In this document: in pieces, positions 1 to 64,000 of the stretch | Numbering within the stretch: position 1 is the stretch's first letter | Layout of the letters: the number at the start of each line of letters is the position of its first letter | Origin: Micropepsaceae bacterium | GTDB taxonomy: Bacteria > Pseudomonadota > Alphaproteobacteria > Micropepsales > Micropepsaceae | Assembly: GCA_036273455.1 (NCBI GenBank) | Contig: DASUHP010000033.1 | Span: 13,967 to 77,966, forward strand | Length of the DNA: 64,000 nucleotides | Reading direction: 5' to 3' | Notes under the pieces: model-generated | What the model was told of the DNA's origin: nothing | Seen by the model: the letters and a program-made list of their open reading frames with translations, nothing else | The model's database searches: none | Position numbers and translations under genes: made by a program

Positions 1-540
1 AGTGAGTTGACATGCGCCTATGCGGCGCGCGCATTGTCACCTGCTGAAGCCGCGGCAGCCGAACGGCATATTCGCTCTTGTGCCGTGTGTCAGCGCGAAG
101 TTGACAGTCTGCGCCCGGTGCTCGAAGCATTTGTCTCATGGCCCACGGACATCCTGTGTCCGGCTGCGTCCGTGCAGGCGCGACTTGCCGCGCGGATTTC
201 CGGCGCGGCGGAACACGATGTGAGTCCGGCACCGCTATACAGCGAGCCCGATTGGGAGCAAGTCGCACCAGGGATCGAGTGCAAACTGCTTGCGACCGAC
301 GCGGAGCGGCACCGGGTGAGTATGCTGGTACGGCTGGCACCTGGCGCCAGCTACCCCGCGCACAGTCATGCCGGCGAAGAAGAGCTGCATCTGCTGCAGG
401 GAGAGCTGTGGATCGACGGCCGCAAATTGATGCCCGGTGACTACAATTACGGCGCACCTGGAGCAGGCGACGAACAGGTCTGGAGCGAAACCGGTTGCAC
501 CTGCTTTTTGATGACCAGCACGCGGGATATCCTCCGCTGA
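1..540 (+). CDS. ChrR-like (ZAS family) anti-sigma factor with C-terminal cupin, 5' end cut by the window edge
   Basis: The frame of ORF 7..540 stays open back to nt 1. It has the zinc motif H-x3-C-x2-C ('ERHIRSCAVCQ'), then a cupin-like 'AHSHAGEEELHLLQGELWIDG'. Confidence 0.6.
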   Translation, partial: SELTCAYAARALSPAEAAAAERHIRSCAVCQREVDSLRPVLEAFVSWPTDILCPAASVQARLAARISGAAEHDVSPAPLYSEPDWEQVAPGIECKLLATDAERHRVSMLVRLAPGASYPAHSHAGEEELHLLQGELWIDGRKLMPGDYNYGAPGAGDEQVWSETGCTCFLMTSTRDILR

Positions 541-567
541 ACCGGTGGGATTTCTGGTTTCAGACTG

Positions 568-744
568 TCAGCCAACTGCGCCACGTGTCGTGACGAGGAA
601 CAGCATCATTCCGCCGGCCAACAGGAAAATGGCCGTCCACAAGGCATAGACCAACGGTTCCTTCACGACCGCCGTCGTGACAGACAAGACGGCGTACCGG
701 CCAACATCAAACACTGAAACCAGGGTCGGTTCATGATTGCTCAT
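568..744 (-). CDS. hypothetical small membrane protein (58 aa, below the ORF-track cutoff)
   Basis: Hand translation gives MSNHEPTLVSVFDVGRYAVLSVTTAVVKEPLVYALWTAIFLLAGGMMLFLVTTRGAVG*. ATG is preceded by GAAGGA at about 8 nt. One clear hydrophobic helix. Confidence 0.3.
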   Translation of the reverse strand: MSNHEPTLVSVFDVGRYAVLSVTTAVVKEPLVYALWTAIFLLAGGMMLFLVTTRGAVG

Positions 745-906
745 GTTGCGATTCCTTCAGACGGGCGCAGGGTAACGGCAGGCCGGTGAATTTGTTTTAA
801 GCACATCCATTGCATCCGCTGAGTGCGGTTAACTATCCCGCGTTTACAGAACATTTGCCATGTTCCGCATGTTGCGTTTGCCGCGCAGATTGATTGTATA
901 GACGGC

Positions 907-1110
907 ATGATTGATCGGACCAGAACCAATGACCGTGTCGCGCATGGTGTCAGGCGGCAATACAACTGCGTGGTGTGCGGGGCAAAGATGCGGCTGAAGC
1001 GCCGGCAGTCGCATCCGACGCGTGGGGCGGCCTACGAGTTACAGACCTATGTGTGCCGCGGGTGTGGCAACACGCTTCAGGTGAACGAGCCCACGCCAGA
1101 TGCAGTTTGA
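907..1110 (+). CDS. hypothetical small zinc-ribbon protein
   Basis: Two CxxC pairs ('CVVCGAKM...CRGCGNT'). I used the internal ATG at 907 of ORF 823..1110. No family recognised. Confidence 0.35.
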   Translation: MIDRTRTNDRVAHGVRRQYNCVVCGAKMRLKRRQSHPTRGAAYELQTYVCRGCGNTLQVNEPTPDAV

Positions 1111-1269
1111 CGCGGCGGGAGCTGGATGACTGCTTTGGCCGCAATTCGGACGCGGCTTTCGCGCGTAACCGAACTCCGGACACGTTTGTGAGAGAGTCGT
1201 GGACATGCGATCCGGCAACCATGACATAGAGCGCCGTGACGTCCAGCATCCAGCAGCAGTGAGCGCAAA

Positions 1270-1611
1270 TTGGAAATCGTAGCCGAGATTTTTCGTGACC
1301 TCCTGATTTTCGTCGGCGCCATGTTCGTCCTTTTGATCGCGCTCATCGTCGTCGTTTCAAGGCTCAACGACGAAAACCCGTTGAAGCGGGTTTTGTCGGC
1401 CTTGAGCTACCGGGCAGCGGCCACATTGGCGGCCGGGGCGGTCGCGCTTCCAATTGAGTTTGTACCCGGCATCGACGCTCTCTATGACATAGCGGCGCCG
1501 ATCGGCCTTGTCTGGTTCTGGTACACGTTTTTCCGGGATCTCCATCGGGGCGCGCTGCTGTCCGGGAACCGCCCGCCGCAATCAAAGCCGATGAAGGTTC
1601 AGACGCGCTGA
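1270..1611 (+). CDS. hypothetical membrane protein
   Basis: ORF with 2-3 hydrophobic segments, followed by a strong terminator. Start uncertain (TTG 1270 or ATG 1321). Confidence 0.45.
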   Translation: MEIVAEIFRDLLIFVGAMFVLLIALIVVVSRLNDENPLKRVLSALSYRAAATLAAGAVALPIEFVPGIDALYDIAAPIGLVWFWYTFFRDLHRGALLSGNRPPQSKPMKVQTR

Positions 1612-1636
1612 CCTCTACTGACCCACGCGAAAAACA

Positions 1637-1665
1637 AAGGGCGGCTCAAGGCCGCCCTTTTTATC
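1637..1665. terminator. bidirectional rho-independent terminator between convergent genes
   Basis: Perfect 9-bp stem AAGGGCGGC / GCCGCCCTT with a 5-nt loop. It has a T-run on the + strand and an A-run upstream (a T-run on the - strand). Confidence 0.65.
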
Positions 1666-1683
1666 AACGCGTCAGCCGGTGCT

Positions 1684-2037
1684 TTATTGCGCCGGGCCGT
1701 TTGCGTTTGGATTGGCCGGCACGGTCATCCACTGGCCGCACTCCCGGATATAGGGATAATAGCCCTGCGGATTGTTGCAGTAGTACCAGTAACCGGGATT
1801 GGGCGCTGCGGGTGCGGCCACGGGGGGCGCGACATAGCCCTGCTGCACAACCACGGGAGGCGGTGCGTAATAGACCGGCGGCGGCACCCAAAGCGGTGCA
1901 TAAATGCCAAAACCGATCCTCGGTCCGACAAAGAAATGCGGGCCGTAAAAACCGCCCCGCCACGCCGCATCTGCGCTTCCCGCCATCGCGACCGCGGCAA
2001 CGGCCACGGCTGCCCCTGCCAACAGAACTCTACGCAT
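1684..2037 (-). CDS. secreted proline-rich protein with C-terminal WYYC..P.GYYPYIR.C...W..VP module
   Basis: Signal peptide 'MRRVLLAGAAVAVAAVAMAGSADA'. GAGGAG lies upstream of ATG 2037. C-terminus is 'GYWYYCNNPQGYYPYIRECGQWMTVP'. A paralogous module occurs at 14292..15002. Confidence 0.6.
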   Translation of the reverse strand: MRRVLLAGAAVAVAAVAMAGSADAAWRGGFYGPHFFVGPRIGFGIYAPLWVPPPVYYAPPPVVVQQGYVAPPVAAPAAPNPGYWYYCNNPQGYYPYIRECGQWMTVPANPNANGPAQ

Positions 2038-2651
2038 CGTCATCTCCTCGCTTGTCCGATTTCCTGAATCTGGAAATTCCGAAATCGAATTTCGAGAACA
2101 GGGGATAATCAAGCGGAGGTGAACCGAAGCTGAACCACGCCCAAGGTCCGGCCAAATTCAACGACTCCAAGACCTTACGAAAGGGATGGGCGGCCGCGGT
2201 CGCCCCTGGAGCGAGCATTTTGATGCAAATGCACCATGGGGCGACGCTGGCGCCCAAATGACCACGGCTTGTGAACAAGCCTGTCGATACCTCTGTGGAT
2301 ACCACCTGCGCCGCTGTGGATGGATGGTGGGATAAGCCGATGGGCGAAGATATCCGGCGTGAATTCCCCTCCGAAAAATCACGTTGACCGGGTTGCGCGG
2401 ACGGCCATCGTGACGAGCGCGGACTTGGGTAGACGCGATCTCAGGCACGACACCGATTTCCACTCCGTCTACGGTTGGGAGCTTCGGGCATCGTCGGGAT
2501 TTCCCACGGCCCGAAAGGCGGCCACATCGGCCAATTCACGCTCACGCTCAACTATCTCTGACGCGGCCCGGCGGGTTCCCGCGAAAAATTAGGGTTGAAC
2601 CGCGGGCGAATTGAATGCAAGCAGGAGGCCTCATTCGGGTGAGGCGGCGAG

Positions 2652-3248
2652 TTGCGGGCAGGACAATCAGTAAAGGACAATCCGGTGCGCGAGCAGCTAC
2701 TGTTTCTGCGCGGGCTGATCGCGAATCCCGCAAATGTCGGCGCGATTGCGCCATCGAGTCCGGCACTGGCGCGTGCCGTCGCTGCCCAGGTCGATCCTGA
2801 CACCGATGGGCCGGTGCTGGAACTCGGTCCCGGCACCGGCTCGATGACGCGTGAACTGCTCAAGCGCGGCATTGAGCCCGAGCGGATGGTGGCGATTGAA
2901 TGGGACGCTAATTTTGCACGTACCATCGCCGCCGAATTCCCGGGTGTGAAGGTGATCCGCGGCGACGCATTCGATCTGGATGGGACGCTGCCGAAGCGCG
3001 GCTATGCAAAATTTGCGGCGATCATCTCCGGCATTCCGCTGCTCAATCATTCCGCGGACAGGCGCCGCGCCCTGGTGGAAGGGGCATTCCGGCGCTTGCA
3101 GCCGGGCGGACCGATGATCCAGTTTTCCTATGGTTTATCCGCGCCGGTGAAACCGCCGCGGGGAATTTCCGTACGCCGCGCAGCCTATGTGTGGGCAAAT
3201 CTGCCGCCGGCCAGCGTGTGGGTGTACCGGAAGAGAAGCGAGAAATGA
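2652..3248 (+). CDS. class I SAM-dependent methyltransferase, phospholipid N-methyltransferase (Sinorhizobium PmtA-type) candidate
   Basis: SAM motif 'VLELGPGTG', plus 'NPANVGAIAPSS', 'GDAFDL' and a C-terminal 'PPASVWVYRK', as I recall for PmtA-type enzymes. About 200 aa. It sits next to pssA/psd. Start uncertain (TTG 2652 or GTG 2685). Confidence 0.6.
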   Translation: MRAGQSVKDNPVREQLLFLRGLIANPANVGAIAPSSPALARAVAAQVDPDTDGPVLELGPGTGSMTRELLKRGIEPERMVAIEWDANFARTIAAEFPGVKVIRGDAFDLDGTLPKRGYAKFAAIISGIPLLNHSADRRRALVEGAFRRLQPGGPMIQFSYGLSAPVKPPRGISVRRAAYVWANLPPASVWVYRKRSEK

Positions 3249-3327
3249 GGAGCGAGGAGCGAGAGTTTCGTTTCTCGCTTCTGACTCGTCGTTTCTCGCT
3301 CCTCGCTTCTCGTTCCTCGCTCCTCAC
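3233..3327. repeat. about 95-nt imperfect palindrome built from GAG(G/A)AGC units and their complement
   Basis: Left half is GAGAAGCGAGAAATGAGGAGCGAGGAGCGAGAG. Right half is TTTCTCGCTTCTG...TTTCTCGCTCCTCGCTTCTCGTTCCTCGCTCCTCAC. Several alternative long pairings are possible. Confidence 0.7.
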
Positions 3328-4507
3328 TTATCCCGGGCTGCGCGAGATTCCGCGGGGCGTGTGGGCGCTCGGCTTTGTCAGCCTGTTCATGGATATCTCC
3401 TCGGAAATGATCCATGGCCTGCTGCCGGTGTTCCTGATCACCGTCCTCGGTGCGAGCACGGAAGTGGTCGGGCTCATCGAGGGCGTCGGGGAGGCCACTG
3501 CGTCCGTATCCAAACTTGGCTCGGGCTGGCTGTCGGACAAACTCGGAAAGCGAAAAGCTCTCACTGTCCTCGGCTATGGCCTCGGCGCTGTGTCCAAACC
3601 GCTGTTCGCCATCGCGCCGACGGCTTTCGTCGTTCTCGGGGCACGCTTTTCGGATCGCGTCGGCAAAGGCATACGTGGCGCGCCGCGCGACGCCATGATC
3701 GGCGAGATGGTGCAGGCGGGACAACGTGGCGCGTCCTATGGGCTGCGCCAGGCGCTCGATTCAGTCGGTGCGTTTACCGGACCGCTGCTCGCGATTGTGT
3801 TGATGGCGGTGCTGCATGACAATTTTCGCCTGATTTTCTGGCTGGCGGTCATCCCGGGCGGCATTTCCGTACTCATCCTGATGATCGCCGTGCGCGAACC
3901 GCAAAACGCCGGCCCGGTGCGGCGCGCTGCCATCGAACTTCGCGATCTGAAAGCCATCGGCGGCGGATATTGGCTCGTGGCCGGCATCGGCGTGGTGCTG
4001 ACGCTGGCGCGGTTCAGCGAAGCCTTTCTGATCCTGCGGGCCCAGAACGCCGGACTTTCGCTCGCGCTGGCCCCGCTGGTGCTGGTCGTGATGAATATCG
4101 TCTATTCGCTCAGCGCCTATCCGCTGGGCTGGCTGTCAGACCGCATTGACCGGCGGCTGATGCTGGCGGCCGGCTTCGCCACTCTCATTGCCGCCGATGT
4201 GGTTTTGGCGGCGGCGCCAAATCTGGCGATTGTCATGATTGGCGTTGCGCTGTGGGGTTTGCATATGGGCATGACGCAGGGGCTGCTTTCGGCCGTGGTC
4301 GCCGATGAGTCTCCCGCTCACCTGAGGGCGACGGCGTTTGGCGTTTTCAATTTCGCCAGTGGCTTCGCGCTGCTGCTGGCGAGCCTGGTGGCGGGCGTGT
4401 TGTGGGAACAGATCGGACCGGCAGCGACGTTTATCGCCGGTGCGGTGTTTACGGCGGTGGGACTTTCAATCCTGTTTGTGACGCGGGGGATGCGGACGGT
4501 GGCTTGA
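3245..4507 (+). CDS. MFS transporter
   Basis: About 12 hydrophobic segments. The N-terminal 'IPRGVWALGFVSLFMDISSEMIHGLLPVFL' is typical of one MFS subfamily. ATG 3245 overlaps the upstream stop (ATGA), but the first ~30 codons are the palindromic repeat, so the true start may be CTG 3338 or GTG 3359. Confidence 0.75.
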   Translation: MRSEEREFRFSLLTRRFSLLASRSSLLTYPGLREIPRGVWALGFVSLFMDISSEMIHGLLPVFLITVLGASTEVVGLIEGVGEATASVSKLGSGWLSDKLGKRKALTVLGYGLGAVSKPLFAIAPTAFVVLGARFSDRVGKGIRGAPRDAMIGEMVQAGQRGASYGLRQALDSVGAFTGPLLAIVLMAVLHDNFRLIFWLAVIPGGISVLILMIAVREPQNAGPVRRAAIELRDLKAIGGGYWLVAGIGVVLTLARFSEAFLILRAQNAGLSLALAPLVLVVMNIVYSLSAYPLGWLSDRIDRRLMLAAGFATLIAADVVLAAAPNLAIVMIGVALWGLHMGMTQGLLSAVVADESPAHLRATAFGVFNFASGFALLLASLVAGVLWEQIGPAATFIAGAVFTAVGLSILFVTRGMRTVA

Positions 4508-4566
4508 AGCGTGAGCAAGCGCGCGCAGAACTGCCTTCGCTGCAAGCTTCGATACGACACCTGGGT

Positions 4567-4609
4567 CCCCTTCCCTCGCATCGCCATGCGATGCTCGCCG
4601 GGGATGACA
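4567..4609. repeat. intergenic repeat, family B half-unit (CCCTTCCCTCGC..palindrome..GGGGATGACA)
   Basis: CCCCTTCCCTCGCATCGCCATGCGATGCTCGCCGGGGATGACA closely resembles 15212..15249 (CCCTTCCCCTCGCGCTTCGCGCTCGGCCGGGAATGACA). It lies between convergent genes. Confidence 0.5.
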
Positions 4610-4613
4610 AATA

Positions 4614-5420
4614 TTATTTTGTCGGCTGTTCTTCGGCGTCTTCTTCGTTGGCGGCGTGGAGGCCGAAGGGAATCGCGCCGAGATAGACAGCAAGGCCGAA
4701 CAGCAACGTCGTCCAGGGCACGAAGACCATGGCCGGTATCAGGGCCAAACCGAGAACCCAGGCGGCAAATTTCGCGTGCTGGTCGAGCTTGATGTATTTC
4801 AGCGAGGGCGTGGGAACGCGGCTCACCATCAGCACGGACGTGATCCCGACGAGGCTGAGCGAGATTGCGGGCAGACGGACGAAATCCGCGGCGAACTCGA
4901 AATTCAGGAGCAGCGGCAGCAGCATGATGCAGGCCGCGGCCGGCGTCGGCAGGCCGGTGAAATAGGGATGCGATTGCGAGGCGCCTTCATCGCGCGAGGC
5001 CTCGATGTTGAAACGCGCCAGTCTGAGTGCGCTGCAGGCGCAGAAGATCAAGGCGGCGATCCAGCCGGCGCCGCCCATTTGCGACAGCGACCAGGTATAG
5101 ACCAAGACCGCGGGTGCGACGCCAAAACTGACCAGATCGGCCAGCGAATCGAGCTGCACGCCAAAGCGGCTGTCGGCCCCAAGCAAACGCGCGGCGCGGC
5201 CATCCAGCATGTCGAACAGCATGGCGCAGAAGATCGCGGCGACGGCCGGGCGCCAGTCGCCGGTGAGGGCAAAGCGGATCGACGTCGCGCCGGCACAGAG
5301 GCCGAGCAGCGTGAGCGCGCTTGGGATGACCCGGGAGATCGAAAGATCCTCCAGCCGGTCCTCAAGCCGCTCCAGCCGAACCGAAGCCCATTGTCTCGGA
5401 GTCAATCGATCATCACGCAT
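4614..5420 (-). CDS. pssA: CDP-diacylglycerol--serine O-phosphatidyltransferase
   Basis: CDP-alcohol phosphatidyltransferase motif DG-x2-AR-x8-G-x3-D-x3-D ('DGRAARLLGADSRFGVQLDSLAD'). Multi-pass membrane protein located downstream of psd. Confidence 0.85.
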   Translation of the reverse strand: MRDDRLTPRQWASVRLERLEDRLEDLSISRVIPSALTLLGLCAGATSIRFALTGDWRPAVAAIFCAMLFDMLDGRAARLLGADSRFGVQLDSLADLVSFGVAPAVLVYTWSLSQMGGAGWIAALIFCACSALRLARFNIEASRDEGASQSHPYFTGLPTPAAACIMLLPLLLNFEFAADFVRLPAISLSLVGITSVLMVSRVPTPSLKYIKLDQHAKFAAWVLGLALIPAMVFVPWTTLLFGLAVYLGAIPFGLHAANEEDAEEQPTK

Positions 5421-5481
5421 CTGTCGTACAATCCTGCTAGTGGTTTTCGTGCCGGGTTGCGCTCCCGGCCGATAAGGACAT

Positions 5482-6228
5482 TCAAGAACCCAGAGCGGCT
5501 GCGCGATCCTGCGGAACGCGTAAGTTGCCCTGTTGCGGCAGCGTCGCGAGCACCGTTTCGCCGGCCTTGACGCGGGCCCCTGCCACCACTGTTACGGCCG
5601 AACCGGGCGGAAGATAGACATCCAACCGGCTGCCGAAGCGGATAATCCCGAAACGTTCGCCCCGCCGCACGCTTTGCCCCCGGCCAAGCTCGCATTTGAT
5701 GCGCCGCGCGACCAAGCCGGCGATTTGTATCACGGCGAGCCCACCCCCGTCCTGATTTTCTTCAGGCTCGATGCGAATCGCCATCCGCTCATTATGTATG
5801 CTCGCCTTATCAAAGGAAGCGTTAAAAAACCGGCCTTCCCGGTAATTCAGTGCAATCACGCGGCCGTCAACCGGCATCCTGTTCACGTGAACGTTGAATA
5901 CATCCATGAAAATGCTGAGCCGCAGCCGCGGTGTTTCGCCCATGCCGAGTTCGGCGGGCGGGACGGCCGGGATGATCGGCAGCATTTTGCCGTCGGCCGG
6001 GCTGACGACCAGTCCCCTGCCCTTTGGAGTCACGCGTTCCGGATCGCGGAAGAATGCCACGCACCACATGGTGAAGGGCAGGCAGACGATTCCCACCGGC
6101 AGGTAGAGCCACAACAGCGCAGCATTGACGAGCACAGCCGGAGCAATGAACCGCCAGCCGTCGCGGTGAATGGGAATGCGCAACCGTTTCTCTCCAGGGA
6201 TTTTGGCTGCCCGATCTACAGCGGCCAC
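5482..6228 (-). CDS. psd: phosphatidylserine decarboxylase proenzyme
   Basis: Contains 'VVSPADGK', 'FMDVFNVHVNRMPVDGRV' and a self-cleavage Gly-Ser site in 'IIRFGSRLDVYLP'. Confidence 0.9.
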   Translation of the reverse strand: MAAVDRAAKIPGEKRLRIPIHRDGWRFIAPAVLVNAALLWLYLPVGIVCLPFTMWCVAFFRDPERVTPKGRGLVVSPADGKMLPIIPAVPPAELGMGETPRLRLSIFMDVFNVHVNRMPVDGRVIALNYREGRFFNASFDKASIHNERMAIRIEPEENQDGGGLAVIQIAGLVARRIKCELGRGQSVRRGERFGIIRFGSRLDVYLPPGSAVTVVAGARVKAGETVLATLPQQGNLRVPQDRAAALGS

Positions 6229-6341
6229 GCGCGTGAGTCGCGTATTTTAAGCGCGCGATTATCGCCCGGTTCTGCTTCCTGCGCCAGCAACGCGTTTGTG
6301 AGGGCAGTCAGCCCTCCCACGGAGAGCGTTGAATTTGATCG

Positions 6342-6905
6342 CTAGCGGTTGAGGCCGGGCTGCCACAGCACATCCGCGGCGCCGTTGTTGTTGGCCTGAC
6401 GTGCGAGGACGAAGAGCAGATCGGACAGGCGGTTGAGATATTTCAGCAGTTCCGGATTGATGGATTCGGCAGCTGCGAGTGCGGCGAGTTCGCATTCGGC
6501 GCGGCGGGTGATCGCGCGCGCGAGATGCAGATGCGCCGAGGCGGCGGACCCACCCGGCAGAATGAAACTCGTCAGCGCGTTCAAGCCGGCATTGACACGG
6601 TCGATTTCGCGTTCGAGCGCCGCGACCTGATCGGCGGCGATCCTGAGGCGCGGGCGCTTCGGATCATCGGATTGCGGCACGCAGAGATCGGCGCCGAGAT
6701 CGAACAGATCGTTCTGTATGCGGAGCAGGATGGCCGCGAGCGCGTTTTGCCCGGCATGGGCGATTACCACCCCGATGGCGGCGTTTGCTTCATCGACGGC
6801 GCCCATGGCGCGCACGCGCAGCGAATGTTTGGCGACTCTGGTGCCGTCGCCGAGCGATGTCGCTCCGGAGTCGCCGCCGCGGGTATAGATGCGATCGATT
6901 TTCAC
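6342..6905 (-). CDS. ATP:cob(I)alamin adenosyltransferase, PduO type
   Basis: The N-terminus 'MKIDRIYTRGGDSGATSLGDG' and the helical-bundle remainder are typical of PduO/MMAB-type adenosyltransferases. Confidence 0.85.
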   Translation of the reverse strand: MKIDRIYTRGGDSGATSLGDGTRVAKHSLRVRAMGAVDEANAAIGVVIAHAGQNALAAILLRIQNDLFDLGADLCVPQSDDPKRPRLRIAADQVAALEREIDRVNAGLNALTSFILPGGSAASAHLHLARAITRRAECELAALAAAESINPELLKYLNRLSDLLFVLARQANNNGAADVLWQPGLNR

Positions 6906-6978
6906 GGGGTGATATTTCCGAACGCCTCGTTGAATTTTCTCAAATTACCCCCACCCGAAAAATGCTGGGCATTTTTCG

Positions 6979-6999
6979 ACCTCCCCGCAAGGGGGAGGT
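6979..6999. repeat. intergenic hairpin repeat, family A (CCTCCCC-loop-GGGGAGG)
   Basis: ACCTCCCCGCAAGGGGGAGGT. A half copy (CTCCCCGCAAGAGCAAG) follows at 7069..7087. Confidence 0.6.
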
Positions 7000-7141
7000 T
7001 ACAATTTATGCTGGCCGATGCTCTCGCGGGGAAGGAGAAATCGGAGCGGAAACGCTGGCGCGTTTTGCATCTCCCCGCAAGAGCAAGTTGGGATTGGCCG
7101 GTGCGTTGACGGGCGAGGCGCGACTCGATTAAATCGGTCTT

Positions 7142-7291
7142 GTGCAGGTTCAAGGGAACGCGGTGCAAACCCGCGGCTGCCCCCGCAACTGTCACCGGCG
7201 AGCGCCGGCCCACATGCCACTGGGACAATCCCGGGAAGGCGGGCCTCTCATGCGGATCAAGACGCCGGAAGCCAGGAGACCTGGCCTGCAC
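7142..7291 (+). promoter_or_regulatory. cobalamin (B12) riboswitch aptamer
   Basis: P1 stem GTGCAGG (7142-7148) pairs with CCTGCAC (7285-7291). Conserved core 'AAGGGAACGCGGTGCAAACCCGCGGCTGCCCCCGCAACTGT', 'GCCACTGGGA', 'CCCGGGAAGGCG' and B12 box 'AAGCCAGGAGACCTGGCC'. It lies about 140 nt upstream of a TonB-dependent receptor. Confidence 0.9.
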
Positions 7292-7433
7292 GTCGTCCTG
7301 CTTTCGGCCGGGGTGTGCCGCAGGCTGCGGATAATCCGCTGTGGCGACGGGTCAAGAGTCGTTGCGGCGGGTGAGCTACGTCCCTTCACGCTTCTCGCCT
7401 TGCCGTCACGACTCCTCGCAACAGGAGGACGGA

Positions 7434-9350
7434 ATGCGTGGACTTGTTCTTGTATTTTTGCTGTTGCCGGCTGGGGCTTTGGCCGATGAACCAGCGCTTT
7501 CCGACAATCTGGAAACGGTAGTTGTGAGTGCCACGCGCAGCGAACAGCCGCGCGAATTGACCGGCACATCGGTGTCGGTGATTTCGGCCGCAGATATTGT
7601 GGTTCAGCATCTCAATATCGTCACCGACGCGCTGTCGCAAACGCCGGGATTGACAGTGGTGCGCAATGGCGGCCCGGGCCAGTTTACCAGCATCGGTCTG
7701 CGCGACGCCGAAGCCGGCCAGACGCTGGTTGTGGTGGACGGCATGCGCATCATGGACCCGAGCGCGACCGACGGGACCGCCATCCTTTCGGATGTTCTGG
7801 TCAACAGCATCGATCGCATCGAGGTTTTGCGCGGACCGCAGAGCACGCTGTACGGCAGTGACGCCATTGGGGGCGTGGTGAATATCCTGACACGCCGCGG
7901 CGGGACGACGCCTTTCGCGATGGTCACGACGGCAGAAGGCGGGGGTTTCGGAACCTACCGGCTGAACAGCGCGGCCAACGGGACCGTGGACGGCATCGAA
8001 TATGGCGGCGGGTTTAATCTGTACACGACGGAAGGCATTGCGGCGGCCGATACCAGGCCGGTGCGGGACCAACCCGATCCCTATCGCAATGTCGGCGCTA
8101 CTGCGAATGTCCGCGTGCCGCTGGCGGCGAATATCAACGTTGATGCCCGCGGCTGGTATGTCAATGCGCGCACGGTATTCGACGGCTTTCCGCCGCCCGA
8201 TTTCACACTGCAATATACCGGCGAATACGGCATCGACAGCCTGCTCGCGCTGTATGGCGGCGTGAATGCGGCGTTCTTCGACGGCCGGTTTGTCAACCGG
8301 CTGTCGGTGAGCGACTTCGACAGTGACCGGAGGAATTACAATCCGGGTCTGTCATTCCCGGAGGAGTTCTACGCCAAAGGCACAGCGACAAATTTCGAGT
8401 ATCAGGGCATCTTCGATGTGACCCCATCCAGCCAGCTGACCTTCGGCGCGGAGAGCCTGCACACCGCTATTCGCACCGCGTCACCGGCGCCGGGCGACAC
8501 CAACCCGCTGCCCGTTGTTGGGCACGACACGATCAACAGCATCTATGCGCAATATCAGGCGACTTTGTTCGATCAACTGACGCTGACCGGCGGCTACCGG
8601 CACGACGATGATTCATCCTTTGGCGGACACGATTCGATCAAAGGCGCGGTGGCACTGGCGCTGTTTGGCCGCGACACCATATTGCGCGGCAATTATGGTG
8701 ACGGATTCAAGGCGCCATCCCTGTACGAGCTGTATTCACCCTTTTCCAACCCGGTGCAGAGACTGACGCCCGAAAGCGCGCGGGGCTGGGAAGCCGGCGT
8801 GGACCAGATGCTGTCCGCCGGCGGATTGATTTCGGTGGCGTATTTTCAGCGGCTGACATCGGACCAGATTGATTTCTTCGATTGTTTCGATGTGACTTCG
8901 CCGGCCTGCGCACAGCGCCCGTTCGGCTATTACGCCAATATCGTGAAAACCCGCAGCAGCGGCGTCGAGGTGGAAGGCGGGGCGCAGCTCATGGATACCA
9001 TTCACGTCTATGCAAACTTCACTGCGATGGATGCGGTGGATCTGTCCACCGGCAACGAGCTCGCGCGACGGCCGCGGCTGATGGCCAATGCGCGCGTGGT
9101 CTGGACTCCCGATGCGCGATGGTCGCTCGGGATGAGCGCCGGGTTCACGGGAAAGCGGTTCGATGATGCTTTCGAAACCGTGCCGCTTCGGGCTTTCACG
9201 CTGCTGGATGTGTTTGCGTCTTACGCCATCAGCGACCGCATGCAGGTTTATCTTCGCGGCGAGAATCTGCTCGATGAGCATTATGAAACCGCGGCCGGGT
9301 ACCGGTCGCTGCCGTTGACCGTGACGGCGGGATTGAGGTTTGGGGTGTAG
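7434..9350 (+). CDS. btuB: TonB-dependent receptor, vitamin B12 (BtuB-like)
   Basis: AGGAGGA RBS, signal peptide 'MRGLVLVFLLLPAGALA' and TonB box 'ETVVVSATR'. Plug motifs 'LRGPQSTLYGSDAIGGVVNILTRRG' are present. A B12 riboswitch precedes it. Confidence 0.8.
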   Translation: MRGLVLVFLLLPAGALADEPALSDNLETVVVSATRSEQPRELTGTSVSVISAADIVVQHLNIVTDALSQTPGLTVVRNGGPGQFTSIGLRDAEAGQTLVVVDGMRIMDPSATDGTAILSDVLVNSIDRIEVLRGPQSTLYGSDAIGGVVNILTRRGGTTPFAMVTTAEGGGFGTYRLNSAANGTVDGIEYGGGFNLYTTEGIAAADTRPVRDQPDPYRNVGATANVRVPLAANINVDARGWYVNARTVFDGFPPPDFTLQYTGEYGIDSLLALYGGVNAAFFDGRFVNRLSVSDFDSDRRNYNPGLSFPEEFYAKGTATNFEYQGIFDVTPSSQLTFGAESLHTAIRTASPAPGDTNPLPVVGHDTINSIYAQYQATLFDQLTLTGGYRHDDDSSFGGHDSIKGAVALALFGRDTILRGNYGDGFKAPSLYELYSPFSNPVQRLTPESARGWEAGVDQMLSAGGLISVAYFQRLTSDQIDFFDCFDVTSPACAQRPFGYYANIVKTRSSGVEVEGGAQLMDTIHVYANFTAMDAVDLSTGNELARRPRLMANARVVWTPDARWSLGMSAGFTGKRFDDAFETVPLRAFTLLDVFASYAISDRMQVYLRGENLLDEHYETAAGYRSLPLTVTAGLRFGV

Positions 9351-9376
9351 GGGGCGCCATGATCGCTGGTGGGCCG

Positions 9377-9417
9377 CTTCCCCCTCCACCGCTTCGCGGT
9401 CCCCCCCCCCGTAAACG
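9377..9417. repeat. intergenic repeat, family A long variant
   Basis: CTTCCCCCTCCACCGCTTCGCGGTCCCCCCCCCGTAAACGG aligns with 47259..47307 (CTCCCCCCTCCGTCCGCTTCGCGGACACCTCCCCCCTAAACGGGGGAGG). Confidence 0.55.
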
Positions 9418-9513
9418 GACTGGAAAACCGGCGGCTGAGTGATGTTTGTGGCCTCCCGCTGGGCATGGGGACGGGGTAGAACCGAAGCGCAGCGGGGCGG
9501 GCGGATTCGGCAG

Positions 9514-9906
9514 ATGCTTTGGTGGGTGATGGCGGGCAGCGCCATCGGGGGCGGGCTGCGCTACCTGGTGTCGGGATTTGTCGCGCTGCAATTCGGTGAG
9601 ATTTTTCCGTGGGGCACCGTGCTGGTCAATATTTCCGGCTCTTTCGTCATCGGCTTCTTTGCCACGCTGACCGGACCGGACGGGCGGGTGATGGCGGGTG
9701 CAACGACACGGCAATTCGTGATGACCGGCATCTGCGGCGGCTACACCACTTTTTCCTCATTCAGCCTGCAGACGCTGAACCTCGCGCGCGATGAGGAATG
9801 GTTCTATGCCGGGGCGAACATCGTAGCATCCGTCGTGCTATGCCTGATTGCAGTGTGGATCGGGCATATCGCCGCGGCAGCGATCAATCAGTTGAAGGGC
9901 ACGTGA
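9514..9906 (+). CDS. crcB: fluoride ion channel CrcB/FluC
   Basis: About 130 aa with 4 TM segments. Contains 'GSAIGGGLRY', 'PWGTVLVNISGSFVIGF' and 'GGYTTFSSFSLQT'. I used the internal ATG of ORF 9439..9906. Confidence 0.9.
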   Translation: MLWWVMAGSAIGGGLRYLVSGFVALQFGEIFPWGTVLVNISGSFVIGFFATLTGPDGRVMAGATTRQFVMTGICGGYTTFSSFSLQTLNLARDEEWFYAGANIVASVVLCLIAVWIGHIAAAAINQLKGT

Positions 9907-9986
9907 CGCATATACGCTTTACGATTCCCGGCCCGGCAGAATAAAATCAGGCATGTGGCCGCGGGCCGGCAATTTGGGAGGAAACC

Positions 9987-11042
9987 ATGCAGCGAGTAGC
10001 CCTGTGTTGTGCCGTTGCGTTCATTCTTGCCGCACCATCTGCAGCCCCCGCGCAGCAGAGTGAAAGCGGCGGACCCTATCGCGTGCTGAAGACGGTCAAG
10101 GCCGGCGGCGGCGATGGCGGTTTCGATTACACCAATGTCGATGTCGCCGGACGCCGGCTTTACATCGCGCGGCGCGGAGCGGGCGCGCAGGTCCCGCATA
10201 TCGCGGTGTACGACCTGGATACGCTGGCGCAGGTCGGGGACATTCCCAACGCCAACGCGCATGGCGCCGTCATCGATGCGAAGAGCGGCCACGGCTTTGC
10301 CAGCACGAAGCCGATACAGGAGTTCGATACGAAGACGCTAAAGCCGATCAAGCAGATCGAGGTTCAGGGCAATCCCGACGGCATGTTCTTCGATCCCTAT
10401 AACCAGCGCGCTTACGTGTTGAGTCATGAGATGCCGCACGTGACGGTGATCGACACCAAAGACGGGAACGTGCTGGGAACGATCGATCTCGGCGGCGCAC
10501 CGGAACAGATGACGAGCGATGGGCGCGGCCATCTCTATGTCGATGTCGAGGACATGCACAATGTCGCGGTGATCGATGCGAAGACCATGAAAGTGACGGC
10601 GCATTACGATCTCGAAGGCCAGGGCGGCACATGTGCCGGGCTGGCGATGGATCCGCGCAGCCGGGTGTTGTTCGCCGCCTGCCGCAATCCGCAGAACATG
10701 GTCATGCTGAATGCGGATACCGGAAAGATTCTCGGAACGGTTCCCCTGGGGCGCGGCACCGACGGGGCGGTGTTCAATCCCGCAACCGGAGAAGCGTTTA
10801 GTTCGCAAACCGACGGCACGCTGACGGTGGTGAAGGAGAATAGCCCGACGAGTTTCACGGTCGAGCAGACTGTGCAGACGATGCCGACCGCGAAAACCAT
10901 GGCGCTGGACAGCAAAACCAACCACCTGATCCTGATCGCGGCACAATATCCGCCTGAACCGCCGCGCCCGGCACAGGGTGGACAGGGCAGGCGCGCTCCC
11001 ATGATTCCGGGCTCGTTCACAATTTTGGTGGTTGGAAAGTAG
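9987..11042 (+). CDS. secreted YncE-like / YVTN-type beta-propeller repeat protein
   Basis: Signal peptide, then repeated 'xxVIDxxTxKVxxxI' blades. Contains 'GGFDY' and 'GNPDGMFFDP'. Paralogous to 60213..61211. Confidence 0.7.
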   Translation: MQRVALCCAVAFILAAPSAAPAQQSESGGPYRVLKTVKAGGGDGGFDYTNVDVAGRRLYIARRGAGAQVPHIAVYDLDTLAQVGDIPNANAHGAVIDAKSGHGFASTKPIQEFDTKTLKPIKQIEVQGNPDGMFFDPYNQRAYVLSHEMPHVTVIDTKDGNVLGTIDLGGAPEQMTSDGRGHLYVDVEDMHNVAVIDAKTMKVTAHYDLEGQGGTCAGLAMDPRSRVLFAACRNPQNMVMLNADTGKILGTVPLGRGTDGAVFNPATGEAFSSQTDGTLTVVKENSPTSFTVEQTVQTMPTAKTMALDSKTNHLILIAAQYPPEPPRPAQGGQGRRAPMIPGSFTILVVGK

Positions 11043-11112
11043 TTCGTAAAAACGCACCCCCCACCTGGCGCGCCAACGCGCACTTGCAAAAGCGCAAGTG
11101 CGGGCGCGCCGC

Positions 11113-11133
11113 CCTCTCCCACAAGGGGAGAGG
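11113..11133. repeat. intergenic hairpin repeat, family A
   Basis: CCTCTCCC-ACAAG-GGGAGAGG. The flank CGCAAGTGCGGGCGCGCCGCC matches the flank of the copy at 13436-13452. Confidence 0.6.
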
Positions 11134-11154
11134 CGAATCTTCTCTGAGGAACGG

Positions 11155-11478
11155 ATGCAAATTCCCAACGACGCCGTCCTGCTCAGGATATTCATCGGCG
11201 AATCGGACCGATTTGAGAGCAAGCCGCTTTACCAAGCGGTTGTGTTGAAGGCGCGTGAAATGCATCTGGCGGGCGCGACTGTGTTGCGCGGACCGATGGG
11301 TTATGGCCGCTCCAGCCATCTGCACACGGCCAAAATTCTGCGCCTGTCGGAGGATCTGCCGCTGGTCATCGAGATTATCGATGCCGAGGACAAGATCAAT
11401 TCCTTCCTACCCGTGCTCGACGGCATGATGGGACACGGATTGATCACGCTGGAGAAGGTGAAAGTCTACCGCTACTGA
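11155..11478 (+). CDS. DUF190 (PII-like, UPF0166) domain protein
   Basis: 'LLRIFIGESDRFESKPLYQAVVLKAREMHLAGATVLRGPMGYG' is typical of DUF190, a family often encoded beside crcB. Confidence 0.8.
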   Translation: MQIPNDAVLLRIFIGESDRFESKPLYQAVVLKAREMHLAGATVLRGPMGYGRSSHLHTAKILRLSEDLPLVIEIIDAEDKINSFLPVLDGMMGHGLITLEKVKVYRY

Positions 11479-11533
11479 TTCTGCAAGCCTCGTTCATCGC
11501 ACATTCAGACAGGCGGCCGCAGTTTGGCACCGG

Positions 11534-11746
11534 GTGGGGGTGAGGATGCACCCCATGAGCAACCGGCAACTTGTAGCAGATCAGATCCGGCACTACCGCG
11601 AATTGGCGCAAATCGCTGCCGAGTGTGCGCGGAGCAGCCCAGTTCGCGCCAGTGAATATTCCAAATTGTCAAAACAGTGGCTGGAGCTCGCCGACAGTCT
11701 GGAACGCGACGCGGCGATGCGCCGGCGCGGGATGACATCCCTGTAA
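11534..11746 (+). CDS. hypothetical small helical protein
   Basis: Only an ORF with a plausible helical sequence in an otherwise empty gap. Start ambiguous (11534, 11546 or 11555). No family recognised. Confidence 0.3.
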   Translation: MGVRMHPMSNRQLVADQIRHYRELAQIAAECARSSPVRASEYSKLSKQWLELADSLERDAAMRRRGMTSL

Positions 11747-11789
11747 TGGGGAGATAGGCTCCCTTCCGGTCTCTTCCGGGAGGTAGACA

Positions 11790-12785
11790 ATGGCCGGTCG
11801 GTTGTGGGCGGCGGTGGTGGCGGCACTGGCTTTTGCGCCGCCGGCAATGGCGGCCGACTCCCAGATGTTCAGTGGGAAGACGATCACCTATATCGTCGCG
11901 ACGACTCCCGGCGGCGGCTACGACACCTATGGCCGATTGATCGCGCGCTACCTGCAGACTCATTTGCCCGGCTCACGCATCGTGGTGAAGAATGTTCCCG
12001 GCGCCGGCAATATCATCGGCGCCAACACGATCTATGCCTCGCGTCCCGACGGTCTGACCATCGGCATGTTCAACACCGGGCTGATCTATGACCAGCTTAT
12101 CCACCGCGAAGGCGTGCAGTTCAACCTGACGAAATTCAGCTGGCTCGGCAAGGCGGCGGACGACACCCGCGGGCTCCTGATCGCCACCAACTCGCCGTAC
12201 AAGAATATGGGCGATCTGCTGAAGGCGAAAACGCCGATCAAATTTGCCGCCTCGGGCATCGGGGCAGCGTCGTATAACGACACGCGGATTCTCGCCGATG
12301 CGCTGCATCTGAACGTGCAGATCGTCAATGGATTCACCGGCAATGAAGCCGAAATGAGCATGTTGCGCGGCGAAGTCGTGGCGCAGGTCGGCACTGTGGA
12401 TTCGCTGAAGGAATTTGTCGCCCAGGGCCGCGGGTTCTGGGCGCTGGCGATGTCGGGCGATGCGCGCGCGCTGCCCGGCGTGCCGCGCATGGCGGATTAT
12501 GTGAAGGACGATCGCGGCAAGAAGCTGCTGGCTCTGCTTCAGGCGTTGTCGGAGATGGGACGGCTGACGGCGGGCCCGCCAGGAATTCCGGCAAATGTGC
12601 TCGCGGTCGAACGCGGCGCGATGACGGAAGTGATGCACGACGCAGCCTTTCTGGCCGACGCGAAGAGGCTTGGGCTGCCGATCGATTACGCGCCGGGGGA
12701 AGTTGTCGAAGCGAAGATGAAGGCCGCGCTGAATCAGCCGCAGGAAACGGTCGATGCGCTGAAAAAAGCGGCCGGTGGGGGATAG
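11790..12785 (+). CDS. Bug/TctC-family tripartite tricarboxylate transporter substrate-binding protein
   Basis: Signal peptide, 'GGGYDTYGRLIARYL..VVKNVPGAGNIIGAN' and a C-terminal 'AAFLADAKRLGL'. Paralogues at 32950 and 51084. Confidence 0.85.
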   Translation: MAGRLWAAVVAALAFAPPAMAADSQMFSGKTITYIVATTPGGGYDTYGRLIARYLQTHLPGSRIVVKNVPGAGNIIGANTIYASRPDGLTIGMFNTGLIYDQLIHREGVQFNLTKFSWLGKAADDTRGLLIATNSPYKNMGDLLKAKTPIKFAASGIGAASYNDTRILADALHLNVQIVNGFTGNEAEMSMLRGEVVAQVGTVDSLKEFVAQGRGFWALAMSGDARALPGVPRMADYVKDDRGKKLLALLQALSEMGRLTAGPPGIPANVLAVERGAMTEVMHDAAFLADAKRLGLPIDYAPGEVVEAKMKAALNQPQETVDALKKAAGGG

Positions 12786-12818
12786 TCCCCATCCGTCTCG
12801 CGCATTCTGCGCGATCCG

Positions 12819-12840
12819 CCTTCCCCGTAAAAGGGGAAGG
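12819..12840. repeat. intergenic hairpin repeat, family A
   Basis: CCTTCCCC-GTAAAA-GGGGAAGG. Confidence 0.6.
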
Positions 12841-12868
12841 AAAGATAGCGGAGCGCGGCTTCAGGGCC

Positions 12869-12910
12869 CCACGCGCGTAAGAAAATCGCGAAGCGATTTT
12901 TAGTGCGTGG
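12869..12910. terminator. long imperfect hairpin between convergent genes (terminator-like)
   Basis: Outer stem CCACGC/GCGTGG and inner stem AAAATCGC-GAA-GCGATTTT, with A/T tracts on both sides. Confidence 0.4.
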
Positions 12911-12925
12911 GATGCCGCCGGCAAA

Positions 12926-13390
12926 TCACGGACTGGATTTAACCGCGATGAGTTGCATGTCGAAGATCAACGTCTGGTTCGACGGCACAGTGCCGCCACC
13001 TTGCGCGCCATAGCCGAGCGCCGCAGGTACGGCGAGTTCCCACTCGTCGCCTTCCTTCATCAGCGACAGCGCTTCCTGCCACCCGGGGATCAGCTTTGCC
13101 ACCGGCAGATCATGCGTTTGCCCCGGCTTGGTTTGATCGAAGACATAGCCGTCAACCAGGCTGCCCTTGTAGGCGACGGTGACGATGTCGTTCGGGCCGG
13201 GTGTCTTGCCGGTGCCCTGTTTAATGACGCGGTATTGCAACCCGCTCGGCCGGATAACAACGCCCGGCTTCTTCGCGTTGGCGTCGAGATATTCCTGGTT
13301 TGCCTGCGGGCTGATGTCGCCGGCGAAAGCGGGAATCGAGAAAATCAGAAAAGCGGCAGTGGTGATACAAATCCGTGTACTTCGGCGCAT
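12926..13390 (-). CDS. FKBP-type peptidyl-prolyl cis-trans isomerase (periplasmic)
   Basis: Signal peptide. Contains 'GLQYRVIKQGTGKTP..VTVAYKGSLVDGYVFD', 'LIPGWQEAL' and 'VPAALGYGAQG'. Confidence 0.9.
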   Translation of the reverse strand: MRRSTRICITTAAFLIFSIPAFAGDISPQANQEYLDANAKKPGVVIRPSGLQYRVIKQGTGKTPGPNDIVTVAYKGSLVDGYVFDQTKPGQTHDLPVAKLIPGWQEALSLMKEGDEWELAVPAALGYGAQGGGTVPSNQTLIFDMQLIAVKSSP

Positions 13391-13452
13391 AGAAACTCAC
13401 CCTCAGCCGGAGCGCGATTGCGCGCTCGCACAATCGCAAGCGCGGGCGCGCC

Positions 13453-13519
13453 GCCTTCTCCCGCCCGCCTTCGTGGCGCGCCATAGCGCCACTTCGGCGC
13501 CGCGGCGGCAAGAGGAGAG
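13453..13519. repeat. intergenic repeat, family A composite copy
   Basis: CCTTCTCC ... GGAGAGG encloses a GGCGCGCC-rich inner palindrome. It is preceded by CGCAAGCGCGGGCGCGCCGCC, as at 11092-11112. Confidence 0.45.
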
Positions 13520-13550
13520 GTGCATCGCTGTAGCACTTCAGGGTTGTTTT

Positions 13551-14291
13551 TCACAGGCGGGAGAGGAGGGCGCCGGCGGCGGCGGGTGCGCGCAGCTTGG
13601 CGCCGGCAATGAAATAGATGAAGACATCGCCGCCTCTCGCCCAGGCTGCGGCGCGCTTCGCCCAACCGTCCAGCGCCGCGTCGGAATACCCCGTCGCGAT
13701 CTGCTCTTCGCTTCGCATCAGGCGGGCATAGGTGAAATCACCCGCGGGCTGATCGATGCATGGATATTCCGCCGAATCGGCGAACACGATGGCGCAGCCG
13801 TAACGGCGGGCAAGATTGTAGAACTCCTCGCACTGAAAGCTCGTGTTGCGAGGTTCGAGGGCGTGGCGCAGCGGCACGCGTCCGGCTTTTCGCGGTAAAA
13901 TTTTCAGGAAAGCTTCGAATTCCTTCGCGTCGAATTTTTTCGCCGCCGCAAATTGCCAGTTGATCGGTCCAAGTTTGTCGCGCAACTCCACGATGCCCTG
14001 ATTGACGAAGCGCTGAATGGAATCGCCGGCATCCGGGAGGTGCTTTCGATTGGTGCAGTAGCGCGACGCCTTGAGCGAAAACACAAAGCCGTCCGGCGTC
14101 TCTTCGCGCCAGCGGGCGAAATTTTCCGGCTTGAACGCAGAATAATAGGTGCCGTTGATCTCGGTGGAACTAAGCGCGCGGCTCAGGAATTCAAGTTCGC
14201 GTTTTTGCGGCAATCCCGCCGGGTAAAACACACCGCGCCACGGCGGATAATTCCAGCCGCCAGTGCCGGCGCGGATTGTTCCGTTGCCCAA
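13551..14291 (-). CDS. DUF72 (YecE-like) family protein
   Basis: 'GTGGWNYPPWRGVFYP', '..LEFLSRALSSTEINGTYY' and the overall pattern are typical of DUF72. The TTG start directly abuts the upstream stop codon. Confidence 0.8.
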   Translation of the reverse strand: MGNGTIRAGTGGWNYPPWRGVFYPAGLPQKRELEFLSRALSSTEINGTYYSAFKPENFARWREETPDGFVFSLKASRYCTNRKHLPDAGDSIQRFVNQGIVELRDKLGPINWQFAAAKKFDAKEFEAFLKILPRKAGRVPLRHALEPRNTSFQCEEFYNLARRYGCAIVFADSAEYPCIDQPAGDFTYARLMRSEEQIATGYSDAALDGWAKRAAAWARGGDVFIYFIAGAKLRAPAAAGALLSRL

Positions 14292-15002
14292 TTATTGCGG
14301 TTGCGGTGGCGGTGGCGGCAGCACCGAGGCAGGGACCGCCTGCCAATTGGATTTGCAGTCGCGAATATAGGGATAATACCCCATCGGGTCCTGACAATAA
14401 TACCAGACCTGCGGGCCGGCTGCGCCGGCACTGCCGTCGGGCGATGGCGGCAGATAATCCGTCTGCGGCGGAAGGGAATAGCCCGCGGCCGGCGGAAAGC
14501 CGTAGATGTCATCGATATAAGGCGTGGCGGTGTCGGGGAAGAAATAGGGATATTCGAACCCGTCGTAATAGGGCAGACCGAGCAGGTTTGGCAGCGGAAC
14601 GAAGCCGGTAACGCCTCCATATAGGCCGCCACGGAACCGGCGCTCGCCGAACTCTCCAAATCGTCCTTCACGGCCTTCGAAACGGCCAATGCCGGTTCCG
14701 AAGCGGCCGGCACCTCCGCCGAAGCGACGCTCACCTGCTCCGAAACGCCCGATACTTCCGGCGAAGCGACCGGGCAGTCCACGGCCAGAGAGACCGGCGC
14801 CTGGAAGACCTGGCCGGACAAAACCGCCGCGCGGCCCTGTGCCCAACGCTGAGCCACGCACACCCGGGCCAGCGCCACGCATGCCGCCGCCGCCGCCGCC
14901 GCGTGCGCCGGACTGAACCGTGGCGGTTGCAGCGAAAACCTGCGATTGCGTGACGAGGGCGCATGCCAACATCGCCACGAGGCCCAATGCCCAGCGTCTC
15001 AT
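14292..15002 (-). CDS. secreted Gly/Arg/Phe-repeat protein with C-terminal WYYC..GYYPYIR.C...W..VP module
   Basis: Signal peptide 'MRRWALGLVAMLACALVTQSQVFA'. About 8 GRFG/RRFG repeats. C-terminus is 'VWYYCQDPMGYYPYIRDCKSNWQAVP'. Confidence 0.6.
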   Translation of the reverse strand: MRRWALGLVAMLACALVTQSQVFAATATVQSGARGGGGGGMRGAGPGVRGSALGTGPRGGFVRPGLPGAGLSGRGLPGRFAGSIGRFGAGERRFGGGAGRFGTGIGRFEGREGRFGEFGERRFRGGLYGGVTGFVPLPNLLGLPYYDGFEYPYFFPDTATPYIDDIYGFPPAAGYSLPPQTDYLPPSPDGSAGAAGPQVWYYCQDPMGYYPYIRDCKSNWQAVPASVLPPPPPQPQ

Positions 15003-15094
15003 TGTGGAGCGCTCCGACAGATTGCAGAGGCATCATACTACCGCATTGGCGATATGGACAAATTTTCAGAAATGGACCGGCGCGTCTTGTCGAC

Positions 15095-15249
15095 TGTCAT
15101 CCTCAGCGAGCCACAGCGAAGCTGCGGTGAGGGAAGAGGATCATTCATCAGGCGCGCGTCTGCGCGCCAAAAGTGCATTTCTTTGCGCCGCAGACGCGGC
15201 GCGGATGGGTTCCCTTCCCCTCGCGCTTCGCGCTCGGCCGGGAATGACA
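15095..15249. repeat. MITE-like intergenic element, family B (two inverted ~45-nt units around a central palindrome)
   Basis: Left arm is TGTCATCCTCAGCGAGCCACAGCGAAGCTGCGGTGAGGGAAGAGGA. Right arm is CCCTTCCCCTCGCGCTTCGCGCTCGGCCGGGAATGACA. Centre is GGCGCGCGTCTGCGCGCC. Confidence 0.5.
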
Positions 15250-15254
15250 CATTG

Positions 15255-15740
15255 TTAGAGGATGAAGCTGAGGGAGCCGAGCGAACCGAGTTCATGAGCG
15301 TCAATGAACACACGGCGCTCATGGATTTTCAGGCCGGTATCTGCGCGCTTCACAATGTACCGGTAGCCGCCGGTATATTGGCGGATGCGCTCATAACGGC
15401 GGTAGCGGTGGCAGACAAAATTGGCGGCGACCGTGATCAGATCGCCTTCGACCGCGAGGATGCGGACATTGCCGATCAGGCGCCGGGTGCGCGAATGGGG
15501 ATATTCGGCGTGACAGTCCGGGCTCATCAGCCGCTTCACGCGCTCGCGGATGCGCACGATGTCATCGGCGAGGATGAACAGCGTCTTGTGATGATCGCCT
15601 TCGGGATGATCGTTGGGCGGCACATAATAGGAGGCATCATCCGTGAGCAGATCGAGCCATTCCTCGAGCCGCCATTCGTCGAGCAGCGCCGCTTCGCGGT
15701 AGAGCAGATCCTCGACTTCGCTGCGTGTCACCTCCGGCAT
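15255..15740 (-). CDS. aromatic ring-hydroxylating dioxygenase beta subunit
   Basis: This is the last 161 aa of track ORF 15255..16424, starting at 'MPEVTRSEVEDLLYREAALLDEWRLEEWLDLL'. NTF2-like. Its start overlaps the alpha-subunit stop (TGATG). Confidence 0.85.
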   Translation of the reverse strand: MPEVTRSEVEDLLYREAALLDEWRLEEWLDLLTDDASYYVPPNDHPEGDHHKTLFILADDIVRIRERVKRLMSPDCHAEYPHSRTRRLIGNVRILAVEGDLITVAANFVCHRYRRYERIRQYTGGYRYIVKRADTGLKIHERRVFIDAHELGSLGSLSFIL

Positions 15741-17011
15741 CACGCGACGTCCATCATCTGATTCCAGCGGCGCCAGAAAATCCGCAAATGGTGCTCGTCG
15801 CTGTTGAGCTGCTCGTCCTCGCGCCCCATGCCGCGCGACATTTCGGTCCAGCGGTCGTCCTGCCAGTTGGCGAGCCCTTGCTGCACCAGTTCGAGTGCCT
15901 CGACATCGTCCGGAGTGGCAAATCCGCCGGGCCCGTAGAAGGTGAGAAACGCATCGAGGCGGCGCGCGCGCGCGGCTTCGCTTTCCTCCACGGGCCCCAG
16001 CGCCCAGGCGGTGACATGCATCTTCGCCGGGCCATCGGGAAAGAACGTCCGTACCGTGACGGATGACCCGTCGTTGATGACGAGATTGGGGAAGATGATC
16101 AGGTTGCGGTTGGTGTCGGCAACCCGGCGCGCGCGTTCGGGGCCGAGCCGCTCGACCAGTTCGCGGCGGATCTCCGCCATTTCCGGCTTCGCCTCTTCGC
16201 CATAGATCGGTATCCAGGCGGCGACCGGGCGGCCGCGGAAGTTGATATTGTCGGTCGTGAAATGGCCGTTGCCGAGATCGATCGCAAGGCCCTTGGTCGG
16301 CAGCACGCGGCCCTCCGAGGGCCGCTCGATCTTCACGCCGGAATTGGCCATGTAGTTCAGCCAGGTCGCATGCGTGCTCGGCAGATGATAGTCGTCGACG
16401 CTGTTCTCGACCATCAGCTTCCAATTGGCCGCAACATCATATTCCTGCGTGCCGGCGACGATCTCCATCTCGCCCGACGGCGATTGATCGAGCACGAGAT
16501 CGATATAATCGCGCGCGCGGCCGAGATAATCGCGCAGGTCCGGCGCGTTCGCGTCGAGGTTGAGAAACCAGAAGTCGCGATAGGATTCGAACCGCGCCGG
16601 GGTCTTCAGCCCAAGGGTTTTGGTGTCGAATTCGCCCTTATAGGCTTCGGCGCCCGGCACGATGCCGAGCACACCATCATTGCGGTAGGCCCAGCCGTGA
16701 TAGACGCAGCGGAAGCTGCGCCGGGAGCCCTCGCGCTCGGTACATACAATGGCGCCGCGATGCCGGCAGGTATTCAGGAAACAATGGATGTCGCCGCGCG
16801 CATCGCGGTTGAAGATCACCGGCCGGCCGGCGACTTTGCGGGTCACGAAATCATTCGGCTTCTTCAGCTCGGACGAATGGCCGGCATAAATCCAGCATTT
16901 CGCGAAGATTTTCGCCATTTCCTCCTGCAACACGGCAGAAGAAACCAGCGCTTCGCGGTCGAGCAGGAACCGCTTTCGCTCCGTGTCGTCGATGATGTAG
17001 CTGCGCGGCAT
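15740..17011 (-). CDS. Rieske [2Fe-2S] aromatic ring-hydroxylating dioxygenase alpha subunit
   Basis: Rieske motif 'CRHRGAIVC..(x)..CVYHGWAY'. The catalytic domain carries 'DDYHLPSTH'. Confidence 0.9.
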   Translation of the reverse strand: MPRSYIIDDTERKRFLLDREALVSSAVLQEEMAKIFAKCWIYAGHSSELKKPNDFVTRKVAGRPVIFNRDARGDIHCFLNTCRHRGAIVCTEREGSRRSFRCVYHGWAYRNDGVLGIVPGAEAYKGEFDTKTLGLKTPARFESYRDFWFLNLDANAPDLRDYLGRARDYIDLVLDQSPSGEMEIVAGTQEYDVAANWKLMVENSVDDYHLPSTHATWLNYMANSGVKIERPSEGRVLPTKGLAIDLGNGHFTTDNINFRGRPVAAWIPIYGEEAKPEMAEIRRELVERLGPERARRVADTNRNLIIFPNLVINDGSSVTVRTFFPDGPAKMHVTAWALGPVEESEAARARRLDAFLTFYGPGGFATPDDVEALELVQQGLANWQDDRWTEMSRGMGREDEQLNSDEHHLRIFWRRWNQMMDVA

Positions 17012-17069
17012 TTTCGTCCTGAACAGTAGCGCCTTCCCTTAGCCGATGTTATGGCGGTCGCCAAATGTA

Positions 17070-18314
17070 ATGGGCGAACCTCGCATGCACGACACCGTCA
17101 ATGACACGCATTGGCACGAACCCAAAGCCGGGCAAAATGCCGGATTTGGCGATTTCCGCCGCCCGAAGCTGCCTTATGACCGGTTCATGGAGGAGGAAGG
17201 CGTTCCGGTTTACCGCGGCATAGGTTTTGCCCGCATACACGACCTGCCAATGCAGGCATGGGCGCGCCTCGGCGGACGCGGCAGTTACATCCAGCTCTAT
17301 GGCACGGAAGGACTGTGGGGGATGTATGTCGTCGAGATTGCGCCGCGCGCCGCGCTGAATCCCGAACGGCATTTGTACGAAAAGATCGTGCTCGTCGCGG
17401 AGGGGCGCGGCTCGACCGAAGTCTGGCAGGACGGCGACAGCAGGCGCCACGTGTTCGAATGGCAGAAGGGATCGCTGTTCACGATACCGTTGAATGCGCA
17501 GCACCGGGTGGTGAATGCATCCAGCGCTCCGGCCCTGCTGTTATGCGGGACTTCGGCGCCGAATATCATCAATCTGCTCGACGACACGAATTTCATATTC
17601 AATTCCGAATATCATTTCCGAACGCGCTTTTCCGGCGCCGAGGATTTCTTCAAACCGCGCGATGACGTGGAGCCCGATCCGGTGCGGGGACTCGCCATGC
17701 GCCGCAGCAATCTGATTCCCGATATCATCAATACGGAATTGCCGCTGGATAATCGGCGTTCACCGGGCTACCGCCGCATTGAGCCAATGATGGCCGGCAA
17801 CCGGTTCTACCAGTTCATCGGACAATACGAGACCGGGCGCTATTCCAAGGCGCATAAGCACCATTCGACGGCGGTGCTGATCTGTTTGAAGGGCCGCGGC
17901 TACACCTATACGTGGCACGAAACGCTCGGCCCGACACCGTGGCAAGACGGCCGCGCCGACAAGGTTCTACGCCAGGACTATGAATATGGCGGGATCGTCA
18001 GCGCGGCCCCAATGAGCGGCGACTGGTTTCACCAGCATTTTGGCATCGCGAAAGACGGATTGCGCGTGCTGGCATGGCATGGGCCGAACAACCATCCCGC
18101 GCTCAAAGCCGGGCGTCCGGGCGAAGCGCTGAAAGACATCTGGGCGGTCGATCTCGACAAGGGCGGCGCGGCGATTCCCTACCACCTCGAAGACCCGGCC
18201 CTCAGGCGCGAATATGAGGAGACGCTCAAGCGCGCGGGGCTGGCCTCGCGCATGGAGGCGCGCTTTTATCAATCCGGTGGCACCGAGGCGGCGGACAAGA
18301 TCGGCGGATTTTAA
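17070..18314 (+). CDS. bicupin-domain protein (dioxygenase-like, function unknown)
   Basis: Two cupin-like halves ('VVEIAPRAALNPERHLYEKIVLVAEGRGSTEVW', 'AHKHHSTAVLICLKGRGYTY'). Divergent from the Rieske genes. Start uncertain (17046, 17070 or 17085). Confidence 0.65.
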   Translation: MGEPRMHDTVNDTHWHEPKAGQNAGFGDFRRPKLPYDRFMEEEGVPVYRGIGFARIHDLPMQAWARLGGRGSYIQLYGTEGLWGMYVVEIAPRAALNPERHLYEKIVLVAEGRGSTEVWQDGDSRRHVFEWQKGSLFTIPLNAQHRVVNASSAPALLLCGTSAPNIINLLDDTNFIFNSEYHFRTRFSGAEDFFKPRDDVEPDPVRGLAMRRSNLIPDIINTELPLDNRRSPGYRRIEPMMAGNRFYQFIGQYETGRYSKAHKHHSTAVLICLKGRGYTYTWHETLGPTPWQDGRADKVLRQDYEYGGIVSAAPMSGDWFHQHFGIAKDGLRVLAWHGPNNHPALKAGRPGEALKDIWAVDLDKGGAAIPYHLEDPALRREYEETLKRAGLASRMEARFYQSGGTEAADKIGGF

Positions 18315-18433
18315 TGCCCGGAGAATGGGACTCAACTCCACATTTCAGGTGCTTTGGGGAGACGACTGTCCACGCTTCACGCGAGGCACTCGCGGCGGCA
18401 AAGAGAAGCAAATCTGAACTAATGGAGATCGAT

Positions 18434-18777
18434 TCAGGCGATCTGCAACAAGCGGTCAACCGCAGCTTTCAGCGGCGGCAAATCACGGCTGACGGTATCC
18501 CAGAGAATGTCGTCATCGAGCGCGTCATATCCATGGCGTAACCAGTTGCCCATATCAGCGACGCTCCGCCACGGTATGCCCTCCTCACGCGATTTGATTT
18601 CGTCTGGCAGATGACGGCTCGCCTCGCAGATTACCGCTAAATTATAAATCACTGCATCGTGCAGCATGGCGTCGCTGCCGAACGAGCGGCGTTCTTTCCG
18701 GCCAGAAAACCCTCAATTTTTGAAATTGCGAATTGAATATCGAGCAGACGCTCGCGTGCTGAACGGGGAACAGGCAT
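18434..18777 (-). pseudogene. HepT-like (DUF86) toxin, interrupted by a frameshift
   Basis: Frame A (18777->18649) reads MPVPRSARERLLDIQFAISKIEGFLAGKNAARSAATPCCTMQ*. Frame B (to 18434) reads ..GRKERRSFGSDAMLHDAVIYNLAVICEASRHLPDEIK..WLRHGYDAL... Joined, they make one DUF86-length protein. The ATG follows the MNT stop directly. Confidence 0.7.
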
Positions 18778-19074
18778 TCAGAACACAGAAATCACGTCGC
18801 GCTCGATGGAAGCGCGATAGGAGGGACGGAGCGACTTGCGAATGGCGACATCAACGCGCGTTCCCAGGAGTTCGCTGATGGAGAACTTGATATCCGACAG
18901 ATCGAGCAAAGTGATGTGGCGTCCGTTCTCCAGCTCGATCAGAACGTCCACGTCGCTGCCTGGATTCGCCTGGCCACGCGCCGTCGAGCCAAATAGTCCG
19001 AGTGAACGGACGCCCCTGGCTCTTAATTGGGATTCGCATTTCTTCAGGCGGGCGATGACTTCGTCACTTTCCAT
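18778..19074 (-). CDS. MNT-type nucleotidyltransferase antitoxin
   Basis: Minimal nucleotidyltransferase motif 'LGLFGSTARGQANPGSDVDVLIEL'. 98 aa, immediately upstream of the DUF86 remnant. Confidence 0.85.
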   Translation of the reverse strand: MESDEVIARLKKCESQLRARGVRSLGLFGSTARGQANPGSDVDVLIELENGRHITLLDLSDIKFSISELLGTRVDVAIRKSLRPSYRASIERDVISVF

Positions 19075-19127
19075 ACGTCCGAATTTAGCACAAATCTGCC
19101 CGGCTGTTCGGAAATCAGGATGCTCGT

Positions 19128-19685
19128 TTACTGGGCTGAGGCGCGGGCAGGCTCGGTTTCGGTGACGAGTTCGTCGAACAGGCTGCGATAATGGATCATT
19201 GCCTGGCGCAGTTCTTCAGTACCCGCTTCGCCGCGTTCGTGACGTAATGCGATCGCATGCCCGGCGCGGTAATGCTGCACGACAAGCGGATGATCGACTG
19301 AGAGATCGGCGGCGCGCTGTTCGAAATCAGTCACCGGGTAACCGCGGGCGGCCATGACTTCGCCGAGCAAAGCATCCGCGCGGTGCACCGCCTTGCGCGG
19401 GTCGTCGACAAATTCGGCCTGGATACCCTGCCAGTTTGTAATGGCGCGCATCTTCTCTTCACGTGTCAGCGGCCGGATATTGAATTTGGCAACCCGTTGT
19501 TCGCGCGCGGCAAGTTGTGATTCTGCCCGGGCGCGGCTGCCGCGTTCAACCACCGTCTGGCCATATTCCGGGCCGAAGCGCCGGCGCAGGTGCCGGCTGC
19601 GCCATTCCTTCCACACGACGTAGACGGCGAAGGCCAGCACAACGACGATAAGGGCAATAATCAGGCCGATCGCGAGCGGAGTCAT
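19128..19685 (-). CDS. conserved hypothetical membrane-anchored protein
   Basis: I used the internal ATG of ORF 19128..19877. N-terminal TM 'MTPLAIGLIIALIVVVLAFAVYVVW', then 'RRRFGPEY', 'FVDDPRKAV', 'RGYPVTDFEQRAADLSVDHP' and 'LRQAMIHYRSLF'. I recognise the pattern but no function. Confidence 0.55.
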   Translation of the reverse strand: MTPLAIGLIIALIVVVLAFAVYVVWKEWRSRHLRRRFGPEYGQTVVERGSRARAESQLAAREQRVAKFNIRPLTREEKMRAITNWQGIQAEFVDDPRKAVHRADALLGEVMAARGYPVTDFEQRAADLSVDHPLVVQHYRAGHAIALRHERGEAGTEELRQAMIHYRSLFDELVTETEPARASAQ

Positions 19686-19898
19686 GAGGTTTCCCGGGCG
19701 TGAGTTCCTTGAGCCGCGTGGGATTAACGGCGCGGTGTCATGCAGCCTAAACGGATTACGTGGAACCGGGTTTCCGGAACCCGCGCGATTGCCGGTTCGC
19801 AATCCGTGATATTCCGGAGACGCCCACAAGGTTCTGAACTGCAAGAACCGTCGTAACGCTGCACAATCCAGATGCAAACCTTCCTCCAGGGGGAAGAT

Positions 19899-21227
19899 TC
19901 AGTGCGAAATGGATTCGAGGGGCCGGTTGGTCGTGCGCGGGCCAAGCAGCGCAACGGCTGTCGCTGCGACGATCATGCAGCCGGCAATGAAGGCAAACAC
20001 GCCCGCGGTCCCGAAACGGGCGAGCAGAAAGGCGATAACAAAGCCGCTGAAGACCGTGGAAAACCGGCTCCAGCTATAGACGAAGCCGACCGCGCGGGCA
20101 CGGATGCGCGTCGGATACAGCTCTGTCTGATAGGCGTGATAAAGAAATGACATCACATTGTTCGACACCGTGATCAGTACGCCGAAGAGCACCAGCGCTC
20201 CTGCGACACGGCTCTGGCCGAAGGCGATGCCGAATGCGCCGACCGAAAGCGCCGCAGCGACCAGCGCCCATTTGCGTTCGAACCTGTCGCCGAGCACGGC
20301 GCCGGCGAGTGGTCCGAACGGCGCCGCAATCGCGATCAGGAACGTGTATTCCAGGCTCTGGGTCACGGTGATGCCGCGGCTGATGATGAGAGTGGGCGCC
20401 CAGTTCGTGAATCCGTAATAGCCAACGGCCTGAAACAGATTGAACAGGATCAGCATCATCGTCCGCGGCAGATATTTGCGATTCCAGATTTCCATGAAAC
20501 TGCCTCTGCGGGTCCCGGTTTCGGGCGGTCCGGGCGGCGGCAATGGCGCGCCGGATTCGGCTTCGACGCGCCGTTCGAGCTCAACCATCTGTGTGAGCGC
20601 CTCGCCGGCGCGACCATGACCGGCGAGCCAGCGCGGACTCTCCGGCACCCGCAGATATATGAACCACACGCCAATCGCGCTGACGCTGCCGATCAGCACC
20701 ACCCAGCGCCAGCCATCGAAGCCGAGCGGCGCGAGCGGCACCAATTGCCAGGCCAGAAACGCCACCACCGGGATGACTGCGAACTGCACCGTCTGATTGA
20801 CCGCGAATACGCGGCCGCGATGGGTTTTCGGCACCAATTCCGCGAGATAGGTGTCGATCGTGACCAGCTCGACACCAATGCCGATGCCGGACAGAAACCG
20901 CCAAAGATTGAGGCCGAATGCGGTGGTCTGGAACGCCATCACGGCACTCGCCGCGGTGTACCACAGCAGCGATGCGGCAAACACCGTGCGCCGGCCGAAA
21001 CGGTCGGCGGCAAAGCCCAATATCAGTGTACCGACGAACAGTCCGGCGAACAGGGCGGCCACGAAGCCGGCAATCCCGGTCGTGCCGAACAACCCCGGCG
21101 TGGTTGCGGTCAATATGCCGCTTTTCACCAGGCCCGGGGCGATAAAGCCGGTGAACATCAGATCGTAAAATTCGAAAAAGCCGCCCAACGACAGCAGAAT
21201 GACGCGAACCCAGAGGGTCCGCGTCAT
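19899..21227 (-). CDS. MFS transporter
   Basis: 12-TM pattern with 'ADRFGRR'-type loops. Start set at ATG 21227. The conserved-looking 'AEIAARLDRLP' just upstream could only be included from CTG 21281, which overlaps the upstream stop. Confidence 0.75.
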   Translation of the reverse strand: MTRTLWVRVILLSLGGFFEFYDLMFTGFIAPGLVKSGILTATTPGLFGTTGIAGFVAALFAGLFVGTLILGFAADRFGRRTVFAASLLWYTAASAVMAFQTTAFGLNLWRFLSGIGIGVELVTIDTYLAELVPKTHRGRVFAVNQTVQFAVIPVVAFLAWQLVPLAPLGFDGWRWVVLIGSVSAIGVWFIYLRVPESPRWLAGHGRAGEALTQMVELERRVEAESGAPLPPPGPPETGTRRGSFMEIWNRKYLPRTMMLILFNLFQAVGYYGFTNWAPTLIISRGITVTQSLEYTFLIAIAAPFGPLAGAVLGDRFERKWALVAAALSVGAFGIAFGQSRVAGALVLFGVLITVSNNVMSFLYHAYQTELYPTRIRARAVGFVYSWSRFSTVFSGFVIAFLLARFGTAGVFAFIAGCMIVAATAVALLGPRTTNRPLESISH

Positions 21228-21277
21228 CGGCAGCCGGTCTAGCCGGGCAGCAATCTCTGCGGCGGCCTGCGCTTGCG

Positions 21278-22471
21278 TCAGACGGTTTCCGCGACAATGG
21301 CGCGGAATTCGGAATCGCTGACCAGGCGCTTTTTGCTGGTGCCGAGATTCTTGACCTTTTCGAGAATCTGCGGCTGCCGGTCCTCGGACGCCTTGAGGCC
21401 AAGCTCTTCGAGCTTCATCTTGATGCTGACGAGTCCGCTTTTCTTGCCAAGCACCACCCGGCGGTCGGCATGCACGATGTCCGCCGAATAGGGCTCGATC
21501 GCGGACGGCTGATGGAATTGCGCTGCCACGCCGCCGCTCTCGCGCGTGAACAGATATTTGCCGACCACCGGCTTCCAGCAATCGACCGTATAATTGCCGG
21601 CTTCCTGCACGAGTTCGGAGACGGCGCGGGCTTTGCTCAAATCCAGCTCGACCGGCACGTTATAAAGCATCTGCAGCGCGAGCGCGACTTCCGAGATATC
21701 GGCGTTGCCGGCGCGCTCGCCCATGCCGTTGATGGTGCCCTGAACGAAATCGGCCCCGCCCCGGACCGCCGCAACGGCCGCGGCCGTCGCCAGACCAAAA
21801 TCATTGTGGCCGTGCCAGTGGATCGGCGTTGATGGAAACCATGAACGCACCTGCCGGACCAGATATTCCGCCGTCTCCGGCGCGCACACGCCGATCGTGT
21901 CCACGACCGAGACTTCGTCGGCGCCGGCGGCCAGTGCCGAGCCGTAAACATCGCGCAGGAAAGACAAATCCGTCCGTGTGCTGTCCACCGCGAAAAAATT
22001 GACCTTCTCGACGCCGTTGTCCTTGGCGTGCTTGACCGAGCTGACAATGCGCTCGACTACCTTCTCGCGCGTGAACCCGAATGCCTTCATCTTGATGTCA
22101 CTGGTGGTGATCTCCATCAGGATGTAGCGGGTGCCGAGTTCGATATGCGCGTCGATGTCGGCCTTCAGACAGCGCGCAAATCCCCAGATTTCCGAGCTGA
22201 GACCGGCATCGAGAATCCGCTTCACCGCCTCGGTGTCTTCGTCGGATACGCGGGGAAAGCCGGACTCGATGCGGCTGACTCCGAGCTCCGCCAGCTTGCG
22301 GGCGATCGCAACCTTGTCATCGGCCGAAAACACGATCCCGGTCGTCTGCTCGCCGTCGCGCAACGTCGTGTCGTAGAACCGAACGGTTTTGCTGTGGTCG
22401 AATCCCTTCTGAACCGAATCCAGCTCATTCAGCGGGGTGGTCCAAACCTGGTCTGGCCGGATGTTCAGCAT
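21278..22471 (-). CDS. HMGL-like / 2-isopropylmalate-homocitrate-citramalate synthase family (DRE-TIM metallolyase) protein
   Basis: Contains 'FYDTTLRDGEQT', 'HWHGHNDFGLATAAAVAAV' and 'GTINGMGERAGNA'. Confidence 0.8.
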   Translation of the reverse strand: MLNIRPDQVWTTPLNELDSVQKGFDHSKTVRFYDTTLRDGEQTTGIVFSADDKVAIARKLAELGVSRIESGFPRVSDEDTEAVKRILDAGLSSEIWGFARCLKADIDAHIELGTRYILMEITTSDIKMKAFGFTREKVVERIVSSVKHAKDNGVEKVNFFAVDSTRTDLSFLRDVYGSALAAGADEVSVVDTIGVCAPETAEYLVRQVRSWFPSTPIHWHGHNDFGLATAAAVAAVRGGADFVQGTINGMGERAGNADISEVALALQMLYNVPVELDLSKARAVSELVQEAGNYTVDCWKPVVGKYLFTRESGGVAAQFHQPSAIEPYSADIVHADRRVVLGKKSGLVSIKMKLEELGLKASEDRQPQILEKVKNLGTSKKRLVSDSEFRAIVAETV

Positions 22472-22661
22472 GGTCTCTCCTGTGATTTCACTTGAAGCGG
22501 TTATAGGCCGCGGAAGCGCGCAAATTCAATTGCCGCGCAGGCCGCGGCCACGCGCAAATTTTGTGTGACCGTGATCGGCTGAGCATGCTACCAGAGCCGA
22601 AACCGGCACGACGCGCCGCACCCTGCGGTAGCGCCGGTTCAGCCAGATCGGGAGTTGCAGC

Positions 22662-23507
22662 ATGAGGTTTGTGTCGTTTCGCGCCAGTGGCCGCGCGCGC
22701 TATGGAATGGTGGTTGGCAACGGCATCGTGGACCTGACGACGCGGCGCAGCGAACCCGATCTGAAGTCGCTGATTGCTGCAGGTGGTCTCGCCGAAGTGG
22801 CAAAGACCTATGCCGGCAACAAGCCCGATTTTGCAATGGATGCAATCGAGTTCGACCCGCTTATCCCGAACCCCTCGAAAATCATCTGCATCGGCTTGAA
22901 CTATCACGAGCATCGCAACGAGACGAAGATGACAGGCGATGCCTATCCCGCCATCTTCCTGCGCTTTGCCGACACGCAGATTGGCCATCTGCAGAAAGTG
23001 GTGCTGCCGAAGGCATCCGAAACGCTCGACTATGAGGCCGAGCTTGCGCTGATCATCGGCAAACCCGGGCGCCACATCAAAGAGCGCGACGCCATGGCCC
23101 ATGTCGCGGGCTTCTCCTGCTACAATGATGTGTCGGTACGTGATTATCAGCGCCACGCCAGCCAGTGGACGCCCGGCAAAAACTTCCCGGCCACCGGACC
23201 ATTCGGGCCATGCCTCGTCACGCCCGAGGAGGTTGGGGATCTCGCGGGCAAGAAGATCCAGACGCGCCTGAACCGCGATACGGTTCAATCCTCGACCCTC
23301 GATATGATGATTTTCCCGCCGGCGAAGCTGATCGAATATATTTCGACCTTCACCCCGCTCTACCCCGGCGATGTCATTGCCACTGGAACTCCCGGCGGGG
23401 TCGGCTGGGTGCGCAAGCCGCCGCTCTGGATGAAGCCAGGCGACACCGTCGAAGTCGATATCGAAGGCGTGGGTATTCTGCGAAACACCATCGTCGCCGA
23501 AGAGTAA
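22662..23507 (+). CDS. fumarylacetoacetate hydrolase (FAH) family protein, candidate (male/fumar)ylpyruvate hydrolase
   Basis: Contains 'IICIGLNYHEH', 'LDYEAELALIIGK' and 'PGDVIATGTPGGVG'. Sits in a locus with gentisate dioxygenase. Confidence 0.8.
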   Translation: MRFVSFRASGRARYGMVVGNGIVDLTTRRSEPDLKSLIAAGGLAEVAKTYAGNKPDFAMDAIEFDPLIPNPSKIICIGLNYHEHRNETKMTGDAYPAIFLRFADTQIGHLQKVVLPKASETLDYEAELALIIGKPGRHIKERDAMAHVAGFSCYNDVSVRDYQRHASQWTPGKNFPATGPFGPCLVTPEEVGDLAGKKIQTRLNRDTVQSSTLDMMIFPPAKLIEYISTFTPLYPGDVIATGTPGGVGWVRKPPLWMKPGDTVEVDIEGVGILRNTIVAEE

Positions 23508-23639
23508 CTCCCGGGTTTGCTTCGCCCCCCGCTTCTGGCAAGCTGCGGCAAAAGATCGTAGTCTTTTGCATCAGCGCGTTTTCTTACGCCGAACCGGCGG
23601 CCACTTCGGCGGAAAACGCTCCTGGGCGCGGGAGGAAGC

Positions 23640-24995
23640 ATGGCTGGACGGGTTTTGGACGTTGGCGCGCTGATCGAGGGGCGCCTGGCGCGCCCGCAAA
23701 TCGCTATCGCGCTGTGGCTGTGCACGCTGATGGTGCTCGAAGGCTATGACATGCAGACGCTGTCATTCGCCGCACCGGCGATCTTGCGCGAATGGCAGGT
23801 CAGCCGGGCGGATTTCGGCTGGGTGCTGTCGGCGCATCTGACCGGCTATCTGTTCGGCGCGCTGATCCTGAGCTTTTTCGGCGACCGGATCGGACGCAAA
23901 AATATCGTTGTTGCCGGCGCGGTGATCTTCGGCGCCTGTACTTTTGCCGCGGGATTTTCGGCCTCGCCGTGGGAATTATATGTGTGGCGCTTCGGCGCCG
24001 GGATCGGTCTCGGCGGAGCGATTCCGACCGGGATAGCGTTGGCCGCGGAATACATGCCCAAACGTTTCCGCGCGACGACGATTGGCCTGATGTTCGTCGG
24101 CTACAATGTCGGAGCCGCCGCGGGCGGTTTCATCGCTGCCTGGACAATCGCCGACTATGGCTGGCCATCCGTGTTCTTCATCGGCGGTATTGCCGCGATT
24201 CCGATGTTTTTGGGTCTTGCATTGGCGATTCCGGAATCGGTGCGGTTCCTGATCGTCAAAGGCGCGCCTGATCGTGAGATCGCCGCGATAATCCAGCGGC
24301 TGCGGCCTTCAGCCGACCTTTGCGATGTGACGCGGTATGTCACGGGCGAAGAGAGTCGCAAAAATTCACCCGCAAGCCTGTTCACCGAGGGACGCGCCAC
24401 TGTCACCGTGTTGCTATGGCTGTCCTTCATCGCCAGCTTTACCGGGCATTATTTCATCACCGGCTGGATGCCCACGGTTCTTTCGGACAATGGTATCTCG
24501 ATTGCCCGGGCGAATACCGCGATGGGGTTCTTCCAGCTGGGTGGCGCGATCGGAAGTTTCCTGATCGCTTTCCTTTTGGACCGGGTTGGCATTCGGGTGG
24601 TTGCGCTGACATTTCTTGCCGCCACCCCTGTGGTCGCGGTGCTCGGCATGCAGTCACCCTATGCGCTGCTGCTGCCGAATATGCTGGTTGCCGGTATTGG
24701 TGTGCTGGGCGGCCAGATCGGACTGAATGCGCTCGCCGGAACGATCTATCCGACTTACATGCGCGCCACGGGGGCCGGCTGGGGATTGGGTGTCGGCCGT
24801 ATCGGTTCGATTGCCGGCCCGATCATCGGCGGCTTGCTGCTGACTTTTGGATTCACGCGCCCGGTGCTGCTGGTGTTGACAGCGATTCCGCTGTTTTTCT
24901 GCGGGATTGCGCTATTCGCATTGCAATCCGCCAAGCGCGCGCAGGATGAACGCGGCGGAGACATCGGTATGGCAAAGGCGGATTTTGCGCATTAG
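23640..24995 (+). CDS. MFS transporter, aromatic acid:H+ symporter (PcaK/MhbT-like) type
   Basis: 'LMVLEGYDMQTLSFAAPAI' and 'FGDRIGRKN', with 12 TM segments. Related to the tandem pair at 47334 and 48735. Confidence 0.8.
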   Translation: MAGRVLDVGALIEGRLARPQIAIALWLCTLMVLEGYDMQTLSFAAPAILREWQVSRADFGWVLSAHLTGYLFGALILSFFGDRIGRKNIVVAGAVIFGACTFAAGFSASPWELYVWRFGAGIGLGGAIPTGIALAAEYMPKRFRATTIGLMFVGYNVGAAAGGFIAAWTIADYGWPSVFFIGGIAAIPMFLGLALAIPESVRFLIVKGAPDREIAAIIQRLRPSADLCDVTRYVTGEESRKNSPASLFTEGRATVTVLLWLSFIASFTGHYFITGWMPTVLSDNGISIARANTAMGFFQLGGAIGSFLIAFLLDRVGIRVVALTFLAATPVVAVLGMQSPYALLLPNMLVAGIGVLGGQIGLNALAGTIYPTYMRATGAGWGLGVGRIGSIAGPIIGGLLLTFGFTRPVLLVLTAIPLFFCGIALFALQSAKRAQDERGGDIGMAKADFAH

Positions 24996-25049
24996 AGCGG
25001 TCGGGTTTACCCCGCTTCCGCCCGCATATCGGTTGCACCGGAGAACTGC

Positions 25050-26036
25050 ATGAAAAAAGTGGCATTGACTGCGGCCCTGGCCGATTACGATCACGTGCGC
25101 GATCTGGCGCTCGGGCGCGTACAGGCCGACGGAATCGAACTCACCTGCCTGACATTGCCGATCGAGGAAATCTTCTTTCGCTTCATCGTGTATCGGGAAT
25201 GGGAAGTTTCCGAAATTTCCTTCGCCAAGTATGTCGCGCTGACCGCGCAGGGCGACGAAAGTTATTGGGCGATACCGGTTTTTCCGTCGCGGGTTTTCCG
25301 CCATTCGTCGATCTATGTGCGTGATGGCGGGATTGCATCGGTTCAGGACCTCAAGGGCCGGCGCGTCGGCCTTCCCGAATGGGCGCAGACGGCGGCGGTC
25401 TATTCGCGCGGATTCCTGCAGCATCAATATGGTCTCGATCTGGCGTCCATCGAATGGGTCCAGGCGGGTGTCAATCAGGCAGGGCGGATTGAAAAAGTCG
25501 AGATCGACCTGCCGCCGGGCGTGAAGCTGACGCGCAGGCCCGACACGTCGCTGAATGAAATGCTGCTGTCCGGTGAAATCGATGCGGCGCTGGCCGCGCG
25601 TCCGCCGGATGCATTTCTCGCCGGCGATGGACGCATCCGGCGCCTGTTCCAGAATTATCGCGAGGTCGAGGAAGAATATTACCGCAGCACCGGAATATTT
25701 CCGATCATGCACACGGTGGCGGTGCGGCGCGACGTGCTGCACAGCCATCCCTGGATTCCGCGCAATCTGTTCAAGGCATTTGACGAGGCGAGGCGCCGCA
25801 GCGTGGCGCGGGCGCTGGAAGGGACAGCGTCGCTGTTTCCCATTCCATGGGCCAATGAATATGCCGAGCAGGGGATGGAGCTGCTGGGCAAGGATTATTT
25901 CCCCTACGGCATCGAGGAAAACCGCACCACGCTCGCCGCGTTCCTGCGCTACGCCTATGAACAGGGCGTGTGCAAGCGGCTGTTGGATGTCGAGGAGCTT
26001 TTCCCGCCGCAGCTCCACAGCACATATAAGGTATAA
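25050..26036 (+). CDS. 4,5-dihydroxyphthalate decarboxylase-like (NMT1/periplasmic-binding-fold) protein
   Basis: The N-terminus 'MKKVALTAALADYDHVRDLALGRVQADGIELTCLTLPIEEIFFRF..WEVSEISFAKY' matches my memory of this decarboxylase family. Confidence 0.6.
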   Translation: MKKVALTAALADYDHVRDLALGRVQADGIELTCLTLPIEEIFFRFIVYREWEVSEISFAKYVALTAQGDESYWAIPVFPSRVFRHSSIYVRDGGIASVQDLKGRRVGLPEWAQTAAVYSRGFLQHQYGLDLASIEWVQAGVNQAGRIEKVEIDLPPGVKLTRRPDTSLNEMLLSGEIDAALAARPPDAFLAGDGRIRRLFQNYREVEEEYYRSTGIFPIMHTVAVRRDVLHSHPWIPRNLFKAFDEARRRSVARALEGTASLFPIPWANEYAEQGMELLGKDYFPYGIEENRTTLAAFLRYAYEQGVCKRLLDVEELFPPQLHSTYKV

Positions 26037-26063
26037 TCGCGGCACGCTTTGAGGGTGAACGAA

Positions 26064-27122
26064 ATGGACCAGATGCGGGCGCAGGTTTCGACGAGGACAC
26101 CGGAATTCACCGCCTATTATGCGCGGCTGTCGCAGAAGAGCGTCGCACCGCTGTGGGAAGTATTGAAGAACCTCGTCACGCCTGAGCCGGTCAGCCCGGC
26201 CAAACCGGCACATTGGGCCTATCGGGACGTCCGGCCGTTGTTGTTCGAAGCGGGAAAACTGATCACGGCCGAACAGGCGGAACGGCGGGTTCTGGTGCTG
26301 GAAAATCCGGGCCTGAAAAATCTGTCTTCAATCACCCACTCGCTCTATGCCGGAATCCAGCTGGTGCTTCCGGGCGAAGTGGCGCCGCAGCACCGGCACA
26401 GCCAGGCGGCGCTGCGGTTCATTCTGGAAGGACGGGGCGCCACGACGACGGTCGAAGGCGAACGCTTCGAGATGTTTCCCGGCGATCTGATCCTGACGCC
26501 GTCCTGGCAATGGCACGACCATCAGAATGAAACATCCGAGCCGATCGTTTGGCTCGACGGTCTCGATATCGCGCTTGTTTCACTGCTGGACGCGAGCTTC
26601 ATGCAGCACTCGAACCAGAAAGAGCAGGAAGTCACGCGCAAAAAGGAGACCAGCCGCACACTTTATGGCGCCAATCTCGTCCCCGTCGATGATCGGCCCG
26701 TGTCGCTGAATTCTCCGCTGATGCGCTTTCCCTATGCCGAAGCGCGCGCCGCGCTCGAGCGGCTGAAAGCGGCGACAGAATGGGATTCCTGTCACGGGAT
26801 TCGCATGCGCTATGCCCATCCGCGGACCGGCGATTGGGTGATGCCCACCATCGGTCCGGCGATTCAACTGGTGCCGAAAAATCTCACCACGGCGGATTAC
26901 CGTTCGACGGATGGGATGATCTTCGCGGTCGCCGAGGGACACGGGACAGCAAAGATCGGGTCGGAGACATTCTCCCTTGCGCCACAGGATGTGTTTGTCT
27001 GCCCATCCTGGATGCCGCGCAGCTTCACGGCGGAATCCGATCTCGTGTTGTTCAATTTCTCTGACCGGCCGGTGCAGGAAAAACTCGGGCTGTGGCGCGA
27101 AGAACGTGGCACCACGAACTGA
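26064..27122 (+). CDS. gentisate 1,2-dioxygenase
   Basis: Contains 'APLWEVL', 'HRHSQAALRFILEGRGATTTVEGERF' and 'GDLILTPSWQWHDHQNE'. Bicupin of about 350 aa. GAGGG RBS before ATG 26064. Confidence 0.85.
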   Translation: MDQMRAQVSTRTPEFTAYYARLSQKSVAPLWEVLKNLVTPEPVSPAKPAHWAYRDVRPLLFEAGKLITAEQAERRVLVLENPGLKNLSSITHSLYAGIQLVLPGEVAPQHRHSQAALRFILEGRGATTTVEGERFEMFPGDLILTPSWQWHDHQNETSEPIVWLDGLDIALVSLLDASFMQHSNQKEQEVTRKKETSRTLYGANLVPVDDRPVSLNSPLMRFPYAEARAALERLKAATEWDSCHGIRMRYAHPRTGDWVMPTIGPAIQLVPKNLTTADYRSTDGMIFAVAEGHGTAKIGSETFSLAPQDVFVCPSWMPRSFTAESDLVLFNFSDRPVQEKLGLWREERGTTN

Positions 27123-27326
27123 AGTCCGGGTTCCACCAAGTGGATGAGACAGTTCAGTTGCTGGTGATTGTGTCGCCTCCGAAAGGAAACACCGCGTCGC
27201 TTCCGGCAGCCTTTTCTGTGGGCCGAGTCAACAGCGTTCGCAGTTCGCGTGAACATTTCTGCTGAAATTTCGTTACCACCGCGCAGAACCCCCCGATTTG
27301 TGGAACCTGGATGTCGGACGAGATCG

Positions 27327-28547
27327 ATGGCACCCCCCCCACGTTTGGTTGAGCCCAAGCCGGGAAGCGCCCACATTCCGCCCGCGACCGGCCGTGAAGT
27401 GGAGTTGCGCGTCCGGCAGCAGGAATTTCTGGCCAAACTTGGCGTCCTGGCGCTGAAAGGAACGCCGTTTGCCTCGCTTGCCGAACAAGCCGTGCAACTT
27501 GTTGCAGAAGGCCTCGACGCCGAGTTCTGCAAGATTTTGCAATATCTTCCCGACGAACATGCTTTTGTCCTGCGTGCGGGTGTCGGCTGGAACAAAAACC
27601 TGATCGGAGTCGCAAAGCTGGGGGCCGATTTACAATCTCCGGCCGGTTACGCCCTCCGCACCGGTAAGCCAGTGATCTCAAATCACCTTGCACATGAGGG
27701 CCGGTTCCAAACTCCGGAACTTCTTCACCTGTATGGCATTCAGCGTGCGATAAACGTCATCCTCCAGGGCGAAGGATCGCCCTATGGCGTGCTCGAGGCG
27801 GACAGCCGCTCGCCGCAGGAGTTCAGCGAAAACGACATCGCCTTTCTGCAGGGCGCCGCCAATATCCTCGGTATGAGCATGGACCGCGAGCGGGTCGAAC
27901 GCGATCTCAGGTCCGCGCTCGACCAGCAGAAGATGCTCCTCAAAGAGCTCAATCACCGGGTCAAAAACAGTTTGCAGCTGGTCGCAAGCATGCTGGAGCT
28001 TCAGTCCGGTTCGAAAGGCCGCATGAGCGAACTGGAGGAGGCATCGAAGCGTGTCATGGCCATCGCGCGCGCGCATGAGCATCTGTATCGCGGCACCGAT
28101 GTGACGAGGATTGATATCGGTCAGTATTTGTCCGACATCGGCCGTGAAATCGAGCGGTCCGCGGCACCTTGCAATATCGACGTTAATGTTGCGGCTGCGG
28201 CCCGCATTCTTGTGAATCCGGATCGTGCAATCTCGCTCGCGCTGATTGTCAATGAGCTTGTCACCAATGCCGTCAAGCACGCTTACCCGAACAAGTCCGG
28301 GTGCACAGTCTGGGTCCGGGCCGATGTCAGCGATCACACCCTCACTGTCTCGGTCCGGGATGGCGGTATAGGGTTGCCGGAAGGATTTGATCTCAGGGCA
28401 GCAACCAAGAGTTTGGGCATGCGGATCGTGAAGAGTTTGGCGCAGCAAATTCACGCCGATTTGGCCGCCAGACGCGCCAATCCGGGAGCCGAATTCATCC
28501 TTCGGCTACCGTTTTTTTTGGATGATGCGGTTTCGCCGGGCCCGTAA
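27327..28547 (+). CDS. GAF-domain sensor histidine kinase (HisKA_2/HWE type)
   Basis: N-terminal GAF-like region. H-box 'ELNHRVKNSLQLVASML'. ATPase motifs 'NELVTNAVKHAY' and 'DGGIGLPEGF'. Start uncertain (27168 or 27327). Confidence 0.8.
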   Translation: MAPPPRLVEPKPGSAHIPPATGREVELRVRQQEFLAKLGVLALKGTPFASLAEQAVQLVAEGLDAEFCKILQYLPDEHAFVLRAGVGWNKNLIGVAKLGADLQSPAGYALRTGKPVISNHLAHEGRFQTPELLHLYGIQRAINVILQGEGSPYGVLEADSRSPQEFSENDIAFLQGAANILGMSMDRERVERDLRSALDQQKMLLKELNHRVKNSLQLVASMLELQSGSKGRMSELEEASKRVMAIARAHEHLYRGTDVTRIDIGQYLSDIGREIERSAAPCNIDVNVAAAARILVNPDRAISLALIVNELVTNAVKHAYPNKSGCTVWVRADVSDHTLTVSVRDGGIGLPEGFDLRAATKSLGMRIVKSLAQQIHADLAARRANPGAEFILRLPFFLDDAVSPGP

Positions 28548-28644
28548 AGGAATTCCGCGCTTAAAGCATGCCAAAATCGACTGCGACAGAGTCACGGCCG
28601 GCGCAAAAATTGGGCTGTGGCGCCGGGCACGAAACTGCCGCGCT

Positions 28645-28869
28645 TCATGCTGTGTCAGGCGAAATATCGTCCAGGGCGGCATCCATGAAGCGCTGCAGTT
28701 CCCGATCACGTTCATCGGCATGCGCAGCCAGTCTGGATTGACGCCTGCATTCCGATGCGAAACGGCGGCTGCGGGTGTCAGGTACCCAAATCTGCACCGG
28801 ACGCAGGCCCGCCCTGCGAAGGGCGGCACGGCGCTTTTGGACCCGCGAAGAGGACGACGCTGGCATCAC
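28645..28869 (-). CDS. MazE-like antitoxin (DUF3018-type), no toxin partner
   Basis: 'RVQKRRAALRRAGLRPVQIWVPDTRSRRFASECRRQS' is the pattern I associate with DUF3018/MazE-family antitoxins. There is no ORF downstream before the kinase gene. Confidence 0.55.
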   Translation of the reverse strand: MMPASSSSRVQKRRAALRRAGLRPVQIWVPDTRSRRFASECRRQSRLAAHADERDRELQRFMDAALDDISPDTA

Positions 28870-28889
28870 GCAAACCTCTGACTGACCCA

Positions 28890-28917
28890 GTTACATGTAG
28901 CGTAATCGGGTTACATG
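28890..28917. promoter_or_regulatory. direct repeat GTTACATG x2 (20-nt period) upstream of the antitoxin gene, candidate operator
   Basis: GTTACATGTAGCGTAATCGGGTTACATG lies 21-48 nt upstream of the start at 28869. The first copy is part of the palindrome TACATGTA. Confidence 0.3.
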
Positions 28918-29014
28918 CAACATTTCACCGCGCCTTAATTGGATTTCCCTATTCGGTAAATTTCTGTTCGCTGTAACGCTTAACGAGTCTGCAACTGCCG
29001 GCGATGCTTGTAAT

Positions 29015-30196
29015 ATGAGTTTTACAATGGACAATCTGAAGGACCGGGACCGGCCGATCATCATTGTGGGCGGCGGCATCGGCGGGCTTGCCGCTGCACT
29101 GGCGCTTGCCGCGCGCGGATATCCATCGCTGGTCCTGGAACAGGCGCCGGAATTTAGGGAAGTCGGAGCCGGAATTCAGCTTGGGCCGAATTCGTGGCGC
29201 TGTCTGCGCGCGCTGAAGGCTGAAGAGCGCGCCAAAAAGCTGGCAGTATTTCCCCAAGCGCTGGTCATGATGGATGCAGTAACCGCGGAAAAAGTCATCT
29301 CCGTGCCGTTGCAAGGCTTCGAACAGCGCTTCGGCGCGCCATATGCGCTGATTCACCGTGCCGACCTGCTCGATGCACTGCTTGCCACATGCCGCGATTC
29401 ACCTTTGGTGCGCCTTAAAACCTCGTGTCATGTGACGTCTTTCCGCGACGATGGAGAACTGGTGCATGTCGCCACCAAAGACGGCCGCGAATATCAGACG
29501 CCGGCTTTGATCGGCGCCGACGGATTGTGGTCGACCATTCGCGCCAGCATCGTTGCCGACGGTAAACCGCGCGTGGCGGGCCATATCACTTATCGCGCCG
29601 TGCTGCCCGCTTCGGAAGTCCCGGAATATCTCCGCCGCAACGAGATGATCCTGTGGTCCGGACCGAAATGTCATCTCGTTCATTATCCGCTGCGCGGCGG
29701 CGAGCTGTTCAATCTGGTCGCCGTGTTTCACAGCAACCGCTACGAGGAGGGATGGAATTCCTTTGGCGACCCGGCTGAATTGCATGAACGGTTCCAGCAC
29801 ACCTGCGACGATGTGCGGCTGATGCTGGGCAAGATTTCCGAGTGGCGCATGTGGGTGCTGTGCGACCGCGAACCAGCGAAAATGTGGAGCAAGGGGCGGG
29901 TCACGCTATTGGGCGACGCTGCCCATCCGATGCTGCAATATCTGGCGCAGGGCGCCGGAATGGCATTGGAGGATTCCATCTCTCTGGCCCGCTGCCTGGA
30001 CGAAAGCGCCAGCGTTGAAGCGGCGTTCCAGGCCTATCCGTTGCAGCGTTATCTGCGGACCGGAAGGGTGCAATTGACCGCACGCCTGTATGGCGAATTT
30101 TACCACGCCGAAGGCGTGCGCCGCGAATTGCGCAACGCCTATGTCAAAAATCTGGGCTTTGAGGGGCTCGCCTGGATTTACGAATACCGCGTGTGA
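29015..30196 (+). CDS. FAD-dependent aromatic monooxygenase, 3-hydroxybenzoate 6-hydroxylase-like
   Basis: Contains 'IIIVGGGIGGLAAALALA' and 'GDAAHPMLQYLAQGAGMALED'. About 390 aa, in a locus with gentisate dioxygenase. Confidence 0.75.
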   Translation: MSFTMDNLKDRDRPIIIVGGGIGGLAAALALAARGYPSLVLEQAPEFREVGAGIQLGPNSWRCLRALKAEERAKKLAVFPQALVMMDAVTAEKVISVPLQGFEQRFGAPYALIHRADLLDALLATCRDSPLVRLKTSCHVTSFRDDGELVHVATKDGREYQTPALIGADGLWSTIRASIVADGKPRVAGHITYRAVLPASEVPEYLRRNEMILWSGPKCHLVHYPLRGGELFNLVAVFHSNRYEEGWNSFGDPAELHERFQHTCDDVRLMLGKISEWRMWVLCDREPAKMWSKGRVTLLGDAAHPMLQYLAQGAGMALEDSISLARCLDESASVEAAFQAYPLQRYLRTGRVQLTARLYGEFYHAEGVRRELRNAYVKNLGFEGLAWIYEYRV

Positions 30197-30222
30197 CTGG
30201 CGGGCTGGGGCCCAATCAACCA

Positions 30223-31776
30223 TCAGTGGCCTGACTGACTTGCTCCTTCGAGCGCGTAGTAGTCCGCCGGATGCGTCTCGTCGCGCTCTTGCCGCGCCAA
30301 TGCATTGAACACCAGCGTCAGCACCACAACGGTTGCAAGATTGAACAGCAGCGACCAGATCGCGATATAGGCGCGGATCGGCTCCCCGAAGATGGTCAAT
30401 GGATAAATTGCCCCAAATCCGATGCTTGCAGCCATCCAGGTGCCGCTGACCATTCCGACCAGCCAGCCGATCAGCAGCGCACGCGAGTCGAGCCAGCGCG
30501 TATAAAGTCCGAAGATCACTGCCGGGAAAGTGTGGATGATCCAGATTCCGCCGAGCAATTGCATCTGAATGGCATATTGGGTCGGCAGGAAAATGATGAA
30601 CATCAGCGCGCCAAATTTGACCACCAGCGACATGACCTTCGCGGTTTTGCCTTCAGCCGATGGCGTGCATTGCGGATTGATGAATTCACGGTAGATGTTG
30701 CGGGTGAACAGATTGGCTGCGGCGATCGACATGATCGCAGCCGGCACCAGCGCGCCAATTCCGATGGCGGCAAAGCCAAATCCGGCAAACCAGGACGGAA
30801 ACACCTGCAGGAACAGGGCCGGGACGGCGAAATTGGCGCCGAACTGTTTGAATGCTGCGGCATAGACCGGCATCGATCCGACGCCCACCGCCAGTGCCAT
30901 ATAGCCGAGCAGCGCAATCAGCCCGAGCACAAAGGAATAGGCGGGAAGCAGCGCTGCGTTGCGCCGAATCACGTGCCGGCTTGATGACGACAGCACGCCC
31001 GTTACCGAGTGCGGATAAAGGAAAAGCGCAAGCGCCGATCCCACAAACAGGGTGGCGTAACCGGTATAGGCACCGGCATTGTCGGCCAGCAACAGCTTGT
31101 CCTTTGGAACGGCTGCGAAGACTTTCGCCCAGCCACCGAGTTCAGTCGGGATGATGATGACCGCGGCAAACACGGTGATGTAGATCATCAGATCCTTGAT
31201 GATCGCGATCGCAGCCGGTGCGCGCAATCCGCTGAAGTAATCGAAGGCCGCCAGAATCATGAAGGCGATGACGAGCGGCAGATAGACCAGGGCTCCGGAG
31301 AGCTGAACGCCCATGGCGGCAATCACGACTTCGAGGCCGACCACCTGCAACGCGATATAGGGCAATGTGGCGAGAATGCCGGTGAGCGCCACCGCCAGCG
31401 CGAGCCAACGATCGCCATAGCGGCCGCGAACGAAGTCGGCCGCCGTGATGTAGCCGCGCGCGCGCGCCACCGACCACAGCCGCGGGAAAACCACGAAGAC
31501 GAAGGGATAGATCACGATCGTATAGGGTACGGCAAAGAACGCCAGCGCTCCCGCGCCGAAGGCGAGCGCCGGCACCGCAATGAAGGTGTAGGCCGTGTAA
31601 AGGTCACCGCCGAGCAGGAACCAGGTGATCAGCGTGCCGAACTTGCCACCTGCCAGACCCCATTCATGCAGGTGATCGAGATTGCCGCGCTTCCAGCGCG
31701 CGGCGGCGAATCCGACAAAGCTGACGATGGCGAAGAAGAAGATGAAGACAATCAGGGCCGTCCAGTTCAGCGGCAT
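30223..31776 (-). CDS. sodium:solute symporter family transporter (MctP-like)
   Basis: About 13 TM segments. N-terminus is 'WKRGNLDHLHEWGLAGGKFGTLITWFLLGGDLYTAYTF'. Preceded by a DUF3311 gene. Confidence 0.85.
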   Translation of the reverse strand: MPLNWTALIVFIFFFAIVSFVGFAAARWKRGNLDHLHEWGLAGGKFGTLITWFLLGGDLYTAYTFIAVPALAFGAGALAFFAVPYTIVIYPFVFVVFPRLWSVARARGYITAADFVRGRYGDRWLALAVALTGILATLPYIALQVVGLEVVIAAMGVQLSGALVYLPLVIAFMILAAFDYFSGLRAPAAIAIIKDLMIYITVFAAVIIIPTELGGWAKVFAAVPKDKLLLADNAGAYTGYATLFVGSALALFLYPHSVTGVLSSSSRHVIRRNAALLPAYSFVLGLIALLGYMALAVGVGSMPVYAAAFKQFGANFAVPALFLQVFPSWFAGFGFAAIGIGALVPAAIMSIAAANLFTRNIYREFINPQCTPSAEGKTAKVMSLVVKFGALMFIIFLPTQYAIQMQLLGGIWIIHTFPAVIFGLYTRWLDSRALLIGWLVGMVSGTWMAASIGFGAIYPLTIFGEPIRAYIAIWSLLFNLATVVVLTLVFNALARQERDETHPADYYALEGASQSGH

Positions 31777-31777
31777 A

Positions 31778-31996
31778 TCAAACCTCGCCGCGCGGTTCGG
31801 TCGCGTAATACACGAATGCCGTCACGCCCATGCTGACGAAAATCCAAACCAGCTGGAACCAGTAGAAGAAGGGAAACCCGAACAGCTCCGGCTCGACCGT
31901 GTTGTAGAACGGGACATAGACCACGAGCATGGGGATGAGCAGGAGCAGCAGCCACCAGCTGCCGCCATTCCTTTCCGGCTCTGCACCGTTCAACAT
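31778..31996 (-). CDS. DUF3311 small membrane protein (symporter partner)
   Basis: 72 aa, two TM segments, 'FGFPFFYWFQLVW'. It stops 1 nt before the symporter start. Confidence 0.7.
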   Translation of the reverse strand: MLNGAEPERNGGSWWLLLLLIPMLVVYVPFYNTVEPELFGFPFFYWFQLVWIFVSMGVTAFVYYATEPRGEV

Positions 31997-32137
31997 TGCC
32001 TCCCTCCGTTCTCGTTGGCGCTTGATTAAGCCAAGTCTGTTGCGGTGCCAAGCACTTGCGGCAGCCAGAGCGCCCGGGCGGTGGCGGGTTGCACCGGATT
32101 GGTCTAGGCTTCGCGCAAGCTACAACCGGAGGCGCGC

Positions 32138-32941
32138 GTGTTCGCCAAACTCAATCACATTGCGATCGTCAGCGAGAATTACGCCCAGCTCTGCAAATTC
32201 TACGAAGCGGTGTTCGGGATGACGACCTCCGCCAGGACGCGTCCGACCCGGGCGGTGACCGTGCGCGACGGCTATATCGGGCTGAACATCAATCCGCGGC
32301 GTGCCGGCCGTAGCGCCGGTTTTGACCATTTCGGCATCCAGGTGGAAGACACCGAGACGGCCTTTGACCGGATGCGGCGCTATTACCCGTCCGTAAAATG
32401 GCTGAAGCGTCCCTCCAATCGTCCATTCGCCGGGATCACCACGCATGACCCCGATGGCAATGTCTTCGACATTTCGCAGAAGGATATGGCCAACCGCCGT
32501 GATGTCTATGTCGAGAATGACGGAAGTCTCAACGCCCGCCACGTCGACCATTTCGCGATGCGCACCCTGAATCCGGAAGCAATGGCGGAATTTTATGCCC
32601 GCGTGTTCGAACTGACTCCCACGAACCGCAAGGAAGGCGATCCCAACCATTATCTCAGCGACGGCCACATCACGCTCGTCATCATGCCGTGGGATATTAC
32701 GAACTATCTCGGCACGGGCATCATCTCCTGCGGCATGGACCACATTGGATTCAAGGTGGAGGACGTGGACGCCTGCAAGGAAGATATCGCCCGCATTGCG
32801 GCCGACAATCCGCGATTGGCGCCGGAGCCTGTCGGCACGGGGGCGGAGGGCGCCGCGCTGGCGGAGTTGTTCAAGCACTCCTGTCCATTCGGCGCGCATC
32901 ATCTCGCGGATTCCGACGGGGTTTTGATCGACATCCACTGA
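32138..32941 (+). CDS. VOC (glyoxalase/bleomycin resistance/extradiol dioxygenase) family protein, two modules
   Basis: Contains 'LNHIAIVSENYAQLCKFYEAVFGM', 'DHFGIQVED', 'VDHFAMRT' and 'MDHIGFKVEDV'. Confidence 0.75.
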   Translation: MFAKLNHIAIVSENYAQLCKFYEAVFGMTTSARTRPTRAVTVRDGYIGLNINPRRAGRSAGFDHFGIQVEDTETAFDRMRRYYPSVKWLKRPSNRPFAGITTHDPDGNVFDISQKDMANRRDVYVENDGSLNARHVDHFAMRTLNPEAMAEFYARVFELTPTNRKEGDPNHYLSDGHITLVIMPWDITNYLGTGIISCGMDHIGFKVEDVDACKEDIARIAADNPRLAPEPVGTGAEGAALAELFKHSCPFGAHHLADSDGVLIDIH

Positions 32942-32949
32942 GGTTCGAA

Positions 32950-34002
32950 ATGACCGGTCTGAGCTCACGATTAGCCGCCGCAATATCGGCATCGGCAGCG
33001 GCAATGCTGGCGATGTCAGTCGCTGCGGCCGATCCGGTCAGCGATTTCTACAAGGGTCATCAGATCACGATGGTTCTGTCGGCGGATGCCGGCGGCGGTT
33101 ATGCCAGCTATGCCAACGCCTTTGCGCCGTATCTGTCAGCGCATATTCCCGGAAAGCCGAAAATCATCATTCAGAATATGCCGGGGGCCGGCGGCTTGCG
33201 GGCGATGAATTATCTGTACTCAGTCGCGCCGAAAGACGGCAGCGTCATTGCGCTGGTGCATTCCAGCGTGCCCTTCGCGCCGCTCTATGGCGAAACCGCT
33301 GCCAAATTCGATCCCCGGAAATTCAACTGGCTGGGTTCGATCGATGCCACCAGCGGCATCTGCGTCGCCTGGCACAATTCGAAAATCAAAACCTGGCAAG
33401 ACTTGTTCAACAAGCAATATGTCGTCGGCGGTTCGGGCGCCGGATCGCAGATGGAAACGCTGCCCGCCATGCTGAACAAACTGTTCGGGACGAAGATCAA
33501 AGTGATCTCCGGCTACAGGGGAGGCAACGAGGTCTATCTCGCGATGGAGCGCGGCGAAGTGGACGGCCGCTGCGGCTCGCTCGTCTCGTCGATCAACTCG
33601 ACGCGTCCCGACTGGTTTGCGCAAAAGAAAGTTTCGGTACCGGTGCAGATTGCGCTGGAGCGCGATCCGGAATTCCCGGATTCGCCGGCACTGATCGAAT
33701 TCGCCAGGGATGCCCGCACGAAGCAGATTCTGCGGCTCATCCTCGCACCGATGTCGATGGACCGGCCGATCCTGACGCCTCCGGGTGTTCCTGCCGATCG
33801 GGTTGCGGCGCTTAAAGCAGCGTTCCACGCCGCTATGGCCGATCCGGCATTTCTGGCCGATGCGAAAAAGCAGCGCATCGAAGTGAAGGAAGTCACGGCC
33901 GACAAGGTGGCCCAGATCATTTCCGGCGCATTTGCGATGCCGGCCGATGTCGTGAAAGCCGCCAATGAAGCGATGGGCGGCACTGCCGGCCGCGGCGATT
34001 GA
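32950..34002 (+). CDS. Bug/TctC-family substrate-binding protein
   Basis: I used the internal ATG of ORF 32689..34002. Signal peptide 'AAAMLAMSVAAA', 'GGGYASYANAF..IIQNMPGAGGLRAMN' and 'PAFLADAKKQRI'. Confidence 0.85.
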   Translation: MTGLSSRLAAAISASAAAMLAMSVAAADPVSDFYKGHQITMVLSADAGGGYASYANAFAPYLSAHIPGKPKIIIQNMPGAGGLRAMNYLYSVAPKDGSVIALVHSSVPFAPLYGETAAKFDPRKFNWLGSIDATSGICVAWHNSKIKTWQDLFNKQYVVGGSGAGSQMETLPAMLNKLFGTKIKVISGYRGGNEVYLAMERGEVDGRCGSLVSSINSTRPDWFAQKKVSVPVQIALERDPEFPDSPALIEFARDARTKQILRLILAPMSMDRPILTPPGVPADRVAALKAAFHAAMADPAFLADAKKQRIEVKEVTADKVAQIISGAFAMPADVVKAANEAMGGTAGRGD

Positions 34003-34925
34003 GCCGGAAAGTCATCATCACCTGCGCGGTCACGGGGTCGATCCACACGCCCTCGATGTCGCCATATCTGCCGATCACGCCTGAGCAGATCATTGACGAT
34101 GCGCTCGCGGCCGCCGACGCCGGTGCAGCTATCTTGCATCTACACGCGCGCGATCCCCAAACCGGCAAACCTGTCCATACGCCGGAAGCCTTCGCGCGCT
34201 TTCTGCCGCGCATCCGGCAACAGACGAATGCGGTGATCAATTTGACGACGGGCGCGGCCCCGTTCATGAGCGTCGAAGAGCGCGTCAAGCCGGCCGCAGT
34301 GTTCAAGCCCGAAGTCGCATCATTGAATATGGGCTCGATGAATTTCGGCCTGTTTCCGATGCTTGACCGTTATCGGGAATTCAAATTCGACTGGGAACGC
34401 GAGCATCTGGAGAATTCGCGCGATCTCGTGTTCCGCAATTCCTTTACGGATATCGAATACATTCTGCGGACCTGCGCCGCCAACGGCACGCGCTTCGAAT
34501 TCGAATGCTACGATATCGGACATCTCTACAACGTCCGGCATTTCCTTGATCGCGGCCTCGTTCAGCCGCCGCTGTTCGTGCAATCGGTATTCGGGATTCT
34601 CGGCGGTATCGGCACGCATCCGGAAGATGTCGCCCATATGAAGCGGACTGCCGACCGGTTGTTCGGAGAGGATTACCGCTGGTCCGTGCTGGGCGCGGGT
34701 GCGGCGCAAATGCGGGTTGCCGCGATGGCGGCTTCCATGGGCGGGAATGTCCGCGTCGGGCTGGAGGATTCGCTGTGGGCGGGACCAAAGCGGCTCGCCC
34801 AATCCAGTGCCGAACAGGTGCGCATGGTGCGCGGCATCATCGAACGTCTCGGTCTTCAGATCGCAACGCCGGATGACGCGCGCGAAATGCTCGCGCTGAA
34901 GGGCGGCGCCGAAGTGGCGTTTTGA
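33999..34925 (+). CDS. 3-keto-5-aminohexanoate cleavage enzyme family (BKACE/DUF849)
   Basis: Contains 'KVIITCAVTGSIHTPSMSPYLPITPEQI' and 'AAILHLHARDP'. The TTG start overlaps the upstream stop. Confidence 0.85.
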   Translation: MSRKVIITCAVTGSIHTPSMSPYLPITPEQIIDDALAAADAGAAILHLHARDPQTGKPVHTPEAFARFLPRIRQQTNAVINLTTGAAPFMSVEERVKPAAVFKPEVASLNMGSMNFGLFPMLDRYREFKFDWEREHLENSRDLVFRNSFTDIEYILRTCAANGTRFEFECYDIGHLYNVRHFLDRGLVQPPLFVQSVFGILGGIGTHPEDVAHMKRTADRLFGEDYRWSVLGAGAAQMRVAAMAASMGGNVRVGLEDSLWAGPKRLAQSSAEQVRMVRGIIERLGLQIATPDDAREMLALKGGAEVAF

Positions 34926-34972
34926 ATCCCGCACTATTAAATTGGCGAACAGTCGGAGCAGGAGGGGCAGTC

Positions 34973-35740
34973 ATGCGGAAAATTCTGATTGTGGCGGGGG
35001 CGTGCGCGTCGACGCTGGCGGGCTCGTTGTTTGCCTATGCGCAGCAGGGTTCGCCGGAACATCCGATGACATTCTTCATCACCAGCGTTGGCATGGCCGA
35101 CGGCGGCAATTTTGGCGGTCTTGCGGGAGCAGATGCGCATTGCCAGCTTCTGGCCAGCCGCGTGGGCGCGGGCAACAAAACCTGGCACGCCTATCTCAGC
35201 ACGCAGGAGCGGCCCGGCCAGCCGGCGATCAATGCGCGCGACCGCATCGGCACCGGTCCCTGGTATAATGCCTGGGGCGTCATGGTGGCCGAGGATCTGG
35301 CGCATCTGCATGGCGACACGCCGGAACTGGCGCGGCTCGGCAACAACATCACCAAGCTGACCAATCTGACGGAAAAAGGCCAGATGGTGTACGGATTGGG
35401 CGATTTCCCCGATCCTCGCGACAACACCATCGCCTATGTGATGAGCACGCCTTACAGCAACCGGCACGAAGTCATCACCGGATCAAAGCCTGACGGGCGA
35501 GCCTTCACCGGCACCAATGTCGATTACACCTGCAACAATTACACCAGCAACGCACCGGGCACGAGCGGTCAGGTCGTCCGGCGCAACGGCATCGGGCCGG
35601 CAGTGCAGGTCGGCATGTCGGACAGCAATGGCGGCGGCAATGGGTCATGGAATTCGGCGCATTCGACCGGCGGCTGTTCGCAGGCCGATATCGTGCGCAC
35701 GCACGGCCAGGGCAAGTTCTATTGCTTCGCCATCAATTGA
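34973..35740 (+). CDS. secreted four-cysteine protein, endostatin-like (C-type-lectin-fold) candidate, copy 1
   Basis: GGAGCAGGAGGGG RBS. Signal peptide ends AYA-QQ. Contains 'GGNFGGLAGADAHCQLLASRVGAGNKTWHAYLST', 'GSKPDGRAFT..YTCNNYTSNAPGTSGQ' and a C-terminal 'GKFYCFAIN'. See finding. Confidence 0.7.
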   Translation: MRKILIVAGACASTLAGSLFAYAQQGSPEHPMTFFITSVGMADGGNFGGLAGADAHCQLLASRVGAGNKTWHAYLSTQERPGQPAINARDRIGTGPWYNAWGVMVAEDLAHLHGDTPELARLGNNITKLTNLTEKGQMVYGLGDFPDPRDNTIAYVMSTPYSNRHEVITGSKPDGRAFTGTNVDYTCNNYTSNAPGTSGQVVRRNGIGPAVQVGMSDSNGGGNGSWNSAHSTGGCSQADIVRTHGQGKFYCFAIN

Positions 35741-35760
35741 AGAGATTTCGGAGATTTGAG

Positions 35761-36453
35761 ATGAGAAGGTTTATCGCCATCACTGGTGGCGTGGCGCTTC
35801 CGCTGATGGCGGGTTCGTTTTTTGCGTTCGCGCAGGCACCCGTGCGACAGGGGCCGCCGCCGCGCCAGCCGATGAGCTTCTTCGTCACCAGCGTTGGCTT
35901 GGGTAAAGGTGGCGACCTCGGCGGACTCGCAGGCGCCGACGCGCATTGCCAGGAATTGGCGGCTGCGGCCGGGTCGACCAAAACCTGGCACGCCTATCTC
36001 AGCACGCAGGCGCGGCTGGGTCAGCCGGCCATCAATGCACGCGACCGAATCGGTACAGGGCCTTGGTACAATTCCAAGGGCGCGATCATTTCCGCCGATC
36101 AGAATGAGTTGCATGGCGACACGCTGGAAGCGGCGCAACAGCATAATGGTCTGTGGAAGCTGTCGATCCTGAACGAGAAGGGACAGATGATCAAAGGCGA
36201 GGCCGAGAACGGCAATGTCCATGACATCCTGACCGGATCGACCACCGATGGCCGCGCCTTCACCGACAACGCGGATCACACCTGCAACAACTGGACCAGC
36301 AGCACGACAGGCGCCGTCAGGGTCGGGCATTCCGATCGCATCGGCGGCGGCAACAGCTCGTGGAATTCGTCGGAAGAAGTGCCGTCATGCAGCCAGCAGG
36401 CATTTGCCCAGGCCCATGGCGCGGGCCTGTTCTATTGCTTCGCCGCCAACTGA
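35761..36453 (+). CDS. secreted four-cysteine protein, endostatin-like candidate, copy 2 (tandem paralogue)
   Basis: Signal peptide ends AFA-QA. Contains 'GGDLGGLAGADAHCQELAAAAGSTKTWHAYLST', 'GSTTDGRAFT..HTCNNWTSSTTG' and a C-terminal 'GLFYCFAAN'. Confidence 0.7.
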   Translation: MRRFIAITGGVALPLMAGSFFAFAQAPVRQGPPPRQPMSFFVTSVGLGKGGDLGGLAGADAHCQELAAAAGSTKTWHAYLSTQARLGQPAINARDRIGTGPWYNSKGAIISADQNELHGDTLEAAQQHNGLWKLSILNEKGQMIKGEAENGNVHDILTGSTTDGRAFTDNADHTCNNWTSSTTGAVRVGHSDRIGGGNSSWNSSEEVPSCSQQAFAQAHGAGLFYCFAAN

Positions 36454-36463
36454 CGCCAGCGAT

Positions 36464-36717
36464 TCATCCGATCATTGTGTCATAGTCAGCGTGGGAGCCA
36501 ATCCAGAACCACAGCACGTCACCGCCTGTTCGACGCCGAGCGCGCGGTAATGGGCTCCGACGCGCACGGATCGGAACTGCCGGATTGCCTTGAACTGCAG
36601 CGACGGATGCCGAGGATTGTCTTTCAGCAGCGAAAAATTTTTGTCGGCCAGATTTCGGATTTCGTTTGGAAGCTTTGAATAGGCTTCCCAGAACGAGGAA
36701 CTGGCGAAGTGCCTCAC
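36464..36717 (-). pseudogene. ParE-like toxin, interrupted by a frameshift
   Basis: Frame 1 reads MRHFASSSFWEAYSKLPNEIRNLADKNFSLLKDNPRHPSLQFKAIRQFRSVRVGAHYRALGVEQAV.. and then runs into TCCGSG..*. Frame 2 continues GGDVLWFWIGSHADYDTMIG*, the expected family C-terminus. The switch is near 36518-36531. Confidence 0.65.
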
Positions 36718-36914
36718 AGCTCCCGGGCACGACCGGATCGCAAGTCCGCAAGCGCGCGCTCCGCCAATTGTTCGAGTCTACCCGCTTTGACGTCTCGCTC
36801 GATTTTCGTGTCGAACAGATCGCCCGCGAATTGGTCGAACCATTCACGGAATTTCGCGAGTTGCTCCGGAGGCAATGCCGCCACCGCTTTTTCAATTTCT
36901 TCAAGCTTGCCCAT
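36714..36914 (-). CDS. type II antitoxin (partner of the ParE-like toxin)
   Basis: 66 aa: 'MGKLEEIEKAVAALPPEQLAKFREWFDQF..DVKAGRLEQLAERALADLRSG'. Its stop overlaps the toxin start. Confidence 0.6.
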   Translation of the reverse strand: MGKLEEIEKAVAALPPEQLAKFREWFDQFAGDLFDTKIERDVKAGRLEQLAERALADLRSGRAREL

Positions 36915-37003
36915 AACGCCTCGCAAACTCCCGAATTCTACGCCAGCGAGCGCAGCATATCATTCGAGCGTCGAACCACAAACGAGGTGGCGGAGAGAAA
37001 ACC

Positions 37004-37909
37004 CTATTCGATCCTGGTCGAGAGGGTGCCGATGCGCTCGATTTCGAGCTTCACGGTGTCGCCCGATTTGAGGAATTCGCCGCGCGCAAGCCCAACGCCC
37101 GCCGGCGTGCCGGTGAGGATGAGATCGCCCGGATAGAGCGTCATGCCTTTCGACAGTTGTTCGATCTGCTCGGCGACGCTGAAGATCATCTCGCGGGTGT
37201 TCGAGTCCTGCTTGATGACGTCGTTGACCCAGAGTTTCAGGCCGAGATTCTGCGGATCGGGAATGTCGCTCGCGGGCACGATCCACGGTCCAAGCGGACA
37301 TGAACCGTCAAAGCATTTCTGGCTCGTCCAGTCATGACCGAATGGCGATTTCGCATCGACTTCCTGCCGGCGTCCGAGGTTGCGCGCCGAAAGATCGTTC
37401 GCCGCCGTATAGCCGGCGACATAATCGAGGGCGTTTTCGGCTTTGACATGCTTGGCGGGACGTCCGATCACCGCGACGAGTTCAACTTCCCAGTCCAGCT
37501 TCGGCGAATAATAGGCGGCGGTCACCGTCTCGCCCGGATCGGCGACGCAACGCGTCGATTTCATGAAGTGCCAGGGCAGCCCGCGATTGGCGTTCGGATC
37601 GTAGGGACGACTCAGCACGCGCGCCATTTCCATGGCATGGTCGCGGTAATTCGCGCCGGCGCAGTAGATCGCGCTCGGCCACAGGACCGGCGCGCGCAGT
37701 TTCGTGGCGCTGACCGGCGATCCGCCCGAAAGTCCGGCGGCAGCGCGTTTGGCAATGCGGTCGCTGCTGCGCGGCCAGTCTTCGAGAATTTCGAGAACCG
37801 TCCGATAAGCCGCTTCGCCCGTCACTTCGACCGCGTCGTACATCGTGTCACCAACAATTACGCCGGCGCGTGGTCCGGTTTTACCCTGGTAGGTCGCCAA
37901 TCTGAACAC
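37004..37909 (-). CDS. fumarylacetoacetate hydrolase (FAH) family protein
   Basis: Contains 'IYCAGANYRDH', 'LDWEVELVAVIGRPA' and 'YPGDLILTGTPAGVG'. Confidence 0.85.
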   Translation of the reverse strand: MFRLATYQGKTGPRAGVIVGDTMYDAVEVTGEAAYRTVLEILEDWPRSSDRIAKRAAAGLSGGSPVSATKLRAPVLWPSAIYCAGANYRDHAMEMARVLSRPYDPNANRGLPWHFMKSTRCVADPGETVTAAYYSPKLDWEVELVAVIGRPAKHVKAENALDYVAGYTAANDLSARNLGRRQEVDAKSPFGHDWTSQKCFDGSCPLGPWIVPASDIPDPQNLGLKLWVNDVIKQDSNTREMIFSVAEQIEQLSKGMTLYPGDLILTGTPAGVGLARGEFLKSGDTVKLEIERIGTLSTRIE

Positions 37910-38029
37910 GGTCGGAATTCTCCCTAATTCTGGCGGAGTTCGATGAGCCGCCGCGCCGGAAAGCGCAACTAAAATTTTCAGTCGAAGAGGCTTAAGCTGA
38001 ACGCAGTGTCTCTAAAGCCCGGGCCGACC

Positions 38030-38197
38030 ATGAAGATCGTCACAATCTCAAAACTGCGGGTAAACCTTTGCCGGTTTCTTCATGGCCCAGGCAAGGAAGA
38101 GATCATCATTACCCGGCATGGTAAGCCCGCCGGCGTGCTGATCGGATTTGAAACGGATGACGATTGGTTCGACTACCGGCTCGAGCACGATCCGTGA
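38030..38197 (+). CDS. Phd/YefM-family antitoxin, apparently truncated by an in-frame TGA, no toxin partner
   Basis: 'MKIVTISKLRVNLCRFLHGPGKEEIIITRHGKPAGVLIGFE'. The reading frame continues past TGA 38195-38197 as FLRRIERARASLRKGAGGRQEDTEIE* (to 38278). Confidence 0.6.
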   Translation: MKIVTISKLRVNLCRFLHGPGKEEIIITRHGKPAGVLIGFETDDDWFDYRLEHDP

Positions 38198-38384
38198 TTC
38201 CTGCGGCGTATTGAACGGGCGCGTGCAAGCCTGCGCAAGGGCGCCGGTGGCCGACAGGAAGATACAGAAATAGAGTAGCCAAGCGTGGCCGTCGGGAAGC
38301 TTTAGGATGGCCGTTTAGCACTTTCGCCATCCGCGTCGCGATAGGGCAAGTGCTGAGTCCATTCAGTTGTGGCGATGCTTAATC

Positions 38385-38687
38385 CTACGCTTCTGGGTCG
38401 ATGGCATCGGCGACCGCTTCTTTCTTCGGCTGCGGCAACAGCTTCATCGCGAAGATGAACGCCGAAAGCAGCAGGCAAATGAAATTTGCAATAATCAGCG
38501 GCCACTGCATTCCGAGGGCGCCAAACGTAGTCCACAGCGCAAAGCCAAAGACCGTCAGCGCGTACATGCCCGCCGAAATGTCCTTGGTCTCGCGCGATTT
38601 GATGATCTTCCAGGCCTGCGGCGTGAAGCTCGCCGTTGAACAGCAGGCCGCTGCATAACCAATCACCGTGACGGCGATATCTGCCAT
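38385..38687 (-). CDS. SemiSWEET (PQ-loop/MtN3 half-transporter)
   Basis: 100 aa with three TM segments. PQ motif in 'FTPQAWKIIKSRETKDISAGMY'. Confidence 0.8.
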   Translation of the reverse strand: MADIAVTVIGYAAACCSTASFTPQAWKIIKSRETKDISAGMYALTVFGFALWTTFGALGMQWPLIIANFICLLLSAFIFAMKLLPQPKKEAVADAIDPEA

Positions 38688-38745
38688 AGAAATGCACCGC
38701 TCAAATGAGACGGAGCATTAACCGGAGGATCGGTTGCCGGTTCCC

Positions 38746-41016
38746 CTAGACCGTGAAGTTTTCGCGCATCAGCGGCAATTGCCGGATGCGATGGCCGGTG
38801 GCTGTGAAGATCGCATTGCACACCGCCGGTGCGACCGGCGGCAGCGCCGGTTCTCCCATTCCGGTCGGCGGGAAATCCGACTGGATGAAATAAGGTTCGA
38901 CCTGTGTCGCCTTTGCCATCCGGAGGATCGGATAATCCGGATAGTTCTGCTGCTGCACCCGGCCATTTTCCATGGTGATTTCGAGGCCAAGCATGGTCGA
39001 GAGACCATCGATCACCGCGCCCTGCGCCTGGGTTTCCGCCCCGCTCATATTGATCACCGGCCCGATATCGGCGGCGACCGTGATCTTGTGCACGGTGACA
39101 CGCCGATTGGCGTCGACGCTGACGTCGGCGACTTCCGCGAAATGGCCGGCATGGCTGAAATAGAAAGCGAAACCAAGCGCCCTGCCCTTCGGCATCGGCT
39201 TGCCCCAACCGGCTTTCTCGGCGGCCAGCCGGATCACCGCCGCGGCGCGGCCGGTATTCAGCGCGCCGTCATCTTTTGGCGCGAGCCAACGCGGTTCGCC
39301 CATCGCTTCGAGCAGGAATTCGACATGATCGCGGCCGGCAGCCGAGGACAGCTCATGCAGGAATGACTGGATTACCCATGCGATCGCATTGCTGCGCGGC
39401 GCGCGCCACGGGCCGGTCGGCATAGTGGAATGGATCAGCGTCTGCCCGAGCCGGTAATTCGCCATCACCGATGCCGGGAATGCATTCACATCCATATCGG
39501 CGCTGGCATTGGGCTGCTTGCCATCGGCCGAAACCGTGATGATGTGATCCGACCACGCCGACAGCCTGCCGTTCCGGTCCACTGCGCCTTTCATCTGATG
39601 GAATCCGCCGGGGCGATAGAAGTCGTGCGCGAAATCGTCCTCCCGGGTCCATTGCAGTTTTACCGGAACGCCCACGCGCCGGGTGATCGCAGCAACTTCG
39701 CACATGTAATCGTTCGACAGACGGCGGCCGAATCCGCCACCCGCGCGCACCTGATGAATCAGCACCTTGCTTTTATCGATGCCCATCAGTTGCGCGATCT
39801 GGTCGAGCGCACGATCCGGTGCCTGGGTTGGTGCCCAGATCTCGATACTGTCCCCCTGCCAATGCGCGGTGGAGTTCTGCGGCTCCATGTCGGTATGCGA
39901 GAGATAGGGATAGGCGTAGAACGCTTCGATCACCTTCCCGCCGCCCGCGAACGCGCCATCGATATCGCCATCCTGCTTCAGAATGCTCGCCGGCTGCTTC
40001 GCGGCAATCGCCTTCGCCTGCTGCACGAAGCCGGTCCAGGAATCCTTGCATGCGGCGCTTTCGTCCCAGGTGACATTCAGCGCGCGCTTCGCGCGCAACG
40101 CGGCCCAGGTCGAATTCGCCACAATCGCCACGCCCGGCATCAGTTCGGATTGCCGGCCATTTCCCTCCACCACCAACGCATCTTTGACGCCCGGCATCTT
40201 CTTGATTTCGTCGAGATTGGCTTTGGCGACACGGCCGCCGGTCGCAGGACATTTGGTGTAGGTCGCGTAAAGCATCCCGGGCCGGACCTGATCGATGCCG
40301 TAAAGCGGTTGGCCGGTGACAATCTTCGGCGTGTCGACGCCCATCACGCGCGTACCGATCAGGCGGTACTCGCTGCGCGGTTTGATATAGACGGTCTTCG
40401 CATCCGGCACAGGCATTTGCGCAGCGGCACTGGCAAGTTCGCCGTAACTTGCGTGCCGTCCGGTGGCTGCATGCGTGACCACACTGTTTTGCGCCGAACA
40501 TTCGGATTCCGGAATGCCCCATTGTCTCGCGGCCGCGGCAATCAGCATGGCACGTGCGGTCGCGCCGGCGCGGCGCAACGGCTCCCAACCGGTTGGTGTC
40601 GAACGCGATCCGCCGGCGCTCTGTCGGCCATAAACAGCCGGATTGATTGGCGCTTGCTCAACCCGAACATCGGCCCAGTTGGCGTCCAGATGTTCGGCGA
40701 GAACTATCGGGAACGATGTTTTGATGCCCTGCCCGATTTCCGGCGCCTTGCTCAGGAGCGTGATCTCACCTGTCGGCGCGATGCGGATATAGGCGTTCAG
40801 GACGGCCTCGCTGCCGGATGTGGCGGCCGATGCAGGGCGCGTGGCAGGCGCGATCGAAAAGGCCAGAACCAGACCGGCGCCGGTTGCACCTGCAAGTTTG
40901 ATGAATTCGCGCCGCTTCAACCCTTCCGAAGCTTTTGGCTCGATCAACTCCATTTCGCGGATGATATCGTGGAAATACGGATCGGACGTGAAAGACACGG
41001 GCGCTGTCTCGTTCAT
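38746..41016 (-). CDS. xanthine dehydrogenase/aldehyde oxidase family molybdopterin-binding subunit (IorB-like), Tat-exported
   Basis: Twin-arginine signal '[20 protein letters not shown]'. 756 aa with the typical a/b-hammerhead and Mo-binding domain pattern. Confidence 0.85.
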
Positions 41017-41139
41017 TTCTCTCCCTCCGCGAGGCTCTAAGTCCGGATTTTAGCCCAGCATGCGCCAAAGCCCAACCGCTCACTACCGCAATTGCACGCT
41101 TTGCGTTGCCATATGCGACAGACTCGTTAGGATAACCGG

Positions 41140-41340
41140 ATGATCAGGATCGAAATTTCGCGCGAGGATGACGGGCGCTGGATCGCCGAAGTTCCAGATT
41201 TGCCAGGTGTACTGGCTTACGGCACTGACGAGGCAGAAGCGCGGAAAAAGGCCGAGGCGCTGGCATTTCGCGTCATTGCCGATCGCATAGAGCATGGCGA
41301 GCCAGTGCCGGTTGAAGCTCGGCGTCTTTTCGTGGCGTGA
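41140..41340 (+). CDS. hicB: HicB-family antitoxin
   Basis: 'IRIEISREDDGRWIAEVPDLPGVLAYGTDEAEARKKAEAL' (UPF0150 fold pattern). Confidence 0.8.
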   Translation: MIRIEISREDDGRWIAEVPDLPGVLAYGTDEAEARKKAEALAFRVIADRIEHGEPVPVEARRLFVA

Positions 41341-41549
41341 CGAACTGGCCCGCGACAAGAGCGGCCCGGGTCCTTCGCGCGTTGGAACGGATCGGCTGGA
41401 GGATTAAAAGGCAAAGCGGATCGCACAGGACGTTGTCCCGCGCCGGATGGAATGATTACGTGTTTGCGTTCCACGATTCCGACGAAATTGGTCCCCGAAT
41501 GCTGGCTCGCATTGCGAAGCACACCGGGCTCCAACCAAAAGGCCTCTGA
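41337..41549 (+). CDS. hicA: HicA-family mRNA interferase toxin
   Basis: 'RVLRALERIGWRIKRQSGSHRTL'. The GTG start overlaps the hicB stop (GTGA). Confidence 0.8.
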   Translation: MTNWPATRAARVLRALERIGWRIKRQSGSHRTLSRAGWNDYVFAFHDSDEIGPRMLARIAKHTGLQPKGL

Positions 41550-41703
41550 CGGGGGCTGGTGTCGCCCAACTATAAGTTTCTTGTTCGTTCACCACGATTC
41601 GAATGCGCCCCGCGCACATGCGGCGCCGTTTCGCAATTGGCTTCGCGTCTAAGCCGTGCCATTGCTGAAAAGAGTGAATCGTCCACTGAACTCAGAGCAC
41701 CCC

Positions 41704-42723
41704 ATGATCATCGATTTCCAGCACCATTACACGCCGCCAGCCCTGCTCAAGGGCAACAAAGACGCGGTTTCGGTTGGCATCGACGAACGCGGGAATCCGA
41801 TGCATTTGCTCAATCCCCTGCTCGGCGACATCGATGCACATGTACGGATGATGGACCTTGCCGGGATCGATGCTGCAGTTCTGTCCAGCATGGTCGGGTT
41901 CGACCAGCCGGACCTCGCCATCTGCCGCACCATCAACGACGACATGAAGGAGGTGGAAAAGAAGCATCCGGGGCGCTTCATTGGGTTGGCCCATGTGCCG
42001 GCGCTGAACGGAAAACAAGCCGCAGCCGAGTTGAAGCGCTGCCGCGTCGAACTTGGATTTCCCGGCGTGGTGATTGCATCCGAACTGCAGGGCCAGGCGC
42101 TGGACAGCGATGAATTGCGTCCGTTCTGGAAGGCAGCCACCGATCTTGGAATGTATGTTTTCATTCATCCCCTGCCGCGGGTGATCGCCTGGGACAAAGT
42201 GTATGCGGATGATCTCGGACGCATGCTGGGATGGGAATTCTCGCTGATGCTCGCAACCGTGCGGGTCATCAACAGTGGTTTGCTCGACGATCTTCCCGGA
42301 CTGAACATCCAGTTTGCGCATTTTGCCGGCGGTATCGGGCGCTATCTCGGACGCGTGCGCGGCTTTCAGCAGCGCGACAAATGGGGAACATCAGGCGTGA
42401 GGGGGCATAACCGGCGTCCACCCAGGCCTTTCGACTACTATCTTGAACAGCGGCTCTATTACGACTGCGCAGGATGGGCGGGCCCCGATCACGCCGGCGC
42501 CTGGGGCGCGGAATGGGTGCGGTTTGGCATGAATGAAGTTGCGTTGTCGCAATTGGTTTTTGCCACGGACTATCCGCAAGCGGTGCGCGTCGATCAGGAA
42601 GTGGTGGATTATGTCAAGCAGGTGCGCGAACTCGGGCCCAATGAGCGCGCGATGCTGGAAGGGATCAATGTCGAGAAACTGATCCCGGATGCCAAGGAGC
42701 GTCTGGCGAAACGGCGCCGCTAA
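41704..42723 (+). CDS. amidohydrolase-2 family metal-dependent hydrolase/decarboxylase (ACMSD-like)
   Basis: I used the internal ATG of ORF 41656..42723. Contains 'MIIDFQHHY', 'VFIHP' and 'FATDYP'. Confidence 0.8.
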   Translation: MIIDFQHHYTPPALLKGNKDAVSVGIDERGNPMHLLNPLLGDIDAHVRMMDLAGIDAAVLSSMVGFDQPDLAICRTINDDMKEVEKKHPGRFIGLAHVPALNGKQAAAELKRCRVELGFPGVVIASELQGQALDSDELRPFWKAATDLGMYVFIHPLPRVIAWDKVYADDLGRMLGWEFSLMLATVRVINSGLLDDLPGLNIQFAHFAGGIGRYLGRVRGFQQRDKWGTSGVRGHNRRPPRPFDYYLEQRLYYDCAGWAGPDHAGAWGAEWVRFGMNEVALSQLVFATDYPQAVRVDQEVVDYVKQVRELGPNERAMLEGINVEKLIPDAKERLAKRRR

Positions 42724-43430
42724 AGCGAAATCGCGCCCGGCGAAAGATGCGAAAACGGCCCGGCAAACAGATCCGGCTGTGCGAGCACCAGCGCTTCGAT
42801 ATTGGCAACCACGTCCCGGCATGACGATCGCTGCCCGGCGGACGGCACAAAGGGTCCATCAATGCTGATCGCCGCGATCACGCGCTGATCCGTCCCAACC
42901 GGGAATACCGTTTCATCCCTGCCCTTGCCGCTCTGCCGGCGAACACCGGAATCGAGTTTGCACCATTTGCGGTAGGCCTCGAGTTCGGTCTTGTGCAAAC
43001 CGGCGAGGATCGCCTGACCAGCCGGCGATTCATGCAGTGGATGAGCTTCGCCAAGCGGGCGTGACGTCATCACCTCGCCGGTTCCGGGTACGGAGCAAAT
43101 CCGGACCACATACCAGCCGGCGCGGACGTGCAGCGAAACCGTTTCGCCGGAAATGGATGCGAGCTGCCTGAGATAAGGCAAACAAACTTCGCGCATCCGA
43201 AAACGGCCAATCACGCTGCGACGCAAACGTTCTGCGGCCGGACCCGGAGTGTATCGTGACGACTCACGATAGCGCGCCACCAGACCCGCGCGCGTCAACG
43301 CATCGAGACCGCGGAATACCGTTCCTGCGGGCGCCGATAATGCGCGGGCGATCTCGGTCACCCCGAGCGGGCGGTCCGATGCGGCGATCTCATCCAATAT
43401 CCGCAACGCGCGCGCAGCCGAACTGCTCAT
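42720..43430 (-). CDS. IclR-family transcriptional regulator
   Basis: wHTH 'ALRILDEIAASDRPLGVTEIARALSAPAGTVFRGLDALTRAGLV' plus an IclR effector domain. Confidence 0.85.
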   Translation of the reverse strand: MSSSAARALRILDEIAASDRPLGVTEIARALSAPAGTVFRGLDALTRAGLVARYRESSRYTPGPAAERLRRSVIGRFRMREVCLPYLRQLASISGETVSLHVRAGWYVVRICSVPGTGEVMTSRPLGEAHPLHESPAGQAILAGLHKTELEAYRKWCKLDSGVRRQSGKGRDETVFPVGTDQRVIAAISIDGPFVPSAGQRSSCRDVVANIEALVLAQPDLFAGPFSHLSPGAISL

Positions 43431-44257
43431 GCATCCACCATGAAAACCGGCGCAGGGGTGAGGCGCGCTTCGCGTTCCAGCGGCTCCAGCACGGCACGAA
43501 TTTCCGGCAACATGGCTTCAATCTGCGGAATGTCGAAGCGCTCGCGCGGCCCCCCAATGGTCACGATGGCATGGGCGCGGTTCGCCCCATCGCAGACCGG
43601 GAAAATTGCATAGGCGGCGCTGGTGTGATGCGGATTGCGCCACAATACATAGCCCGACTTCCGGATCGATGTGATGTCCTGCCAAATGCCTTCCGCGCTT
43701 TCGCTCAGCGGGTCGGGGATGTGCTGCGTGCGATGCAGCGGTGCTGCGGCCCCGATATAGTCGGCGATTTCACTGTCGCCGCGGTGTGCGAGCAGGACTC
43801 GCGACATCTTCGTGCAATGCAGCGGCACCGGATGACCCCGCTGGCTGCGCAGCACACGTGCCCCCTCGGCCTGGATATCATCCACCGTGACGCGATTTCG
43901 TCCGACAATAATCGAAAGGTAGACGCTTTCATGGGTCAGCGCGTGAAGACGCTCCAAAACCGGATGGGCGAGGGCAATGATGTCGGTTTCGGCGGCGGAA
44001 CTGCGCGACAATAACAGACATCGCGGTCCGGGCTGATACAACTCACCGGACGAATGGCGCGCGGCATAACCTGATGCGCAAAGAACGGTGAGCGCACGAT
44101 GCACCATGTTCTTGTTCATACCCAAAGCGCGCGCAAGCTCGCTCACCCCGCGCGGTCGCGGCGCTTCTGCGAGCGCGAGCAGAACTGTCAGGACGCGCCG
44201 GGTCGCCTGGTTGCGATATTGCACGCCGGTTTCGCCGGGATTTTCAGTTGTGGTCAT
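43427..44257 (-). CDS. IclR-family transcriptional regulator
   Basis: wHTH 'RVLTVLLALAEAPRPRGVSELARALGMNKNMVHRALTVLCASGY'. Its stop overlaps the next IclR start by 4 nt. Confidence 0.85.
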   Translation of the reverse strand: MTTTENPGETGVQYRNQATRRVLTVLLALAEAPRPRGVSELARALGMNKNMVHRALTVLCASGYAARHSSGELYQPGPRCLLLSRSSAAETDIIALAHPVLERLHALTHESVYLSIIVGRNRVTVDDIQAEGARVLRSQRGHPVPLHCTKMSRVLLAHRGDSEIADYIGAAAPLHRTQHIPDPLSESAEGIWQDITSIRKSGYVLWRNPHHTSAAYAIFPVCDGANRAHAIVTIGGPRERFDIPQIEAMLPEIRAVLEPLEREARLTPAPVFMVDA

Positions 44258-44362
44258 GGTCGCGTTTGACCCGCGTGCGTCCGGGCGGTAGCATCAAGAA
44301 GTAAAAACGATTTCACATACTATAACGATGCTCCGGGAGCAGCAACAGATGCCCAAGGTCCG

Positions 44363-45163
44363 ATGACTGCCGGCGCGATCCGCGTTTCAAGCGTTGAAGC
44401 CGCCGGCATTGGTGTCGAAACGGCCGAAGCCGGCAATGGTCCCGCGCTGCTGTTTCTGCACGGCGGGCATCCCTCCGGCCGTCTCGATCCCGGCGCAAGG
44501 TTCATCGAGGCACTCGCGTCCCGCGTCCATATGATTGCGCCGACGCATCCCGGGTTCGGCATCACGGCGGCACCGTCGCAACTGACCAGCGTCGATGATC
44601 TCGCCTATCTGTATCTTGACCTCCTGGAAACATTGAATCTGCGTGACGTGATTTTGGTCGGTGCGTCGCTGGGCGGCTGGATTGCCAGTGAAATGGCGAT
44701 CAAGAGCACGGAACGGCTGTCGCGGCTGGTGCTTATTGATGCGCTGGGGATCAAACCGGGAGATCGCGCGACCCGGGACATTGCCGATATTTATGCCATC
44801 ACCGACCAGCAGCTCGCCGGGATTACCTATGCCGACCCGCAGAAAATGGCGCGCGAAACGAAAAAGCTTCCGGAAGAGGAATTGATCCTGATGGCGCGAT
44901 CGCGCGAGGCGACCGCGCGCTACGCCTGGTCGCCCTATATGCACAATCCGAAGCTGATGGGCCGGTTGCACCGCATCCATATCCCGGCGCTCGTGCTGTG
45001 GGGCGATTCGGACCGCATAACGACACCCGATTATGGACGGGCCTATGCGCAGGCGATTCCCGCCGCGCGTTTCGCGCTCATTGAGAGCGCCGGACATTTT
45101 CCTCATCTCGAACAGCCGAACGCCACCGCCCGTCACATTCTCGATTTCATCGGCGAACGCTGA
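44363..45163 (+). CDS. alpha/beta-fold hydrolase
   Basis: 'LLFLHGG', nucleophile elbow 'GASLGG' and a C-terminal 'AGHFPHLEQP'. Confidence 0.8.
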   Translation: MTAGAIRVSSVEAAGIGVETAEAGNGPALLFLHGGHPSGRLDPGARFIEALASRVHMIAPTHPGFGITAAPSQLTSVDDLAYLYLDLLETLNLRDVILVGASLGGWIASEMAIKSTERLSRLVLIDALGIKPGDRATRDIADIYAITDQQLAGITYADPQKMARETKKLPEEELILMARSREATARYAWSPYMHNPKLMGRLHRIHIPALVLWGDSDRITTPDYGRAYAQAIPAARFALIESAGHFPHLEQPNATARHILDFIGER

Positions 45164-45188
45164 GCCGCAGGCAAGCCGGGAGATACAG

Positions 45189-46379
45189 ATGAGAGTATTT
45201 CAGTTCACCGAACAGCCCTATCCGGATGTGTGGAACGACCACAACGGCTCGCTGCGGGTAAACCTGCCCAATCGCAAGCTCGATCCCGTACGCGCCGCCG
45301 ATCTGTTCCACCGCTATTACGACGAGTGGCAATTGGCCGACGAACTCGGCCTCAACATCATGCTGAATGAGCATCATGCAACCGCAACCTGCATGAGCGC
45401 CGCATGCGTAATCGGTTTATCGGTTCTGGCCCGCATCACGAAAAAGGCCCGCCTGCTGGTGCTCGGCTACCCCATCGCCAATCGTCCCGATCCCTTACGC
45501 GCTGCCGAAGAGCTCGCCACAATCGACGTGATCAGCCACGGCCGGCTCGAGATGGGATTTGTCCGTGGGGTGCCGCAGGAAGTGCCGATCGCGAATATGA
45601 ACCCGGTGTTCCAGTCGGACCGGTTCTGGGAAGCGCATGATTTCATCATCAAGGCGCTCACCAGCCACGACGAACCGTTCAACTGGGAGAGTCAGAATTT
45701 TCAATATCGGCACGTCAATGTCTGGCCGCGTTGCTATCAGCAGCCGCATCCGCCGGTTTGGAGCACGACGGGAAGCACCCAGACCGCGCGCAAGCTTGGC
45801 ACCTACGGCTACACCATGGCGACGCTGGGCACCGGCTATGATACGCGCCGGCTATATAATGCGTACCGCCAGGGTTACGCAGAGAAGCACAATGGTGCAC
45901 CCGCACCTGCCGACCGTTTCGGCTATCTGGCCCTGGTGGCGGTTGGACGCACCGAAGCCGAAGCGCGCCGCCGGGCCGAACTGATTGCCACCTATCCGAG
46001 GTCCTCGGGCATTGTGTTGGCTCCGTTCCGCAATCCGCCCGGCTATCTCTCGATCGAAGACAATGTCCGCATGCTGAAAGGCGAAGGGCGGCCGCGCAGT
46101 TACACCAAAGACGGCCGGGTGGTCGAGATGCACGCGGGCAGCGTGCAGGACCTGATCGATGCCGGCGTGATGTTCTGCGGCACGCCGGATCAGGTGTACG
46201 ATCAGATCGTGGATTTCGTCGATCACTGCGGCGGCATGGGCAATCTTCTGATGATGGGTCATGCTGGCCCGATGTCGCACGAGGATACGGTCGAAAACCT
46301 CACGATATTCGCCCGCGACGTCTATCCCCGGCTGAAGGAATTGCGTCAGCCGGAGCCGGCCGAAGCCGCCGCGCAGTAA
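45189..46379 (+). CDS. LLM-class (luciferase-like) flavin-dependent oxidoreductase
   Basis: I used the internal ATG of ORF 45033..46379, with a GGGAG RBS. Contains 'MRVFQFTEQPYP', 'LNEHHATATCM' and 'LEMGFVRG'. Confidence 0.85.
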   Translation: MRVFQFTEQPYPDVWNDHNGSLRVNLPNRKLDPVRAADLFHRYYDEWQLADELGLNIMLNEHHATATCMSAACVIGLSVLARITKKARLLVLGYPIANRPDPLRAAEELATIDVISHGRLEMGFVRGVPQEVPIANMNPVFQSDRFWEAHDFIIKALTSHDEPFNWESQNFQYRHVNVWPRCYQQPHPPVWSTTGSTQTARKLGTYGYTMATLGTGYDTRRLYNAYRQGYAEKHNGAPAPADRFGYLALVAVGRTEAEARRRAELIATYPRSSGIVLAPFRNPPGYLSIEDNVRMLKGEGRPRSYTKDGRVVEMHAGSVQDLIDAGVMFCGTPDQVYDQIVDFVDHCGGMGNLLMMGHAGPMSHEDTVENLTIFARDVYPRLKELRQPEPAEAAAQ

Positions 46380-46383
46380 TTCA

Positions 46384-47199
46384 ATGACGAAGGTCGAAAG
46401 CCGCCACATCCTGGTCGATGGGATGCGCACGCATTACCTCGAAGCCGGCCAGGGCTTTCCGGTCGTGCTGCTGCATTCCGGCGAGTTCGGCGGCTGCGCG
46501 GAACTGTCGTGGGAATTCACAATTCCCGAGCTGGCGAAATGCTTTCATGTGATTGCGCCCGACTGGCTGGGATTTGGCGGGAGCGCGAAAATCTTCAGCT
46601 TTGATGACATGCGCGAATTGCGTGTCCAACACATCACCGCGCTGCTGAAGACGCTCTGCATCGATCGCGCGCATTTCATCGGCAATTCCATGGGCGGCGG
46701 CATGCTGGCCGCCGTCGCGGCGCAGGATCAGCCGGACTGGCCGATCGAGAAAATGGTGCTGGCTAGCGCCGGCGGATTTGCCCCGGTCAATGATGCGCGC
46801 AAGGTGCTGAATTCGTATGACGGATCGCGCGACCACATGCGCCGCATTGTCGAAACGACACTGCTCGTCAGCCCCTTGCGCTACGATGAAGCCTATCTCG
46901 ACCGGCGCCACAGGCTGTCGCTGGTGCCGGGCTCCTGGGAATGCACGGCGGCGGCGCGGTTGCGCAGGCCCGGTGTCAAAACCGGCGAACGTGAAGAGAC
47001 CAATTACCGCAACATCAAGCGGCCGACGCTGATTATCGCCGGCGGGAAAGACCCGCTGCGCGAACCTGGCTATGCCAGGGCCTTACAGAAAGAGATCGAA
47101 TACTCCGAGCTTGCCGTATTCCCGGACGCAGGGCACTTTCCCCAGATCGATATGCCGGAACAATTTAACGAGGTGGTGACCGGCTTCCTGTCATGTTGA
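46384..47199 (+). CDS. alpha/beta-fold hydrolase (C-C hydrolase BphD/MhpC-like)
   Basis: Contains 'VVLLHSGEFGG', 'GNSMGG' and 'DAGHFPQIDMPEQF'. Confidence 0.8.
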   Translation: MTKVESRHILVDGMRTHYLEAGQGFPVVLLHSGEFGGCAELSWEFTIPELAKCFHVIAPDWLGFGGSAKIFSFDDMRELRVQHITALLKTLCIDRAHFIGNSMGGGMLAAVAAQDQPDWPIEKMVLASAGGFAPVNDARKVLNSYDGSRDHMRRIVETTLLVSPLRYDEAYLDRRHRLSLVPGSWECTAAARLRRPGVKTGEREETNYRNIKRPTLIIAGGKDPLREPGYARALQKEIEYSELAVFPDAGHFPQIDMPEQFNEVVTGFLSC

Positions 47200-47258
47200 T
47201 GTAGGGCAACCATTCCGCTGTGGCCGGGTGGCGAAATCCGGGCTAGCTTTGAAGTGAA

Positions 47259-47307
47259 CTCCCCCCTCCGTCCGCTTCGCGGACACCTCCCCCCTAAACG
47301 GGGGAGG
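47259..47307. repeat. intergenic repeat, family A long variant
   Basis: CTCCCCCCTCCGTCCGCTTCGCGGACACCTCCCCCCTAAACGGGGGAGG, ending in the hairpin CCTCCCCC-CTAAAC-GGGGGAGG. Confidence 0.6.
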
Positions 47308-47333
47308 AAATTTGGGTGGAACACGGAGCGGAA

Positions 47334-48731
47334 ATGGCCGCAAGCGGCGAGATTGTCGATACCGATGCAGTGATCAACCGCTCGCCCGTGGGCGCGCTCC
47401 AGATCATGGTGGGCATGCTCGGCGCGATGATTCTGGTCGCCGACGGATTCAATACACAGGTGATCGGCTATGTCGCGCCGCAGATTGCCAGGACCATGCA
47501 TCTTGGCCGCGATGAGCTCGCCTGGGTCCTGTCGGCGGACAAAGTCGGCCTGCTGATCGGCTATCTGTTCGTCGCACCACTATCCGGCCGGTTCGGCCAC
47601 AAGCGGGTTGCCATCGGCTGCATTCTGTTTTTTGGCCTGCTCGCCTGGATCACCACATTCTCAGGAAACGCAACGGAGCTGTTTATCTTCCGCGTCCTGA
47701 CGGGCATCGGATTAGGCGGCGCGCTTCCCTCGGGTGTTGCGCTGACCGGGGAATATTTTCCAAAAAGCCGGCGTTCGACCTCAATAACCTTCATTTATTG
47801 CGGGTTGTCGGCCGGACAGCTTTCCGCGGGCGAAGTGGCCAATGCGCTGCTTCAGCCGCTTGGCTGGCAGGGCGCGTTATGGGCGGGCGGAGGATTGGCG
47901 CTGCTGCTCGCGGCGACTCTCACCGCGCTGATGCCGGAGTCGCTGGAATACCTGGTCAACCGGGGCGGCGAACCGGAAATAGCCGGACGCATCCTTGCCC
48001 GCATTGACCGCAATCTGCGGCTGGATGACGGGACCAAATTGGTCTCAGGCGAACGCAGCAAAGATCGCCTGACGATCTGGCAGCTACTGCCCAGGCTGTT
48101 CCGGTCCAACCGGACATTCGGCACGGTCGTGATCTGGTTTGCACTCGGCATGAATTTGACGGTCAATACTTCGCTTCAGGTCTGGCTGACCAAGATACTG
48201 GTGGACAGCGGATTTGCTCAGCACACGGCGATTATCGCGACGGAAGCATCGTTTCTCGCGGGCATCATCGGTGCGTTCATCATAGGACCGCTGATGGACC
48301 GGTTCGGCGCCTATCGCGTCATCATGGGCCTGTTCGTGGCCGGTGCACTGTTCAGTCTCTTGCTCGGACTTTCGCTGTCATGGCAGGCAGCCGCCCTGAT
48401 CGCAGCTTCGTCCTTCGGGTCGGGATTCTGCACCAGCGGCGTGCAAAAGGGCGGCAACGCACTTTGCGTTTATTTTTATCCGACGGCACTGCGCTCCACC
48501 GGCCTCGGATGGGGTCTGGGAATTGGGCGCATTGGAGCGATCATTGGTCCCCTGATGGTTGGATATCTGCTGACCGGCGGGTGGTCTCCCGCCGCAGTGT
48601 TCACCGCGACAGCCGTGCCGATGCTATTGGGCGCAATCGCGGTCGCGGCCATGGGCAGAGTTTATGGCGAGTCGCCGGCAGAACGTGCCGAGCTGCAACC
48701 CGCGGCCCAAACCGCGGCCGCAAAGGTTTAG
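47334..48731 (+). CDS. MFS transporter, aromatic acid:H+ symporter type (tandem copy 1)
   Basis: 'INRSPVGALQIMV..ADGFNTQVIGYVAPQI' and 'LSGRFGHKRV'. GGAG RBS before ATG 47334. Confidence 0.8.
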   Translation: MAASGEIVDTDAVINRSPVGALQIMVGMLGAMILVADGFNTQVIGYVAPQIARTMHLGRDELAWVLSADKVGLLIGYLFVAPLSGRFGHKRVAIGCILFFGLLAWITTFSGNATELFIFRVLTGIGLGGALPSGVALTGEYFPKSRRSTSITFIYCGLSAGQLSAGEVANALLQPLGWQGALWAGGGLALLLAATLTALMPESLEYLVNRGGEPEIAGRILARIDRNLRLDDGTKLVSGERSKDRLTIWQLLPRLFRSNRTFGTVVIWFALGMNLTVNTSLQVWLTKILVDSGFAQHTAIIATEASFLAGIIGAFIIGPLMDRFGAYRVIMGLFVAGALFSLLLGLSLSWQAAALIAASSFGSGFCTSGVQKGGNALCVYFYPTALRSTGLGWGLGIGRIGAIIGPLMVGYLLTGGWSPAAVFTATAVPMLLGAIAVAAMGRVYGESPAERAELQPAAQTAAAKV

Positions 48732-48734
48732 TTG

Positions 48735-50141
48735 ATGGACACCGAAGCCGTCGCACCCATCGATACTGACGCGCTGATCAATCGCGTTCCCGTCGGGGCC
48801 CTGCAAATCCTGGTCGCGCTGCTTTCTGGCTGCGCACTTCTGGTCGAGGGATTCAACACCTCGGCGATCGGTTATATCGCACCGCAGATCACAAGGCTTT
48901 GGCATGTGCCAAACACTACGCTCGGTACAATTCTCAGTGCCGACATGGTCGGACTGCTGCTCGGCTATCTCTTTATTTCGCCATTGTCCGCACGCTTTGG
49001 CCACAAGCGGCTGCTGATCGCGTGCACCGCCGCGTTTGGGGCCATGACATTTCTGACCATCACTGCGAACGGCGTGCCGTTGCTGCTGGTGTTCCGGTTC
49101 CTCACCGGCATCGGTGTGGGCGGTGCGATGCCGAGTGCGGTTGCACTGACCGGGGAATATTTTCCCGAACGCATGCGGTCATCCTCGATCACGCTCATCT
49201 ATATCGGATTTTCGCTGGGCCAGATCGCCGCTGGAGTGGCGTCGGGCCTGCTGCTCCAGCCATTCGGCTGGCGCGCCGTGCTGGCGACCGGCGGGATTGG
49301 CACCCTTGTCCTGTCGCTTGTTTTCGTTTTTGCGCTGCCGGAGTCCATGGAATTTCTCGTCAACCGCAGCAACGGAAGCAAGCAAGCCGCCGCCATTTTG
49401 CAGCGCGTCGCGCCGGACTTACGGATTTCCGAAACCACCCGCATCACCGCCGGGCATCATGCGTCGAGCGTGCGGCTCCGCGAACTCGTGCAGGACGGAC
49501 GCGCCACCGGAACATTGCTGATCTGGGCCGGCATGTTCATGAATCTGATGATCTATTTTTTCCTGCAGAAGTGGCTGACCTCATTATTGGTGCAGTCCGG
49601 GCTATCGCAGCAGGTCGCGATCACCGCGACAACGATCGGGCTCGCTGGCGGCATTGCGGCGGCGATCATTATTGGGCCACTCATGGACCGCTATGGTCCC
49701 TATGCGGTGGTTTCCGGCCTGTTCGCGCTGTCGGCAGTCTCCGTCGTCGTGATGGCGCGAATCCTGGTGTCGCCGGTGCCGTGGTTGACAGTGGCTGTGT
49801 CTTTTTTTGTCGGCTTTTGCCTTTCCGGCGGTCAAAAAGCGAACAACGCGCTGTCGGTATTCTTCTACCCGACCGCGCTGCGCGGGACTGGAATCGGCTG
49901 GTCGCTTGGGATCGGCCGCTTCGGCGGCGTGATCGGCCCTTTCATGGCCGGAATCATGCTGGCCGCGGGCTGGTCGCCGGGTGAGCTGTTTTATGCAGCA
50001 TCGGTACCGATGCTGCTTGGAGCAGCCGCAATTGCCGCGATGGGCATTATTTACTCGCGTGCCGTTCCTGCAGCGCGGGAATTGGTTTCCGCCTTCGCGT
50101 CGCGCCATAGCGCCGCTTCGGCGCGACGGCGGCAGCCATGA
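48735..50141 (+). CDS. MFS transporter, aromatic acid:H+ symporter type (tandem copy 2)
   Basis: 'INRVPVGALQILV..VEGFNTSAIGYIAPQI' and 'LSARFGHKRL'. It begins 1-4 nt after the previous stop. Confidence 0.8.
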   Translation: MDTEAVAPIDTDALINRVPVGALQILVALLSGCALLVEGFNTSAIGYIAPQITRLWHVPNTTLGTILSADMVGLLLGYLFISPLSARFGHKRLLIACTAAFGAMTFLTITANGVPLLLVFRFLTGIGVGGAMPSAVALTGEYFPERMRSSSITLIYIGFSLGQIAAGVASGLLLQPFGWRAVLATGGIGTLVLSLVFVFALPESMEFLVNRSNGSKQAAAILQRVAPDLRISETTRITAGHHASSVRLRELVQDGRATGTLLIWAGMFMNLMIYFFLQKWLTSLLVQSGLSQQVAITATTIGLAGGIAAAIIIGPLMDRYGPYAVVSGLFALSAVSVVVMARILVSPVPWLTVAVSFFVGFCLSGGQKANNALSVFFYPTALRGTGIGWSLGIGRFGGVIGPFMAGIMLAAGWSPGELFYAASVPMLLGAAAIAAMGIIYSRAVPAARELVSAFASRHSAASARRRQP

Positions 50142-51082
50142 CCGGCACACGTCTGATCGCCGATGTCGGCGGCACGAATGCGCGGTTTGCCCTGCTCGAA
50201 GGCGGGGACTTCGACCGCGTAGAGATCATTGCTGTCGCCGACTGCGACCGTATCGAAGATGCCGTCAGCAGATATCTTGCCGGAGTTCCGGCGGCGAAGC
50301 GCCCGGACGAAGCCGCTTTCTCGGTTGCAGGACCGGTGACCGGCGACAAGATCGTCATGATGAACAGTCCGTGGAGCTTTTCCACCGAAGGGATGCGGCG
50401 GGAGTTCGGATGGAAGCAGTTGCACGTCATCAATGATTTTGCGGCGAACGCCCTTTCGGTCCCCGAAATTCCCGCCGAGTTGCGGCTGCAGGTCGGGGAT
50501 GGCTCGCCGGCGGCAAATATGCCGGTTGCGGTGCTGGGTCCCGGAACGGGATTGGGCGCGGGCGGGCTTGTACCTGGCCCGTCGGGCTGGATTGCGGTTG
50601 CGGGCGAAGGTGGAAATGTCACGCTCGCAGTGGCAGATTCCCGCGAAGCCGCCATCATCGACATATTGCGGCGGCAATATGCGCATGTCTCTGCCGAAAT
50701 GGTCTTGTCCGGCCCAGGGCTGGTGAACCTCTATGAATCCCTGTGCGAGCTGGCCGGCAAGCCGGCAACGCCGTGCACGCCGGAAGACATCACCAATCTT
50801 TATCCCGGCTGCGATCCGCAGCGCCGCGAGGCCGTCGCGCTGTTTTGCGCGATACTCGGCAGTTTCGCGGGCGATCTCGCAATGACATTAGGCGCCCGCG
50901 GCGGAGTCTATGTGATGGGCGGCATCGTGCCGAAGATTTACGAGATCTTCCGCCACTCGCAGTTTCGCGACCGCTTTGAATCCAAGGGCCGCTACCGGAG
51001 CTACTTGTCACCGATACCGACCTATGTCGTCGCGCATCCTTTCCCTGCGTTCCTGGGATTGAAAACTCTGTTCGAAGACTGA
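50138..51082 (+). CDS. glk: glucokinase
   Basis: 'LIADVGGTNARFAL', 'GPGTGLG' and 'MGGIVPK'. About 314 aa. Its ATG overlaps the MFS stop (ATGA). Confidence 0.8.
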   Translation: MTGTRLIADVGGTNARFALLEGGDFDRVEIIAVADCDRIEDAVSRYLAGVPAAKRPDEAAFSVAGPVTGDKIVMMNSPWSFSTEGMRREFGWKQLHVINDFAANALSVPEIPAELRLQVGDGSPAANMPVAVLGPGTGLGAGGLVPGPSGWIAVAGEGGNVTLAVADSREAAIIDILRRQYAHVSAEMVLSGPGLVNLYESLCELAGKPATPCTPEDITNLYPGCDPQRREAVALFCAILGSFAGDLAMTLGARGGVYVMGGIVPKIYEIFRHSQFRDRFESKGRYRSYLSPIPTYVVAHPFPAFLGLKTLFED

Positions 51083-51083
51083 A

Positions 51084-52106
51084 ATGGCGACCGTCACCCG
51101 CGCGGAGTTTTTCCGCAGTGTAGCGGGCCTTGCGCTTACCGCGGTTTGCACTGGAGCACGTGCGGATGTTTTGCCGGTCAAGCTGACCATTCCTGCCGCG
51201 AAAGGTGGAATTAATGACCTCGCCGGCCGCCTTGTGGCGCGGCATTTCGGCCGCTTTCTCCCCGGTAGTCCGGCCATTGAGGCCGTGAATGACGAACGCG
51301 GAGGAGTCGCGCTGGCCAACCGGTTTGCGGAAGACCCGGGAAGCGCAATTGAAATTGCCATTCTCCAGCGCGCTGTGCCGCAACTCGCGATTCAGGGCGA
51401 CAGCACCGCACATTTCGACCCGCTGAATCTGACATGGCTCGGGAGCCTGTCCTCGTTCGCCAATGACGCTTACGTGCTGATTGTCGCCTCGCGCCATCCG
51501 GCAAAAACGGTGTGGGATCTCGCGCCCCCCGCGCCGCCGGCACTGATTGGCGGCGATGCTCCGGGATCAACCAATCTGACTTTCGCTCTCATCGCGCGCG
51601 ATGCGCTGAAACTGAACATCGAGGTGAAAGACGGATTCGCGGGGGCGGCCGGGATGTTTTTCGCAATGATGGACGGCGATCTCGATGGCCAGGTGATTGG
51701 CCTGAATTCGCTGATGGCCAATCAGCCGCAGCTTTGGAAAACGAAGGATGTGCGGCCGCTGCTTCAGTTCGGCAGGCGCACGCGGCACCCGCTATTGCCC
51801 GATGTACCGCTCGCGAACGAGTACGCGCATGACCAGGATGCGCTGGCTCTGGTCGCGTTTACCGAAGCGCCGCTTGCCATGGCGCTTCCATTCGTTGCGC
51901 CCGCAGGGCTGGCACCGGCGCAAGCCGCGATGTTGCAGCGGGCCTTCACGGAAATGGTCCGCGATCGCGATTTTCTCGCCGATGCCAAAAATGTGGATTT
52001 GGACATTACGCCAGTGAGCGGCGCTGCAGTGCGCGGTATTATTGCTGCGATGGCCGCGACGCCGAAGGATCTAATCGGGCGATACAACAGGATTACAATG
52101 GTGTAG
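51084..52106 (+). CDS. divergent Bug/TctC-like substrate-binding protein
   Basis: Shares 'FDPLNLTWLGS', 'MMDGDLDG' and 'DFLADAKNVDLDITPVSG' with the copies at 11790 and 32950. Starts 1 nt after the glk stop. Confidence 0.6.
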   Translation: MATVTRAEFFRSVAGLALTAVCTGARADVLPVKLTIPAAKGGINDLAGRLVARHFGRFLPGSPAIEAVNDERGGVALANRFAEDPGSAIEIAILQRAVPQLAIQGDSTAHFDPLNLTWLGSLSSFANDAYVLIVASRHPAKTVWDLAPPAPPALIGGDAPGSTNLTFALIARDALKLNIEVKDGFAGAAGMFFAMMDGDLDGQVIGLNSLMANQPQLWKTKDVRPLLQFGRRTRHPLLPDVPLANEYAHDQDALALVAFTEAPLAMALPFVAPAGLAPAQAAMLQRAFTEMVRDRDFLADAKNVDLDITPVSGAAVRGIIAAMAATPKDLIGRYNRITMV

Positions 52107-52140
52107 CGGTTTGGCACCGGGATTGTGCAAAAGCTTCCAC

Positions 52141-53589
52141 TCACCCCGTTGCGCCAGAACGCGTTTGCTGCGCAAAGGCGGGCGCTGCGTCCCTCTCCCT
52201 CAGCGGGAGAGGTGAAGGGTTAGGCGGTAGCGGAAACAGGACTGAGACTTTGAGCCCCGGATCGTTGTCGCCGAGCGAGAGCCGCGCTTCGTGGCGCTTG
52301 GCGATGGCGGCAACGAGACTTAATCCGAGACCGCTGCCCTCCGTCGTCCGGCTGGACTCCAGGCGATAGAATGGCCGCAGCACTTTTTCGCGCTCCTGCG
52401 GCGGAATGCCGGGCCCCGTATCGCAAACGGCAAGTTCGAGATTTTCGCCAAGCTGATTGGCCTTCACCGAAATCCGCGATCCCGGCGGACAATAGCGAAT
52501 GGCATTGTCGACCAGATTGGCAACCATCTGGGTCAGCAGCTCCGGATCTGCCGAGACCTGCAGGCCCTTTCCCACGTCAGACTCCAGCTTGAGGCCGCGA
52601 TCCTCCGCAGCAGGAGAAAAATCATCGACGATGCCCGCCAGCAAAACCGAAAGATCGATCACCCGCTTTCCCGAGACACGGCCGCCGGCTTCGATCTGCG
52701 CAATTCGCAACAGCGCTCCGAAGGTTTCCAGAATCGAGTCGACCTGCCGGATGGAATGGCCGAGAACCTCCTGCAATTCGGCGGCTGTATGATCGTGGCG
52801 TTTGGCATGCTCCAGCCTCTGGCGCAGCCTCGTCAGAGGCGTACGCAAGTCATGGGCAATGTCGTTTGACACCTGCCGCATACTCCGCATGAGGTCTTCG
52901 ATGCGGTCGAGCATTGCGTTCATGCCGGCGGCCAGCTCGTCGAATTCGTCCTGGGTGCCGCGAACGGGCACACGTTGCGAGAGGTCGCCAGCCATGATGG
53001 CGCGTGCCGTGCGATTGACGGTATCGACACGTTTTAGCACCGTCATTCCGACAATAGCCGTGCCTAATCCGGCGAGAATGAGCGTGATGACGATCTCTAC
53101 GGCGAATGTTCTGAGGATCAGTTCATTCATCTGCCGCAGCGTCGCCGTATCCTGGCCGACCAGCAAATAGTCGCCATTCTGCAGACGATAACCATGCGCC
53201 CGGATTTGCAGCATTTGACCGTCGATTGGGCGCTCTAGTGTGGTCGGCCCGAGGATCGCCGCCATCGCCGGAATATTGCCGGTGATTTTCTGCCCCTGAG
53301 CGTCCTGCAGCAAATAGACTCCCTTCACGTCCTTCCTCACCCGCATATGGCTGTCGATGACGGCCGGGAGTTTTGCGATTCCGTTCGAGCCTACTTCGTC
53401 CAGGATCGAGGCATATTCGACGTCGATTTCGTTGTTTTCATCGCGGGCGGCGTAATCGCGGGCAAACCAATAAGTGACCCCGAACAGGATCAGTACGGAG
53501 GCTGTCAGCATGGCAGCATAGAACACCGCCAGGCGGAAGCTCGAACTGTGAAAAAGCTTATTCTGGCGCACGAAGACAGTATCCCGCAC
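52141..53589 (-). CDS. sensor histidine kinase (2 TM, HAMP, HisKA, HATPase)
   Basis: H-box 'SNDIAHDLRTPLTRL', N-box 'LVDNAIRY' and G-box 'DTGPGIP'. The last ~30 codons run through a family A hairpin repeat. The GTG start is uncertain (53589 or 53571). Confidence 0.85.
   Translation of the reverse strand: MRDTVFVRQNKLFHSSSFRLAVFYAAMLTASVLILFGVTYWFARDYAARDENNEIDVEYASILDEVGSNGIAKLPAVIDSHMRVRKDVKGVYLLQDAQGQKITGNIPAMAAILGPTTLERPIDGQMLQIRAHGYRLQNGDYLLVGQDTATLRQMNELILRTFAVEIVITLILAGLGTAIVGMTVLKRVDTVNRTARAIMAGDLSQRVPVRGTQDEFDELAAGMNAMLDRIEDLMRSMRQVSNDIAHDLRTPLTRLRQRLEHAKRHDHTAAELQEVLGHSIRQVDSILETFGALLRIAQIEAGGRVSGKRVIDLSVLLAGIVDDFSPAAEDRGLKLESDVGKGLQVSADPELLTQMVANLVDNAIRYCPPGSRISVKANQLGENLELAVCDTGPGIPPQEREKVLRPFYRLESSRTTEGSGLGLSLVAAIAKRHEARLSLGDNDPGLKVSVLFPLPPNPSPLPLRERDAAPAFAQQTRSGATG
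52192..52212. repeat. hairpin repeat, family A, inside the 3' end of the kinase ORF
   Basis: CCTCTCCC-TCAGC-GGGAGAGG. Confidence 0.55.
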
Positions 53590-54235
53590 CGCGAACCGTG
53601 TGGATCAGCTCGGGGGTAAAGCCCTTGTCGATTTTCGTCCGCAGCCGGCTCAAATGGGATTCGACCACATTGGTTTTGGGATCGAAATGGTAATTCCAGA
53701 CATTGTCGAGCAGCATGGTCCGGGTGACGACCTGCCCGGCATGGCGCATCAGATATTCCAGCAGCCGGTACTCGCGCGGCTGGAGCTGAATCTCCTGGCC
53801 GGCACGCTTGACGACATGCTTGACCACGTCGAGCTCCAGGTCGGCCACCTTGAACTGAGTGTCGACTGTGGTTCCGCGCGGCCGCCGCGATAGAGCCCTC
53901 ACGCGCGCCACCAGTTCCGAGAAGGCGAAGGGCTTCACAAGATAATCGTCGCCGCCGGCGTTCAACCCGGTCACCCGGTCATCGATTCCCGACATGGTCG
54001 TGAGAAACAGGATAGGCGTCTCGATTCTCGCGGCCCTGAGTGTCTTGACCAGCGTCAGTCCGTCGAGTTCGGGCAGCATCCGGTCGATGATGAGAAGATC
54101 GAAATTTTCGGTCATGGCGAGGAAGAGGCCATCACGCCCGGCGCGCGACCAGCTCACCGCATGGCCTTCTTCTTCGAGGCCGCCGGTCAGGTAGCCGGCA
54201 GTCTCGCTATCGTCTTCGACGACCAGGATTCTCAT
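53558..54235 (-). CDS. OmpR/PhoB-family response regulator
   Basis: 'MRILVVEDD', 'LLIIDRMLPELDG' and the winged helix 'ELIHTVRGAGYCL'. ATG 54235 preferred over GTG 54244. Confidence 0.9.
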   Translation of the reverse strand: MRILVVEDDSETAGYLTGGLEEEGHAVSWSRAGRDGLFLAMTENFDLLIIDRMLPELDGLTLVKTLRAARIETPILFLTTMSGIDDRVTGLNAGGDDYLVKPFAFSELVARVRALSRRPRGTTVDTQFKVADLELDVVKHVVKRAGQEIQLQPREYRLLEYLMRHAGQVVTRTMLLDNVWNYHFDPKTNVVESHLSRLRTKIDKGFTPELIHTVRGAGYCLRAPE

Positions 54236-54363
54236 CGCCGCCACCCTCCACGGACACGGGTATTATGTGCGATTCTGCCGGATTTCGGCAACTTTTGCGA
54301 CAGTCCTGACACAAAGGTTACGAATTTCAAACGAATTGGCCAAAGTGCCATAACCTCTTTTTA

Positions 54364-54405
54364 ATCAGATTGCGCCCGCGGAACTTCTTCATCAGATTGC
54401 GCCCG
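54364..54405. promoter_or_regulatory. perfect 15-bp direct repeat ATCAGATTGCGCCCG x2 (27-nt period), candidate response-regulator operator
   Basis: Copies at 54364-54378 and 54391-54405, in the divergent intergenic region 28 nt upstream of the efflux operon start. Confidence 0.4.
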
Positions 54406-54432
54406 GAAATTGTGAAGCTTCAGGATTGCCGT

Positions 54433-55827
54433 ATGGACTGGCTTGTCATCACACCGATCACAAAAAAACTTTTAGCGGTTGCCGCTGTCGCGCTGGCGCT
54501 TGCCGGCTGCGAGACCTATGCGCCGGCACCGTTACCGACCATGCCTGACCTGCTTGATCGTCTGCCGCTCCAGCAGCCTGGCCCGGTCGACATGGATCAG
54601 ATCGCCACGATCGCAGTCGTCAACAATCCGGATCTGAGATCGGCGCGCTTCAAGAATGGAGTGGCCGATGCCCAGGCATTCGAAGCCGGCATTTTGCCTA
54701 ACCCGGCGCTCGCCGCGGACCTGATAATTCCCACAAACCAGCAACCAGGCGCGAACGCGGACTGCCAACCGGCTTGTGCACTGCCCGGCAACGGTTGGAG
54801 TCTGGGCCTGACTTACGACATCCAGACCTTCATCACACAGGGGGCGAAGATCGCCTCGGCCGACGCCGCCCGCGATCAGGCCAAACTGAACGTTCTGTGG
54901 CAGGAATGGCAGACCGTGCAGCAGGCCCGGACGCTTTACGTGACGGGCGTGAATGCCCAGGAAAAGCGGGTTCTCTACCAGACAGCAGAAGATCGCTATG
55001 TGGTGCAGTCGCAGCGTTCGCAGCGGGCGTTGCAGGCCGGAGATATAACCTTTGACGCGGCCGGAACCGACCTTGCGGCATTGCTCGATGCACGTAGCCA
55101 GCTTCGCACCGAGGAGCGCGCCGCGTCGCAAAACATCTTCAACATCAGGGCTTTGATTGGTGTTACTCAAAACGTGGATGTTACTTTGAAGCCCCTTGGA
55201 GTCCCGGATATACCGGACCGGGCTGCCGTGGAGGCGGCACTTGCAAAAGTCGCGCAGGTTCGTCCGGATTTGCGTGCGCTGCAGACCGGGTATCAGAGCC
55301 AGGAGGAGAGCTTGCGGGAGGCCGTGCTGGCGCAGTTTCCCAGCATCCAGATTGGGTTGACGAGAGCGTCTGACACGCCGGGCGACCGCTCGGATATTGG
55401 CAAGACCGTGCACACCATCGGCATCGGCGCCAATCTCAACCTTCCGCTGTTCGATCGCAATCAGGGTAATATTGCCATCCAGCGGGCGACCCGGACGCAG
55501 CTTCTGGCCGAGTATCAGGCGCGGCTCGACCAAACCAGCAGCGATACCTGGCGCATCTGGAATGAAATGCAGGAGCTGAATACCGCCTACAATGAAGTCG
55601 AGATGAGCATTCCGCAGCTTCAGTCCAATGCCGATGCCGCGGAGCGCGCCTATATGAATGGCGATCTTGCTGCGTTGACCGCAGTCGCGTTGCAAAGCGC
55701 ATTGCTCACGCGCGAAGCCGAGGCCGCCGATTTGAAACAGTCGCTGTGGAGCGACTCCATTGCCCTGGCCAGCGTGTTGGGCACGCAGGTCGAACCCGTA
55801 GTCGAAATGAAGGAACCAATGCCATGA
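54433..55827 (+). CDS. efflux outer-membrane factor lipoprotein (NodT/TolC family)
   Basis: I used the internal ATG of ORF 54370..55827. Lipobox 'LALAGC'. Two repeated alpha-helical/beta halves. Confidence 0.85.
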   Translation: MDWLVITPITKKLLAVAAVALALAGCETYAPAPLPTMPDLLDRLPLQQPGPVDMDQIATIAVVNNPDLRSARFKNGVADAQAFEAGILPNPALAADLIIPTNQQPGANADCQPACALPGNGWSLGLTYDIQTFITQGAKIASADAARDQAKLNVLWQEWQTVQQARTLYVTGVNAQEKRVLYQTAEDRYVVQSQRSQRALQAGDITFDAAGTDLAALLDARSQLRTEERAASQNIFNIRALIGVTQNVDVTLKPLGVPDIPDRAAVEAALAKVAQVRPDLRALQTGYQSQEESLREAVLAQFPSIQIGLTRASDTPGDRSDIGKTVHTIGIGANLNLPLFDRNQGNIAIQRATRTQLLAEYQARLDQTSSDTWRIWNEMQELNTAYNEVEMSIPQLQSNADAAERAYMNGDLAALTAVALQSALLTREAEAADLKQSLWSDSIALASVLGTQVEPVVEMKEPMP

Positions 55828-56927
55828 AGCACCCGCTTCTCAGATGGACCACCTGGGCCAGCCTGCTTGCAACGGTGATCATCCTCGGCGGCATCGGCTA
55901 TTACGCCGGCCTGTTCGGCGGCGCGGACAAAGCTGATGCTGCTGCCGGTGGCGAGGCGGAAATCAAGGGCACCGCGACAGTCACGACCACGGATGCAGCG
56001 CAGGGTTCGCTTTCACCAACTACGACCGCCTATGGCCAGGTTACTTCCTCGCCGCAGAACTCATTTGTCATTCAGATTCCGCGTGACGGCGTCTTTATGA
56101 AAGTGAATGTCCGCGAAGGCGATCTGGTCCGTAAAGGCCAGCCGATCGTCACGGTGGCGACGGCCGCCGCCAATACGACCGCTTATGCACAGGCGAAATC
56201 GGCGGTGGATTTTGCGACGGGCGACTTTCAGCGGGTGCAGCGGATGTTCAACGAGAAGGTCGCGACCAACGACCAGTTGGCGACCGCGCGCAAGGCGCTG
56301 GATGACGCAAAACTCCAGCTCGACGCCCAGGCCAAGATCGGCGCCGGCGAAGGCGAGCAGACGATCAGTGCGCCGTTTGATGGCGTGATCACCGGGCTGA
56401 TGGCAGTACCGGGCGACAAGGTGCAGGCGAACAACACGATTGCAACGCTGGTGAGCCGCACCGATCTGACTGTTCAACTCAATCTCGAGCCCGACGACGC
56501 GGCAAAGCTCAAACCCGGTGCGAAGGTGATGCTGGCCAACACATTTGGCGGCGATCAGATCGAGGGTAAACTCCGGTCGATCGGCGCCAGCGTCGATCCC
56601 ATGACCCATCTGGTCAAAGCACTTTGCGACGTTTCGGCACGTGATGCGTCGCGTTTCGAATTGGGCGCCACTGTGATTGCCAAAATCGACCTTCCGCCGA
56701 AACAGGGCATTCTGGTGCCCCGTTCGGCCCTGCTCGAAGACTCCAGCGGGCCGTATATCTTCACGATCGACGAGGGCACCGCCCATAAGCAGAATGTGAA
56801 AGTCCTCGTCGAAACCGATGACAAGGCTCTGGTCGACGGCGTCGATCCTGCGCTCGGCACCAAAGTCGTGGTCGACAACAATACTGAACTGGATGACGAC
56901 ACGCCGGTCCAGGAGGCCAAGTCATGA
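55824..56927 (+). CDS. efflux RND periplasmic adaptor (MFP/HlyD family)
   Basis: N-terminal TM, lipoyl-like 'GDLVRKGQPIVTV', a coiled-coil region and a beta-barrel. ATGA overlap with the upstream stop. Confidence 0.85.
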   Translation: MKHPLLRWTTWASLLATVIILGGIGYYAGLFGGADKADAAAGGEAEIKGTATVTTTDAAQGSLSPTTTAYGQVTSSPQNSFVIQIPRDGVFMKVNVREGDLVRKGQPIVTVATAAANTTAYAQAKSAVDFATGDFQRVQRMFNEKVATNDQLATARKALDDAKLQLDAQAKIGAGEGEQTISAPFDGVITGLMAVPGDKVQANNTIATLVSRTDLTVQLNLEPDDAAKLKPGAKVMLANTFGGDQIEGKLRSIGASVDPMTHLVKALCDVSARDASRFELGATVIAKIDLPPKQGILVPRSALLEDSSGPYIFTIDEGTAHKQNVKVLVETDDKALVDGVDPALGTKVVVDNNTELDDDTPVQEAKS

Positions 56928-59900
56928 ATCTCGCCCTTTGGGCTTCGCACCACCGCCGCTCGCTGATCTTCGCGCTGCTGGTGGCGGCACTGGCCGGTGC
57001 GGTCAGTGCTCTTGGCCTGCCGGTTGCGCTGTTTCCCCAGGTCAGCTTCCCACGCATCGCCATCACTGTTGACGCCGGCGATCAGCCGGCCAACCAGATG
57101 ATCACGCTGGTGACTCGCCCGGTCGAACAGGCGGTGAAAAGCGTGCCCGGTCTGCTCGAAGTGCGCTCAACGACCAGCCGCGGCACATCGGAGATGGCGC
57201 TGAACTTCGACTGGGGCACCGACATGTCCTCAGCGACGCTGCGGGTCCAGGCAGAGATCAGCCGGCTTTTGCCGTCGCTCCCGCAAGGGACAACATTCGA
57301 CATCCGGCAGATGAACACCAACGTCTTCCCGGTGGCTGCCTATAGCCTGACTTCGAACAAGCTACCCCTGTTGAAGATTCGCGAGATTGCCGAAACCGAG
57401 CTTGTGCCGCTGTTATCGTCGATCAAGGGCGTGCAGCGGGTTGAAGTGCTGGGCTCTGCGCCGCGCGAAGTTCGCGTCGATGTCGATCCGGTCAAGCTCT
57501 CCAGCCTTGGCCTCGCGATGGATGATGTGGTCAAAGCGCTGCAGGGCGCCAATGTCCTTCAGGCCGTCGGCCTGGTTCAGGACCGGCACAAGCTGCTGTT
57601 GACGCTTGCCGATAATCAGCTCAAGACCGCTGCAGACGTTCGCAACATCGTTCTGCGCACCCAGGCGCCCGCCGGCCCCAATGGCGCAGCACCGGGACCT
57701 GGCGGCACGATTCCGTTGTCCAGCATTGCCCGGATCTACGAGACTGAGGCCCCGAGTTATGGCATCGTCACGGCAGAACCGTGGGATGCCAACAGCAACG
57801 CCGCGCACAAACCGGCGGTGGGCAAGCCGGCCATCATCTTGCAGGTCAAGCAGCAACAGGACGGCAATACCGTCCAGATCGTCAATCAGATCAAATCGAC
57901 GCTCGCCACCTACGCGCCCAAGCTGCCGAAGGATCTCCATATCAGCAACTGGTACGACCAGAGCGAACTCATTATCGGTTCGGCGAACAGCGTGTTCGAA
58001 GCGGTTCTGATCGGCGTCGTGCTTGCCGGATTTGTGCTGCTCGCCTTTCTGCGTGACGTGAAAATTACCGTCATTACGCTGATTGTCGTTCCCGCCGTCC
58101 TGGCCTCGACCGTGCTGCTCCTCGCAGTGCTCGGGATGAGCTTCAACATCATGACGCTGGGCGGCATGGCGGCAGCCATCGGTCTGATCATCGACGACGC
58201 CATTGTCATGATCGAACAGATCGAACGGCGGCTGCACAGCTCAGGCGAAAAGGCGCGTGAGGAAATTCGCGCCGCGACGTGGGAATTCCTCAAGCCGCTT
58301 GCCGGGTCATCGGCCGCCACCACGATCATTTTCATTCCGCTCGCGTTCCTGAGCGGCGTGACCGGCGCGTTCTTCAAGTCGCTTGCCCTGACGCTGGCGT
58401 CGTCGCTGGTGGTGTCGTTCCTCGCGGCGTTCTTCGCGATCCCGCTGCTGGCCGATTACTTCCTCACGGCGAAAGAGCATAAAGACCGTTCGGGGCCGAT
58501 TTTCCGCCGGGTTCTGTGGGGCTATCGGAGCATCTTCCAGGGCATGCTGCGCAGTCCGGCGCTCCTGTTGCCGGTGCTCGTGGGATTCCTTGCCGTCGGA
58601 TATCTTGCGTTTACCCATGTCGGCTCCGGGTTCATGCCGGTGATGGACGAAGGCGGATTCGTCTTCGACTACATCGCTCCAGCGGGAAACTCGCTGCAGG
58701 ACACCGACAAGATGCTGCGCCAGGTCGAATTGATCCTCAGCCAGACGCCGGAAGTGCAGAGCTATTCCCGGCGCACCGGTTTGCAGCTTGGCGGCGGCCT
58801 GACAGAGCCGAACACCGGTGACATCTTCATCCGGCTGAAACCGCAGCCGCGCCGGCCGATCGAAGAGGTTATGAACGACGTCCGCACCAGGGCGCAAATG
58901 GCCGTTCCGGGACTCGACATCGAAACGGCCCAATTGATGGAAGACCTGATCGGCGATCTCACCGCGGTGCCGCAACCGATCGAGGTCCAGATCTTTGGTG
59001 ATGATCCGAACGTTCTGTTGCAGGTTGCACCGAAGGTGGCCAACGCAATCCAGGCTGTTCCCGGCGTCACTGAAATCGAAAATGGCGTCGTCATCGCCGG
59101 CGATGCATTCGACATTCATGTCGATGCGGTCAGGGCCGGTGCCGAAGGCCTGACACCGGATGCAGTCACCAGTCAGGTCAACACCTATCTGACAGGTACG
59201 GTCGCCACGCAGTTGCGCGAGGTCGATCGCAGCATCGACGTGCGCGTGACCATTCCGGAAAACCTGCGTCACACTCCGGCCGATATCCGGGCCCTCCGGA
59301 TCGAGGCGCCGGATGGCCATTATGTGCCGCTCAGCCGGGTTGCCGACGTCACGCTGCTGACCGGGCTGCCGGAAATCACGCGTGACAATCTGAAGCCGAT
59401 GGTGGCGGTCACCGCGCGCATCGTCGGACGCGATCTCGGCACCACGGCGGCCGACGTGAAGGCTCTGCTCGACAAATCGGACCTGTTCCCGGCCGGCACC
59501 TATTACCAGCTGGGAGGACTTTATGCGCAGCAGCAGATTGCGTTCCGGGGTCTGATGATCGTGCTGGGCGCAGCCGTCGCCCTCGTCTTCTTCCTGCTGC
59601 TCTATCTGTATGAGAGCGTCAAAACGGCGATTGTCATCATCGCGATGCCTTTATCCGCGATGGGGGCGGTGTTCATCGGATTGTGGGCCACCGGCATCGA
59701 GCTGAATATTTCAGCGATGATGGGCATGACCATGATCGTGGGCATCGTGACGGAAATCGCGGTGTTCTACTTCTCGGAATATGAGCTCCTGACCCAGGAG
59801 GGCATGTCCCATGACCGGGCGGTTTTGGAAGCCGGCGTTAACCGGTTCCGGCCGATCGCCATGACCACCATCGCAGCCATTCTGGCGCTGATGCCGCTGG

Positions 59901-60091
59901 CCATCGGTCTCGGTCAGGGGTCGGCCATGCAGCAACCGCTGGCGATTGCGATCATTTCCGGACTGATCGTACAAATGCCGCTCGTGTTGCTGGTGATGCC
60001 GCTGGCATTCTGGTTGTGGACGCGCAAAGCGTCCACCCACAGTGCCGCCGAAGTACCGGCGTTTGGGGCCGCGAAACTTCCGGCGGAGTAA
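56924..60091 (+). CDS. RND efflux permease (AcrB/CzcA superfamily)
   Basis: 1055 aa with 12 TM segments and two large loops. TM4 reads 'AAAIGLIIDDAIVMIEQIE' (Asp-Asp pair as in AcrB-type pumps). ATGA overlap with the adaptor gene. Confidence 0.9.
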   Translation: MNLALWASHHRRSLIFALLVAALAGAVSALGLPVALFPQVSFPRIAITVDAGDQPANQMITLVTRPVEQAVKSVPGLLEVRSTTSRGTSEMALNFDWGTDMSSATLRVQAEISRLLPSLPQGTTFDIRQMNTNVFPVAAYSLTSNKLPLLKIREIAETELVPLLSSIKGVQRVEVLGSAPREVRVDVDPVKLSSLGLAMDDVVKALQGANVLQAVGLVQDRHKLLLTLADNQLKTAADVRNIVLRTQAPAGPNGAAPGPGGTIPLSSIARIYETEAPSYGIVTAEPWDANSNAAHKPAVGKPAIILQVKQQQDGNTVQIVNQIKSTLATYAPKLPKDLHISNWYDQSELIIGSANSVFEAVLIGVVLAGFVLLAFLRDVKITVITLIVVPAVLASTVLLLAVLGMSFNIMTLGGMAAAIGLIIDDAIVMIEQIERRLHSSGEKAREEIRAATWEFLKPLAGSSAATTIIFIPLAFLSGVTGAFFKSLALTLASSLVVSFLAAFFAIPLLADYFLTAKEHKDRSGPIFRRVLWGYRSIFQGMLRSPALLLPVLVGFLAVGYLAFTHVGSGFMPVMDEGGFVFDYIAPAGNSLQDTDKMLRQVELILSQTPEVQSYSRRTGLQLGGGLTEPNTGDIFIRLKPQPRRPIEEVMNDVRTRAQMAVPGLDIETAQLMEDLIGDLTAVPQPIEVQIFGDDPNVLLQVAPKVANAIQAVPGVTEIENGVVIAGDAFDIHVDAVRAGAEGLTPDAVTSQVNTYLTGTVATQLREVDRSIDVRVTIPENLRHTPADIRALRIEAPDGHYVPLSRVADVTLLTGLPEITRDNLKPMVAVTARIVGRDLGTTAADVKALLDKSDLFPAGTYYQLGGLYAQQQIAFRGLMIVLGAAVALVFFLLLYLYESVKTAIVIIAMPLSAMGAVFIGLWATGIELNISAMMGMTMIVGIVTEIAVFYFSEYELLTQEGMSHDRAVLEAGVNRFRPIAMTTIAAILALMPLAIGLGQGSAMQQPLAIAIISGLIVQMPLVLLVMPLAFWLWTRKASTHSAAEVPAFGAAKLPAE

Positions 60092-60212
60092 CATCCGAAT
60101 CCGCCACACCGTTAGGCATGGTCTGCGCCACGGTTTGGTTGTAAGAAAAAGCGAAGGTCCGGCTATAATCCGGCCCGGAATGCTTGTCTTTGGATTCTAA
60201 GGGAGGTTACCC

Positions 60213-61211
60213 ATGAAAGCGATTTCGATCGCTACTCTGATGTTGTCGGTGGGAGTGGCCGCAGCCGCTTACGCTGCCGCCCCGCAATACAAGATTGTGG
60301 ACCGGATCAAGGTCCAGAATGGCGGGTTCGACTACGCCACGTTCGATCCTGCGACCGGTCAGGTGTTGATGGCGCGGCCGAATTTCACCACCACGATCGA
60401 CACCAAGACCGGGAAAGTCGGAGAGATCAAAGCCGCGGCGCGCGGCCACATAGCATTGCCCATTCCCGGGACGGCGCTATTGGTCGTCACGCAGCGCGCC
60501 GGAAACATTCTCATCGTCGACGGCAAGGCGGACAAAGTTGAAGCCACGCTGAAGGGCGGCAAGAATCCCGATGGCGCGGCTTACGATCCGGCGACCAAGC
60601 TGGTTTTCGCGATGAATCACGACAGCGGCGATTCGACGGTTGTCGACCCGGCTACGAAAAAGGTGGTCGGAACGATCCCCATCGGTGGCGACCTGGAATT
60701 TCCGGTTGCGGATGGCAAGGGCAAGGTCTTCGTCAATATCGAAGACAAGAATCAGATCGCCGTCATCGACACGAAGGCAAAGAAGGTCCTCACCCGCTAC
60801 ACGCTGAAGGATTGCGACGGACCGACCGGGCAGGCTTATGACGCCGCAGACAATTATCTGATCTCGTCCTGCGACGGCACGGCGAAAATACTTAAGGCCG
60901 ACACCGGCGCTGAAGTTGCGTCGCTGAAGATCGCCAACCAGCCGGACGCGGTGATTTTCGATGCCCAGAGAAAACTGGCATTAATTCCGTGCCGCACGCC
61001 GGGCGTCCTTGAAGTGATTTCACTTGCCAACCCGGCGAAGCCGGAAGTGGTCCAGCATCTGCAAACGCAACTTGGCACCCGGACGGGTACGATCGATCCT
61101 TCGACCGGCAAGATTTACATGATGGCGGCGAAGTTCGGTGCGCCAGCTACTGCCGGCGGCCGGCCACAGGCGCTGGATTCCTCATTCGACGTTCTGGTCG
61201 TCGCACCCTGA
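60213..61211 (+). CDS. secreted YncE-like / YVTN-type beta-propeller repeat protein
   Basis: Signal peptide 'AAAAYAAA', 'NGGFDYATFDP', 'GKNPDGAAYDP' and repeated 'VIDTKAKKV'-type blades. Paralogue of 9987..11042. Confidence 0.7.
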   Translation: MKAISIATLMLSVGVAAAAYAAAPQYKIVDRIKVQNGGFDYATFDPATGQVLMARPNFTTTIDTKTGKVGEIKAAARGHIALPIPGTALLVVTQRAGNILIVDGKADKVEATLKGGKNPDGAAYDPATKLVFAMNHDSGDSTVVDPATKKVVGTIPIGGDLEFPVADGKGKVFVNIEDKNQIAVIDTKAKKVLTRYTLKDCDGPTGQAYDAADNYLISSCDGTAKILKADTGAEVASLKIANQPDAVIFDAQRKLALIPCRTPGVLEVISLANPAKPEVVQHLQTQLGTRTGTIDPSTGKIYMMAAKFGAPATAGGRPQALDSSFDVLVVAP

Positions 61212-61251
61212 TCTTTATTGCGCATTGCGGCGGCGGGACAATCGTCGCATG

Positions 61252-61290
61252 CAGGGCGGTTTTGCGATGGCAAAGCCGCCCTGTTTTTTT
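61252..61290 (+). terminator. rho-independent terminator
   Basis: CAGGGCGG-T-TTTGC-GATG-GCAAA-G-CCGCCCTG followed by TTTTTTT. Confidence 0.7.
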
Positions 61291-61434
61291 GGGCATGGCC
61301 GGCGGCACCCGTCCAATTCGGAATCCCGCGACAGCGGCAAATTGCCGGTTTAATGTTGTGGCGGGTTTCGAAATCCGCTGCATCCTCCTAAACTGCCACG
61401 CGAATTTCCAGACCGCGAGATTGGGAGGAATGTG

Positions 61435-62385
61435 ATGAGACTGTGGATTTGTGCGTCGATTTTGGCGCTGCTGCCGGTTGTAGGAATGGCCGCAGATGCG
61501 CCGCCGGATTGGGCGTATCCGGTTGCTCCGCCGGACTACAAGGCACCGCCGGACAATGGTCAGGCGAAGCATCTCAAAGGAAGCACGCTGGCATTCACCC
61601 AGAAGGACGTGGACGATTCATTCAATCCACCCGACTGGTTCCCGAATGAGCATCCGCCGATGCCGCAACTGGTGGCGCATGGCAAGGCACCGGCCGTACA
61701 TGCCTGCGATCAGTGTCACCTGGCGACCGGCCGCGGCCATCCTGAGTCGGGCAACCTCGCGCATTTGCCGGCCGATTATATTATCGAGCAGATTGATCAG
61801 TTCCGCAGCGGAAACCGCCGGAGTTCGGTCGCTCGCCGCTCGTCCAACATGATCGAGTTTGCAAAGAATCTGACCGATGACGAGGTTCGGGAAGCAGCGC
61901 AATATTTTGCCAGTATGCCCCCTGCCGTATGGACTAAGGTTGTCGAGACGGACACGGTTCCGAAATCCTTTGTCGGTGAAGGCAATATGCGTTTTATCGC
62001 CGAAGGCAATGCGAAGGAGCCGATCGGTCATCGCATCATTGAAGTTCCGCAGGACGAAGAAGGCGCCAAGCTTCGCGATCCGCATGCCGGCTTCATCGCC
62101 TATGTGCCAACCGGGAGCATCAAGGCCGGAGAGGAACTGGTCACCACCGGCGGCAACGGCAAGACAATCCAATGCACCATCTGTCATGGCGCGGATCTGA
62201 GGGGCGTCGGCAATGTTCCAGGACTCGCCGGGCGATCGGCGATTTATGTCTTCCGGCAGCTCTACGACATCCAGCACGGCACGCGTAAAGGCAATGCGGT
62301 TGCCTTGATGCAACCTGTTGTAAAGAATCTGACACAAGATGACATGATTGCGCTCGCAGCGTATATGTCATCGCGCACACCCTGA
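61435..62385 (+). CDS. dihaem c-type cytochrome (periplasmic)
   Basis: GGGAGGA RBS, a signal peptide and two CxxCH motifs ('CDQCH', 'CTICH'). Confidence 0.8.
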   Translation: MRLWICASILALLPVVGMAADAPPDWAYPVAPPDYKAPPDNGQAKHLKGSTLAFTQKDVDDSFNPPDWFPNEHPPMPQLVAHGKAPAVHACDQCHLATGRGHPESGNLAHLPADYIIEQIDQFRSGNRRSSVARRSSNMIEFAKNLTDDEVREAAQYFASMPPAVWTKVVETDTVPKSFVGEGNMRFIAEGNAKEPIGHRIIEVPQDEEGAKLRDPHAGFIAYVPTGSIKAGEELVTTGGNGKTIQCTICHGADLRGVGNVPGLAGRSAIYVFRQLYDIQHGTRKGNAVALMQPVVKNLTQDDMIALAAYMSSRTP

Positions 62386-62410
62386 AATTTACTCTGGCTG
62401 GAATGAGAAG

Positions 62411-62439
62411 CGGCCGCCCTCTCGGGCGGCCGTTTTCTT
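62411..62439 (+). terminator. rho-independent terminator
   Basis: CGGCCGCCC-TCTC-GGGCGGCCG followed by TTTTCTT. Confidence 0.7.
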
Positions 62440-63004
62440 ACGAGCAAGACAGCCGGTTCTCCCATGTAGCGAGTTCCCAATCACACGCTGTACCTGCCGC
62501 GTCTGTAACTCTGCTGCCCGATAAGTCTCTTATAGCAACTGAAAAATTCCAACATTACACGCACTAATTGTTTGAATGGATCTCCGCCACCCGGGGGTTC
62601 GCCGAATGACCAATGGAACTCGCAATTAAGATTGCTTTGCTTCGCGCGAAAGTAGCAATTGCTGAATTGCTTGTAATCAACGCGTTGCATTTATGCACCA
62701 CTCATTGCCCGAGTGACCATCCTTGTTGATTTCAGGACAATACGTCGCGCCTGCCATGGGCAAGTTGTATTGCAAAGTTATTGTTACGCTGTTCTGTATG
62801 CTGACGGGATGATGCCGTCCGGGCAGCGTGGGATAAGCGGTGTACCGGAAATAGCGGGGAAGCCGCGGGGGGGCGGCCGACTTGGCTGCCGGATTTACAG
62901 ACGGATCCGGCCTTTGCGCGTAGCCGCTAACGGCTGCAGGGCGGAATCATCAATCCATCGCGACCACACACTGCCGCCATTCCGGCACAAGGGGGAGTAG
63001 CATT

Positions 63005-64000
63005 ATGCATCCAGTGACGTCCCGATTTGCGATCCTGATGGGATCGGCATCCCTGCTTTCATTGGCCAGCGCGCTCACAGCGCATGCGCAGGCGCAAGCT
63101 GTTCAGGTGACACCGCAGCAATTTGCCCAGGCACAAGTGGCGCAGAATGCTGCACCGGCCACGGCCGCCGCGGCACCTGAAACGGTTCCGGAACAGGTTC
63201 TCGTCACCGGATCATTGATCCATGGTACTGCGGCGGTCGGCGTTCCGGTGACCAATCTCGGTACGCAGGACTTCACCCAGACGGGCAATGTCACCATCGG
63301 TGATCTGTTCCGAACGGTGCCTGCCGCGAACGTGGCGCCCGGACCATCGGCGGTGAACTCCGGCGGTCACCAGGAGCGTGAAACCCGCGTCAACATTCGT
63401 GGTCTGGATGGAACCGGTCCCCGTTCGCTGATGATGATCGATGGTGTGCGATTCCCCCCCCAGGCCGATGGTCTGTGCTCGATTGATCCGTCGATCATTC
63501 CTGCCCTTGCGCTTGATCGCGTGGACATCCTCGCGGACGGCGCATCGGCGACCTACGGATCGGACGCGATCGCCGGCGTCATCAATGTCGTGCTGAAGCG
63601 CGGTTTCGATGGCGCGGTCACGCAACTGCATGCCGGAACGGACACGGATGGCGGCGGTACCTCCCTTCAGGCGTCGCAATTGTGGGGCCGCACCTGGGAT
63701 GGCGGCGATATAACGCTGACTTATGAGTACACGGACGAAGGGGCCATCAAGGGCGGTACTCACTCGAAATTCACGACGAACTTCCTGCCCTGGGGTTTGG
63801 AAGACCCATATCTGCCGATCGGCGCCGCACTTCCCGGCGTGATTTCCACCGGAGCGCCGGTGGTCAATACGCCGTTGGGCGGCACTCCCGTTCCGGTATT
63901 GGTGAATGCAGCATGCACCAACTGCTTTTCCGTCCCGCGCGGTACCGGCGCCAGTTTCGCGCCGGGCGCCAGCGGATTCGGTCCGACCGCGCCGGGCAGC
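63005..64000 (+). CDS. TonB-dependent receptor, 3' end cut by the window edge (not in the ORF track)
   Basis: Hand translation is open from ATG 63005 (GGGGGAG RBS) to nt 64000. Signal peptide 'MHPVTSRFAILMGSASLLSLASALTAHA', TonB-box-like 'EQVLVTGSLI' and plug motifs 'NIRGLDGTGPRSLMMIDGVR' and 'ADGASATYGSDAIAGVINVVLKRG'. Confidence 0.8.
   Translation, partial: MHPVTSRFAILMGSASLLSLASALTAHAQAQAVQVTPQQFAQAQVAQNAAPATAAAAPETVPEQVLVTGSLIHGTAAVGVPVTNLGTQDFTQTGNVTIGDLFRTVPAANVAPGPSAVNSGGHQERETRVNIRGLDGTGPRSLMMIDGVRFPPQADGLCSIDPSIIPALALDRVDILADGASATYGSDAIAGVINVVLKRGFDGAVTQLHAGTDTDGGGTSLQASQLWGRTWDGGDITLTYEYTDEGAIKGGTHSKFTTNFLPWGLEDPYLPIGAALPGVISTGAPVVNTPLGGTPVPVLVNAACTNCFSVPRGTGASFAPGASGFGPTAPGS

Follow-up and report, generated by a model that had tools for sequence, protein, structure and literature searches.

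The analysed window (the whole 64-kb stretch of 64,000 nucleotides) contains two adjacent genes on the plus strand, ORF1 and ORF2, which encode a long and a short form of an endostatin-like protein. The following elements were assigned to the pair:

34973-35740, plus strand: ORF1, long form endostatin-like protein, 255 aa with its signal peptide; exact match to NCBI HEX5279109.1, "hypothetical protein"
34973 (ATG) and 35738-35740 (stop), plus strand: start and stop codons of ORF1, from the ORF list
34960-34965, plus strand: Shine-Dalgarno sequence AGGAGG of ORF1, 7 nt 5' of the start codon, read from the sequence
35761-36453, plus strand: ORF2, short form endostatin-like protein, 230 aa with its signal peptide; NCBI HEX5279110.1, "hypothetical protein"
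35761 (ATG) and 36451-36453 (stop), plus strand: start and stop codons of ORF2, from the ORF list
35750-35753, plus strand: ribosome-binding site GGAG of ORF2, within the 20-nt gap between ORF1 and ORF2, read from the sequence

An earlier note had described two adjacent paralogues of 255 and 230 aa at this position; both ORFs were found there, and every peptide string quoted in it was present. The two products were 51% identical in a pairwise alignment (E 1e-71) and represent tandem paralogues. Both proteins are annotated by NCBI in a Micropepsaceae MAG. The earlier description of a secreted, duplicated protein of a soil-type alphaproteobacterium is supported. The shortness of the intergenic gap suggests that the genes are co-transcribed. 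The promoter and terminator scan revealed no promoter-like site near the pair, and all terminator-like matches in its vicinity were located inside coding sequence. The alignment of upstream regions from relatives had no motif in common with the window. The upstream BKACE gene was confirmed, but the "decayed TA module" postulated downstream was not, as the ORFs at 36472-36926 (minus strand) lacked a meaningful Pfam match.

The export signals and the cysteine codons were located as follows:

34973-35041, plus strand: predicted Sec signal peptide of ORF1, residues 1-23, MRKILIVAGACASTLAGSLFAYA followed by QQ; hydropathy and AxA site, without a lipobox
35761-35832, plus strand: predicted Sec signal peptide of ORF2, residues 1-24, ending in AGSFFAFA and followed by QA; hydropathy and AxA site
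35947-36438, plus strand: span of the four conserved Cys codons of ORF2, coordinates checked
35947-35949, 36283-36285, 36388-36390 and 36436-36438, plus strand: ORF2 codons of C63, C175, C210 and C226, respectively

Each N-terminus combined a basic n-region with a hydrophobic core and an AxA site (AYA before QQ in ORF1, AFA before QA in ORF2), and this pattern supports the Sec signal peptides attributed to both proteins in the earlier note. Neither N-terminus contained a lipobox; AxA signal-peptidase I sites were present instead. In ORF2, the signal peptide is directly followed by a Pro-rich linker (residues 25-37). The mature proteins were confirmed to hold exactly four Cys each (C57, C187, C235 and C251 in ORF1; C63, C175, C210 and C226 in ORF2). 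A fifth Cys of ORF1, Cys11, is located inside the signal peptide, outside any lipobox context, and is missing from the orthologue L002. The four-Cys pattern was found in 76 of the 87 family members, and the remainder were mostly fragments. The presence or absence of Cys across the 87 members, used as a proxy for disulfide pairing, gave no covariation signal.

The resemblance to metazoan endostatin had originally been noticed by eye. The endostatin strings quoted for it proved correct when checked against PDB 1bnl, which differed from the human endostatin query by one mismatch (Ser/Ala, residue 17) in 178 aligned residues (E 2e-121). The Pfam Endostatin model (PF06482) matched ORF2 with an E-value of 1.1e-5 and 25.6 bits, without reaching the gathering threshold of 29.4 bits, and gave no match to ORF1; among the relatives, it matched 40 of 87 at E<=0.01 (best E 3e-7). 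The family profile returned endostatins only from the PDB sequences (E 2.9e-4), and a phmmer search of the same sequences with ORF1 alone found nothing. Comparison of the family with endostatins by hhalign gave a probability of 95.4% (E 1.8e-8), or 96.0% (E 4.8e-9) over the longer alignment obtained with a relaxed alignment threshold (-mact 0.01). ORF1 alone aligned to endostatins in hhalign with an E-value of 1.2e-4, and pairwise BLASTP of ORF2 against human endostatin gave an E-value of 2e-5 for the first of the aligned blocks.

The structure of ORF2 was predicted with AlphaFold from 87 diverse sequences (pLDDT 91.8, pTM 0.84); an earlier run with 48 close homologues was unusable (pLDDT 39.7). 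Residues 1-30 of the final model had low pLDDT values (52-72). In Foldseek, the model matched the endostatin crystal structures 1koe, 1dy0, 1dy1, 1bnl and 1dy2 exclusively, with E-values from 8.6e-9 to 1.3e-5 and a probability of 1.00, the next match having an E-value of 7.4. The TM-scores were 0.53-0.54 on query length and 0.65-0.71 on target length. The search against viral predicted structures yielded nothing below an E-value of 5. The likeness is therefore beyond chance by Pfam, the PDB profile search, hhalign and Foldseek, and the by-eye alignment to an animal matrix fragment proved right. The combined evidence supports the conclusion that the ORF1/ORF2 domain is homologous to, and folded like, metazoan endostatin.

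We also considered that the resemblance is convergent or due to chance, or that the ORFs are not real genes and the antisense ORFs of this GC-rich region are real instead. The identity to endostatin is only 18-24%, the Pfam scores stay below their gathering thresholds and long antisense ORFs overlap both genes. However, four independent methods agreed and returned endostatin exclusively, thousands of homologues are conserved in the plus frame, NCBI calls the same genes and a Shine-Dalgarno sequence stands before both starts. This explanation is effectively refuted by these observations, and we regard its probability as negligible.

Endostatin, regarded as a compact C-type-lectin-like domain, is the C-terminal NC1 fragment of collagens XVIII and XV (PF06482; 1koe, 1bnl, 1dy0, 1dy2) and has the same fold as the ORF2 model. 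The motifs G-x-x-G-A-D-x-x-C, [WF]-x-A-[YF]-L-S, A-D-R and G-S-x-x-[DN]-G-R are common to endostatin and the bacterial proteins. Endostatin is extracellular, as is proposed for the bacterial proteins, and its four Cys agree with those of ORF1 and ORF2 in order and sequence context, as had been claimed, and also in secondary-structure location. In the model, the first helix (residues 55-69) contains C63 of ORF2 and the last strand (220-228) contains C226, and hhalign paired C63, C175 and C210 (Cys1-3) with C33, C135 and C165 of endostatin. The four Cys may form the nested disulfides of endostatin, Cys1-Cys4 and Cys2-Cys3.

Several features set the bacterial proteins apart. Endostatin is freed by proteolysis from the C-terminus of a multiplexin collagen, which also has a trimerisation domain and a hinge, whereas ORF1 and ORF2 are stand-alone proteins with their own signal peptides. 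The Zn ligands of endostatin (H1, H3, H11 and D76) are missing, the aligned positions being occupied by Q, G, P, F and G. Endostatin is basic (pI 9.1), with a heparin-binding surface, in contrast to the acidic mature bacterial proteins (pI 6.46 and 6.04, range 6.0-6.5). The absence of these functional features, Zn ligands and basic pI, speaks against a binding role. Relative to endostatin, the bacterial family adds the conserved segment GHSDRxGGGNxSWNSxH between Cys2 and Cys3, as well as eight residues between Cys3 and Cys4. C-type lectin-like domains belong to the same superfamily fold class. Neither ORF matched Pfam Lectin_C at E<=10, no canonical C-type lectin appeared in Foldseek at E<=10, and no EPN or QPD Ca2+/sugar motif was identified. 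The conserved W201-N202-S203 lies 8 residues before Cys3 and is not equatable with WND.

The earlier note had recognized no bacterial family and considered the proteins apparently undescribed; neither statement could be sustained. Pfam DUF1554 (PF07588) matched ORF1 (E 7.8e-5, 23.0 bits) and ORF2 (E 2.9e-4, 21.1 bits) below its threshold of 27.5 bits, as well as 74 of the 87 relatives at E<=0.01. The NCBIfam LenA/B and LenF models also matched below threshold. Relatives at approximately 65% identity carry the database names "DUF1554 domain-containing protein" or "lectin", the latter being the NCBI name of one homologue. Publication of bacterial endostatin-like proteins, the Leptospira Len proteins, dates from 2007 (PMC2063517). 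In literature searches on DUF1554, PF06482, PF07588, DUF6152 and endostatin in Acidobacteria or prokaryotes, the Leptospira work alone came up and nothing on the environmental family.

At 50% identity, the family falls into at least 5,133 clusters (E<=1e-3); 2,857 of them were found at E<=1e-10. Among species-representative genomes, at least 590 stretches matched it. The best 80 of these at least 590 loci belonged to Acidobacteriota, Alpha-, Beta- and Gammaproteobacteria, Verrucomicrobiota, Gemmatimonadota, Rokubacteria and Acidimicrobiia; one further member, found separately, came from Dormibacteraeota. The carriers were MAGs from soil, freshwater and groundwater, as well as free-living genera, e.g., Cellvibrio, Aquabacterium and Solibacter. 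Members from Alphaproteobacteria were 59-65% identical to those from Dormibacteraeota or Acidobacteriota. The family is thus very large and related to both Pfam DUF1554 and Pfam Endostatin, and neither curated model captures it at threshold. The endostatin-type fold is abundant in mostly free-living bacteria, its clusters numbering in the thousands and spanning at least 8 phyla, and this is of modest relevance to how a familiar extracellular-matrix domain of metazoans originated. A recent transfer from an animal was rejected, since the bacterial family is both broad and deep.

The LenA-F proteins of Leptospira interrogans (DUF1554, PF07588; NF047482, NF047483) are also bacterial endostatin-like domains. 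They likewise form paralogue families, with tandem-domain versions, and share with ORF1 and ORF2 the N-terminal FF[VI]TS...GGLxGADxxC, which is the source of the DUF1554 and Len matches. Len proteins are outer-membrane lipoproteins of pathogenic leptospires only, and their ligands in the host are laminin, fibronectin and factor H (PMC2063517). It could be proposed that ORF1 and ORF2 are host-matrix adhesins of this type, binding laminin, fibronectin or complement regulators by endostatin mimicry, given the common superfamily and the weak LenA/B and LenF matches (E 6.5e-5 to 1e-4). However, these matches were local, covering 30-48 residues with 16-22 bits against cut-offs of 300 and 400 bits. 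Unlike Len, ORF1 and ORF2 are predicted to be soluble and Sec-exported, have no lipobox or outer-membrane anchor and lack the basic surface of endostatin, and the carriers from many phyla are free-living, environmental bacteria rather than animal pathogens. We therefore consider a Len-like adhesin function very improbable.

A long gene was located directly upstream of a short gene at 18 fetched loci, as well as in the window, and ORF1 orthologues (57-86% identity) were present at 19 other loci. The features distinguishing the two forms were as follows:

35405-35458, plus strand: long-form insertion 1, ORF1 residues ~145-162, FPDPRDNTIAYVMSTPYS; pairwise alignment, missing from short forms
35561-35599, plus strand: long-form insertion 2, ORF1 residues ~197-209, TSGQVVRRNGIGP; alignment, found in every one of the 20 long forms but variable in sequence
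35615-35617, plus strand: ORF1 Met215, at an otherwise invariant His column (GHSDR changed to GMSDS)
36373-36375, plus strand: ORF2 Glu205, in place of the His that 87% of the family have at this column; the substitution marks the ORF2 clade

Insertion 1 was likewise common to all 20 of the long forms, L009 having a shortened version, and in the hhalign alignment of ORF1 it faces the endostatin segment DGKDVLRHPTWPQK. Column statistics revealed an invariant or near-invariant polar set of H118, E139, H154, D155, H190, D192, R193, N202 and H205. The H190 column was occupied by His in 100% of unpaired forms and paired short forms, and by Phe in 65% of long forms. Changes at otherwise fixed columns in the long-form clade included H190 to F or M, D155 to E and G219 to H. 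In the alignment blocks, SSEE or SSED occurred only in ORF2 and its closest relatives. The NJ tree grouped the long forms together, as a basal cluster or grade, and placed the paired short forms in a clade of their own, with mirrored sub-topologies. Judged from these alignments and the tree, the long-then-short cassette is conserved and co-diverges across phyla. For a lectin or an adhesin, the 59-65% identity between Alphaproteobacteria and Dormibacteraeota or Acidobacteriota is unusually high, and the invariant polar set is more reminiscent of a metal or catalytic site; both points count against a binding reading.

The domain was also found N-terminal to GH5 endoglucanase domains in three representatives (P0248, P0261 and P0269), and the closest solved enzymes to these GH5 partners were CelC-type endoglucanases. 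Further fusions involved subtilase, DLH esterase and DUF6152 domains. Three copies were present in giant lipoprotein-like proteins of ~6,500 aa full of Calx-beta-like repeats (adhesins), and one family member carried a T9SS sorting tail. Some of the fusions could be metagenome gene-calling artefacts. They concern a minority, as ~90% of the family are stand-alone proteins, which is a further point against the binding reading. Clustering of the neighbours at 86 loci revealed no universal neighbour that would point to a pathway, likewise a point against that reading, and only partial associations, namely an NHL propeller (11 loci), a 263-aa protein without annotation (9), DLH (8) and DUF6152 (6). 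None of these four was present within the window. Bacterial endostatin-like domains (Len, DUF1554) have been known since 2007, and the pair is not a new kind of system. The new details are the conserved, co-diverging cassette, the two long-form insertions with the lost His, and the GH5, subtilase, esterase, DUF6152 and adhesin fusions. The analysis also brings to notice a large, highly conserved family, predicted to be secreted, with a conserved two-gene cassette.

The reading that we prefer, with moderate confidence, is that ORF1 and ORF2 form one small operon-like cassette encoding two extracytoplasmic, lectin-like binding modules that work together. Both products are single-domain proteins that have the C-type-lectin-like fold in its endostatin variant and are predicted to be exported by Sec and stabilised by disulfides. 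They would act outside the cytoplasm, in the periplasm, at the cell surface or in the medium. The family also occurs in Acidimicrobiia and Dormibacteraeota, lineages taken to be single-membraned, which favours an extracellular role over one confined to the periplasm. The proteins may bind an extracellular polymer, most likely a glycan, non-catalytically, and the long and short forms may cooperate as a heteromer or through two complementary specificities. A binding role is suggested by the GH5, subtilase, DLH esterase and DUF6152 fusions, the giant adhesin-like proteins, the T9SS tail and the name "lectin", and because the known relatives, endostatin and Len, are binding proteins and not enzymes (PMC2063517). 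The N-terminal placement on GH5 endoglucanases resembles that of carbohydrate-binding modules, although ORF1 and ORF2 themselves are stand-alone. To our knowledge, the family is not a listed CAZy CBM family.

Alternatively, the pair could represent a metal-dependent extracytoplasmic enzyme or a metal-binding protein with a His/Asp/Glu metal centre, the long form without H190 being a non-catalytic partner or one of altered specificity. Seven residues (H118, H154, H190, H205, E139, D155 and D192) are invariant or nearly so across phyla, with cross-phylum identity above 50%, and the systematic long-form changes resemble enzyme/pseudo-enzyme pairs. The recurrent neighbourhood or fusion with NHL propellers, DLH hydrolases and DUF6152, whose mature N-terminus begins His-His, is in line with such a role. 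C-type-lectin-like folds can host enzymes, as in the formylglycine-generating enzyme. However, searches of Pfam, NCBIfam, PDB sequences and PDB folds matched no enzyme family, the characterised relatives are all binders, and in the GH5 fusions the domain occupies a position typical of a carbohydrate-binding module. We consider this alternative unlikely. More doubtful still is a broader version, in which the endostatin fold would not have been invented by metazoans but would derive from an ancient and very large family of bacterial proteins. The conserved, co-diverging long/short pair would then be an extracytoplasmic metal-dependent system of two subunits, acting as an enzyme or a sensor and not as a passive lectin. 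The invariant His/Asp/Glu site is retained in the short form, whereas the long form has lost H190, and in other genomes the pair is linked to DUF6152 His-His proteins, an unannotated ~260-aa secreted protein and NHL propellers.

The two endostatin-like genes, encoding a long form (ORF1, HEX5279109.1) and a short form (ORF2, HEX5279110.1), lie head to tail on the plus strand of a metagenome-assembled genome of Micropepsaceae (Alphaproteobacteria), with a gap of only 20 nt between them. The ORF list placed them where the earlier note had (34973-36453), and NCBI labels both products 'hypothetical protein'.

34960-34965, plus strand: AGGAGG ahead of ORF1 (sequence reading)
34973 (ATG) to 35738-35740 (stop), plus strand: ORF1, 255 aa (ORF list)
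35750-35753, plus strand: GGAG ahead of ORF2 (sequence reading)
35761 (ATG) to 36451-36453 (stop), plus strand: ORF2, 230 aa (ORF list)

Pairwise alignment of the two proteins gave 51% identity (E 1e-71) and revealed two extra segments in ORF1, of approximately 16-18 and 13 residues. By sequence pattern, both N-termini carried a typical Sec signal (a basic n-region and a hydrophobic core, cut between AYA and QQ or AFA and QA), and neither had a lipobox. As had been claimed, the mature paralogues contained exactly four cysteines each (C57, C187, C235 and C251 in ORF1; C63, C175, C210 and C226 in ORF2). Every peptide string quoted in the earlier note was found in the two ORFs, and the endostatin strings given there are correct; the human endostatin sequence agreed with PDB 1bnl at all but one of 178 aligned residues (E 2e-121).

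The likeness to endostatin, proposed from alignment by eye, was borne out by four independent and concurring lines of evidence, namely Pfam, a profile search of PDB sequences, profile-profile comparison, and AlphaFold modelling with Foldseek. The Pfam Endostatin model (PF06482) matched ORF2 (E 1.1e-5, residues 49-184) and DUF1554 (PF07588) matched both proteins, all scores being a few bits under the gathering thresholds. When PDB sequences were searched with a profile built from 48 homologues, endostatins alone were significant (1koe, E 2.9e-4; 1dy0, E 3.1e-4; 1bnl, E 3.9e-3). The comparison of 87 family members with three endostatins yielded a probability of 95.4% (E 1.8e-8, 122 columns); a relaxed alignment threshold (-mact 0.01) gave 96.0% (E 4.8e-9) and extended the alignment to 166 columns, pairing C63/C33, C175/C135 and C210/C165 (ORF2/endostatin). 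ORF1 alone matched the endostatin profile at E 1.2e-4, and a simple BLASTP comparison of ORF2 with human endostatin recovered the first block (E 2e-5). The AlphaFold model derived from a diverse alignment was confident (pLDDT 91.8, pTM 0.84), and Foldseek retrieved from the PDB five endostatin entries only (E 8.6e-9 to 1.3e-5, probability 1.00; TM-scores of 0.53-0.54 on query length and 0.65-0.71 on target length), the next match being noise (E 7.4). The model puts C63 in a long helix spanning residues 55-69 and C226 in the final strand, residues 220-228; these predicted positions correspond to that of the Cys1-Cys4 bridge in the endostatin fold. Chance resemblance to endostatin was excluded.

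While the observation was confirmed and its structural interpretation supported, the claim that such proteins are undescribed was not. The NCBIfam models LenA/B and LenF for the Leptospira 'endostatin-like outer membrane protein' gave weak local matches. The Len proteins were named in 2007 for their predicted resemblance to endostatin and were shown to bind laminin, fibronectin and factor H (Stevenson et al. 2007, PMC2063517). The protein search returned at least 8,000 candidates, all at E<=0.001; the best 120 were all under E 1e-83, and many of these carried precomputed DUF1554 or Endostatin tags. Among the matches listed, two relatives (62-65% identity) had a source name, a 'DUF1554 domain-containing protein' from Micropepsaceae and a 'lectin' from Candidatus Dormibacteraeota, the Dormibacteraeota member coming from this protein search. 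At E<=0.01, DUF1554 matched 74 of the 87 diverse members and Endostatin 40 of the 87. In an exhaustive profile search, 5,133 clusters (50% identity) scored E<=1e-3, 2,857 of them E<=1e-10 and 779 E<=1e-30, and scanning one genome per species revealed at least 590 matching stretches. The best 80 of these loci were mostly from Acidobacteriota, together with Alpha-, Beta- and Gammaproteobacteria, Verrucomicrobiota, Gemmatimonadota, Rokubacteria and Acidimicrobiia, and nearly all were environmental MAGs, with a few cultured genera, e.g., Cellvibrio and Aquabacterium. A role as a Len-like host adhesin is unlikely, as the carriers are free-living soil and water bacteria. The environmental members, which no curated model captures at threshold and on which a literature search found no paper, thus make up a large and functionally uncharacterised branch within a known superfamily. 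The pair belongs to the bacterial endostatin-like/DUF1554 branch, already known, of the C-type-lectin-like superfamily, as a new member that had no annotation.

The conserved long/short cassette is an additional point of interest. An ORF1-type gene was found immediately upstream of an ORF2-type gene in 18 fetched loci as well as in the window, covering Alpha-, Beta- and Gammaproteobacteria and several acidobacterial orders; a long form without a partner occurred at two loci (L036 and L055). Both insertions were present in 20/20 long forms. Neighbour joining placed the long forms together (as a basal cluster or grade) and gave the paired short forms a clade of their own, separate from the unpaired majority; the two groups had mirrored sub-topologies. 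The cassette is consistent with a single ancient duplication, after which the two genes were inherited or transferred together. Three otherwise fixed columns (ORF2 numbering) differed in the long forms: H190 of the GHSDR motif was replaced by Phe or Met (M215 in ORF1) and, in all long forms, D155 by Glu and G219 by His. Position 205 was Glu in the ORF2 clade versus His in 87% of the family. The loss of H190 resembles an enzyme/pseudo-enzyme pattern and, along with an invariant His/Asp/Glu set and unusually strong cross-phylum conservation, speaks for the main rival explanation, in which the proteins would be metal-dependent enzymes or metal-binding proteins. The functional determinants of endostatin are not conserved: its zinc ligands are absent from the window proteins, both of which are acidic in mature form (pI 6.0-6.5, compared with 9.1 for endostatin); the resemblance to endostatin therefore concerns the scaffold and not the ligand.

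The most likely reading of the endostatin-like domain is that of an extracytoplasmic binding module, the ligand of which would probably be a glycan or another extracellular polymer; ORF1 and ORF2 would be stand-alone versions acting together. The binding-module reading is drawn from the fold and the characterised relatives, all of them binding proteins, from a CBM-like position on glucanases and multi-copy display on giant adhesin-like proteins, and from a member with a T9SS tail and the presence of the family in presumably single-membraned lineages (Acidimicrobiia, Dormibacteraeota). In three representative proteins, the domain was N-terminal to GH5 endoglucanase domains, whose closest solved enzymes are CelC-type; further fusion partners were a subtilase, a dienelactone-hydrolase-type esterase and DUF6152. 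The domain was also duplicated within proteins of about 500-600 aa, and three copies each occurred in two lipoprotein-like giants of ~6,500-6,900 aa filled with dozens of Calx-beta-like repeats (P0123, 6,506 aa; P0124, 6,876 aa), which are probably bacterial surface adhesins. In both giants, the copies were situated near the two ends, with one internal.

Neighbourhood links in other genomes were partial, and none of the NHL beta-propeller, the unannotated ~260-aa secreted protein, DUF6152 or the DLH hydrolases was present within the 64-kb window.

L001:8809-9969, L024:4694-5962, L074:746-1927 and 8 further loci: secreted NHL-repeat beta-propeller
L009:396-2849 (three tandem copies), L043:3270-4454, L074:3912-4622, L085:1692-2501: ~260-aa secreted family
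L001:1-307, L009:2903-3316, L036:6862-7251, L074:3291-3890, L085:1139-1603: DUF6152 (PF19649) near endostatin-like genes

At 11 loci, spread over four phyla, the beta-propeller, with weak NCBIfam similarity to scytonemin ScyF, was adjacent to an endostatin-like gene or gene pair. The ~260-aa family accompanied endostatin-like genes in 9 loci and had no match in Pfam or NCBIfam. All three domains were combined in one chain in the proteins P0187 and P0221, where a middle domain of ~200 aa, belonging to the ~260-aa family, joins DUF6152 to the endostatin-like domain. Once cut at the AxA site, the mature DUF6152 proteins begin with His-His, an N-terminus that resembles N-terminal-histidine copper sites; a literature search on DUF6152 found nothing.

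In the window, Pfam identified a TctC-family binding protein and the BKACE enzyme, already named as the upstream neighbour, ahead of the pair, and a fumarylacetoacetate-hydrolase-family gene downstream.

32689-34925, plus strand: TctC-family (Bug) solute-binding protein gene and BKACE gene, the former overlapping the start of the latter by 4 nt
36464-36926, minus strand: two small ORFs without a meaningful Pfam match
L001:7060-7210, L010:5080-5230, L007:5010-5160, L008:4980-5130: sigma-70-like arrangement upstream of the long-form gene

The 4-nt overlap points to a small catabolic operon just ahead of the pair. This context was not kept in L002 and L003, the closest relatives, which have an acetyl-CoA hydrolase gene in the upstream position. 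The sigma-70-like arrangement common to the four loci (TTGAGC or TGGAAC, ~17 nt, TAGCCT or TAGGTT) had no clear equivalent in the window, and the pair may depend on transcription continuing from the BKACE gene, which ends 47 nt ahead of it. Pfam lent no support to the decayed toxin-antitoxin module reported for the two small minus-strand ORFs. An overlapping alternative frame in the same segment ends in ...WFWIGSHADYD, suggesting a putative frameshifted ParE/RelE-like toxin.
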